From Octopus vulgaris (Eukaryota), in NCBI GenBank assembly GCA_951406725.2, contig OX597816.1:147436001-147500000 (forward strand): DNA of 64,000 bases. The letters run 5' to 3'. How positions within the stretch are numbered: the first letter of the stretch is position 1; each line of letters starts with the position of its first letter. This document shows, piece by piece, positions 1 through 64,000 of the stretch. Position numbers and translations under genes: made by a program. The notes beneath the pieces were generated by a model. It searched no databases, was not told the origin of the DNA, and worked only from the letters and a program-made list of their open reading frames with translations.

Positions 1-407
<407 letters not shown>

Positions 408-1040
408 CATACAGCGATTATTTAACCAAAGAAAAACAAGGTACACTTATTACAAAATGCAATATTATCTGAATATAAATGTATGAATAGCGCAGAAATT
501 AGCACTTCATCAGATGAGGAATATGAAAAATATATACTTGTCGTGTCCAATTAGATTAAAAGTGCAAAACTCAAACACGATACATAACGAATTCATATAT
601 TAATATATATAATTAAAACAAAGATTACACTTAGTTTAATAATTATTTATTTATTTTACTTTTACTTTTTATGAACACATAGATTCTCTGATAAACTCAT
701 ACGTTAGTTTTATGTTATTCCTCTCACGAAAAGCTTAGTTCCGCTCCACTGAGACAACTGTAAGCTCGTGAATAATTTGATGAATTTACCTTGATATATT
801 ATATGTATTCCTAGAGACAGACACACACACATATGTGTGTGTGTGAGTGTACGTGAGCGCGTGTGTATGTGTATACTTACACGTACACACACACACGCAC
901 ACTCACACATATATATATATATGTATATAGATATTATATATATACATATACATGCCTATACGTATATGTATACATACATGAATGTATATATATATATATA
1001 TATCTGAATACATACACACACATGTATATATACGTATACA

Positions 1041-1083
<43 letters not shown>

Positions 1084-1754
1084 ATATATGCATACATATC
1101 TATACCAGAGGGAGAGAGAGAAAGATTCTAAGAAGCAACTTCTGCAGATTCATCTTTTCATCAACATCTCATTTTTGTATATGTTTCGGAGTTCCCGTAA
1201 TTTACCGCTACCCGCATTTATTTTGATTTGCTTATATATATATATATATATATGCAGCAGTTTCAAGTCTTATAATATATTATTGAGAATGCATAGTTTG
1301 CCGTAAAATTTCCTGAGTTAAAGTTTTGAAATTATCAACAATTTAATTGGACGTATGGAAGTATTTCAATATGTATAACCAAAAGATTACGACGGCAACT
1401 AATTTAAGAATATGAATAACTATAAAACAGGAGGGGAAAGTACTTAGATAGAAGGAAAGACGGAGAGGGGTAGAAAGCAGAAAGAGAGAAAATAATATAC
1501 ATATATTTTAAATATTTATTTTATATCACAGTATATGAATTAGAGTAATCAGAGTAATTAAGAGTAGTACTCTTTAAAATGTCCCTTAATCTATCATATC
1601 GTTTTATATACAGAATATATAAAATGATGGAAGAGAAAACGTGAATGAGTGTATAAATTTGTAAATGACAAAGAAATAATATGATGATAAATTATTGAAC
1701 AAGAAGAAAACATTCTTCATACTATTTCTCTGTGATTTATAAATTCCTATATCC

Positions 1755-1910
1755 TTGTTTTCTCTCCTTGTTTTCTGTGTCCCTTTCAGTAGAAGAGCGT
1801 AGGCTCGAAACGTAAAAGACTGTTAGTATTCCTGAGCGTTATACTAATACATCTGTTTGCTTTGTTCACCACCTGTCTTCGTCTTTTGTTTTCTTCGTAA
1901 ACTCTCCCTA
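1755..1910 (+). mobile_element. Short Penelope-like terminal-repeat (pLTR) fragment with degenerate minimal hammerhead motif
   Basis: 1783-1818 reads cttt CAGTAGA a GAGC gtag GCTC GAAACGTA aaag (stem I, degenerate core, stem II, GAAA, ACGT palindrome). Downstream tcctgagcgt is shared with the 17434-17656 element; ends at (TA)n. Confidence 0.55.
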
Positions 1911-2027
1911 TATATATTTATACATATACATATAACAATACAAAATCTTTAATTTTAGGATTTAAAAAAAATATGCTAGACCACTGGTTCTAATTGATTA
2001 ATATCAATTTCTACCCTTATTTAATTT

Positions 2028-2073
<46 letters not shown>

Positions 2074-2732
2074 CAGGGGTCTGCGTGTGTGTATATAGAT
2101 GTACATATATACATTTACACACACTTATACATATATATATGTGAATAGACCCAATTGCGTTCATATATTTATATATATATGTGTGTATATATATATGCTG
2201 ATATGACCACATACACATATGTATGATTGTCTATACGTGCGTTTTTCTATATGTATAAATACGTCAATTTACTGTTGGAAATAAGTGTACTCAATATCCA
2301 ATGACATACTCGTTATCAATAATAGATTTTATGCTAGCTGGAGTCTATTGCCGCACTGAGTTTCACATGCAAGCTCTTCAGGCAACCTTTGAAGTTATGA
2401 TACGTATACATATATATATTCAAAGGAACTCACGCATATACGTGTATCAGCCTAGATTTAAGATATAGCCATGCATCCTGAGATACATTTTCAGTTTAAG
2501 TAATGATGAAGTTTTCACTACTACATATTAGTTCATAGTTACAGCTATACAGTTGACTTCAAATAGAATATGGAACTCTGTATCTATTTATTTTTACCTT
2601 TGAAAATCTTTAATTTACAAGTAACTAGCTGATGTGAAAAGGAAAGTAACTGTAAAAGACTACCGAAATGTATCTCATATTCTGAAGTCTTTGCAAAATG
2701 TATCATAAATATTTGAACTTGTAATATTTGAA

Positions 2733-2769
<37 letters not shown>

Positions 2770-3417
2770 GGAAAGTTTACGAAAATAATTTAAGAATATA
2801 TATATATATATATATCAATATAGGGATTGTATTATTAAAATACCATCACAAGTGGTAAGCGAATTATTAGCCGTACAGGCAAATTAATACTATATATACA
2901 TACAATATTACATATGTACAGAAGGGTACTATATGAGTACCTAAATCGCTAATTATAGAAGACATTTAAAATAAAAGTTATTGTACCACCGACAAGTCAA
3001 ATCTATTACAGACAAGATAGGGAAAAATATCTGTGAACAATAATAATGTCTAGCCTCAAATTCTATGTATATATATAGAGAGAATACAATATAATATATA
3101 CATATATATATATATATATTTGTATGTATGTATATGTATGTACATGTATGTATGTATGTATGTATGTATGTATGTATGTATAGTATTAATAATTAGCGGA
3201 GTTTTTCTACATCTATGCTTTTATTAAAGTGTTATTCTTTTCTGGAAAGGACATTCTTTTCTGGATTTATGCAGGTTTCAACTGCGTCGTCTGTGCTCTG
3301 TTAAATATGCATATGAAACCAATTTAAGGGGAAACACGGTTACCACCTGGATTTTATATCCCTTTAAACCCACACGCACACACATGTATACATACATTCA
3401 CACATACACACATATTT

Positions 3418-3721
3418 GTTGTGACCCCCTTCGGTCACACACTGACCATGGGCTTGCACCTAGAGAATTACTCACTGAGGCACAAGTCTGGGCAAGGTTG
3501 TTTTATGGAAGACCATCAGTCGCCAGTGTTATCCAAGGGAAAGGCAAGGGCCGATACTGCTTGGCACCTATGACGTCGCAACTCATTTCTACAGCTGAGT
3601 GTAGCAACGGGAAATAAAGCGTCTTGCTCAAGAACACAAAACGCAGCCCGGTCCGGGATTCGAGCTCACAACCACACGATCGTAAGCTCGATGCTCTAAC
3701 CACTGAGCCACGCGCCTTCAC
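3418..3721 (-). mobile_element. tRNA-derived SINE with CORE-like central domain (family A, tail type 1)
   Basis: Minus strand gtgaaggcgcgTGGCTCAGTGGttagagc...gagctcgaatccc (A/B boxes), then tgtgttcttgagcaagac. Its 3' part recurs at 58143-58343. Confidence 0.85.
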
Positions 3722-4007
<286 letters not shown>

Positions 4008-4813
4008 GTAGTGTGCGTGTGTGCGTGCGTATATACTGAGAACCGTGTGATCTATAAAGGTCATGGTGCAGTTAGTTTACAACAGGTCTGTACACGGTTT
4101 GTATAGATGACATAAAGCAGATGATACTGGATCAACAAATTATTTGTCCCATGTTCAATTTGATGGCGACTTCAATAGGTAATTCAGATTTTCTTGGAAA
4201 CATTTGTTGTATGGATTTACATTTTCGTTTCCCTACATGTATCAACTTATGTGGATGTACGTGCGAGTACATTTGTGTATGTATACATATATATAAACAT
4301 ACACATAAATGTATACTTGTGTGCGTGCGTGTATGATAAATGCATAGGTGTGTTTTTGGTTGTGCGAAAGTTAATTTTAAATTTCAACGTGCGTAATGGT
4401 CCACTAGCCACGGTAGAAGTTTGGTAGCATAGTCAATATTGTTTGATATAATCCCAAAACGTGTTTCTGGTCAGCAAAACTTGTCTCATGTAACAATCTG
4501 AAATTTCAATTAAATATCTTAAAACTTCGTAAACTATTGGAAGTTTTTACATTTTTTGTAAAGAAAATATTTTACAAAAGGTGTCATATACACAGTGACC
4601 AATGAGAAAGTGTATTCTAGAACATCCGTAAAAAGTATTCTGTCATATTTTAAGGATTAAATTACCATGTTACAGTCAAGGAAACCACGTCTGATATGAA
4701 ATTGAAGGAATACATCTGCTGATATTGGCGAATTTGGAGTTATCTAACAATGATCACATATGATGAAATGTGTTCCTAAAGCTATAAGTTTGTTGTGTAC
4801 TTGTGTGTGTGGT

Positions 4814-4900
<87 letters not shown>

Positions 4901-5097
4901 CTGTGTGTGGAAGTTACTATAATGTGTATACTGAGTTACTATAATTGGTATACTGAGTATATAAAAATACTTGAGCTCATTTGAAAAATCCATGTTTTAA
5001 CTTTCAGGACCATGTATCGCACTCTGCTTTTTTTCTTGCATGTAAATACGTACGTAATACACACATACACACACGCGCACACACGTATAAGCGTATG

Positions 5098-5128
<31 letters not shown>

Positions 5129-5357
5129 ATGTGTGTGTGTGTGTGTGTGTGTGAGTGTGTGTGAGCTGTGTCTGTGTTTGTGTGTGTGTGTGCTTGCCTG
5201 TGTGACTGTGTGAATGTTCATGTATATGTATATATATATGTATGTATGTCTCTATGTATATATATATATGAATATATAAATATATATGTATATATGTGTA
5301 TGTATATATGTTTGTGTGAATACACATATACACATATTCACACACATGTGTATCTCC

Positions 5358-5403
<46 letters not shown>

Positions 5404-5422
5404 ATATATATATGAAAAACTA

Positions 5423-5622
5423 GGATTAAAGGTGCTTCCCGTGACATAGGCTTATGAGGACGGTTTCCCGGATTTTGAGGCATATATATTCCTCCGATGA
5501 ACGCCGGACAATAGCAGAATTACTCAATTTTAGCAGCTGAGTGGACTGGAGCAACGCAAAATGAACTGTTTCAATCAAGAACACAACACATCGCCCCGTC
5601 CAGGAATCAAAACCACAAACTT
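5423..5622 (-). mobile_element. Family A SINE, partial, tail type 2
   Basis: Shares cagctgagtggactggagcaacg...caagaacacaac with the 3418-3721 and 29649-29972 copies but has a different 3' region. Confidence 0.7.
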
Positions 5623-5869
5623 ATTTATTGTAGTTTATGAGAGCAATAAAGATTTCGACATAAAATATACAGCCAGATTTATAGTACAACAAAGATGATA
5701 GTTATTGCTTCTATGCGTTTCTGATGCTTGTTTATCAAAGTGTAATGGATGACATGATTTTTTAAACCATGTTTTTTTCGAACTCTTTGTGGAGCCCCAC
5801 CCAGTCAGACTCTGAATTATCTATTAGCACACTCAAACACACAAAGATCGTCACACATGCAAACTCATA

Positions 5870-6725
5870 TGAGGTGGTATCAAAGTTCCCGGACTAGTTA
5901 TTATTATAAGTTATTATTTGATTAAATTTTAACATCATCCCCTTCTAAATAGTCACCTTCCGCAGAACTACACCGGTCCCAGCGTTTCTGCCACTTGAAA
6001 ATCCGTCCGGTTTGGAAGAGGTTTTCCATAAGCGAGTCAAGAACCTTCTGCGATCGGCTCTTCATCTCGACAACGGCATTAAAGCGGTGAAAATTTCGTT
6101 GCCTTTTTACCTTGGGGAAGAGATGGAAGTCCGCAGGTGTTAACTGGGGAGCAGGGTGGGTGTGGAAGCGATATCATGTTTTTGAAGAGAAACCCTCGAG
6201 TGAGGATAGCTTAGTGACAGAGTGCATTGAGGTCGCGAAGAATCCAATTTTTCTCGCTTTCCAGATCTGGTCACTTTCACCTCGTGTCCTCTCTCAAGCG
6301 CTTCAAAACGTCGTAGTAGAACTGCCTTGTTGGGAGAGGGGCGGAATCTGATGCATAGTAAGGCGGATGTCGAAAAAAATGGTGAACAAGCTGTTGAGCT
6401 GCGGCTTTGTCGTGCTTTCTTCGGCCATGGAAATGAACGGTTATTCTATTATGAAGACTGTTGTTTCGTCTTTGAAGCACGGTCAATGTCTGTAGCATAC
6501 GGCCCAAGTTTAACGCAAAATTTCACATAGTCTCCTTCCAGCTTCCATGAGAAAATTCGCAGACTATATCATAGATGTGATCACAAAAACATAATTTTCA
6601 CAACTTGTGAAGTAAACTCAGCGATGGCACTTGGCACACTACTCCATAAAAATCATTGCTTGTTTTCACTCCACATGCAACCTTGTGCTACAGAACTAGT
6701 CAGGGAACTTTCTGATACTACTACG
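5870..6725 (-). mobile_element. Tc1/mariner non-autonomous deletion derivative with TIRs
   Basis: Left end TA|tgaggtggtatcaaagttcccggactagtt; right end aactagtcagggaactttctgatactactacg|TA; flanking TA dinucleotides. Related pieces at 21738-21930 and 22188-22875. Confidence 0.8.
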
Positions 6726-6726
6726 T

Positions 6727-6861
6727 ACACATATATATATTCATATATATGAAAACACACACACATATATATATACATACATATATATATATGTGTATAT
6801 ATATATGTATATATATGTATGTATATATATGTATATATATATGTATATATATATATGTATA

Positions 6862-6910
<49 letters not shown>

Positions 6911-6985
6911 GTGTATATATATATGTATATATATATATATGTATATATATATGTATATATATGCATATATATGTATATATATGTA

Positions 6986-7072
<87 letters not shown>
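6727..7072. repeat. (TA)n/(TATATG)n microsatellite
   Basis: Directly visible; source of several spurious ORFs. Confidence 0.95.
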
Positions 7073-8262
7073 GCACACATATTTGCGTACGTACATAAAA
7101 CATTGTATATTTAGGGATATTACTCATAATGCTTGTATTTGTTTACAGAAAATATAAAGCGTTACCTCAACTCTTATTGTTGATGTTCACAGGCAGTGGT
7201 TCAGATCATGACATTTGCATCGAAATTTAAATTCTTAATTTTACTATTTGACATCTTTAAACAAATAAACACTCAGCAATCACTGACATTCATTTAATAT
7301 ATGTTGTATTTTGGGTTTAAAGAATTTAAAATTTTGTTCCGTAATAGCAATTGAGATAAAGATAGTCTTCGTTTCTCCAATATTTTTTTCTTTTCTTTCT
7401 CAGTAACAAATACAAAGTTTATTTTTAATTCTTAAATGATATCTACCGATGACAGTCATTTTGCTGTATATCAATAATGAAAATTAAAACTCCATTTCAA
7501 TCTTACCATACGAGATTAGTTGTCTGTTAATTTTGTTTGTAAAACAATGTATAATATTCTACATAAAACAAGGAAAATAATTATTGTCCTACATGTGTTT
7601 TTATTACAAGTACGATTAATCCTCGATGCCTCTTATTTGAGACAGTGTATGCAATAAAATACTAATCCGATTCTTTTCATTACGATTATTATTAATCTTA
7701 GAGTAAAGTCTGAATATTTCTCTTAAGAATAAATATAAATGGTTGTCTTTTTTTAAAATTTCAATCAGAAATATGAGCAACCGTTACCTTTATTGACTGA
7801 TAAACTGAAACATATACTAAACACCTCCTATATTACATAATAATGTATTAAACTTCATGAATTTCAGAAAGCTTTGAATAAATATAATGAAATAAAAGGA
7901 AGTCATCTTGAGACATTTGGCCCAATCTAGCAATACTTTTCCACACACAGAAAATGTGTGTGTGTGTGTTTGTATGTGCGTATATATGTGTGTGAATGTA
8001 TTTTTGCGTGTATGTATATATTTATGTATGTACATACAGGAAACTGAAAGTTGTAAACTTCAGGACTCTAGCTGTTACATTGAACATATTAGTACAACAA
8101 TCCTTCCTCGTCTACTTGGCTGACCATATAGTGAAAAGGAGTTACCGCAAATCAAAATTATATATATATAATTGTATATTGTATATATTGTGAGTGTGGG
8201 ATTTGTTTCAGAGTGTATGCATATTATTTTGGGATATATAAATGTCTATATCTATCTATATA

Positions 8263-8466
8263 TGTTTGTTCCTTCTCGAGCTATGCCTGGCTCATAGGGC
8301 CGGTATCCCGGTTTCCGTGACGTATAGGTTCCCCACTTGGACAGGATACCGATCCATCGCAGGTGAGCTGCAAGATGCAGGAGGAAAGACAGAGAGAAAG
8401 TTGTGGCGAAAGAGTCAGCAGAAGTTCGCCATTACCTTCTGCCGGAGCCGAGTGGAGCTTAGGTGC
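8263..8466 (-). mobile_element. SINE/LINE-tail-like interspersed repeat related to family A tail type 2
   Basis: ggctcatagggccggtatcccggtttcc resembles ggcttatgaggacggtttcccggatttt at ~5448-5475; GC-rich block between microsatellites. Confidence 0.5.
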
Positions 8467-9285
8467 TCTAACTTACTAGGCCATAGCTAGATATAGACAT
8501 AGATATACACATACATACATACATACATACATACATACATACATACATACATACATACATACATACATACATACATAAATTTATACATACCTGCATATAT
8601 CCATACATGCATACATACATACATACTTACATCCATGCATCCATGCATACGTACATTCATACATGTACAAGTTAATTCCCTTTCTTATTCATTTATTATT
8701 CTATCCTCCGATATTCCGTTTTTCCTTTTTTTTTTTTTTTTTGAAAGAATGACACATTAGATATACCAGCCATATAATTTTTCCTCTTGGTTATTTTTTA
8801 TCAGAAATAGTATATTCATTCTCGATCTCTTTCTCGTCTTTCATTCGCTCCCTTAATTCTATTTGTCTCTCAAGTCTTACATTTACTCTCTTAATTCCTA
8901 TCTGTCCCTCAAGTCTTACATTTACATCTCCTACATCTTTAATCCTCATATATCTTCATTTTTCATAACAAAACTCTCCCTCGTTTACGTTTTTTACGTC
9001 ATAATTCCTTCCCTGTCAAATATTTTCTTATTGCTTTCTGTTTCTAAAACAATTTTTTCATCTTTATCTTCCCCTTTTCTTTCCACTTTCTGTTTGTTCC
9101 TTCATACCCCTTCAACTTTCTTTATTCTTCCATCCTCTTCTTATCCACTTGCTTCTCTTCCAACATGGGATTAGCATCAATAATCCAAGTGTTATTTGCT
9201 AAAGTGTCTTGATATATTCAGAATTATCTCCTTAGTCATATTTCATATTAATTTCCCAACAGAAAATGGAACACGCTATCTCCCC

Positions 9286-9337
<52 letters not shown>

Positions 9338-9551
9338 CTCAATATTAATATGTATATAAATATTTGTGAGTGTATATATATATATATATTTATGTATGTA
9401 TACATATGCACACATATATATATATACAAATACACACATATATACACATATAATATACATGTGCATTTTAAGTATATGGATAACATATCTGTATACATAT
9501 ATACATAAATATGTATGTAAATATATGTGTATATATACATATATATACATA

Positions 9552-9602
<51 letters not shown>

Positions 9603-10069
9603 TCAATACTATAATATATTAGTTTGTAAAATAAAGGAATGACTAACTCTTATCCCATTATTTCATATGATGAGAAATGTTCAGTTATATCTTCAAATCA
9701 TAGCTTCAAACAAAAAATAACTTTTATTTTGAATTTCTTTCTTTTATTTTATTTTGCATATTTTATCTTTTTAGATTTCAGAGATTCTTGTTATTATTAA
9801 TTGTTATTAATTTGAATAAATATATCTTCATTTATGACAATAAAATCGTTTTTTTTTTTCGTATATATTTAATATTCAATTTTTAAATTTAATTTTAATT
9901 TTTCTACGTAGGTATAGCACTATTGTTCATTACATTCCTCGTGATTCTGAAGAAGCATGGTACCGTGGTCTCAGTGAGAAAATTGGAAAATACATATTCT
10001 CTTTCATTAATTCATACATACATACATACATACATACATACATACATACATACACTCAACCTTTAAAGA

Positions 10070-10467
10070 TGATTGTCTTCTCTCTAAACTTCGCCGTTGC
10101 TAATGGTATTTCTGACCTGCCTATGCAGTCTCGCGACAGTTTTGTACATTTTGAAACTTAGGTTACAGGCGGAAATTTTAACAGTCATTTGATTAATAGG
10201 ATCAGTCTGTGAGATATGATTCATGTGAAGGAGCACACCTTGAAACAACCGGTTGCATGTAGTTAGTTGACCTTTCATTGGACTTCAGACGATTACCATA
10301 CCCCGACATTCTTCCTGCCTCCAGCGTTTTGAGTCTGATGTCAGTACTTTCAAAGCCAGCCCCTTGGTCTATCACTTTCAAGGCGACTCTCTTCCAACGA
10401 TTTACAACTTTCCAAAGCTAGTTCTTCCCAATTCTTTACATTGATTTGCAGTTCCTTCATACATACT
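10070..10467 (-). mobile_element. RTE-type LINE 3' fragment (decayed)
   Basis: Minus-strand translation KVCMKELQINVKNWEELALE resembles the RTE C-terminal 'LK...I....WE..A' motif, followed by a zinc-finger-like remnant TTCNRLFQGVLLHMNH. Confidence 0.55.
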
Positions 10468-10756
10468 TTGTGAGTGGATTTGGTAGTCGGAAACTGAAAG
10501 AAGCCCGTCTATTACATATATGTGTGTGTTTGTGTGTATGTGTGCGTATGTGTCTTTTTATCTGTCGTTGTCCGTTATAACCGCTTGACAGCCGGTGTTG
10601 GTGTGTCTATGTTCCCTTAACTTAGCGATTCGGTAATAGAGAGGGATAGAATAAGTACCAGGCTTAAAAAGATATAAATAATTCGACTAAAATTTCATCA
10701 ATGTGGTGTTCCAGCATGGCCGCAGTCTAATGACTGAAACAAGTAAATGATAAAAA
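10466..10756 (+). mobile_element. Family B SINE, 5'-truncated
   Basis: ttgtgagtggatttggtag..ggaaactgaaagaagcccgtc ... gatagaataagtaccaggctt ... ccagcatggccgcagtctaatgactgaaacaag; matches the 17032-17433 copy. Confidence 0.85.
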
Positions 10757-11199
10757 TACATACATACATACATATATACATACATACATGATGATGATGA
10801 CTGTCCACTTGTGACTGAGAAAGTCCATCACTGATCATGACTGATCATTGCCCATCCAAAATGCCAGCAATGACCGTAAATGAGGTGAATGTACCAGCGG
10901 TTAGCTTCGGTTGACTGAACATCAGACAGCGGTCTCAGTTCGTGTGAACAATGTAAAAGGTCCAATAAGGCTTCCAAATCAGTTTATAGACACTTTCCAC
11001 CCTACTGATATGATTAAGTGACATGCCATCTCAGGATAGTCAGAACCAGTGAGGGTTGTAGACTCAGGAGTACGGGAGCTCCCTGATCTGGTGTGAGAGT
11101 AACAATCCTTTAAAGTGTGCCATACCATTCCCAGTATATCCGATGTGAAATCAATTCAAATAGGAATTGAGATTGAAAATTGGCCACCAAACAGAAAAG

Positions 11200-11322
11200 A
11201 TCCGACCGATAGAATAAGTACTAGGCTTAGCAAATAAATAAATAACTCGATTCATTCGATTAACAGTTAATCAAGGCAGTGCCCCAGCATGGCTGTTGAT
11301 CAATGATTGAAACAAGTAAAAC
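11200..11322 (+). mobile_element. Family B SINE 3' fragment
   Basis: accgatagaataagtactaggctt...ggcagtgccccagcatggc...gattgaaacaagtaaa. Confidence 0.7.
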
Positions 11323-11328
11323 GTAATA

Positions 11329-11377
<49 letters not shown>

Positions 11378-11399
11378 TGCAAAGGCAATGGTGGATTAT

Positions 11400-12540
11400 A
11401 AGGTCTCTATTAAAAATGAAAAAAGCCCATGATTGAGATAATATTTATTCGTTAACATGATTTCCATTACTTTCTAGAACTTCATTCCATCTGTCAACAA
11501 ACTTATGATGCGTAAGATGAATCCAACTCATTTTCAACTTCTTTTCTTGATATCAATCTAACACCATTCAAATGGTTCTGTAGTCCCCGAAACAAGTAAT
11601 AATCAGAAGGAGCAAGGTCCGGAGAATTAGGACGATGAAGCAATATTTCCTAACCAAGCTTTTCCAAGAGATCTTTCGTCAGTCGTGCTGTGTGAGGTCG
11701 ATCATTATGAAGCTGAAAGATGACACTCTTTCTTTTGAATAAGCAGGATCACTCCATTCAAAGCATCTTTCAGTCAATGAAGATGATCACTGCAGAGATT
11801 AGCAGTAACTATTTGATTGATGTTTAACTGTTCGTAATGGACAATTGCTTCAATATCTCACCATACACTCAACATGATCTACCTTGGATGAAGTACTCCT
11901 CTTGGTTGTTGAAAAAAGTCTTCCTCCTCGACCGATCCAAGAACGGCGGCGTTTAACGATATGGTAAAGGATTCACTTCTCATCACGTGTAACAAGCCTT
12001 TCTAAAAATGGTTCTTTAATGTGTCGTGAAACCAATTGACAACAGACAACGGACCACATACTGTTGCAGATTCTCTGCAGACAGCTCGTGTGGGACCCAT
12101 TTTCCAAACACTAAAACATTTCCGGTCCTTTTCAGTTGGCGTAGAACTTTTGTATGGGCTACGTTAAACTTTTCAGCAAATTCTTTACAATTAGTGGTTG
12201 GATTTTCTGTGACATCTTCCAACTTATCGGAATCAAGTTGTTTTTGAAAGACTTTCTTTTTGGCTCAACTTTCAAACTCAAATCCCCACTTCTGAAGTGA
12301 TAAAACCATCTCCGGCCACTTATTTCACTCACTGCATCATCACCATAAACTCTCTGAAGTCTACTTGCATTGACACCTTTATCAAACTCAGAGTAGAACT
12401 TGTCTAATATGATCTTTAGACGGGGTGAACATGGGTGCGAATATAGCAGAAGATTATGGCCAATACAATCAGAATCTGAATGAAAAATGTATAAATTACT
12501 CATTGTGACATTCTTAAAACATTGCAAGAGGCGCAATTTA
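11400..12540 (-). pseudogene. Mariner (D,D34D-type) transposase, decayed
   Basis: Minus-strand motifs: YGDDAVSEISGRRWFYHFRSGDLSL (HTH), KWVPHELS, LVTRDEK, HNDRPHTARLT, SPDLAPSDYYLF; many stops and frameshifts. Confidence 0.9.
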
Positions 12541-12914
12541 AAAAAAATACTATCTAAATCTGTTACGCATCGTAGATCTCCAGGCGTGCAGGTATTTCAT
12601 TGAGCAACTGTTTCCCTGCTTTATGAGATCTAGTTGTCTTTCTTCAGGCGATATGTAAATAATGTCTCCATAAGCTCCAAATCTCGGCTTTAAGAGCATC
12701 CTCTCTGTCTGTGGTGGCCTGAATTTATTAGTAGCCACTGAGTTTATCAAGGTGATTTTCTGCAGTAGGACCGTTGGCAAACTGCTTTGAATATGTAGAT
12801 GTAGTGGGATGGTGATTCTGCAACTGTTAAAGTAGTTGCCGTTTAAATGGATTAGCATCTGATTTCTTCGTACTGATTAATTTTGTACTGATTTCTTTGT
12901 AATTAATCCGATGG

Positions 12915-13240
12915 CACTGCTAGGCACTATAAGGTTATGACAGCTAACGATTTCAAGGGAAGATACTCCCAGCATATGCACTCGTTCAGATCCAGGGACA
13001 GAGAGAACTTTACTTCCTTGCCTCATTTTCTCTGGAGACTCCATGATCTCCGAGATGAAATATCCAACATCAAGTGGACTATTTTAGACAGAGCACCACC
13101 ATATTCCCCCGGTGCCCCCAACTGCCAGCTCTACCTCCGCGAAAAACTGCATATCCTCAAACAACTCGCAGTATCCATCAATAAGAAATATGATTTATTG
13201 CATTGCTGTTATCAGATATGCCCTTTTCGCAAATTTCAGG
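12915..13240 (+). mobile_element. Penelope-like element, C-terminal GIY-YIG endonuclease fragment
   Basis: TANDFKGRYSQHMHSFR...TSLPHFLWRL...IKWTIL...PPYSPGAPNCQLYLREKLHIL...SINKKYDL fits the 'FK.R...H..SF / W.I / C.LCL.EK..I / LN' pattern of invertebrate PLE endonucleases. Confidence 0.8.
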
Positions 13241-14220
13241 CCTTTGATTGCCGACAACCCAGATATATGCCACCTCAACACCAGTTGCTACTCTGCACCG
13301 CCTTCACCAAGGTCACCGCTACCAACCAACTCCATGTGCAGGACCACCATTTACCAATCCCCAACGTTCACCAACAGCCAACACATACCAATCCCCAACC
13401 CAGACCAATTTCCAACACTTACTAATTCCCAACGCCTACTTACCGCGTGTATACTCGCGCATGCGCGCGTGCACATGCACTTGTGCACGCGCATGCGAAT
13501 GCACCCGCACACTGGTACGTATGTGCACATGCATGCGAATATAAATATGTACATATGAATGTACATATTTATACGCATGTGTGTATGCGTGTATGTGTCT
13601 GCTTGTATGCGTATGTGTGTGTATGTGTATGCGTATGTGTGTGCATGTGTGTGCGTGTGCGCGCGTGCGTATCGTCTTGGCGTGTATGCGTGAGTGTGTG
13701 TGAGTGTGTGCAGACTTGCGCGTGCGCGCCCATTTACTGGCACGCACACTCGCATCAATATACACATGCACGTCTACATACCCACATATAGAACTATACA
13801 CTTGCATATGTCGCCCCTTCCTACTTCCCCCAACAACCTGACAGATTTCTAAACGCTACGTGGTCTATTTCATGTCTTCCATGCGGGTAATTTCATGTTC
13901 GTCTTACGGTATTTTCCAACTAACTGTAACCCATAGACTAGCATCAAACCACGACACCGCGTGACCTTCCTAGACTAATCGCAGCCCAGCTTACGATAGT
14001 AACACTCAGCCTCTGTCATTCGAATTCATAATGGCTGACGACTAGCATCACACTTGAAACTCAAGAATACCAACGAATTTGAATCAAAATGTTTTGAACC
14101 ATAAATGTAACTCCCAATAAATTGGTACAGTGCTCTTCTTTCATTTCTCCACTCACTCGTATATACGCGTGTGTGTATGTATGTGTGTGTGTCTGTGTGT
14201 GTATGTATACACACACATAG

Positions 14221-14275
<55 letters not shown>

Positions 14276-16985
14276 TACATATATATATATTTGTATATGT
14301 GTGTATATATATGAATGTGTATGTGTGCATGAATTTGTATACTAATGACCACTATATAAGTGGATTTGTATAAAACTATATCAAACGTTAAGAGTAAAAG
14401 CGTATAATATCAAAGATTATTCGCACATGACATTGCTATATTTTAATTTTTAATACGCAAGAAGACGACTTATTTTAGAAGAGGCCTGTAGTCACATACA
14501 ACGATACTCCGTACATAGGATGCACTTATTTTATTTCTACTAGATCAATGTCCTTTTGAGTTCCGAGTGTGCAAGGAATTAAGTAAACACCAGAAGGGTT
14601 TTATGCGATCTATCCCTTTATCTTAAGTATTGACATACGTATATTGATATTGACACACGTGTCATATTAGGTATAAGAATTTTCTTATGGTTGCATAAAA
14701 TACACGAAGCAATGATAAATGATATTAACATTTCGGAGAAACATAATATCTCAGATTTAACAGAGATAGCAACAAATATCCTTTAGCTCCTAAAAAACCT
14801 TGATGTACCTTTTAGTTCTTAAAATCAGCTTTTCCAGCTACCGTTCTCTCATGCTCATCAACCCACTAAAACCTAATCTATGCTAAAACAGCAGGCTGAT
14901 TTGCCCTCTTATCTATGGAAGGACACCAAGATATAGAATGATTGATCTCTAATAAGCAAATAAATATATTTGCTTCTTCTAATTATTTTTCGCTGTTATC
15001 TTTCAATCACCAAACCAATTCTTGTAGACTTCACAAGAATTAATACTTCAATCAAACCTATTACTGCCAATAATGCAGCACCCCAGAAAAGCTATGATCT
15101 TCTGTAACGATATTATCTGTATAAAAGTGGCAACATTGAACTCATTGATGTGAATATTATATAACATATTAGATAATACATCTACAATCCTTACACGAGA
15201 GGTTTTAACCGGCGGGTAAGACAAGATTTCTCCTTCGAATCTTCAAACCCCTGAAAATGTTTCAGAGAGACCTTACTTTCAAGTACAGTGTTTACAGAAC
15301 TTAGGAGGGCTGTAAAATGTTTGGATTTAGGTAATCCCAACAACAGAAGAATCCATTGAAGCAGCATGTTGGGTTTAAAATCTTACAATGAACCCTAAAA
15401 TTCATCCACATACTTTTAAATACATTAGCTTAGGACCCACAACAGATTTATCTAACAGGTGAGGCTTAGTTAGAATTTTCTTAAGGTCCAGTAGCCGAAC
15501 CCGATCAAAAGGTTCCTGTTTATTTAAGAATGATGAACAAAACACCAATGTTTCCGGAGGTGATTAATTCAAACACCAAAGAATTACTCGCAAATCCTTG
15601 TTGCAAATAATTTTATGTGGATTTATTGAAGAATTGTCTCTTACACACGTGGCAACAAATTATATTTCCTACACAATATATTCGCCACCCTATTAATATA
15701 GTACTATATTTCAAAAATATCTGTAGAGTGAATAACGTTACGATTTCTATTAAATATTTGAAAAGATAATGCTTTTACGTACATGGCATTTAATAAGCGA
15801 AAAATCGCTCATCTACATGATAACTGTTATGTCGCAATACTACACAGTGGCTGTGTGAGCTACGAAATCCTCGTCGCCCCTGTTATGTCGCACATCCGGA
15901 TGACTTCTACTCAACTCGACTCCTCTACTCTTTTCTCTTGCCGCTACTCTCTCGACATCTAGACTTCTCCCTCTATATCTACGTATTGGGCTAGTCTACT
16001 TAATCGTCTGGGGGTGTCCACACAACAATAACAAAAAATGAAAATGTGAAGTGTCAGTCCTCCACGCGTCTCAATCACACGGATTTAATTACTAGAATCT
16101 TTGCAGATCGCCCCGATGAGGACAATGCATACATATGAACGTAATCTATAAGATATGAGGTAGTTATACAATACAGCAGCAAATTTTACATGGGAACCAC
16201 TATTGACCCTGTGAAATAATGTATCTCTATGCATTGCCACTCTTTGAATCAGGGACATAAGCACTCTTGCTTCGTATATCCAGGAATTAGATGATCTTAA
16301 AATAAAATATGAACTGAAATAATAGTATATAGGTCTTCCAATCACCTACCTCAATAGCTGAATATATCCAGGAATTAGAAGATCATAAGATATAAGCTGA
16401 AATACTGTATACAGGGACAAGCAATAACTTACTGGGTTCGGGAATCCCTGTGGGTCATGTAGAATGGAAGAGCTGAAAATATATTGGCTAATAATAAACA
16501 CAATATATATCTAATAGTGAACACTTTCTTAAAAATAGAGCAAGGTAGAGCTATACTGCACAAATAGAAAGAATAGAACATTCCGACATAGCTGAATGGC
16601 GAGATACTTCAACTACGAGGGGCTACATTAGTAGACTCCCGGATTTGCGGCAGAGAGGATTCGTGGCCTCAGGTTCCTCATGACTGTCGTGCGCCTAATA
16701 GAATTTTGTAACGCCCTCTACACAAACACACCTGAATGAACACCCATACGAGGGACTCCCCTAATCTCATCTGTCTGAGTACATATTCCGTGAATGTGCT
16801 CGTGTCGAGTACCGGAGTACCGGATAATAGCATGCAAGATCGACATCTTCTTGGAGATCCAGTTTGTATACGACGACATTTTACTGCAGTTAAATGCGCT
16901 CACGGAGAAGAGTCACCCAGCATACAGAATATAGAAGTGAGTATTTGTGTACGTGTGTGTATATGGGTGAGTGTAGGTGTGTTCG

Positions 16986-17031
<46 letters not shown>

Positions 17032-17034
<3 letters not shown>

Positions 17035-17433
17035 TTTAGTCTTTTACTTGTTTCAGTCATTTGACTGCGGCCATGCTGGAGCACCGCCTTTAGTCGAGCA
17101 AATCGATCCCGGGACTTATTCTTTGTAAGCCCAGTACTTATCCTATCGGTCTCTTTTGCCGAACCGCTAAGTGACGGGGACGTAAACACATCAGCATCGG
17201 TTGTCAAGCAATGCTAGGGGGACAAACACAGACACGCAAACACACACACGCACATATATATACATATATACGACGGGCTTCTTTCAGTTTCCGTCTACCA
17301 AATCCACTCACAAGGCATTGGTCGGCCCGGGGCTATAGCAGAAGACACTTGCCCTAGATGCCACGCAGTGGGACTGAACCTGGAACCATGTGGTTGGTAG
17401 CAAGGTACTTACCACACAGCCACTCCTGCGCCT
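17032..17433 (-). mobile_element. Family B SINE, full length (~400 bp)
   Basis: Minus: aggcgcaggagTGGCTGTGTGGtaag...ggttcagtccc (A/B boxes), internal TA/TG tract, 3' ggcggtgctccagcatggccgcagtcaaatgactgaaacaag and a (taaaaga)-type tail; flanked by (TA)n. Confidence 0.9.
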
Positions 17434-17656
17434 ATATATATATATATATATAGTTAATCCAAACAAGAAAGCACAAAAAACACAACAACGCGAGTACGTG
17501 GAACAAATATAGTATTATTGGACGCTCAGGAAAGAAGGAATGAAGGAGGGTTCAACGTTTCGAGCGGAGCTCTTCGTCGGAAACATAGGAGAAGGAAAGA
17601 TCCAGAGAAGGGAAGACAGAGGAAAAAAATCGCCAACGGTACACACGAGGTCACAT
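17434..17656 (-). mobile_element. Penelope-like pLTR-type repeat carrying a minimal hammerhead
   Basis: Contains the 17550-17584 motif; shares blocks with 1755-1910; abuts (TA)n. Confidence 0.6.
17550..17584 (-). ncRNA. Putative minimal type I hammerhead ribozyme (variant core)
   Basis: Minus: gttt CCGACGA a GAGC tcc GCTC GAAA CG TT gaac; stem I gttt/gaac, stem II GAGC/GCTC, palindromic ACGT in place of stem III. Confidence 0.6.
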
Positions 17657-17949
17657 TTTGAAAGACCGGAAGGAAAAGGGTGAAGAAAGATGTTTTCAAA
17701 GACAGAAGAGTGGTATTGTCAAAGACAGCAGAATGGTAGAAGGGGAATGTGTGTGTAAGTGTGGATATGTACGTGCGCGGAGGTCTGCGTGTGCGTGTGT
17801 GTGTGTATGTGTGCAATGATGACACGTGTGTGTGTGTGTGCGTGTGTGTATGTGTATGTGGTTGTGGCTGTAAACAAAGGGCTAGTAGTAGGGCATACCT
17901 ATATTTATATGCGTTTGTATATATATGTATATGTGTTGTATATATAAAA

Positions 17950-20600
17950 ATACGGTAATTGTTGATTGTGTACGGCAAAATTTTAAAACAAGACGATATT
18001 AAACACCTTTCTAATATGAATGAACTCTGGAGAATTGTTAAAAATGTAAGATTTCATAAATTTCTTCCTAGGAAGAACGAACAACTTCAAGAACTGTATA
18101 CTATAACTAAAGAACTTTTGAAAACAGATGCAATTCTGGTTCATGCTAATAAAACAGGTACCCTTTATCATTTAAACTACTCAGTGTACCACTCACTTCT
18201 AAAGAAATAGATAATTAAAAACTATGAAATTACGGATTCCAAAAACCGAAACTACTAAACCTTAAAGCAAAAGAAATTATGCTAAGATATAATTTAGAAG
18301 ATAAAACAGAACTTTATGGAGCTAAAGAACCAAGAATTATTCTTAAGGACCATAAACTTAATTTTGATTACTGGGTGATGTCTTAGAGAAATCACATTAT
18401 AATTGGTGATACAGAATTGTATTGCAGCTTTATGATATGTATTTGCAACTAATTGACATGTGATAACGATTCACTCCCGAACTGAAATAAGCTCCCAGCC
18501 TCTGTATCATGAATGGTTATGTGAACCACCCCTAACGAAAGCCAGGGCTTTCTTCGAAAAAGTATTAGAAAAATTGTTATTTAGATATACTTTTATTTTA
18601 GTTGTTTACACTATTTTACGCTTATTTATACTCTTATCTATTCAAAATACACAAAATTCCTTATTGAAATTATGAATCATATTCCTTTCGATAATATCGA
18701 CATAATTATAAAACTTATTTGTAGACGATATTTTGTTTCGTCGAAGCTAATTTGCAAATTACTGGAGAATGGTGCTCTACTCGTAGAGAGGTATAACTGG
18801 ACATGTGTCTGGACGTATAACTGGAGTGGAGAAAAGTACACCTATACGATCTTAAGTCTGTCCCTGTGCCTGGTTTGCTGTGAAGGAGTGATCGGAATCT
18901 TTAGGGTTGCAAAAAATCAAACTAAAACGTACCTCTCACTGTTCTATGCGAATAATATCTGGATGTTTTGATACCACGGGTTATTTTTGATTGACAAAAC
19001 TGAGATGTAAACAACACCCACTCCAAATAGCCGTATCAAATCTTACTCGAGACTGACACACTTTAATAACCACTAAGTAATCACACACATTATATACTAA
19101 TACACACTTTTTCCATTTTATTTTCGCTATTAACCGTCCTCGTGACCAATTTCATATCTACGTTGGAGCCACGAATTATACGATAAAAATCCAGAGTTAG
19201 TTGTGGTCGATGAATTTTTAATAAAAATGTGAAGGTGATTTATCAATTCAAAAATTGATAGCCAAGAAATAATCATACTTTCTGATTTTTTAATGCTAAA
19301 AACCTTCCTGATATCCTTCTTCGTAAACCCTCTGGTCGTGAAAAGGGAACAAAGAGACGGACAGACGGACAGACGGATAGATGGACAGATAGACAGACAA
19401 ACAGAAGGACATAACGCCCATTATAGTAAGATAACGAAAGGAAAATTCGCAAGATTGTTGATAACCGGGTTAAAAATTCTCGTACTGCTAATGGAAATGA
19501 GAATGTAGTATTCTCTAATAAAATCTCAGATTTTCTTAATATATAATCGGATAAAAGATTTAAAGATAAGAATAAAAGTAAAATAAACAATAACTTTAAA
19601 ATGAATCGAAATAAGAGAACATTTACTCTTTCGGAAAACGGATACAAACATCAAAATTATGATCTTGACTCGTAGAATACTTTATGGTTAATCATTCCAT
19701 TTGGTAATCAGGTAACTACAATATTTCCAAATTGTTTAATGCAGCAATTCAAAAATATTTTCAAAAAACCACAAATATTAGGAAATTTCTAATCAACATA
19801 AGATTAGATTGGGTTATTGTCTTAGCCGTAATATTGCACAAATTATAGCAGCACATAATGTTAAAATAATATCGATATTTCAAAACAAAAAAGACGCGAT
19901 TACAATCAGAATAGCGTAATAAATTTGAAGCATAATAAACGTCAAACAGAATAAATAAAATCAATTAGACGGGAACGCTAAGAAATTAAATGACGTGGAA
20001 AGGGAAACAACCCAATTTAACAAATAATAACGTCAGATCGAATAAATTTTCAGCTAGAAAAAGAACAACGATAACGTTATCTTAAGGAGTAAAATTGTAA
20101 TGGAGAACTTGGTGGAAAGGAATTTAATTCTACAATGAATGATCAAATTGAAACAAAATCTGGAAATATAAAAGGTTATCTTCGGAATTGTTCTAAACGG
20201 GAATCCTGTTATATGGAAAATAAGTGCAAAACTAAGAATGTAATCTATAGATGTATAGTTACATCTGAGGATAAGGAATTCTTCTACATCGGTGGGAAAC
20301 TGACAAATCATTTGAATTCATTTAAAGGCAAAAGTAAAAAAAGTTCCATACGAGTCTTAACAAATTTATCAGTTCTTTTAAGAACAGCAACAAGGAAAAT
20401 ATACGATTAAATGGGAATTGATTCCTCCTGCAAAGCGATGCACATGTGAAACCAATGGATGTGGCCTACATTTAGAAGAATTTACAAGATTTTCACATCT
20501 AAGTGTAATGAAATAAATTCTAGAGAAGAGCAGGCATTGAGATGCTTGCACATAAGGAAATTCACATTTGCCAAGTATAAATGAATATTTATTATTTAAA
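17950..20600 (+). mobile_element. Penelope-like retroelement remnant (pre-RT region and GIY-YIG), interrupted by an insertion at ~18370-19433
   Basis: ILVHANKTGTLY...Y.SLL and PRIILKDHKLNF (the ADKT...KDHK.NF motifs that precede PLE RT); 20135-20410 CSKRESCYMENKCKTKNVIYRCIV...FYIG...HLNSFK (GIY-YIG). Confidence 0.8.
19100..19433 (-). mobile_element. Helitron/Helentron-like non-autonomous element, 5' part
   Basis: Minus strand begins atcttactataat followed by (GTCT)n/(GTCC)n, the usual layout of microsatellite-bearing rolling-circle derivatives; the other end was not located. Confidence 0.5.
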
Positions 20601-21098
20601 CTATACAAGGATTTGAAATGATGGAATGAAAATTATTATCAAATAGACATCGTTCGCGCCTGACTTCACGGACATCTCTACATTATACAACGCAGAGTTT
20701 ATAAAATAATATTATTAAACGGCCATACAGAGGGATATCAAGTGAAGAGACTGAATAGGCTGCACTGTTTTATAGTAGGGTTACAATTGAAACGATTACT
20801 AATTGGTGCAATTCAAAAAGATTTTGGTCTTAAAAGGCGGATATATTTGTAGAATTAAAGGTAATGTTGTTACTTTAAATATATATATATATATATATAT
20901 ATTAATAGATGTGTGTATTTTTCCCTCACGGAAAAAATTGATAAATAGATACCAGGGTAGCAAAATAAATCACACAAGTAAAAGGGTGTAACTCCTTGTT
21001 GCTAAAGGTAGAAACTCCGGGAATACGTGAAATATTTTGTATAATACATATAAATAAATAAATGGAGGTTAACGCAGGTGTTAATCAAATTCGTTTAC

Positions 21099-21183
21099 TT
21101 CCGACACATGTTTCGAAGATATCAGTGGTATTATTCCACAGGAATAAAATGGTGTATAATAATGTAATCTTCTCTTCAAGGAA
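21099..21183 (-). ncRNA. Putative type I hammerhead ribozyme with extended stem II
   Basis: Minus: ttcc TTGAAGA gaagat-(long loop/hairpin)-atcttc GAAAC atgt GTC ggaa; stem I ttcc/ggaa, GUC cleavage triplet, C3-to-U change in the core. Confidence 0.6.
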
Positions 21184-21601
21184 ATGAAGAAATGAAACTT
21201 GTCAATCTTTTAACAGAATAAGATGGATAAGTATAGTGATTAACTGGACGGTATTAACATTAAAAAAAACCTTTAGAGAATATAACGTGAAAGGTAGCCT
21301 GTAGAAAGAGGAAGGGGGAAGGAAAGAAAACAAATAAATTAGAAGTATATAACGATATGTAAATTAAATAAAACTCTAAAGTCTTGGAAAAGATATATCT
21401 AGTGAATGTGAAATGTAAGAAGAAAATTAATGTTTAAATTATATATAATGATAGATATTATGTGAACTAAAGGTGTGTTTCTGCCAATGATATGATTGTC
21501 AAATTTATCACTGGTATTATTCCAAAGGAATAATACCAGTGATATCTTCGAAAAATGTGTCGGAAGTAAAAGAATTTGAATAACAACTGCGTTTAACTCA
21601 A

Positions 21602-21678
<77 letters not shown>

Positions 21679-21737
21679 GGAATTTACAGAACAACAGAAA
21701 GGAATAGAAGGCATTTTTAAAAAAATTGATATATATA

Positions 21738-22875
<1,138 letters not shown>

Positions 22876-23699
22876 TTCCGTCTCTTTCCTTCCAGTTTGT
22901 TTTACAGTTTACTACAATGATGCGAAATTCTCTCCCTTTGCTTTGCCTTCCCCTCTCTCTTTCTCTCTCTGCCTCACCCTTCTCTCTAGCCTGTGTCTTC
23001 CTATATCTGTCTCTCTCTCTCTCTCTCTCCCACTCCTCCTCACTTTCGTCACTGCTAATCCTTTCGCCTGTTGCATTCAGGCCCTAAGGTCACGTTTCCC
23101 AGCGCTCGCCAGTTACCTTCTCGTCCCCGCCAGAACAAAGGCCTTCGTTCGTCTTTTTCGTTTGTTCTCTTGTTTATTTTGATTTCTCGTATTGTAATTT
23201 AATTCTCGTTTTGTATTTTCTTGTACATGTATCTTTAATTTTGTATTTTTTTCTTGTTTTTTTTGTGCAGTTCTTTGTTACGTCTGTTTTTGTGTTACAT
23301 TTTTTTCTTGCTCGTTTTACCCCTCTACGAGGTTATTTTATTTTAATTCTCTCGTAGGAAGGCCTAGCATGACAGACGTGTCCTGTCTTGCCTTCGAAAC
23401 ACGCTATGTCTGCTAGCGACAGCTGATGAAGGGGATTTTTCCTTGTGCAGCATGTCCTGTACTTCGTTTTTCTGCTGTACATAATTGTTTTTCCCGTTTT
23501 CGTTTCGTCTTGTCTCTGTCCTTCTGTTGTAACAAAATGGCGTCTCCGTTTTCGTTTCTGTTGATTTTTACGTCTTTTTGTGGTGTCCAGTACGTATATA
23601 TATTTATATATGCATGTATATATACATGTAGATGTCGGTACGTACATATATGTTTGTATGTATGCATATATTTTATTTATTACACTATATATATATATA

Positions 23700-24760
23700 T
23701 ACTAACTAGCTGCTTCTATGTGAGATCTAAATCATTTACATGCTTTAATCAAGCGGTCCTGGTTCATTACTCTGACTAGGGGCGTATTCATTGACCCCTC
23801 TCTCAACAACACTCCACATGTAGTAGACCAATGGATTGAGATCTGGGGAATAAGGAGGCCAAATGTTACGAGTTATGTCAGCTTTTCAACCATCTATTGA
23901 AGTGTTACTAGAGTCATATGTGACAGTGCAGAGTCTGACTGAAACACATATGGCTTGCATTGCATACACTGTCTATCCAGGGTTTAACAATTATTTCTAG
24001 GACCTCAACGTAGGCGGGAGAGATTAACTCTAATGCGTTGTGGAAAGAAGTAAGAAGGCATCAGATGTCCTTCCCTGCTGACAACCCCTAAAACATGACA
24101 GTTGCAGGAATGTATGTGTGCATAACACTTGGAACTTCAGAAGGGTCTGCACATAACTATCTATCATTTCTGCTGTTAACCTTTTGATTTTGGTCGAAGT
24201 CTTTCTCGTTTGATAAAAATCAAAGCAAATATACTTCTGCTGGATTTTTCAGTTTGTTTCAGAGCCATTTAGATCTGATGTAGTGATCTTTTACTTTTTC
24301 TGACAAATTTATCTTTCCTCATCATATAAGACTTATATCCGATGTCTTCGTGGACAACATTTTTTACTGTTCCTTCTGACACATGGAGATCTTTGCAACA
24401 AATCTCATGGACTTTCTGGGATTGTAGTAAATGATCTGTTGAATTTGTTGGATAAATTCAGGTGTTCTGATGACTGAGTGTTTAGAATACTTTTTATGCT
24501 TTGATACTGGCGATACGTTTATATCTTCAGTCTCCTTACAAACTTTGTAGACGAAACATCTGGCCAATTTTTTGAAATAGAGATATTTCTAAAGCACTAT
24601 GCCCAGCCTTTTTAACCACAATAACAGCATGCCTATTCATTTCTTCAGTAAGCTAAGGGTCTGTCATTATTAATTTCTGAAAGAAAGATTATTCAGAGTT
24701 ATCAAAATATGCAGCAATGACCCAAAATTGTATGTCCTCAAATACGTTTCGAATCCTGTA
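23700..24760 (-). pseudogene. Tc1/mariner-superfamily (maT/DD37D-like) transposase, decayed
   Basis: Minus motifs NPRKSMRFVAK, FLSNEKDF..NQKVNSRNDR, MFLGVVSREG, WPPYSPDLNPL.YYMW; ends in cctg|TA. Confidence 0.8.
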
Positions 24761-25300
24761 TATATGTATAGAGACGATGAGCGATGGCTAGAAGGATATT
24801 GAGCTTAATTTGATAACCAGCTGATCTAACAAGCGGGGCCTCATATCAGTGAGGGAGGCCGGTGCGCATTGATGCCGTCGAGAGGTAGGCCCCGAAATGG
24901 CGCACATTCTATCCTGATGACCCCACACACTTGCTGGCTTCTGGTATACGGAGCTTTTGACTGGTAGCACTTGCATGTACAAGTTGTTTGCAAGACATAT
25001 ATACGTATGTATATATATATATGTATGTATGTATATATGCACGCATGCATTTATACATAGACACACACATACACACACATATATACACGTTTTTGTGAGT
25101 GTGTTTGTGTGTGTGTTGAAGAATGTGTATGTGGAACAGTCTGCGGGACGTTGATGAATGGGAGTGGTTGGATGTTAACAACTGCTCTGTGGATGTTCGT
25201 ATCAATGCAACGTTTGTGTCCGAACAGAAAACAGACTGAATGACATTGTTACCATAAGCTTGACAATCATCTGAACAAAATGTACTTGATTATATTTGTG

Positions 25301-25335
<35 letters not shown>

Positions 25336-25540
25336 GGATGGATGGATTGATGGATGTATATATATGTGTGTGTGTGTGTTCAGAATCACTCCGGACGCTG
25401 AGAAGGAGAGAAAATAGTAATTCAGTGAAGGAGATGTAGTGAGAGTAATAGCCATGACAAAGGGAATGCGAGAAAGTAATATCACTGAGAGAAAGGAAAG
25501 AGTGATAGATGCAAAAAGAAGGAATGGGGGAAAAAAATCA

Positions 25541-25752
25541 GCGGCGAGTTGGCAGAAACGTTAGCATGTCAGGCGAAACGCTTAGCGGTATTTCGTCTGT
25601 CTTTACGTTCTGGGTTTAAATTCTGCCGAGGTCGACTTTGTTTTTCATCATTTCGGAGTCGATAAATTAAGTACCAGTTGCGTACTGGGGTCGATCTAAT
25701 CGAATGGCTTCCTACCCTAAAATTACGGGCCTTGTGCCTAGAATGGAAATGA
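25541..25752 (+). mobile_element. Family C SINE (monomer)
   Basis: ggcgagttggcagaaacgttagca...ttcaaattc-like B box...gaggtcgactttg..tttcatc.tttcgg.gtcgataaattaagtaccag; copies at 41997 and 48471. Confidence 0.85.
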
Positions 25753-28251
25753 AAAAATATTTTTTTTATATATAGCCTGGCATAAAAAGAAACATTGTGT
25801 GTGTGCATAAGTTTATCGTAGTATGTAGGTGCAGATTTTTGAAAGGGGTCGTAATCTTATATTCTTCTACTGGAGAAAGTAGAATTTCATTGCGTTAAAA
25901 AATTTTGAAGAGAATAATCTATTAGAGTTTTAACTAATTGAAATATTGCTTCCACATTAACTACCAATCTACAGATTGCTAATTAGTGAGATTATCTCCA
26001 TATATTTTCGGTGGGTATTTGATCTCGTGGTTTGCATCTTCAATCCAAATGCCGCTCTTTTTTCTGGGATCGATAAATGAAATAGAAGTAAGGGGCTAAA
26101 ATTATTAGAACATTGGACAGCATGCTTTCCTATTTGTTTTCCGTCTTTACTATATTGAAAATCTCATCTACATTCTCATTATAGTGTTGTACCTTTAACT
26201 GGCTACACCAAGAAAACTAACAATGGCGCCGATGTCAAAATTTTTGTGTCGTTATTGAAGAGGGGCGATTTAATAGTAGAAATTGCTCAAAAGTTCATGA
26301 TGATAAATATTTTGATCATAGGATGAAGACAGAAGTGTTGGCTACAGCGTCGATGCCGACGACGACGACGACGATGACGATGAGAATGATCTTGCTATAA
26401 TGCAGAAACATAGATTTATATATCAGCTGAAATATGTATGGCTGTAAACAAACGTTATCTCAATTATTTCTCTGTTATTGGATATTAAATTGGTCAAATA
26501 TCTTTGGGACGACTATACAATTGACCTCTTGAATCTGTCTCTTGAAATATAATTATCTTTTATATGTAATTTAGTGAAAATAGTGAATGAAAATTAGTTC
26601 ATAAATCTGCTGTCTAAATATATAATCTTTGATAGCGCCACTGTTTAAATTAATTTGCTTTTCTAGATCGAAGTATTGTTTAAGCAAAATACCGTGTTAT
26701 TATATTTATTAAACTAAGAATCCAAAGTAGTTTGCTGTGTTCTCAATTTTCATTCAATGTTGATGCTTGAATATTTTTGTAGTTCATTCTTCTCTTTACG
26801 TTTGTTTATTATATTTCCATGAAACACATTTTGCAATTACTTCTAATTTTATTTCCTGTTTCTCTTCTGGTCGCTAAATTTTCAGATCATTAAAATTTCC
26901 TGTTGTTTTACACTTTGACAAAGCATTTCATTTAAAGTGCTCGTATATTAAGTCTCATTCCATCATAACTGAATGATCGATACAGATACACCTTCCCTCA
27001 CCACATACACACACTCAAATATTATTTTCCAACGGTTAAAACCGTGACTGAGATAGACCAACTAAAAATGTAAATAGCCCAATATTACACAGAGGACTGC
27101 ACTCTTAATGTATATATATATATATATACATAAATGCATACGTATAGATATACATACGCGCGAGCACACACACGCATGCACACATATTCAAACACACACA
27201 AGAGAAACTAGCATTGGAAAAAATGAAGACGGAAATCGAACTCCTTAAACGTAGAGCGTTAAGCAATGGACAAATATTTAAATATATAGATGAAGAAATA
27301 TATACCAAATTAAGGAAACATTCAGATGGTCAAGTTTGGAGAATGTTTTTGAACTATGGAAAACAACATGTGAAACTGAAGAAACCAATTCCCTGCAACG
27401 CTGGGAAAGACGAACTAATTTTTGTCCTAAACTACGAAACACAGTTCAACATAGGAAACATAGATATCGGATAACCCCTTCCTGAAGAAAAAGAAACCAA
27501 AACCCCACGCAGAATGGACCTCACATTTATCGACCTCAAACCATAGACAACCTAGGGAACACAAATCCATCGAACTAATCTCACTTCTACTCCAAAATTA
27601 CTTCCAAACAACAAATAGAAATTCCGTTCGTAATAGAAAATCCGGATGTAATCTTCAAGGCGCCCTACAAATCAAAAGACCCATCCAAGCTACGAGACTA
27701 ACCTAAACTTTCGGGAGCAACTACCTACCAATCTACCCCATCATCTCACAGACAATGGGAAAAATTACCTCCGAGACTAATACTTCAAACATTCGACTAC
27801 ACACAACCTAACTAGACAACATAACTTCTCTCTCCCCCACATTACAAAATTTTAAATAAATCTAACCCAAAACCCCAGTACAACCATAGCCTGTAGCTCA
27901 GCATATCGGAATGTTGCTACCTATGCAAGATGCTCCAAATGACTTGCTATTATCAATTCCGAATCTTGAGGGATGCAATTTACTTGTTTCTTTTTCAGCT
28001 CATTTCAATGCAATGCTAACTTGAGACTAAGCATATGCACAGATACGTAATGTGCATATATGCCTATTATAGAGTAGTCACTTACTCCCTGGAATTCATC
28101 CGGTCGTTAAAATATCTTAATTTCATATTGCAAGCTCCTAGTTATGCAACTTTGGTGAGGTTGGTTTAATATTCGATAACCCAACAAGGAAACAGGTTGT
28201 AATGGAGGACATGTTTAAAGCAGCACTCTCAAGCGTTTGTGATATTGATAT

Positions 28252-28411
28252 ACAGGAGTGACTGTATGATAAGTAGCTTGCTTACCAACCACATGGTTCT
28301 GGATTCAGTCCGATTGCGCGGCAACTTGGGCAAGTGTCTTCCTCTATAGCTTCGGGCCGACCAAATCTTTGTGAGTGGATTTGGTAGACGGAAACTGAAA
28401 GAAGTCCATCG

Positions 28412-28456
<45 letters not shown>

Positions 28457-28688
28457 ATGTGTGTATGTGCTTGTGTGTGAGTGTGTGTCTGTGTTCGTCC
28501 AACCAACATCGTTTGACAACTGATACTTGTGCGTTTACGTCCCCGTAACCTAGCGGTTCGGAAAAAGCGATCGATAGAATAAGTACTAGGCTTACAAAGA
28601 AAAAGTCCTGGGGTTGATTTACTTAACTAAAGGTGGTGCTCCAGCATGGCAGTAATCAAATGAATGAAACAAATAAAAGAACAAAAGT
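28252..28688 (+). mobile_element. Family B SINE, near full length
   Basis: Colinear with the 17032-17433 copy from head to ggtgctccagcatggc...gaaacaaataaaaga tail. Confidence 0.88.
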
Positions 28689-29648
28689 ATGCAAAACACA
28701 CGCACACAAACACGAACTTTAATATAACAACAGAGAGAGAAAGATACTGACAGTCAGATGCATCCAAGTTATGACTTTTGTATACTAGCAGAAACGCAGC
28801 CCTCCAGCCAGATTTCTACTAGTTGCTAAGTAATATTTCCACATTTGATTCTAGTTATGTGTAATTTTTCTCGTTTTTTAGGTCTAATTTTTCAAAACTC
28901 CAAAACGTTGCTTTTCAAAAAACGAAAAAATATTCTTGCCATTCCATAGCAAAACCGTTGTACTACACAGGCAATTTTTGATATCTTGGCATCTGAAGCA
29001 TTTCAAGATACGATGGTTTTACCAAAAGTACTGGCTTTTGCGAGCAAAAATAAATATTGAAAAAAGCGCATTTAGCCAAATTTGGACATACCACAGTTGA
29101 AAATGATAACGATATAATGTTCATTTAATCTAGATGTGTAAAGGTCCTCAGTTTACTGCATATACACTGTAAAGGAATAAACTATCCAAAACATATTGTG
29201 TTCGAGAGAGAGATAGAGAGAGAGGGGGAGGAGACAGAGAGGGAGAGAAAGACGAAGAGAGAGAGGGGGAGAGAGAGAGAGAGAGAGAGAGAGAAATGAC
29301 AAAGTGTGAACGCTACCTCGCAAGGTTGAAAAAACATTATTTTGCCGTGGATTAAAATTAATTTTCCTTAATCGAATTTTGTAATAAGTAAAGAAACTTA
29401 AAAACCACATTCTTATTTCGTATATATATATATATACATATGTATGATGAAAGTAAACAAAGTTTGCTTTAAAAGCGTTGAGATGTATTGGAAGATACAG
29501 AAATATTTTATTCTCACAAAAGTGTGAACAGGATAAATTATCCATACATTGGAGAAAATTACGTTACCGGCCAGCCATTACGGCTGCCCGGTAACGTATT
29601 CTTCTGCAATACATGGATAATACACACACACACACACACACACACACT

Positions 29649-29972
29649 AAAGACTCCGCCGGTTACGACGACGAGGGTCCCAGCTGATACGATCAACGGA
29701 ACAGCTTGCTCGTGAAATTAACGTGCAAATGGCTGAGCATTCCACAGACACGTGTACCCTTAACGTAGTTCTCGGGGATAATCAGCGTGACACAGAGAGT
29801 GACAAGGCTGACCCTTTGAAATACAAGTACAACTCATTTTTGCCAGCTGAGTGGACTGGAGCAACGTGAAATAACGTGTCTTGCTCAAGGACACAACGCG
29901 TCGCCGGGAATCGAACTCACAACCTTACGATCATGAGCCGAATGCCCTAACCACTAAGCCACGCGCCCTCAC
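29649..29972 (-). mobile_element. Family A SINE, full length, tail type 3
   Basis: Minus gtgagggcgcgTGGCTTAGTGGttagggc...gaGTTCGATTCcc; tgtgtccttgagcaagacac CORE-like block; 3' region unrelated to that of 3418-3721. Confidence 0.88.
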
Positions 29973-30193
29973 ACACACACACACATACACACACGCACAC
30001 ACACACTCACACACATATATATATATATTTCGTTTTGGGATTTGGTTTGCAAGATTCTTTATATGGGTTCGTGTGTTGAAGCATATTCTGTTGTGTCTGG
30101 GGAGAGTCATGTGTGTATGTGTGTGTGTATACATATATATATTCGCTGAACACTAGCCTTTGAGGTTCATATAGATTTTATACATATATATGT

Positions 30194-30250
<57 letters not shown>

Positions 30251-32868
30251 GAGAGAGAGAGGCAGATATGGTGATAGAGAGAGTAAGAGAGAGTATGAGT
30301 GACAAAGAGAGATCTACATTTGATGTAGTTTTGTTTTAGAATTAATACTTACAGAGAGCTTATGTATGTGATATTGTCACATATGCGGATACATACGCAA
30401 ATAAATGTGTCATGGTATACAGTTTCACTTACCACAAGCGCATATTGTACGAGGTTGAATAAAAAAAAAGGACAAGGGCATCGGTGGAAGGAAATTGAAA
30501 TTGTTAGATATGATGTATAATTTAGAAGATAGAAGAATATTATGACGGTTATGTAGATGGATGTATGATCGGATCGCTGTATGGAGAGTTGAATGGATTA
30601 AATATTTATTGAAAAGATGCATCCCGTTTTCTGTAATGCATTCGCGTTTTGAAAAGAAATCGTAAATCTAGTTTATTGAAAGAGAAGAAATTGAAAAAGA
30701 TATATAATAATTCTAATTTTGAGAGACCAATATAGGACATTTATTTAAATTTATGTGCATAACCAGATTTAATTAGATTGAACAAAATATTTAAGCCTCT
30801 GCAAAAGAAGTAAAAATAAGTTTTCTCCCTATTCATGTTTTTTAATAATATATTGTTTGAGAATATGCAATTCTCATTTATTTCATGACCCGTTTGATAT
30901 ATATGGAAACATACGTTTTTTTTTATATTTTCTCTAGCACATTTATTGCTTTCCCTGAAATGTCATTGAAATTTAGAAAAATATCACGCCTGATTTAAAT
31001 TAAATCCTTGTTATATCACGTTTAAAAAAAATTGTAAAATTTCATATGACCGTTAGTTGAACATAATGATTATTTCTATTGAAACACAGCGCACATAAAA
31101 TTGGAAAGGGTGAAGATAGAGGTGAGTTAAGTAAATGAATTATAGCCATTCTGAATATGGCTGAAGGATGACAAGACAGCATTGACTGTGATGGGAATTG
31201 AACAAGTGCCATAATGAGATAAATCCAAATATTCTACAATTAATCTATCGCTTTTCTGTTGTTCCCTATTAAAACATGATAGCAAATTGCAGTTTAAATA
31301 ATCTGAACATATCCAGAAACTTATTCCTAATATCTTTGAGAAGATAAAGGATAAATTAGTATAAGTTATTTATAATACTAATGGCTTTCTCTTTAGTGGT
31401 AGTTTAGAATCGCTGTAGCTTTAGAATTCAGAAAGTAAATGACCTTTCATTTATATTTTAATGGAACTTTTAAATCCATTCAATACATCTGCATACAGAA
31501 ATCATTTAATAATGGCATTCTAAGATTTCATGTAAATTAAAATAATGGAGTTGATAGAATATCATTTGGAGTTAAAACGTCGTTACAACGGCTGCGGAGA
31601 AATTCAAATGAGAAACACAAACCGTGAAGACTAAATGATAAACAGGTTAAAGTTGTTTGTCCTATACCCTGCAGTTTCAATCTCTACGACATTAATTGAT
31701 GATAATTTCTTTACAGGAAGTCCGAGTTCACATATTGGCACATAGGGAAAACTAAAGTCTGTCTTATTTATGTCTTTCTGAAGAGAAACAGTGGTGTACT
31801 GGATGAGAATGCTTTCAAGGCATACATCCTCATGCAAATCTACTTATAATTTTATTTTTAAATCAAACTAAAAATACATTTTCCAAAAAAAAAAATCAAA
31901 AGGCTACAAGTTTATACATACAAGCACTAGCTAAAGGTTCACGGCGTCTTATTAATTTAGTGAACCTGTAGAAACTTTGGAGAAATGAAATTTAAAGTCA
32001 TTTTCTGTGAGTTTCGAAACAAAACTGTAGATTTGTAGACTATTTCTTGAAATATGGAACGAGAGGAATTTCGGTAATATTTATTCATTTTACAATGCAA
32101 ATGCTTTAAGTCTGAAGTTTAAAATTAATAGAAGATAAGCATTTCTTTTAAAGAAAATGACGGAAATGACTGTAAAAAAATATCTAACAAAACTGACGTG
32201 AAATATCAATTTGAAGCGAATTTTCATAAGCTGAAGGAGCTAACGAAATTTAACCGATATACGACCAGCCAAATACAGACTGTCTGATGAAAAGCAATCA
32301 AATAATATAAAGTTAATAATGACCTTATTGTGTACAGAACTCAGCTGCCATACAGCACAGCAGAAGAAAGCAAATGTTGGGATTCATTTTAAGCAAGGAA
32401 CAATCTCAAATTCTACTTTAATTCTATAATACGCACGCATATACTATCATACCACACAGCACTCCCTAAAATAGAAACACGCAACTCGCCATCCGCACCC
32501 CCCCCACACACACACACTCATAAAAACACATATATACACATATGCACTCTACACACACAGTATCCCATTTACACACTCACCCACAATAGGCATTTTTGCA
32601 CTCTCTTACCTTCAAAAATCACTTTCTCTAAATCCAATTTCCAGTGAGTTATTTCTCGGCCATATAACGACACATATGCTTTTCCCACCAGACTTTTTGC
32701 TTCTCCTCCAACTCTTCCTGTCTGAACTTTTTTTCTCTCCTTCTGACAAAGATTCCTACAAGAAACGTCATTTCCACTCCTGGTTTTCCATCTAAAACTT
32801 TTACTGAGCGTCAATCGATTATGTGTATGTCTAATTAACTTTTGTGATGTTTTCCTCTTCTTTCTTTA

Positions 32869-32935
<67 letters not shown>

Positions 32936-34249
32936 TGTGTGTGTGTGCGTATTAAAGATAAGTACAGAAAACGTAACTGTCTTTTTAAGCTTAGCACATA
33001 TTCACGTGTTTTAGTGAATCGACTAGCATCATTACGCTTAGCAATTAGCCAAAACACGTTATACAATCGACTACCCTTCTTCGCATTCTCACTGAAAGCA
33101 CAAATCTTGCCCCTGTACATTCCAGCTCTGCAAATTACGTGCAGTATATTTAAGTACACGGACTAAATAATAAAAAGAATCAGAAATAGCACACTTGTGT
33201 TAACAGAAGATAGATGGTTAATATAAGATAATGAGATAACTTCGCTCCCCCCACCCCCGTAAATATTCCGCCAGACATACACATATTCCCACACTCTCTG
33301 AACAGAACACGTATTAACACAGTATATTCGGGGTAGAGGAAATAAATACCATCAGAGCGATGTACTATCAACGATGACAGTAACGACAGTAACAATAATA
33401 ATAGCAACTATAGTACGAACAGTCAGTGGCATATATCATGAAGGAAACTAAGACAACAGGTCGGTCTCTATATTAGATTTATGCATTCAGATAAAGTGAC
33501 AGATATATAGGCTGCTATATAAGTAGAGATAAATAATTTTGGTATTTGTTATATCATCACCATACATTTACTCTTTGAATAAATACACTGCCTGCTCAAG
33601 GAAAAGCAAGTGGAAATTCTAAAGTTACATTGCCAGGATGGGAATCCAGAGTTCACATGTCCATTAGTGAATCTACTAGAGGTAAAGTTTGTTGGGATGC
33701 CGCTCCGGTTGTTATGTTCTTGGGTGTCGGTTCCAGAGATGTTCCCGATATTTCGCCTAATATTATGGCTGTTCTTACCGTTCTATGCCTCATTTGAGCA
33801 GACAATCAGATGTGCATAACTATAGTTGCAATTTCCTTTTGTGGTGCTCCCAGAATAGTTCGTCTTACCATAGTTGGTGCCCACATCACATTTAGCAAGC
33901 TTTTTCGTACTGGCCAGGTTCGGTGTGGTGGATTAAGACACTATGATTATTTCCCTGTTCAAAATACTATGGGACATATACTGCATGATAACGGCTCTCT
34001 CGAGGATGTACGAAAAAATCGTTAAAACAATGGTCTTTCATGGTATGTGAAAATGGTGGGGTGAACCATATTAATATCTATTAATGAAACGGCTTGTCAG
34101 GCGTCAACGTTATCGTCCCATAATAACGCGGTTTGAGCTTAAGGATCAATCTCTCACATTGATTGGAAATTTGCCACCATCCCTCCTATATCCCTATCTC
34201 GATATCTATCTTTCTCTCTCTTTCTATGTTTCTCTCTCTCCTTCTCTCT

Positions 34250-34252
34250 ATG

Positions 34253-34286
<34 letters not shown>

Positions 34287-34640
34287 TAAAATATATACAT
34301 ATACATATATATATATATAAAATATATACATATACATATATATATATATAAAATATATACATATACATATATATATATATAATATATACATATACATATA
34401 TATATATATATAAAATATATACATATACATATATATATATATAAAATATATACATATATATATATAAAATATATACATATACACATATATATATATATAA
34501 TATATACATATACATATATATAAAATATATACATATACATATATATAAAATATATACATATACATATATATGTATATATATAAAATATATACATATACAT
34601 ATATATATATATAAAATATATACATATACATATATATATA
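34250..34640. repeat. AT minisatellite, unit AAAATATATACATATACA(TA)n, left flank of LINE
   Basis: About 12 visible units; the same unit resumes at 41711. Confidence 0.92.
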
Positions 34641-34652
34641 CAAGATGGCGCC
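34641..34652 (+). promoter_or_regulatory. YY1-like motif (CAAGATGGCG) at the LINE 5' terminus, candidate internal promoter element
   Basis: Matches the YY1 consensus AAGATGGCG; YY1 sites are known at the 5' end of L1 elements; lies exactly at the element boundary. Confidence 0.5.
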
Positions 34653-36375
34653 GAACTAACAACAAGTGTGTTAACGTGTCTCTCCTAAATATTAAAGAAG
34701 TCCTTCCAGAGATCGATGTTATCAGAAGCGAAATTGTCTGCAAAGCGAATATAAGTGTGAGTAAAAGTCACTGTATTTGAGAAGAATATTTTCGCTTTTG
34801 ATATAGTATTTGCAACTAGAACATACTCGCGAATACACGTGTTAAAACGCACGTGTGTTACTTCCCGAAATCGAAGTGAATTTTATTCTTCGTCTGTGAA
34901 TCAACAAGACACAGTATTTTTGAGAAGGATATTTTCGTTTTTGATGTATATCTGCGTGTTCTGAAAAAAGCCTCTGAAAAATTTGCTGCTTAATACCAAA
35001 TTGCTTAGGAAAATACAGAAAGTATCGTCAAACTGTTGCATGTGCTAAATCGAAACTCAAATCCCTTTTGTTTACAAAATACGATTAAGGAATATAAAAG
35101 GTCTGTCTTGTCTATCTATCTTCCTTTCTTATAAAAAGGAATCACGTAAGTACTCTCTCAGCCGGTAAGGTAAGGAAGATATTATTTATTATTTATTTTG
35201 TTATCATTAGTGTTCTTTCAAACAGAAAATAATAATAAAAAAAAAAGATATAAAAATATAAAAATACGCTCTATTCTATCTTTATAATCTTGCCACACAC
35301 TCTCTCTTTCTCTTTCTTACATTTCTATTTCTATCTTTCTCATACATTTTTATTATTTGTTATCATTAGTGTTCTTTCAAACAGAAAATAATAATTAAAA
35401 AGATATAAAAATACGCGCTATTCTATCTTTATAATCTCTCCTTCTCTTTCTTACATTTCTATTTCTATCTCTCTCATACAGTTTATACCTTATCTGTCTC
35501 CCCATCCACCAGACCCTCTATTTCCGCTCTCACTCTCCCCTCCTCCCTCTCTCTCCCTCTGCCATCGTTTCTCTTTCTGCATCTCTCTCAGATCAACTTA
35601 CTCTCATCTCACCCCCTCTCTCAGTTCCTCAACTTCACTCATTCTCTCTTGTATCTATATACCGCCCTCTTTCTCTCTCTCTCTCTGTTACTCCCCCTCC
35701 CTCTCTCTGCCTCTTTCCTCTCCGCTCCTTCACAGGTCAAACCCCTTTTCCTCTTCCCCTTCTGCCCCCTTATTTCTTTCTCTACACCACCCTCCCTTTT
35801 CCTCTTCCCCTTCTGTCCCCTTATTTCTTTCTCTACACCACCCTCCCTGTCCCTTTACTACACTATGTTGCGCCCCCTCTCTCCCTCTTCCCCCTTTTTC
35901 TTCCTACCTTTCCTCTCCCTGTTCCCTCTAAGGCTCACCACCCCCTGTCTCTTTTTCCTCTCTCTGTCTCCTTCCTCCACACCACCCTCTCTGTCCCTTT
36001 ACTTCACTCCCTGGTACCTCTATCCTGCCCTCTCTCTCTCTCCCTCTCCATTTCATCTCTCTCTCTCTCTTCCTCTCCATTTTATCTCTCCGCCTTTCTT
36101 CTCCCTGCTCCCCCTAGGGTCCACCCTCTTGTCTCACTTTTCCACCCTGTCCCTTTCTACTACACCTCTATACCGCTCACTCTCCCCCTGCTGACCTGCC
36201 ATTCTTTCTCCTTTCTCTTTTTTCCCTCTTATTTTCTCTCTTTCTCTCTTCTCTCAGGACAATCCCCTCGTCTCTCTCTCTATCCCCCCCTGGCTTTTCT
36301 CCTTTCTCTTCTCCCTCTCCATCTTATCTCTCCTTCTCTATCTCTCTCTCTGTTCCTATATTTCACTAGAAGAAA

Positions 36376-39300
36376 ATGGCAAGAAACTGGTCTGCGAGAG
36401 AGGTGCAATTGTTCGTCCACGCTTGGAGGATCGCTGAGGACGACTCGCCGAACGACATTATTGCTGCGGCGCTGAAAAGCAACAATTTTTCGAGAACCAC
36501 CGCCCAGATAGAGCGAAAGAAGAGAGAAGTTATCCGTTCGTACGCTCTAATCAGGCAACATGTGGACACTCTAGACATCATCCTGAGAGGTGACGGCAGC
36601 AGGGAGGGCCAAAAGGATGAGGAAAGCATCGAGAGCCAAATGGAGAAGCCTGGAACACAGGGAAACGATGACATATGTCCAGCTTCCAACACCACAACTG
36701 AAGACCAAAGAGGTGCGATGGCCGCAAGAAAGGAAATGCACCCTGGAATTGATGGGAAGCAGGAGGTAAAGGGTGACAGAATCAAGGCTAAAGGAAGCTC
36801 TGTCCAGAGAAAGCAGAGGGACCCCAGCAAAAACTGTAAGGGCAGGGAAAGAAACACCTGCAAATTCTACCTGAGGGGGACTGCTGGTACGGCGTTGAAG
36901 GTGCAAACTGTCGCTTTGCACATCGGAGGCCCTACCAAAACCACACGGACGCGAGACAGAGGTCCCTCCCTCAGGGAGAACAAAAGCAAAAACAAAAACA
37001 AAAAGAAAAAGTTAAAAGAAGGGAAAAAAGCGCACTGACCACTACTGAAAGACGGTATGCAGATGTGGTGCGCGGAAACCCAACAGGTGGCCAGCTTCAC
37101 CCAGATGTGAGAAGGGCGGCAGCTGAACAGCAGTCTTTTTGTGCATGGCACAAAAATTGTTCAGCAGCTGACCTGGCTACAAGCACAAAGCTGGAACTAC
37201 CACCACATAAGGCCACCACAGACACCAACACACACACCACAAAAATATTTCTACTGAATGTAGGAGGGCTGCTGCGCGGAAACTGTAAAAAGAAAATTTC
37301 ATTCCTGAGAGACCTTGTGACATGCAATCAAGCTATATGCATGGCACTCGCAGAAACGCATCTTGAACCCGATATAGGTGATGCAGAAATACACATGCCG
37401 CAATATGCAGTCATACGCACAGATAGAAAAGTGAGGAGCCATGGTGGAGTTGCAATGTACATCCGAGATGACCTCACGCCCCAGGTCCTGCTGTCATATT
37501 CAAACTCAGTATGTGAAACTCAAATTGTACACATAAGACAACTGAATATCGTCATATGCACTACATATCGCCCACCAGATGCCCCAAAACACTCAGGCAT
37601 GTTTGAAGACTGCCTAACAAAAATAGGAGAAGTCCTCACCAACCTTGAACAGCACAACAGTGTATTCTTCATGGGTGACTTTAACCTCCCCAATGTGGAA
37701 TGGCCTGGGGGGCAGATGCTCCCAGGGATGACACACCATCAGCAGGCACAGGTGGAGTCCCTGCTCCATCTCACAAATACCTCTTTCATGGAGCAAATAG
37801 TTCTGCAACCAACAAGGGCAGATAATATACTGGATCTCTGCTTCACAAACAATATGGATATTATCCATAATGTTAATGTGATGCCGACAATGATCTCGGA
37901 TCACAACATAATAGAGCTGTCTATGTATGGAACAAAAGCCCCCGCAGACACACAGCCTATACGAAGCACCCACCATCTCTCCAACTTAAACTTTCATAAA
38001 GCCAACTGGAAGTCGATTGAGAAAGAGATCCTCAAACAGGATTGGCCTGAATGTCTCTCCACACCGGACATAAACATGAAACACAAACACTTCATGTCCA
38101 TAATACAAGACATATGTGACAAATATGTCCCAATGTGCAGGGCCAGCACACACAAGAACAAAAACAGGAAAATCCCTAGAGAAAGGAGGATTCTTATGAG
38201 ACGACGGACAAGGACAGAATCAAACCGCCTGAGCAAGCACACCAAAAGTGGTGAGAAGTCTCAGCTCGAAAAATGCTAAGGGAAACTGAGAAAAGTCTAC
38301 CTCAGTCCCATGAGGGGGAGAGAGCAGATAAAGAAGCTTGGCTTTAATAGAAAATATAAAATCACCACACGGACGCGAGACAGAGGTCCCTCCCTCAGGG
38401 AGAACAAAAGCAAAACAAAAACAAAAAGAAAAAGTTAAAAGAAGGGAAAAAAGCGCACTGACCACTACTGAAAGACGGTATGCAGATGTGGTGCGCGGAA
38501 ACCCAACAGGTGGCCAGCTTCACCCAGATGTGAGAAGGGCGGCAGCTGAACAGCAGTCTTTTTGTGCATGGCACAAAAATTGTTCAGCAGCTGACCTGGC
38601 TACAAGCACAAAGCTGGAACTACCACCACATAAGGCCACCACAGACACCAACACACACACCACAAAAATATTTCTACTGAATGTAGGAGGGCTGCTGCGC
38701 GGAAACTGTAAAAAGAAAATTTCATTCCTGAGAGACCTTGTGACATGCAATCAAGCTATATGCATGGCACTCGCAGAAACGCATCTTGAACCCGATATAG
38801 GTGATGCAGAAATACACATGCCGCAATATGCAGTCATACGCACAGATAGAAAAGTGAGGAGCCATGGTGGAGTTGCAATGTACATCCGAGATGACCTCAC
38901 GCCCCAGGTCCTGCTGTCATATTCAAACTCAGTATGTGAAACTCAAATTGTACACATAAGACAACTGAATATCGTCATATGCACTACATATCGCCCACCA
39001 GATGCCCCAAAACACTCAGGCATGTTTGAAGACTGCCTAACAAAAATAGGAGAAGTCCTCACCAACCTTGAACAGCACAACAGTGTATTCTTCATGGGTG
39101 ACTTTAACCTCCCCAATGTGGAATGGCCTGGGGGGCAGATGCTCCCAGGGATGACACACCATCAGCAGGCACAGGTGGAGTCCCTGCTCCATCTCACAAA
39201 TACCTCTTTCATGGAGCAAATAGTTCTGCAACCAACAAGGGCAGATAATATACTGGATCTCTACTTCACAAACAATATGGATATTATCCATAATGTTAAT

Positions 39301-41637
39301 GTGATGCCGACAATGATCTCGGATCACAACATAATAGAGCTGTCTATGTATGGAACAAAAGCCCCCGCAGACACACAGCCTATACGAAGCACCCACCATC
39401 TCTCCAACTTAAACTTTCATAAAGCCAACTGGAAGTCGATTGAGAAAGAGATCCTCAAACAGGATTGGCCTGAATGTCTCTCCACACCGGACATAAACAT
39501 GAAACACAAACACTTCATGTCCATAATACAAGACATATGTGACAAATATGTCCCAATGTGCAGGGCCAGCACACACAAGAACAAAAACAGGATCCCTAGA
39601 GAAAGGAGGATTCTTATGAGACGACGGACAAGGATTGCAAACCGCCTGAGCAAGCACACCAAAAGTGGTGAGAAGTCTCGGCTCGAAAGAATGCTAATGG
39701 AAACTGAGAAAAGTCTACCTCAGTCCCATGAAAAGGAGAGAGCAGATAAAGAAGCTTGGGTAATAGAAAATATAAAATCAAACCCTAAAGCTTTCTTTAA
39801 GTTTGCCAAAGAGACAGCCACAGTGCACCAGAGAATAGGACCTCTCTTCCAAAAAGATGGCTCTCTCACAGGAAATCCCACGTGGATAAGTGAAATACTG
39901 AACGAACAGTTCCAAAGTGTGTTCACTACACCTCTAGGACACACGCAAGTAAACAACCCAGAAGAATTCTTTGCCACTTTACCAGCGGCCAAAGAGACAA
40001 AAATTGAGTACATCAACATCGAAGAAGATGATATCACATTAGCCATTGATGAGATTGACACAAACTCAGCTGCTGGACCTGATGGATTCCCAGCGATCCT
40101 TCTCAAATCGTGCAAACGAGCCCTTGCAAAAACCGCTACAGCTTCTTTTTCAGAGCTTTCTTGCAAGTGGTAAGCTCCCAGTCAAATTGAAAGAGGGGGT
40201 AATATGCCCTATCCATAAGGGAGGTAGCAGAGCAGATGCTAAAAAATATAGGCCTATCTCTCTGACCTCACACATCAGCAAAGTCATGGAACGAATAGTC
40301 CGTAAGAAACTAATCATGTTCCTTGAGGAAAATGACTTACTGTCTGACACCCAGCATGGATTTCGACCAGGTAGAGGCTGCCTAACACAGCTCCTGCAAC
40401 ACTATGACTGGGTGTTGAAACAGCTACTAATTGGCTCAAATGTGGATGTAATATATCTCGACTTTGCAAAAGCCTTTGATAAAGTCGACCATGGTATGAT
40501 CTGTCACAAACTGCGTGGTCTCGGCATAGGCGGGAAACTTGGAGAGTGGCTGCACAACTTCCTAAAAGACAGAAAACAGGCAGTTGTGAGCAATGGAGCC
40601 ACCTCCAGGAAACGCAAATAACAAGCGGTGTCCCACAGGGCACTGTCTTGGGGCCACTGATGTTCATAGTGGCCCTTTCAGACATGCCTTCAGTTGCTAC
40701 GATGACCACCCTTGCTAGCTATGCAGATGACACAAAAGTCTCCCACGCAATACAAAACCCTGAAAATATTGCGCATCTGCAACATGAGCTGGACACAATA
40801 TACAGGTGGGCTGAGGACAACAACATGCAGTTTAATGCAGGTAAGTTCCAGGCCCTGCGCTACTGGCACACAAAGGTAAATGACGTGAAGACTGGATACA
40901 CTGGCCCAGGAAGAATTGCAATCCCTGAGTCAAAATCAGTGCGTGACCTGGGCATTGACATGAGCAATGATGCATCTTTCCAAATGCATATTGCTAATCT
41001 GGTGATAAAATGCAGACGGCTAGCTGGATGGATTCTCCGAACTTTCAGAACAAGAGAGAAGGAGACACTGATGGTCCTGATGGAAAACATTTGTCCTCAG
41101 CCGCTTGGACTACTGCTCCCAACTTTGGTCACCACACAATATAAAACAAACAGCAGAACTCGAAGCAACTCAGAGAAGCTACACAAAGAAAATCGTCTCA
41201 ATGCAAAATGTCAGCTACTGGGAAAGACTGAAGGTATTAAACCTCTTCTCCCTGGAGCGGAGGCGGGAGAGATATGCAGTGATATACATCTGGAAAATCC
41301 TGGAGGGTCTTGTCCCAAACTTTGGCATTCAAAGTTACTCCAACCGCAGAACGGGCGCCGCTGCGTGGTGCCAAGGATTCCAACATCACCATCAAAATAC
41401 AGGTCCAGATACTGCAACAGCTTGGGTTTCAGAGGACCACAGCTCTTTAACATCCTCCCTAAATGCCTGAGAGACTTACATGGTGTGGATGTGGGTTTCT
41501 TTAAAACTAAACTGGATCTCTTCTTGTTGGGAGTCCCAGATGAACCTACCTCACGACAGGAGACACGGATGCGGGCAGCAGCATCGAAATCCCTTGTTGA
41601 TCAAGTGCCACGTATCAGAGGTGGATTCACAAACTAG
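36376..41637 (+). CDS. LINE polyprotein: Myb/SANT-like + CCCH zinc finger + APE endonuclease + reverse transcriptase (as assembled: 5 single-base indels and one internal duplication)
   Basis: NWSAREVQLFVHAW...IAAAL...RTTAQIERK; CKFYLRG.CWYGVEGANCRFAH; APE motifs LAETHL, YRPP, MGDFNLP, ILDL, SDHN; RT motifs YRPISLTS, QHGFR, YLDFAKAFDKVDH, SGVPQGTVLGP, YADD; stop TAG at 41635-41637. Confidence 0.88.
36941..39780 (+). repeat. Tandem duplication of ~1.42 kb inside the LINE (36941-38364 / 38365-39780)
   Basis: Both copies run ccacacggacgcgaga...gaaaatataaaatca and are nearly identical; differences cluster at 38160-38345. Confidence 0.95.
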
Positions 41638-41710
41638 TGTAGCTCATTCGGCGGTGGTGCCCCAGCATGGCCGCGGCCTTCGGCCTAAAACATTTTTAAG
41701 GATTTAAGGA

Positions 41711-42223
<513 letters not shown>

Positions 42224-43539
42224 CCATATATATATATATATATATACAGAGAGAGTGAGAGAGAGAGAGAGATAGTTTGAAATAATGTACATATATTGTA
42301 TATTGAGAATAACATGGTAGCTAATCATATAAATTTTTGTTTATATTTTTAGCGCTTTGTTCTGTTATCAGATTTATAAAAAGCGTGGTGTTATTGATAA
42401 ATCCAAAAAGTGGGCCAAATTAAAAGTTGAGTTTGAAATACAGCTCATCCAAGAAATCTTGCCCAAAATCTCGGAACTTACACACCTGAGTTCTGATAAG
42501 AGTTGTGACAGTTGGAATGAAGGCCAGGATTTGCTCTTGTGGGAGCACAGAACGCCTTCTGGAGTTCTGCTCACCTGCAAAAACAACTAAAACCCGTTTA
42601 CTCTTCACAACACATGAACAAAATCAATAACTCTATCAGTTTTGTGTTCAAATGGGACAGATATGACCTCTCGTACCCTGCAATGACATTCTACAAATGA
42701 GCAATAACATCATCAAAATCTTGAAGCTACAAATATCAGCGGCATCACTTCAAGCAAGAGCATATACTCACGCACCAAAAACAAAAACAGAAACAGACTC
42801 CACCGTCCCCTAATGAATCCTCTACAAATAACGAAGTAAAAACGGTGGAACACAGAGTGACAAGTCGTTGCCAAAGAGGCCCCCAAAAATGCAAAATCTA
42901 TGACACCACTACACGAAACCACTAATGTAGACAAAACACCCAAAATTGTCATACACTTGTACATTGCAGCGAAACTACACCAAGAACATAAAAAAAAAAA
43001 CATTACAAATGCTAAACCTCCCACTGAACTTCCTACAGCAGCAAGAAAATACACAAGTACAATAGCAGCAAGAAAACATATGCAGCAAGAAAACACGCAC
43101 AACAACAATGACGATGACAACAACAAGAAAAGACCACAACAAAATGCATGAAAGAAACAACAAACACAATGAAGCGCAAAAGTAAAAACAGTTAATTTCA
43201 CCGTGAGAAACAAAAACAAAATAGAGTTATGGGGCTTCTCTGAAAAACAACACAAAGAAAAAAACACAAGGAGATGGATTTCAAACTTCAACCCCAAAAC
43301 ATCTAAAGAGAAGGTGCTAATAAAAGCATCATGTTAAATTTATCACATTCTCTTGAACAACTTCTCAGAGAGTGTGGATATTCACAGAAAATCAGTAAAT
43401 AAAACTTTATTACAACGGACATACAAGGGAACCCAGTAAAAAGAATACACACCATCCGTCATTCGAGATTGGAAGTAACGTAGGAGAGTAATCTCTCTAT
43501 TTTTTTCCAATAAATATGGTGAAACTTTGAGTAGGTGGT

Positions 43540-46110
43540 ATGAAATATATATGTGGTCTTGAGTCAGTTTGGAAGCGAGGTCACTTACTTAACTTGACTT
43601 GGATGTAGTAGCCATTACCGAAACCAGAGTTACTGGGATGCACGAATACCGTCCCATGCTTGGTTACTACAAAACATACTAATCTTGTTCTGAAGGGATG
43701 TGTCGGTGAATTAGCAGAGTTTTTCCTTAAAGAATTAGGTTTAGAGGTTTAGACGATCTTCCTGGATCCGGCAGGTAAGTTTATGATACTAGATGTGAGT
43801 GACAATAAAGGTAGTACCTTCAGACTAGCGGCCCTCTATATGCCCACCGAAGTAGAAACGGCCAGATTTCTTTAGATATCCAGAATCCTTACAAAGAACA
43901 TCCCGCCCTTTGGTACTTACTTGAAGGGAACTGGAATGATATTTTGGACAAACGATGAGATTGTATAGGATTAACTCATTGAAGGGGATGCAGAAGCTTA
44001 AAAAAAATGTTCGGACGGGCGTTTCCAACTGTCTGACAGTTACCGGCTTGATTTCCCGAATATGGTAGTTGGAGAATTGTGGCATCTACGATGGGTCTTC
44101 CAGATCGTACTTAGATCGTACTTTGTCGGTTACGGTAACTGACAAAGACAATGTCATGGAATCCACAATTCAGACTGCTCAGCTACACAGATCATAAATT
44201 TATGATCTTTAGTGTAGCCTTAAATAGGACTCATAGACAGGTACCTTGTTACTAAAGTTGAACGCGTATTATCCGAAACGAAAGGACTGCAGATACCGGA
44301 TTAACGAGCTACTAGAGATATTTCACAGGAGCAACAGGCAAAACAGATAGTAGGGAGTCTGGAAGAGGCTAAGTAAATAAGAAACAATAGTATATATCAA
44401 AGAGCAAGGGATAAATAGAAATAAGTTAAGGAAAGGGCTAGTTAATAAACTGGAAGAGGTAAATAGAAGCAACTCCGCGACTAACGTGCCAGCGGTAGGA
44501 GTGGGTTCGAAAATGTTTTCAATGCTAAACACGAAGAATGTTTTTTCAGGACTAGAACTTGTGCGCGAAAACAAGGAGGTTACATCATGGAAGGAATGGT
44601 TAACAAATCTAGCAGCAGTTGAGCTCTTACGAAGCGGGATCAGCGAAATTCCTTTGATAGCGTTGACCATCACGACTTTGAAGCAATCCTAAAAACAGCT
44701 GATTTCGAACACGTTTTCAGTGGCTGCATTGCAGCAATAGACACAGGCGCTTACTCGGTGGTAACAGTAAACGGACACCTTTCAGAAACGTTTTATATAT
44801 CGTGCTCGACCCGTCAGGAGTGCCCTTTCTCCTCTTGTATATGTTCAGGCGCTCAAGATCTTGCTGTGGAAGGTAAAACTCTTGAGGGGCATCTCTTTCA
44901 TGCTGGGATGCCGGAGACCTGTGTCGGCGTATGCGGATGACATCGCAGTGACCTGAAGTTCAGGTTGTCGATTCTATTTTAAAGTAAATGTGATGGCTGG
45001 AGCTAATATAAATCCTAACAAGACAGACGGCAGACTTGCGACTTGGCAACTGGAGAGGCCGCTGAACAGTATAATAAATCGATGGGTAGAGAGACCGGTG
45101 AAATTATTCGATGTCTGGTTTGGTCCAAACCTCCAGGTAGACAAAAACTGGGTTGAGGTTCCAAGCAAGGTGGCAAGTCTGAATCAAAAACGGACGGAGA
45201 GGTAATTATCTATGAAAGGGCGATCAAAAAGGTGGCGATTACTCACCTCGTTTCCTTAACAACTTGCTCCAATCCACATTTGGCTGGACTTGAGCTTTTA
45301 CTTTACCGCTTCCAGTGGAAAGCACGAGTTTCATTAGTCAGGCGGTCTATCTGTTAACAAGGCCGGTTTGTCATGCCATGACTGCTAATGCGCAGACACG
45401 ATAGCTCTCCCGGCTGGAGATAAATTCTACAGGCTCAAAAGAGCTGTCAGGCGAGACTGAGATGTGAGCAGAGCCGCAAGACAGTTCTGCACTCACTCAT
45501 GTAGTGCCCGAGTATTACTGACTTATGGATATACGTGAAAGAGTTGTTATAGCGTGAGGGACGACTCCAAATATCGGCGGAATTGTTCATGATGAATGCC
45601 CCACCTCCCACTTTTAACAGGTAGTGTTCTTCTGTCTAGTGTCTATGGCGAAAGATATCGTATGTTGGGCGAGGCTTAAATGATTCGGAAAGACACCTCC
45701 TTTTTCAGTCAAACATTCACATTTTAAATTCTATTTGGAAAGGAAACAGAGGGAGGAAAAAAACTTGCTACCGCTCAGTGAATTTGTGAAATATGGGTGA
45801 CTGTAGAAAACATATTTAGACCGAATTTCCCTGCTCTAAGTAAGCGCATGTCGAGCGGAGGGCATGTGAGGTGGATCTTGCCTTCGGTGTGCAGGATAAT
45901 TCCCGAATCTCTGAGCTTCCTTGATTGACCCTAACTGGAGTTTTGCCAGTATTAAGTGAACAGCATCATTCATATTATCACATATCTTGTATGCTATGTA
46001 TACTTTTATCGCATTTTTTATTCCCCCACTTCCTTTATGTAAATCCTCACACAAATTCTTGCCACTCTTCGTGATGTCCCCGTCATCTATGTCCGTTTGG
46101 CTGATAAAAT
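43540..46110 (+). mobile_element. Heavily decayed L1/Tx1-like LINE (APE + RT remnants)
   Basis: LDVVAITETRV, FRLAALY, SYLDR, YTDHK (APE); VTVNGHLSETFYISCSTRQECPFS and SAYADD (RT domains of the L1/Tx1 RQGCPLS type). 42350-43540 may be its ORF1. Confidence 0.7.
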
Positions 46111-46399
46111 AGTATTATTACTAGTACTAGTAGTCGTAATAGGGGGAGGAGGTATGCGCAATGTCGCTATAATTATTAATGACGTTCTTCTTGTAATAAC
46201 AGTTATTTGGAAGGGACTCAATGATTCTATAAATGGATTTACTTGAAGAAATAACTGAAAAAAACATCACAAATGAAAATAAATACATCCCAATTTATAT
46301 CGGCATTAGTAAAAATAAAATTAAATGCGAATAATAAAACAACGTAGGGTCTCTTAACTGAATATATATATATATATATACATATGCATATATATATAC

Positions 46400-46524
<125 letters not shown>

Positions 46525-46939
46525 GTGTGGAAATGAGAGATATTCAATAAGCGTAAGAGGAAAATAATATTCTGGTATAAAATGAAAACGAAATTATTGA
46601 AAGCGATATGTTGCATCAAAACATCTAATAACACTTCACTAAATTTCGTGAATGCATCTTGGCACACAGTTACGTACACTATGTGTCTGTCATATAGTTG
46701 TGGAATTGTGTGGGTACAACTGCTCATATAGATATGCACATACATGTACAGATGTGCAGATATGTATGTATATATGTATGAATGTATGTGAGTGTGTGTG
46801 TGAGTGTATGTATGTATGTACTGGCAGATGTTCTGTTTCACCGCCTAAACGATATATGCCAATTTATAGAACCCTTTTTTCGCCGCATACGTCATCCAGT
46901 ACAGTATTGCCTGCTTGAATTATTTATAATCAAATATCG

Positions 46940-47028
<89 letters not shown>

Positions 47029-47204
47029 TGTGTATGTATATATATGTAGATAGATAGATACATGAATATATACATATATATATACATACATGCATACGCA
47101 CACATACATACATACATGCATTTATATACACACACACAAACACACATATATTTATATATATATATATGCATACATGTATGTATATACAGTTACACACACA
47201 TACA

Positions 47205-47273
<69 letters not shown>

Positions 47274-48342
47274 ATGTATGTATACATGTATGTGAGCCTG
47301 TGTGTTTATATGCATCTGCATATCTACATACATGAGGATTATATTTTTTCACGTATTTTTTTTTAAAAGTACATTCCACTTTGTGTTGCAAATGTAACAA
47401 AATGTTGCCTACTATACAGAAATGGGTTGAAATAGGAGAATTACGAACATGAATAAAAACACATGAAATTTCATGGAAAATGGCAGAGGAAAACTTATTG
47501 ATTTTTATCTCTTTATATTTTATGAGCAAAATTCTGTTCTAGAAATGCAGACAAGTTATTTCATAAGTTGTAATTTCAAAATAGAAAATGGGAAATAACA
47601 CATGTGCGTAGCGTATCTTAGAAACCATATCAATCCGATAAGCTAGACAAAAAAAATTAAATGATATTGAATAATTTTAGGGGGTTAGTTGACGAATTAA
47701 GTGTGAATTGTTGTGATTTTTTTGTAGGTGTACAGAATGGGGAAGAATATTCTTATAAATTATTCTGAAATGAATAAATGCTAACGATATATTGAAGTGA
47801 AAGGAAATATATTCTCTCAATGAGCATTTGAATTTGCAGACAAATTTAGGAACGCGAAATAAGTGAAGGTGAAGGTAACAAATAAATGTAACAATATATA
47901 CATACACATATATACTCAGATATAATGCATTCAGGAATATGAGAGTAATCAAAACTACGTATGAAAACAAATGCATTCACTCTCCAATACATATTACCAC
48001 ACATGCGCAGTTATGCATATCCATATATGTATGCATACATCACATACATACGCACGCACAAACCTCAAACACACAAACACGCATACATACACACACACAT
48101 ACAAAACGGAGGAAATGTATCAAGAACTTTATTGAGAACAAAAGTGAGAAAATATTTGTATTTCTATGAAAATAGGCAACCGGTCCCACCCTCTCTGTTT
48201 AAGACGATTTCGTAATGCAGAAAGTGAAAGGAAAATGGATTTTAGATTAATTTGTCTGATTTCGCTTCTGGAATTTTATTTTTTCTTACAAAATTCACAT
48301 TTTGCTTTAGTTGGTTTCCCTCTGATATCCTGCTGGGTTTTC

Positions 48343-48404
<62 letters not shown>

Positions 48405-48433
48405 TGTAGCAGCAGCAGCAGTATTAGTAGTAA

Positions 48434-48463
<30 letters not shown>
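48343..48463. repeat. (GTA)n/(GCA)n trinucleotide repeat
   Basis: Directly visible. Confidence 0.95.
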
Positions 48464-48464
<1 letters not shown>

Positions 48465-48470
48465 TTTATG

Positions 48471-48858
48471 AGAAACGTTAGCACGCCGAGCGAAATGCTC
48501 AGCAATATTTCGTCTGTCGCTACGTTCTGAGTTCAAATTCCGCCGAGGTCGACTTTGCCTTTCATCCTTCCGGGGTCGATAATTAAGGACCAGTTACGCA
48601 ATGGGGTCGATGTAATCGACTTAATCCGTTTGTCTGTCCTTGTTTGTCCTCTCTGTGTTTAGCCGCTTGTGGGTAGTAAAGAAATAGGTATTTCGTCTGT
48701 CCTTACGTTCTGAGTTCAAATTCAGCCGAGGTTGACTTTGCTTTTCATCCTTTCGGAGTTTATAAATTAAGTACCAGATGCGCACTGGGGTCGATCTAAT
48801 CGACTGGGCCCCCTCACCAAAAATTTCAGGTCATATGCCTCAAGTAGAAAAGAATATT
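48471..48858 (+). mobile_element. Family C SINE, dimeric copy
   Basis: Body occurs twice (48471-48686 and 48687-48858), the first with the 41997-type tail and the second with the 25541-type tail. Confidence 0.85.
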
Positions 48859-49189
48859 CTTCTTTCAAACTGGGAATCTTGATATCAATAGGTGACTAAT
48901 AGTAGAAGTAGCAGCAATAGCAATGTCACGTCAAGTAGTTACTGTATCACTCTAACTAGTAGGGACATTAGTAGTCACATAAACACTAGTGGTAGTTCTA
49001 ATGATGGGGAAAATTGTCGTAGACATATGTGAATTGGAGTGGTTTGAACCTTTCTTTCAATAGTAAAGGTGGGACTGTTGGCCGTAATAACACAAATAAC
49101 AGAAGTAGTGGAAATTGTAGTGTTAATAACAACAGCAGTAACAGAACTAGTTTTAGTGGTTGTAGTTCCTTGTCTTCTACATTGGTTTA

Positions 49190-50000
49190 GTTGTCGATAT
49201 TTGGTCATTTAAGTCGTTTCCTTGATGTTGGACGATCGTAAAATTTGGTTGGTTTTTACAAGGGGCAATGTGTATATATGTTCACTTAGTCTTATTCACA
49301 TCTACCCATGTTTTAGTTCGTGGTATATGCACACACATGCGTTGGATTTAGAGCTCCTCGATTGGTCCTATATAGTTCTCTCCACATTTTCGCAGTTAAT
49401 TGCTTATTTTGGCTTATCAAATTTACATGTGAAGATTGATTTTATTGTAAGCAAGTTGTCCTTGCTTAAAATACGCATCATATGACCTTTCTGAAATGCA
49501 TAAACATACACCACAGTTGTATGTTGAATTTATAAGACATTTTTCCTGTTGTTATTGCTTTAAAATTGGATATTGTTAGTATGATTTCATTCATTAGGGA
49601 TACTTTTGGTTTTTGTGATGGTATATGTTATTAAGATTTTGTCTAACCTAGTGCCCTTTATCAGTGCCGGTGTGTTCTGAAATAAATTCTAAAAAGTGTA
49701 TTTTTTTTAACTGCAGGTGAAAATGAACGGTAAATTTTTTGGTTTCTATATTTTTGTCGTGGTTGTCTTATTTCCTGGATATCATATAATGGCTCGTATT
49801 TTTTTATATTCCAATATCGATTAAGGATGGTGGATAATTTCTGTCTAGAGGTGCATACTGAAGTTTTTGAAGTCTTATGTTATGGATGTTTTTATCAGAT
49901 AAAATTGTGAAGATAATTCTGGATAGATTATAGGGGATACTTGCTCTTTAGAAAGGTCATTGTAACTTCCATCCAACTGTCTTTTCTTTTCTTTCGCCTA
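49190..50000 (-). mobile_element. Penelope-like remnant (GIY-YIG), decayed
   Basis: Minus, with a frameshift: SIFTC...AINCE.CGENYIG...QRMCVH, the C..C...YIG...R...H signature. Confidence 0.55.
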
Positions 50001-50242
50001 TTTTAATATATATTTAATTCCCCAGGATTCTTTCATTGAATTCTTTTACTAATCTAACACCTGCCAACTCTATCCAATTTCCCCTTATCGAAACTTAACG
50101 TTTTACGCACTTCCCCCTTCTTTTTTCCTTTCATTTCCGTCTTCTTCTTTTTTTATGGCTTATTTTCCTTTTATCTCATCTGGTCTCAACCATCACAGCC
50201 TTCGAGAGCATTGCAAACATAATACATACTACATACATAACC

Positions 50243-50273
<31 letters not shown>

Positions 50274-50353
50274 ATGCTCTGTTAACATACACATATATAA
50301 ATATATATGCATACATATTTTCTTATATATATGTATATATATATATATACATT

Positions 50354-50385
<32 letters not shown>

Positions 50386-50499
50386 AGTGTACATACATGT
50401 AGACACACATATATATGCATTTACAGTTGTATACACTCACTTGTATAACACATACGCACAAACACATTCACATTCAATTGAACATACGCTAACACCTAT

Positions 50500-51400
50500 A
50501 CAAATGTATTAAATTCTTCAAGTCCTGTGCTCACGTACTTTATGCCCCTTAATTTGGATTTTATTTTATTTTGCAAGGTATTCGATTATATAAGTAATTC
50601 CACGTTCCAAATTTGTGTATGATAGTAAGCCTCCGAGAAATTCCTTATTTGGCCTGCCTCATGAAGTGGAATAGCACTAACAGACATTAACGTCATACGT
50701 GAGAATTTTCACTTGTCGTATTATCCTTACATGTCATTATCAATATCATTAATTTTGTGTAACAGCACTTCTTTTCAGACATATTGGTGCATATATATTC
50801 ACGTCGTAGTCTCAAACAACTTGAAATAATCTGTTGTCCTTCGTCAAGTCAACTGGTGAGTAACGTTTGAATTAAGATGATTTATAAGATGCACTGTTGA
50901 CTTGATTTCTTGTTAATCATATTGTCGTGCACTTAATATTACGAATATTGTATTTCTATGTTCAGTAAATCTCCAATGTACTAGGTTGTCTGAGTTTTTA
51001 CAAATATTCAAACGATGAAATGATCAGATACACAATAGTTCTGGTATTTTTATTCGGTACACCTGTTTTTCTACTGGGGATTTTTGGCCATCAGAGATAC
51101 ATGTTCAATGAGATCAATGTAAATGTCCTCGTTATGTAGCCTACATAGGATTTACAACGTTTTCACTCGAATCTACAGAGAATAGCCTGTCTAGATAGTT
51201 AATATATGCAATGTATAACATCGCATCTAACCAATCATGGGGGATTACACTTGTTGCAGCCTTCTATCACTCATTGTCCAGGAATCTGATTGCAGATCAT
51301 CATAAATCGAACGACACATTGAAATCGAACAAATATAGGGGACCATCACTCAAAGAATGATTACTGTCAGATGTGATTTTGTGAAGGGTATTGGGTTTTG
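50500..51400 (-). mobile_element. Possible Penelope-like remnant
   Basis: Minus RCKSYVGYITRTF resembles the C.K.YVG.T.R motif; otherwise highly decayed. Confidence 0.35.
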
Positions 51401-51494
51401 TGTATCATCGTTGCCTATATATTTATCTACATATATCTATACATACCTACTCATGAATCTCTCTATCAATCTATCTATATGTCTGCCTGTCTAA

Positions 51495-51558
<64 letters not shown>

Positions 51559-52540
51559 ATGTCTGTCTATCGAATTAGAATTTATAGCTAGCTGCTTATC
51601 CACATAACCACATATCAAAATGTCTGTGTAACAATCTGCGTATGCATCTATCTATTTGACTTTCGGTCGATGATTAAATGTTTCGCATTCCTATATCTTC
51701 ATTGGTCAGTATGAATGCTTATCTATCTTCGTCACTTCATTTTCCATTGCAGTTTAACATAAAAAATTGAATCTGCACCAAAATGATATTATTTATCTGT
51801 AATAACTATTAGAATACTTTTTATAGTTTCTGATTTTCTAGTGGCAGTTTCTCTTACTGCTACAAACCAGAATTCAGCAACAACATTACGCTTACAATAT
51901 AAACATGTCACTTGAGATATGGCATGTGTGTGTGCGTATATATGTGTGTATGCGTGCGTGTGTGCATTCGTGTGTATGTATATGCATGTACACGTGTGTG
52001 TGTGTTTATATCTATGCAAGTGTGTGAAAGATTCTGCTTAAGCATCCGCTGCACTTCATAATTTAAAATACAGGATTACTTACACAGCATTTGTTTATGC
52101 ATGATTGTCTTAGTTTGATTAGCCGCAGGTTAATACGCGAGAATTTCATACTTAAGCACGTATTTATAATCAATGCCCATTCACATGAACACTCAAAAAA
52201 GCATATATTTATCTGTACATCTATCTATCAGTATTGATATATGTGTGTGAGTGTGTGTGTATGTGTGAGTGCGTGTGTGTGTGTGTGTGAGTGTGTGTGT
52301 GTGTGAGTGTGTGTGTGTGTCTGTCTGTTGTATTGTTACGTATGTATGTATGTGTGTATGTATGCATATCTCTACGTGAGTATTTATGTTTGTATATATG
52401 CATTTATGTATGCATGCATGTATGAATGGATGCATGTATGTATGCATGTATGTATGCATGAATGTATGTATGCGTATATATATGTATGTATGCAAGCATA
52501 TATATATGTATAAATTGATATATACATACAATTATTTATA

Positions 52541-52585
<45 letters not shown>

Positions 52586-52684
52586 GCACACACACATACA
52601 TGTTTGCATATGTGTATGTATACATACTTACATATATGTGTGTGTGTGTATATATAAATATATATAGGCATGCATTCACGCATG

Positions 52685-52718
<34 letters not shown>

Positions 52719-53749
52719 TATGTCTATATTGTGGCTTAACCATCACTCGGAAGAGTGTATGACGCGGAAAATTGCAGCATGTAGCTATGTGTATATTCGT
52801 CGGTAGACATAGGTGCCCTTCGGCTCTCTCGCTGTTGCTTTTCATTGGTGTTGGACAGCAGGTTGAGAAGATGCATGACTAATCTAGAAGTTGTCTGGTC
52901 ATCGAGCCTATGACCTCTTGCCAAAGAGACTGTCTAACTACCCTACAAGCCCCACGCGTTCACACATGTGTAAATAAGTGTGTTTGTGTGTCTGTGTGTT
53001 ACATTGTCTGTAAACTTGTTGAAACTATTGCTCTTTGTTTCAATGAATGCTTACAGAATTATTTGTGAGAATGATATTCGAGGCAACCGAAAGAACAGTC
53101 AAACTCAAATGTTGTTGTACAAACTTGCTACCTAACGTCGTATCCAAATTAAATATATGATTATTCACGCAAACTCCAGTTTTAAGATTAACCTCCGTGA
53201 TATAATCTCCTTCGTACATTAATCCTCAGTCCCTACAAGATTAATATTCTCTTAAAAATCAAGTCCATTTATGGGGAATACAGTTAAAGGATAATATTCA
53301 CAATAATCTATTTAAAAAGTAATACATTGCTAACTTCCATATATAAAGGATATTCCAACTCACTCGTTATCACAGTCGACAAAAGCAGGATGCACACAGT
53401 ATGTTGACGATTTACAATAATTTGAAAACTTTTTTTTTTTACATCGATTGGCTTCGATGCTGAAGTTGCCTTTTCGAACGCAAACCGCTTGCTTAATCGA
53501 TAATAAAATAGTGAGACCCTTGGAAATTCCACAGAACGAAAAAGATTAAGAGAAGCTATTTAAGAAAGAAAAGGTGATTTCCACTTTTATTTATTAATTA
53601 TTTTTTTTTATAGGTTATTTCACTTCCAGTCGAACTAATATATAACATGATTTAGAAATCTGCCTCTACTAAGCACTTTATATTTCTTTCTTTCTCTCTA
53701 CCTCTTCAACAAACGTTTTGACCATGCATCAGGCTGTATCAGTAAAAGT

Positions 53750-54820
53750 AAACAACGTTTTAAAACATGAAATTCATCACAATATATTTTAACAGTGCGG
53801 AAATTTTATTCATCAATGTAAGTACCATTACAATCAACAAATTTTTGCCAATGAGTTACAGCTTTGTTTATGCCGGTATCATAAAAATCTAGAGTTCTAA
53901 AGCTGATGAACTCTTTGAAGGCAATTTAAGCATCGGTATAAACTCCTTTCGCAGGAAACCATGAAGGTGCTTGAAAAAGTGGTAGTCGGTAGGAGAAAGG
54001 TCTGGGGAAGAACTTCATAGCTAAGTTCCCTCACTTCTGGAACGTTATTAGTGAAACGTGTGGTCTCTTCTATTGACCTGTCTGTGACGAAGGAATAGCA
54101 GTTTTTCGTTCATTTTGGCAGTTTCATGGCAATGTTTCTGCAGTATTGGTGTATCTGGGTTTTAAGAAGTTATAGTGGATGACTTCATCAGTACACCATC
54201 AAGCAGACACCATAACCTTCTTTTTGAAAAGCTCGGATTTAAGGGAGGTTTGCGATGCTTCATTTTGGTGCATATATAATACTGTAAAGAATCCATATCT
54301 CATCGCAAGTTACAATACAGTCGAGAAATGAATTGGTCTGGTTACGAAAAAGCGACGAGCAAATTTCATATGTACGCATTTTCTGATTTTCATTCAAATC
54401 ATTCATTGTCGAGCTTTGTTGATTTTCCGATCACATGCAAATCGTTGCAGGCAAGTTTCGGGCTAGCCTGAAGTACTTTTGACAGTTCTCGAGTGGTTTT
54501 ACGTGGATCTTTCTCAATGAAGGTCTTTAATTGACCATCATTGATGATTGATGGGCGTCCACTACGCTCACGAGCTTCAAGGGTCAGTTCTCCACTGAGA
54601 ACTGGTTTAAATCATTTTCGAGCTGACCACTCACTGCTCATTTCCATACTAAACGTTTCATTGATATCGAGAGCAGTTTCAACTGTTTTACGTTATTGAT
54701 GTATTTGGGCAAGTGTATGCTTGAATTATCAGACAATTGCCAAAAAAAAAGGGGGGTTAAAATTGATTCAAAACTCTGCAAATATTTCATGGTTCAAAAC
54801 GTTGCATACTTTTTACTCAA
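53750..54820 (-). pseudogene. Mariner transposase, decayed
   Basis: Minus motifs SERSGRP, KDPRKTTREL, KKVMVSA, PDLSPTDYHFFKHL, FYDTGINK. Confidence 0.85.
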
Positions 54821-55165
54821 TCTGATAATTTTTCTCTTCATTTTAAAAACATTTCCCAGTTTCTCTTCACCTCTCACATCCACTAGTCACGTGGGAGACA
54901 GTATAATGCATCAGCTGACTATCTACTCTGTAACTCACTCACACATGCCCTCTCACTCTACCTCCACCTCCTTCTCTCTAACAAATTAAAGCGTGAACGA
55001 ATAGGTAGAAGAATAATATAGATTTCGTTGAATACTTTTTCACTATCAACATATCATCATCGTCGTCATAATTATAGATTTCGGTAACAAAGCACATTTC
55101 ATTTCAGTTCAGCAGTTAATTTATATATACTATTTATTGTTCTCTATGTATCTCTTCGAAGACAA

Positions 55166-55226
<61 letters not shown>

Positions 55227-55564
55227 ACCCTTTTCGCTCTCTCTTACTCGCTCTCTCTTTCTCGTTCTCTCTCTTTCTCTCTCCCTTTCTTTTTCTCTCT
55301 CTTGCTGTAACTGCATCCCCTATCTATCGTTATCTATTTTTCTTTAACCTCACCACCAGTACATAATCCTCTGCTAAATATCGTACCCTAAACATATCTC
55401 TCTTTACCTTTCACACCTCGCAATACAAGGTCGTCAACACAACTCTTTCTCTCTTTTCTTTTATCGTCCTTTTCTCTCGCTCTTCGCCTCTCCCTTCAAA
55501 TAACCACATAATGCATTTGACCTTAGTGTGTTATTATACTCCTCTCTTCTTTCTTTTCACATTC

Positions 55565-55630
<66 letters not shown>

Positions 55631-56668
55631 TTACCCCACCTCACAATCGTTCCACGTTCACCTCTCTAACTAAACTATAACGGGCGAACTAACAAGCACG
55701 TTATTATATGGATATTATTCAGGAGTAGAAGAGGACAAGGAAACGAAAAGGTTTGGATAATTATATATCACCGTGGATAAAGAAATACGATACAGAGGTT
55801 GAATTTTCATAAATGTACCGTGCGATAATATTCAAGCTTTGCAAAGGAAATTGATAAATTGAAGAGAATGAAAGGGCCTGCAAAACCAACGTGCTTCTAT
55901 TGGAATTTTGGAAAATAGTTTTACTAGAATAAACACATGCCTAGATGTGTTTATTTCTGTTGTTCTTGTTCATTTTCTACATTTCTCTCTAAAATATTCG
56001 GAGAAATATTCCCCAAAGTACCTAGCATTTGACTTTAGAACCAAGTATCATACTTTACCAGATAGCCAATTTGATGTCAAATACAACATGATCCATGATT
56101 TCCTTAGATTAATTTAGAATAAGGTTTTGTAAAAGAATCATTTATATGCGATTTCTACATTGATATTAAATGGGAATAAACTTTAGCAAAATCCAAGTTA
56201 AGGTATTAAAATTATAACTGAAATAAAAATAAACGACTCAATATTTAACCGAGACGTTGAATGTTCTACATGGCTCAGTGACTGAAACATTTTGCTCCGT
56301 TAACTGATTAAGAAACAAGGGCAATGTCGATACAGACCAAGCAAAGACGTGAATAATTATTGCTCAACGTTGATATGGATCTTCTAATATTCATTTTCCT
56401 TTTTATAAACTTATAAGAAATGTGATATTTACATGGAAACTAAAATGATATTTGATTATTGGAGAATAAAGAGCATAGATTTCCTTTCAAAGAGTGTCTT
56501 TTCTATAGTTTTATGTACACAGCTCTCCATATCAATTTCCACCTCTCCTATTCTACTTATACATACAACCACACACACACAGATAAATAGATGTTTAGAT
56601 ACATACATACATACATACATACATACATACATACATACATACATACATACATACATACATACATACCC

Positions 56669-57000
56669 TATTGTTGGTGCTGAAATTCCAATGAAGGAGA
56701 CTTGGATCCAGGTTAGAAAGCGGTTCTTCCTCTATTCGCAAGAAATATTGAAATAAACTAAATAATGACACACATACCAACACATACATACATACATACA
56801 TGCATACATACATGCATGTATGCATACATACATACAAGCATGCATACATGCATGCATACATACATGCATACATACAAAAATGCATATATACAAAAACAAC
56901 ATATTGGTGATGCTGAAAGTCCAGCGAAGGAGACTTGGAACTAGGTTTTCTCTTACTGGCAAGAAATCTTGAAATAAACTGAATAATGACATACATACCT
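56669..57000 (+). repeat. Two diverged copies of a ~100 bp retroposon-3'-like unit, each followed by (CATA)n
   Basis: tgctgaaa.tcca..gaaggagacttgga...gcaagaaat.ttgaaataaact.aataatgaca at 56669-56778 and 56902-56998. Confidence 0.7.
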
Positions 57001-57039
57001 ATATACACACATATATGAATACCTACATACATATATACA

Positions 57040-57208
57040 TTGGTGTGTGCGAGGCTGAGCGGTAAGATGTTTCCTTCCTAAATATTTAATTCTGTGTTCA
57101 GTCCTTTTGTTTGGCACAATGGTTAAATCTTTTACAGCTATAGCATTGGGGCCTTGGACCGACCAAAACTGTTGGTGCATTCCGTTGACGGAAACTTAAA
57201 TATATATG

Positions 57209-57255
<47 letters not shown>

Positions 57256-57355
57256 GCGTGTGCGTGTGCGTGTGCGTGTGCGCGTGCGTGTGTCTACGTT
57301 TCCGCATTTGTCACTCTCTATCGTTAGACAGCCGAAATGTTTCCACGTTTCCTGT
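57040..57355 (+). mobile_element. Family B SINE, degenerate
   Basis: ggctgagcggtaag...gttcagtcc...ctatagc...gaccgaccaaa...gacggaaact, then a TG tract. Confidence 0.55.
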
Positions 57356-57666
57356 GAAGGTGATGAGATACTTTGTCTACTTTGACTGGTTTGGGGAGAA
57401 TGTTACATAGAGCAGGACCTGCTGAGGACAATATATTGTGTAATAGTGAATTTATATGTTGTGATCTTGATCTGTGTAAGGAACGTAAGGCATGTGGCCC
57501 TAGTCATGGATAAATTTTGAATCTAATGTTCATGATGTCGTTTGGACAATGCTAGTAGTATTTCTTCCACATTGTGCAAATTATATAGCGTTTACAGCGG
57601 CGTTGGAGAGAATAGAATTTTCATATATATAAATGGCTAAGCAATAGATAACCATTTTCTCAAACC

Positions 57667-57714
57667 GTCTCCGATGAAGGGATATATAAAATATCCCGGA
57701 AACAGCTGTAACAC
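57667..57714 (+). ncRNA. Putative minimal type I hammerhead ribozyme (PLE-type)
   Basis: gtct CCGATGA a GGGATAT ataaa ATATCCC g GAAA CAGCTG TA acac: 7-bp stem II, palindromic CAGCTG, GUA triplet; stem I has one mismatch. Degenerate relative at 2629-2695. Confidence 0.6.
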
Positions 57715-57929
57715 CACCACTGTATAAATATTCTGAAGTCTTTCGCAGCCTTGGATTTTTATCACATCCTGTTAATTTTTTATATATGTGAATGCTGATA
57801 TATGACCTACGTTGGACACCTTATTCACATGATCACCGCACCCGGAACTTCATTGTAGTCTATCCATAGCAATTACTCAGGATTACCTGGCACCTTTCGG
57901 TCTTTTTGAATCCATTACCTCTCATAACC

Positions 57930-57932
<3 letters not shown>

Positions 57933-57970
<38 letters not shown>

Positions 57971-58017
57971 CAGTAAATGGTGGGGTTGTGTTGACCCTTG
58001 CCTACAATTTTCCCTTG

Positions 58018-58052
<35 letters not shown>

Positions 58053-58099
58053 CAAGGGAAAATTGTAGGCAAGGGTCAACACAACCCCACCATTTACTG

Positions 58100-58140
<41 letters not shown>
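57933..58140. repeat. Perfect inverted repeat (~52 bp arms) separated and flanked by (TA)n
   Basis: aaatcagtaaatgg...tttcccttgc (57967-58018) is the exact reverse complement of 58052-58103. Confidence 0.95.
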
Positions 58141-58142
<2 letters not shown>

Positions 58143-58144
<2 letters not shown>

Positions 58145-58343
58145 AGAAATGAGTTGCGACGTCACTCGTGCCAAGCTGTATCGACCTTTGTCTTTCCCTT
58201 GGATAACACTGGTGGTGTGGAGAGGGGAGGCTGGTATGCATGGGCGACTGCTGGTCTTCCATAAACAACCTTGCCCGGACTTGTGTCTAGGAGGGTAACT
58301 TTCTAGGTGCAATCCCATGGTCATTCATGACCGAAGGGGGTCT
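58143..58343 (+). mobile_element. Family A SINE 3' half (tail type 1)
   Basis: gtagaaatgagttgcgacgtca...ccttgcccggacttgtg...gaccgaagggggtc is the reverse complement of 3420-3593. Confidence 0.85.
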
Positions 58344-58348
58344 TTATA

Positions 58349-58387
<39 letters not shown>

Positions 58388-58519
58388 ACATATATATATA
58401 AATATATATATATACACACATATATATACACACATATATATATATATATATATATACCTGATATATCATATATATGTACGTATGTGTGTGAGTATATATG
58501 TAATATATATATATATATA

Positions 58520-58930
58520 TATATAAAACTGAGAATGTCTGTCTGTCTGTGTGAAGCCATAAACCTGAGAACTACACAACCAATTTCATTCACATTTTAC
58601 ACATGCCTTACTTAGGATCCAGGGAGTGTCATGGGCAAACAAACTTTAACTTTTTGCTTAGGGCGAGCCCACAGCAATATCATATCTTCTCCATTATGAA
58701 TCCCTAAAACTTTTGAACTACACAACCAATTTCATTCAAATTTTACACATGGCTTATTTAGGGTCCATGTAGTGTCATGGCAAAACGACTTCTAAATTCT
58801 TGCCTAGGGTGAGCCCACAGCAATATCATATCTTCTCCACTATTTCAGTATTACGTGTTAAAAGTGAAGCAAAAACATCTCACTAAAGTAATGTCAGAAA
58901 CTTTCACTTTAATACTGAAACTATTAAAGT
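58520..58930 (+). mobile_element. Helitron-like non-autonomous element with internal tandem duplication
   Basis: tatataaaactgagaatgtctgtctgtctg...aactacacaaccaatttcattca..ttttacacatg; ~140 bp unit repeated at ~58555-58693 and ~58700-58840. Confidence 0.55.
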
Positions 58931-59214
58931 TAAACTATTATATAAGAGGGATGAACCATTAACAGTGGACATCCATTTTGTTAAAGGAAGATCCGCTATG
59001 GTCTTATATGCTACACCACTGATTTTCAATTCATATTAATCAAATTGATATTCAATTTCTCACCCTTATTATTTAAATTTAAACCCAGGACCATGTGTTT
59101 TGGAAAGAAATTTGTTACCACACAGCCACACCTGCACCTATGTATGTGTGTGTGTATGTACACATTTCTTTCTATACATATATATGTATATGTATACATG
59201 CATGTGTGTAGATG

Positions 59215-59288
<74 letters not shown>

Positions 59289-59370
59289 TGTAATATGCTC
59301 ACATATATATTCACATATATACACGCATACATACATATATACACCCATACACACACACACACACATACAT

Positions 59371-59683
59371 AGGGGCAGGTGTGGCTGTGTGGTAACAAAC
59401 TGCGTTCCAAAACACATGGTCCTCAGTTCAGTCCCACTATGTGGTGACTTTGCATGTGTGTTTTGCTATAGCTTCAGACCAACCAAAGCCTTGTCAGTGG
59501 ATTTTGTAGGCAGAAACTGAAAGAAATCAATCGTATATATATGTATGTCTATATGCAAGTCTGTGTGTGTGTGTCGTTGTGTTTCTCCCTCATCACTGCC
59601 TCACAACTGGTGTTCGTTTATTTACATCCCCATAACTCACTGGTTTCACAAGAAGAAACTGATAGAATAAGTACCAGGCTTAT
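59371..59683 (+). mobile_element. Family B SINE; 3' part duplicated at ~59900-60070
   Basis: aggggcaggtgtggctgtgtggtaa...gttcagtccc...gaaactgaaagaa...gatagaataagtaccaggctt. Confidence 0.8.
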
Positions 59684-59759
59684 CAAAATAAAAAAAAAAC
59701 ACTAGGCAGTATCTCATATTTTTGCTTGTCCACAAAATTTATCTTTGTGTGTGTACATA

Positions 59760-59760
59760 C

Positions 59761-59857
<97 letters not shown>
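59760..59857. repeat. (GATA)n microsatellite
   Basis: Directly visible. Confidence 0.97.
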
Positions 59858-59858
<1 letters not shown>

Positions 59859-60158
59859 GATTCAATTGTATATATATATATCTATGTATATATTTAAGTG
59901 TATGTGTGTGACTTTGTTTCTGTGTTTCACGCTCATCACTGCTTCACAACTGCTGTTCGTTTATTTACATCCCCATAACTTACTGGTTTCACAAGAAGAA
60001 ACTAATAGAGTAAGCACCAGGCTTATCAACATAAAAAAGCACTACGCTGTGTATCATATTTTTGTTTGCCCACTCAGTTGTATCTATCAATTTATATTCG
60101 TGTATATATATATTTATTTAAAATACACACACACACACACACACACACGAACATACAT

Positions 60159-60190
<32 letters not shown>

Positions 60191-60191
<1 letters not shown>

Positions 60192-62256
60192 AACTTAGAT
60201 AAACTTAGATATGTTTCGACCAAAGATTGGTCCAGGCCATGTCTAACTTAATAGCACCACCTGATAGGATTATTCGAATCCTGTTTAAGTCAAGTTTTGT
60301 TTAAGTCAAGTTTTGTTCAAGTAGTGAGTTCTTGTTGGGTGAGTTGTATCCAGTTTTGTTCAAGTAGTGAGTTCTTGTTGGGTGAGTTGTATCCAATTAT
60401 GGGTGGCTTATCTGGTATTCTTTGAAGGAATCTATCCAGACTCTGTTTAAAGTTGATGGGATCCTTTTCCTTTTTGATCTCCCTCGGGACAATGTTAAAT
60501 AGGGCAGGGTCTGTTGAGGAAAAGAAATTATGTTGCAGTGTACATGTATGTTGTGATCTTGAATTTGGCAGGGGACGTATAGCCCGTGGTCCAAGTCTTG
60601 GATGAACCTTGAAGTTAATGTTTAGGTCGTTTGGGCAAAGTTGACGGTATATTTTCCACATCGTACAAATGATGTACCGCTCACGGCGACGCTGGAGGGA
60701 GTAAAGTTTCAAGGCTTCAAGGCGATCCCAATAATCGAGAGCAGCCATGCCTTCAATTTGTTTAGTGAGAGCCCTCTGGGGTGACTCAATTCTGGAGATG
60801 TTTTGTCTTGTGTGAGGAGACCACAGTGGGCAGCAGTATTCAAGGTGTGGCCGTACAAAGGAGGAAAAAAGTGGTATGATGACACCTTGTTCTCTGGACC
60901 GGAAAGTTCTTAAGATCCAGGAACTCATCCTACGAGCTATATCGACCTTCTTGTTGATGTGTGCACTCCAACTGAGATCGTCATCAACAATTACACCCAG
61001 GTCTCTGATATTGTTAGAGGCTGTGAGCGGTTCCCCTGAAGGAAGAGAGTATGGTTGTTTTAGTGAGGAATTTCTTCCAAAATGCATCAGCTCAAATTTT
61101 CCCTCATTCAGTTGCATTTTGTTTCTGTCTGCCCATTGACTCACAGCATATAGATCAGACTGGAGTTGAGTTCGGTCTGCTTCTTCAGTGATGATTTGCT
61201 GGAGCTTAGTGTCATCAGCGAATATTTTCACTTTGCAGTAATGTACGACACTGGAAAGGTCGTTTACGTAAATTATGAAGAGTAGCGGACCCAAAACAGT
61301 TCCCTGGGGAACACCGCTGGTGACTTTTGCTGGGTTTGAGTGGACTCCATCAACTACAACATGATGTGTTCTATTCGCCAGGAAATACTTAATTCAGTGT
61401 AGAACTTTTCCACGGATTCCAACATTTGCCAATTTTGAGAGTAGGATGTTATGGTCTACTCTGTCGAACGCTTTACTGAAGTCAAGATATATGACGTCAG
61501 AGTTCGAACCTGTTCCCAAGGCTTTGAGTACATCTTCAATGTGGTGTAAGAGCTGTGTTAGACAGTCCCTGCCACAACGAAAGCCATGCTGATTTGAATT
61601 TAGGAGTTTGTGGGTCTCCAGGAAGTCAGCTATCCTTGATCTTAACACTCTTTCAAACACTTTAATGATGTGGGAGGTGAGTGAGATTGGGCGATAGTTG
61701 ACTGCGAGGGATCTGTTTCCCTGTTTGAAAACCGGGATGACCGACTGGGATAGAAACTGTTTCGGTATATAACCTGCGTCTAACGAATTTCTCCACAGGT
61801 TGGTCAGAGGGACTGCAAGTTGATATCTACATTCCTTCAGGAGACTAGCGGGAAATCTATCAGGGCCTACAGCAGAGTAATGTTTGACCTCATTTATTGC
61901 TGCTACGATGTCGGTGGCAGTGAAGGTTATGTCTGAGATTTTGTGTTGGGAGTCAACTTCGTTCGTTTCCCTCACGTCAATATTAGTGGGAACACTGAAG
62001 ACAGAGCAGTATTGTTTCTGCAGTATTTCTGCCATTTCTTTAGCATCGTGTTGGGGAATGCCGTTATCATCAATCAATGGCCCAATGGGTGAGACAGTGG
62101 TTCTATGCTTATTTGCATAAGAATAGAACACTTTTGGGTTCTGTTTGATGTTTTTGATTACCCATTGTTCCTCCACAGCTCTTTGATTTTCAATGGAGGT
62201 TTTCATGTTAGTCTGCAGATGAAGTTTTTCCAGCTCTAGTCTTTTCATTGTTGTTG
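60191..62256 (-). mobile_element. 5'-truncated CR1-group (Zenon-like) LINE, second family; RT pseudogene
   Basis: NYRPISLTS, QHGFR, YLDFSKAFDRVDH, GVPQG, FADD, WILRTF, LQRRRERY; one in-frame TGA at 61394-61396; 3' stem-loop and (atctaagttt)2 tail next to (TA)n. Confidence 0.92.
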
Positions 62257-62304
62257 AATATATACATGTATGTATATATACATGTATGTATATGTGTACA
62301 TTCA

Positions 62305-63985
62305 TATTTATTATATCAAAGACAATGTCTGTATGTGTTCGTGTATTACTTATACATTCTAAAACTGCTGCACCGAGCATAATGAAATTTGGAACACAAA
62401 ATCGAAGCCCAGGTAGAAGGGTAATACTATGTGATTCATACAACTTCATGGACCAAAATTTCCGAATGGATCCTTATGATATTTGAAACTTAGATTCAAT
62501 GCATAAGGGCCGGTATAATGCAAATTGTTTGGTTTGAATTTCAGATGGCTTAAAGGGGGCAGAATCCCCTATGAAAATTCATAAATTTTTGATGTTGATG
62601 AAATTTCAACCATGGGTAATTGACACACACCAAGAAGTATTCTCAAAGTTTCCACTTCAATTGAGGATTCTAAGACACCCTAATGGGGACCTTAACTCCC
62701 AAATGTTAGTCATTTCTTTTATAATCCAAAACTAAGTCAAAAGTACTGAATGGATCTTTGTGAAATTTGGAAAGTATATTCTATGCATAATGGCCACAAC
62801 CTCCCTGACAATTCGTATATTTTTGCTGTTTAGGAAATTTCAACCATATTAGATACAAATGAAGTAATATTTATAAAATTTCATCTTCTTACAAGTTAAA
62901 AAGACCCCTTCATGGGGACGTAACACCCACAATTTTGTCATTTTATCTAAGCAAAGACGAATAGTTGTACTTTTGGAAGCTGTGGGGTCATCCGAGCATA
63001 GAAGAGGAGCATTATTTGTAATTCAATAGTACAACAGTGTAAGAGTTTGCTTTGACATACACTTACATTGCAGCAATGTGCTGCATAAATTGTCAAGTAA
63101 ATGAGAGGCATCTTTGCCTCCACTGATTCAGTTGCAAAGTGTTGAGTATAGTTATTTAATTGCAGATCTCCTTTCAGTCTTTTTCTTATGATTTGGTCAC
63201 ACATAGTCCCCACATGGTAACATTGATTTAAGGCTTTCCCAGATGAGTGACTGGTTATTCAAAGACATTAAAAGAATGTATATATATTCTGTCCAGTTAC
63301 GTATCAGTATAGTGGTCATTTGGAAATTCCAACTTTCATTTCTCCTTAGACGTCACGTCACATTTCTCCTTAGACGTCACGTCACACAGTTGTTAATGTT
63401 TATATCAGTTGGGTCACGCCCTTCCAATTGCTATAGATTCGTAATGCATCTTCCGGCTATGCCTGTCACCTGGATGATGACGAATACTACATTGGGAGTG
63501 GTAACGACTAGGGTAGGGTAACTGACAGCTTATTGGGATCATTCGTCTTTTGGTTTCCTGTAGTTTTGCTCTCTTTTACAAACGCAGTGAACATATATTT
63601 CCTATTTCAAAGAAATTCACACAACAGATATAAGACCCAAGTTAAAAAGATCCTCAACAATTTAAATTCTCTGGTTGACATTAAGACGCCCACCCCCAAT
63701 AGGGGCGTTAACTCTCACATTTTAGAGCTCCATGACGTCCATTTTTCAGGTTCTTTTAACAGGTTCTATAAGACTGGAATTTTGGAATATGCGCATAAAA
63801 TCAGCAGTATGGGATAGATGTGGCACGATTACAATTTTTTGGGGGTGTGTAAAGAAGGAATAACCCACATCTGCAATTTTGATGAAATTCTAAACATAGG
63901 TATTCCAGTTCATTACAGAAAATATAACAGAAAAGTCTAATTCTTCAACTGTATGTAACTCGGGCAACGCCCAGTAACTCGGCTC
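62305..63985 (+). mobile_element. Helitron-like non-autonomous element
   Basis: 5' tatatcaaagacaatgtctgtatgtg...aaaactgctgcaccga...gaaatttgg (module repeated at ~62740); 3' GC hairpin cgggcaacgccc near 63960. Confidence 0.55.
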
Positions 63986-64000
63986 GGTTTGGCTCGGCTC

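What the first reader, a model, noticed from the sequence alone, without database searches (positions are those of the whole stretch)
36376..37260. Single-ORF APE LINE with an N-terminal trihelix Myb/SANT-like domain and CCCH finger fused to the endonuclease
Seen: adding one base in the G-run at ~36874-36879 changes 'CKFYLRGTAG' into CKFYLRG.CWYGVEGANCRFAH (C-x6-C-x8-C-x3-H). That frame then runs with no stop through ...QKQKQKEKVKRREKSALTTTERRYADVVRG into APE, so the apparent ORF1 and ORF2 are one ORF of ~1280 aa once the duplication is collapsed. The first ~60 aa (W.....LF..AW...IA..L....RT..QI..K......Y) fit the Myb_DNA-bind_4/trihelix pattern. Known: N-terminal zinc finger + Myb modules are the target-DNA-binding unit of R2-type (RLE) elements, whereas CR1-group APE LINEs normally have a separate ORF1. 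Inference: this family may have independently gained a DNA-binding module, plus an RNA-binding CCCH, that steers it to AT repeats.
Basis: partly seen in the sequence, partly recalled or inferred. Interest (0 to 1): 0.75.

Follow-up and report, generated by a model that had tools for sequence, protein, structure and literature searches.

The report
Trihelix-ORF1 LINEs homing to TA repeats
This is a damaged copy of a two-gene octopus jumping element, not a single fused gene; its small first protein starts with a predicted Myb-like DNA-binding module, and the four octopus families carrying that module mostly sit in TA repeats while a related family without it does not, so the module may help choose the landing site (untested).

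Summary
The single-ORF claim is wrong; the domain claims hold. The window holds a full-length CR1-clade LINE (34641-41711) whose copy has private lesions. All 39 other genomic copies examined keep a separate ORF2 start codon, which this copy has lost in a 30-bp deletion. The family layout is ORF1 (298-302 aa) overlapping ORF2 (1003 aa) by 55 nt in another frame. Short-read contigs and a sister family agree. The missing G is real (24 of 39 copies have six G), so ORF1 reads trihelix, CCCH, C-terminal helix. The trihelix is a divergent Myb/SANT-like domain (PF13837: below cut-off here, above it in relatives; three-helix model with MYB/SANT/GT-1 top hits). Related elements carry PHD plus three CCCH fingers instead. 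The trihelix occurs on two separate RT lineages in this genome (AU p=5e-5). Four trihelix families are TA-flanked (29/32, 9/13, 25/26, 15/29); the PHD family is not (1/19). This is a correlation with one control family, and the endonuclease is an equally possible cause. My literature searches found no such ORF1 type. Verdict: new ORF1 variant of a known clade, with a testable targeting lead.

The parts
34641..41711 (+). Full-length CR1-clade LINE (family A), broken copy with an internal duplication
   Evidence: 5' end CAAGATGGCG shared by full-length copies and 3' tail shared by copies; block alignment to copy L046
34641..36375 (+). 5' UTR, about 1.7 kb, with a long CT-rich part
   Evidence: Shared with other copies
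36376..37257 (+). ORF1 (298-302 aa in intact copies); frameshifted several times in this copy
   Evidence: 10 of 39 copies read from the ATG to ...KYFY stop; L046 ORF list
36382..36588 (+). Trihelix, Myb/SANT-like domain (aa 3-71)
   Evidence: PF13837 E 5e-4; model with helices 7-20, 25-35, 42-71, pLDDT 83; top folds MYB RAD, SANT, GT-1
36859..36923 (+). Single CCCH finger, interrupted here by the five-G run at 36875-36879
37036..37038 (+). Premature stop reached only in five-G copies; not the family's ORF1 stop
37136..37221 (+). Private lesions (T-run -1, A-run -1, 30-bp deletion that removes the ORF2 ATG), which fuse the two frames
37255..37257 (+). Family ORF1 stop codon (TGA), inside the start of ORF2
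37218..41637 (+). ORF2: APE endonuclease and reverse transcriptase (1003 aa in intact copies); start lost, duplicated and frameshifted here
   Evidence: Pfam Exo_endo_phos_2 and RVT_1
36940..39776 (+). Tandem duplication of about 1.42 kb, junction at 38363/38364; both halves carry the same three lesions
41693..41711 (+). 3' tail of short TTTAAGGA repeats
34249..34640 (.). 5' flank: compound TA microsatellite, same higher-order unit as the 3' flank
41710..41997 (.). 3' flank: compound TA microsatellite

Best explanation
This is a broken copy of a young two-ORF CR1-clade LINE whose separate ORF1 protein carries a predicted Myb/SANT-like trihelix in place of the PHD finger of its relatives, and that trihelix likely tethers the element to TA-repeat DNA. 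Shown: two overlapping ORFs; ORF1 order trihelix, linker, one CCCH, conserved C-terminal helix; TA-repeat flanks in the trihelix families; trihelix on two RT lineages. Inferred from what is known of LINE ORF1 proteins: ORF1p packages the element's RNA through the CCCH finger and basic linker and oligomerises through the C-terminal helix; ORF2p is made from its own ATG 55 nt before the ORF1 stop and does the nicking and reverse transcription. Inferred and untested: the trihelix, with its basic third helix, binds AT-rich double-stranded DNA and raises the share of insertions in TA microsatellites. The module was gained twice, or moved between co-resident families by recombination.
For: Two ORFs: ORF2 ATG in 39 of 39 copies; contigs of four studies put back the T and A (4 of 4), the G (3 of 4) and show the ATG-bearing insert (4 of 4); sister family B ends ...YFY stop with an ORF2 ATG in another frame in 11 of 12 copies; none of the 120 listed ORF2 homologues carries the N-terminal domain. 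Trihelix: 7 of 23 homologues hit PF13837, best 29.3 bits, over the cut-off; family D 28.3 bits, over the cut-off, 31% identical to family A, E 1e-12; top structural hits are MYB/SANT/trihelix. PHD-type cysteine pattern plus triple CCCH in relatives. 3' flank with TA content of at least 0.5: A 29/32, B 9/13, C (PHD) 1/19; D 15/29, E 25/26; background 7.5% of window 50-mers. D against C p=0.001. A, C, D and E are of similar age, 0.4-0.8% divergence. RT tree puts D with PHD-type elements; AU test rejects one clade for trihelix bearers, p=5e-5.
Against: There is only one PHD control family, and A, B and E share an ancestor and similar endonucleases (60-68% identity), so there are at most two independent contrasts. 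Family A's domain is below the Pfam cut-off, no Foldseek hit reaches E 0.001 and the best Z is 7.2, which the tool calls middling. A profile search of PDB sequences found no Myb protein. The third-helix Trp and Asn of typical trihelix domains (recalled) are replaced. D's preference is weaker (about half). Targeting in APE-type elements is usually credited to the endonuclease (recalled). The tree is a quick search, the AU test was run after I had seen it, and four rows in the tested group have unknown ORF1.
Confidence: 0.45

Rival explanations
1. Same two-ORF element with a real trihelix, but TA preference comes from the ORF2 endonuclease. The trihelix serves protein or chromatin contacts (SANT-like), nuclear retention, or binding to the element's own long 5' UTR.
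For: Endonucleases differ between all families (A against C 39%, A against D 35%), so they could carry the preference. SANT domains rank among the top folds. PMC13708176 (passage) credits Myb-based site recognition to RLE elements. PMC13343379 (passage) notes low ORF1 dependence in some CR1/L2 elements.
Against: It needs TA preference to arise separately in the two RT lineages that happen to share the trihelix. The domain is net basic (12 K/R against 9 D/E).
Confidence: 0.35
2. The TA flanks reflect retention or priming, not active targeting: insertions survive in gene-poor microsatellites, or the RNA tail primes on TA nicks.
For: The genome is very TA-rich; distal flanks of family A copies are twice the window background (15.6% against 7.5%). 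Tails differ between families.
Against: Family C is equally young and sits at background level, 1/19. TA also flanks 5' ends, 12 of 15 full-length copies, and several truncated copies. Four different tails all give TA flanks.
Confidence: 0.12
3. The N-terminal three-helix domain is not of Myb/SANT descent; the match is to a common small fold.
For: No Foldseek E under 0.001, Z 7.2 at best; the PDB profile search was blank.
Against: Homologues pass Pfam's curated cut-off, and Myb/SANT/trihelix chains fill the top of both structure lists.
Confidence: 0.06
4. One reading: the active family is a single ORF with Myb and CCCH fused to the endonuclease.
For: 2 of 39 copies read through into APE, and 3 of 39 have an in-frame junction spacing.
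Against: 36 of 39 junctions are out of frame, read-throughs use different indels, short-read contigs and families B and E keep a separate ORF1, and the C-terminal helix is conserved only in the ORF1 frame.
Confidence: 0.02

Closest known systems
O.sinensis_14_LINE, CR1 clade (Martelossi et al. 2023, PMC10294476; passages, section 9, supplement passages)
   Same: RT stretch shown in their alignment matches this family's RT letter for letter by eye; classed Jockey superfamily, CR1 clade, 183 members.
   Different: They classified by RT; ORF1 occurs once in the main text. I saw no ORF1 domain or target-site description in the passages read, and did not read most supplements.
CR1/L2 ORF1 types I-V (Metcalfe and Casane 2014, PMC4120745; section 6, passages, part of supplement 1)
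   Same: Separate modular ORF1; PHD proposed there as a general genome-targeting module; domain shuffling and ORF1 transfer between lineages.
   Different: No Myb, SANT or CCCH in the text (0 occurrences each); this ORF1 fits none of the listed types except the unclassified type V.
PHD plus triple-CCCH CR1 elements (octopus family C; metagenome loci L090, L093, L095, L096)
   Same: Same RT sub-lineage (support 100), CCCH finger, 'SFL' C-terminal helix, two ORFs.
   Different: PHD-type pattern instead of trihelix; three fingers instead of one; family C is not TA-flanked.
R2-type (RLE) elements with N-terminal zinc finger and Myb (PMC13708176, passage)
   Same: Myb-like and zinc-finger modules in a non-LTR element with a target preference.
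   Different: R2 has them on the single catalytic protein with a restriction-like endonuclease. Here they sit on a separate ORF1, the finger is CCCH and the endonuclease is APE.
TRAS/SART telomeric R1-clade elements (recalled; papers not held)
   Same: APE elements that target short repeats; a Myb-like region in TRAS ORF2 and a role of ORF1 in SART1 localisation are recalled.
   Different: Different clade; the recalled Myb-like region lies in ORF2, not ORF1. Not checked here.

Membership tests
CR1 clade (Jockey superfamily) LINE | RT groups with CR1 references in a reference phylogeny | tested here: met
   Matching RT is classed CR1 in a published tree-based table. My own tree had only one named CR1 reference, from which this lineage is separated by a long stem.
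CR1 clade (Jockey superfamily) LINE | ORF2 with N-terminal APE endonuclease followed by RT | tested here: met
   Pfam; 1003-aa ORF2 in intact copies
CR1 clade (Jockey superfamily) LINE | Separate ORF1 and a 3' tail of short tandem repeats | tested here: met
CR1-Zenon | No ORF1 and a poly-A tail (PMC13343379, passage) | tested here: not met
   ORF1 present; tail is TTTAAGGA repeats
Proto2 clade | RT similar to Proto2 references | tested here: not met
   Proto2 reference RTs differ at the main motifs on inspection; matching RT classed CR1
R2-type single-ORF architecture | One ORF with DNA-binding modules fused to the catalytic protein | tested here: not met
R2-type single-ORF architecture | C-terminal restriction-like endonuclease | tested here: not met
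   The endonuclease is an N-terminal APE
Myb/SANT-like domain PF13837 | Score above Pfam's curated cut-off | tested here: inconclusive
   Family A 20.8 bits, under 27; homologues P0040 29.3 and family D 28.3, over
Myb/SANT-like domain PF13837 | Three-helix fold with a long third helix | tested here: met
   Models; structural neighbours (moderate scores)
Myb/SANT-like domain PF13837 | Binds double-stranded DNA | not testable with these tools
   Needs EMSA or SELEX
CCCH zinc finger | C-C-C-H spacing, conserved across relatives | tested here: met
   Pfam PF00642 22.3 bits on the piece; C162, C170, C179, H183 invariant in 6 of 6 aligned proteins

The most novel reading that the evidence does not exclude
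A portable ORF1 targeting module: a trihelix DNA-binding domain replaced the PHD finger in CR1 ORF1, passed between two distant RT lineages in octopus, and each time redirected an APE-type LINE to TA microsatellites. Target choice would then be set in trans by ORF1p, not by the endonuclease.
Probability: 0.3. Interest if true: 0.78.

Novelty: new variant of a known kind. Interest (0 to 1): 0.5.

Why it matters
What non-L1 ORF1 modules do is an open question; the PHD has only been proposed as a targeting aid. This genome holds young, near-intact families of one CR1 sub-lineage that differ in the ORF1 N-terminal module and in target preference. That gives a ready domain-swap test of whether ORF1 can steer insertion. 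If it does, an ORF1-borne DNA reader would be a separable way to retarget APE elements, and would help explain how CR1 elements pile into the TA microsatellites of a 2.8-Gb octopus genome. If not, it remains an ORF1 type that my searches did not find described.

Tried and rejected
Proto2 membership, suggested by a recalled ORF1 motif: rejected. Search for longer, fused forms with alignment A1 (651-2000 aa): none, weak evidence by the tool's own note. PDB sequence search with A1: no Myb hit, only weak S8 and SPT16 rows. Protein atlas: not available for either query. Expression: no RNA holder listed. Duplication junction at 38364: no listed contig piece bridged it in 4 runs; contigs continue into the normal ORF2, so real locus event against assembly artefact is open. 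Target-site duplications: not resolvable inside TA repeats, and none seen by eye in the two non-TA full-length copies. Family D was chosen as a second control without trihelix but proved to carry it. All 20 further loci fetched as possible controls appeared to be D-type (19 with the domain), so C is the only control. 5' ends of family B were not found. Literature searches without a report of a Myb or trihelix LINE ORF1; Repbase and Dfam could not be searched. The octopus brain LINE RTE-2_OV (PMC9115989, passages) is a different, single-ORF RTE element. Earlier scan notes: nothing on this family. No complex prediction was run.

Full report
Setting. The window lies in a 2.8-Gb animal genome; homologue names point to Octopus vulgaris. 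The finding is the start of a LINE running from 34641 to 41711, flanked on both sides by the same compound TA microsatellite. A search with the ORF1 DNA returned 802 candidates, of which 40 were scored. I fetched all 39 other copies at about 10 kb each.

The G-run. The window has five G at 36875-36879. Of 39 other copies, 24 have six bases there, 11 five, 1 seven, and 3 were not scored. With six, the N-terminal domain and a CCCH finger are in one frame. The finger scores 22.3 bits on Pfam zf-CCCH as a 40-aa piece, and its four ligands are invariant in six aligned relatives.

The single ORF is an artefact of this copy. Between the finger and the endonuclease the window lacks one T, one A and a 30-bp stretch relative to other copies. 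The net loss of 32 nt brings ORF2 into the ORF1 frame. The lost 30 bp contain the ORF2 ATG, which 39 of 39 other copies keep. The junction spacing is out of frame in 36 of 39; ORF1 ends at ...KYFY stop after 298-302 aa in 10 of 39; only 2 of 39 read through into APE, by different indels. Copies L036 and L046 hold both a 300-302-aa ORF1 and a 1003-aa ORF2, overlapping by 55 nt. Short-read contigs from four studies restore the T and A in 4 of 4 runs and the G in 3 of 4; the ATG-bearing insert appears in all four as an insertion, joint or loose end. A divergent sister family (B, 42% ORF1 identity) also ends in YFY stop, with an ORF2 ATG in another frame in 11 of 12 copies. Family E ends its ORF1 separately too. 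None of the 120 listed ORF2 homologues carries the N-terminal domain or a CCCH pattern in its first 400 aa. The 1.42-kb duplication is unique to this copy, and both halves share the three lesions.

The N-terminal domain. Residues 3-62 hit PF13837 at E 5e-4, below the cut-off. Seven of 23 aligned homologues hit it, one above the cut-off. The model has three helices with a long third helix, pLDDT 83. Foldseek ranks the RAD MYB domain first (probability 0.99, E 0.36) with GT-1 at 0.93. The wide structural search gives RAD MYB, DNAJC2 SANT and GT-1 at Z 7.0-7.2. These scores are moderate, and a PDB profile search was blank. Taken with the relatives that pass Pfam's cut-off, a divergent trihelix is the best reading. 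DNA binding is inferred, not shown.

Clade. An RT stretch matching this family appears as O.sinensis_14_LINE in the alignment of PMC10294476 (supplement passages), classed there as CR1 clade. It is not Proto2 and lacks the Zenon features given in PMC13343379 (passage). In my RT tree of 95 rows (75 of 80 metagenome loci long enough, 19 proteins, family A) it lies in a 40-row lineage with support 100 and a long stem. Six members of that lineage with upstream sequence have a separate ORF1 with the triple-CCCH motif and an 'FL' helix; four reach far enough upstream to show a PHD-type cysteine pattern, read by eye in three of them. Octopus family C has the same PHD-type layout and no trihelix. So the CCCH is inherited, and the trihelix stands where relatives have a PHD.

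Two lineages. A second CR1 fragment in the window (about 60191-62245, minus strand) belongs to family D. D's ORF1 has the same trihelix (PF13837 28.3 bits, over the cut-off; 31% identity to A) followed by four or more CCCH-type fingers. D's RT is 44% identical to A's and groups with PHD-type L090 (support 95), not with A, B and E (42 rows, quick search). An AU test rejects a single clade for trihelix bearers, p=5e-5. The test was run after the tree was seen, and four rows in the group have unknown ORF1. Since outgroup CR1 ORF1s also carry PHD patterns, two gains or one transfer is the simpler history.

Target preference. I scored the 50 nt after the 3' tail for TA/AT steps of at least 0.5. Trihelix families: A 29 of 32 scorable (40 copies), B 9 of 13 (20 fetched), E 25 of 26 (30 fetched), D 15 of 29 (30 fetched; two tails were cut imperfectly). 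PHD family C: 1 of 19 (20 fetched). Background is 7.5% in the window and 15.6% in distal flanks of A copies. By a second measure, a TA run of 8 or more near the junction, the counts are A 27/32, B 10/13, E 20/26, D 20/29, C 4/19. Full-length A copies have TA at the 5' side in 12 of 15, so the repeats are target, not tail. A, C, D and E are all under 1% diverged; B is 6%. Copies were the best-scoring hits, not a random sample.

Mechanism. Most likely ORF1p is a separate RNA-packaging protein whose N-terminal module tethers the particle to the genome, and the trihelix version biases it to TA repeats. The two-ORF layout and domain content are well supported (about 0.9). The targeting role is a correlation with one control family and two independent lineages, and the endonuclease is a strong rival. 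PMC4120745 (passage) proposes the PHD as a general targeting aid; PMC4640811 (passages) lists Tx1 and R1 as the target-specific APE clades and does not name CR1.

Novelty. The family's RT is catalogued. A Myb/SANT or CCCH ORF1 is absent from the text of PMC4120745 and PMC13343379, and my searches found no report. Repbase, Dfam, subscription journals and most supplements of PMC10294476 were not seen and may hold a description. A Myb-like region in TRAS ORF2 is recalled, not checked. Verdict: the headline fusion is false; what remains is a new ORF1 variant of CR1 with a testable targeting lead.

Noticed in passing
window 60191-62245 (-): 5'-truncated CR1 copy of family D, tail of ATCTAAGTTT-type repeats followed by a TA run; the family's ORF1 has the trihelix plus four or more CCCH-type fingers.
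   Followed up: yes
L006, L027, L028, L029, L030 (ORF1 start at 1501 after orientation): Five copies share both the five-G run and one substitution in the trihelix (D27E), which suggests a sub-lineage that spread with an ORF1 cut before the CCCH finger; those fetched in full are TA-flanked. Some may be assembly duplicates.
   Followed up: no
L186: about 8086-8400 (oriented), and L318: 3' ends of family A lie inside or just behind copies of families B and D, suggesting nesting at shared TA sites.
   Followed up: no
L046:3849-6860: ORF2 keeps the full 1003-aa length but has a compensated frameshift near the C-terminus; seven other long copies do not.
   Followed up: partly
L327-L331: Five strong PF13837 hits in the genome without CCCH or APE nearby: host genes or DNA-transposon proteins, possible donors of the domain.
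   Followed up: no
window 35300-36375: The 5' UTR contains about 1 kb of CT-rich sequence with short internal repeats, conserved across copies.
   Followed up: no
window 12907-13425 (+): A 172-aa open frame resembling a Penelope-type GIY-YIG endonuclease end (recalled resemblance).
   Followed up: no
window 12159-12596 (-) and about 22380-22790: Degenerate fragments resembling mariner-type transposase (recalled resemblance).
   Followed up: no
protein P0005: An annotated octopus adhesion-GPCR isoform contains about 50 aa nearly identical to this family's ORF1 linker: exonised LINE sequence or a gene-model error.
   Followed up: no
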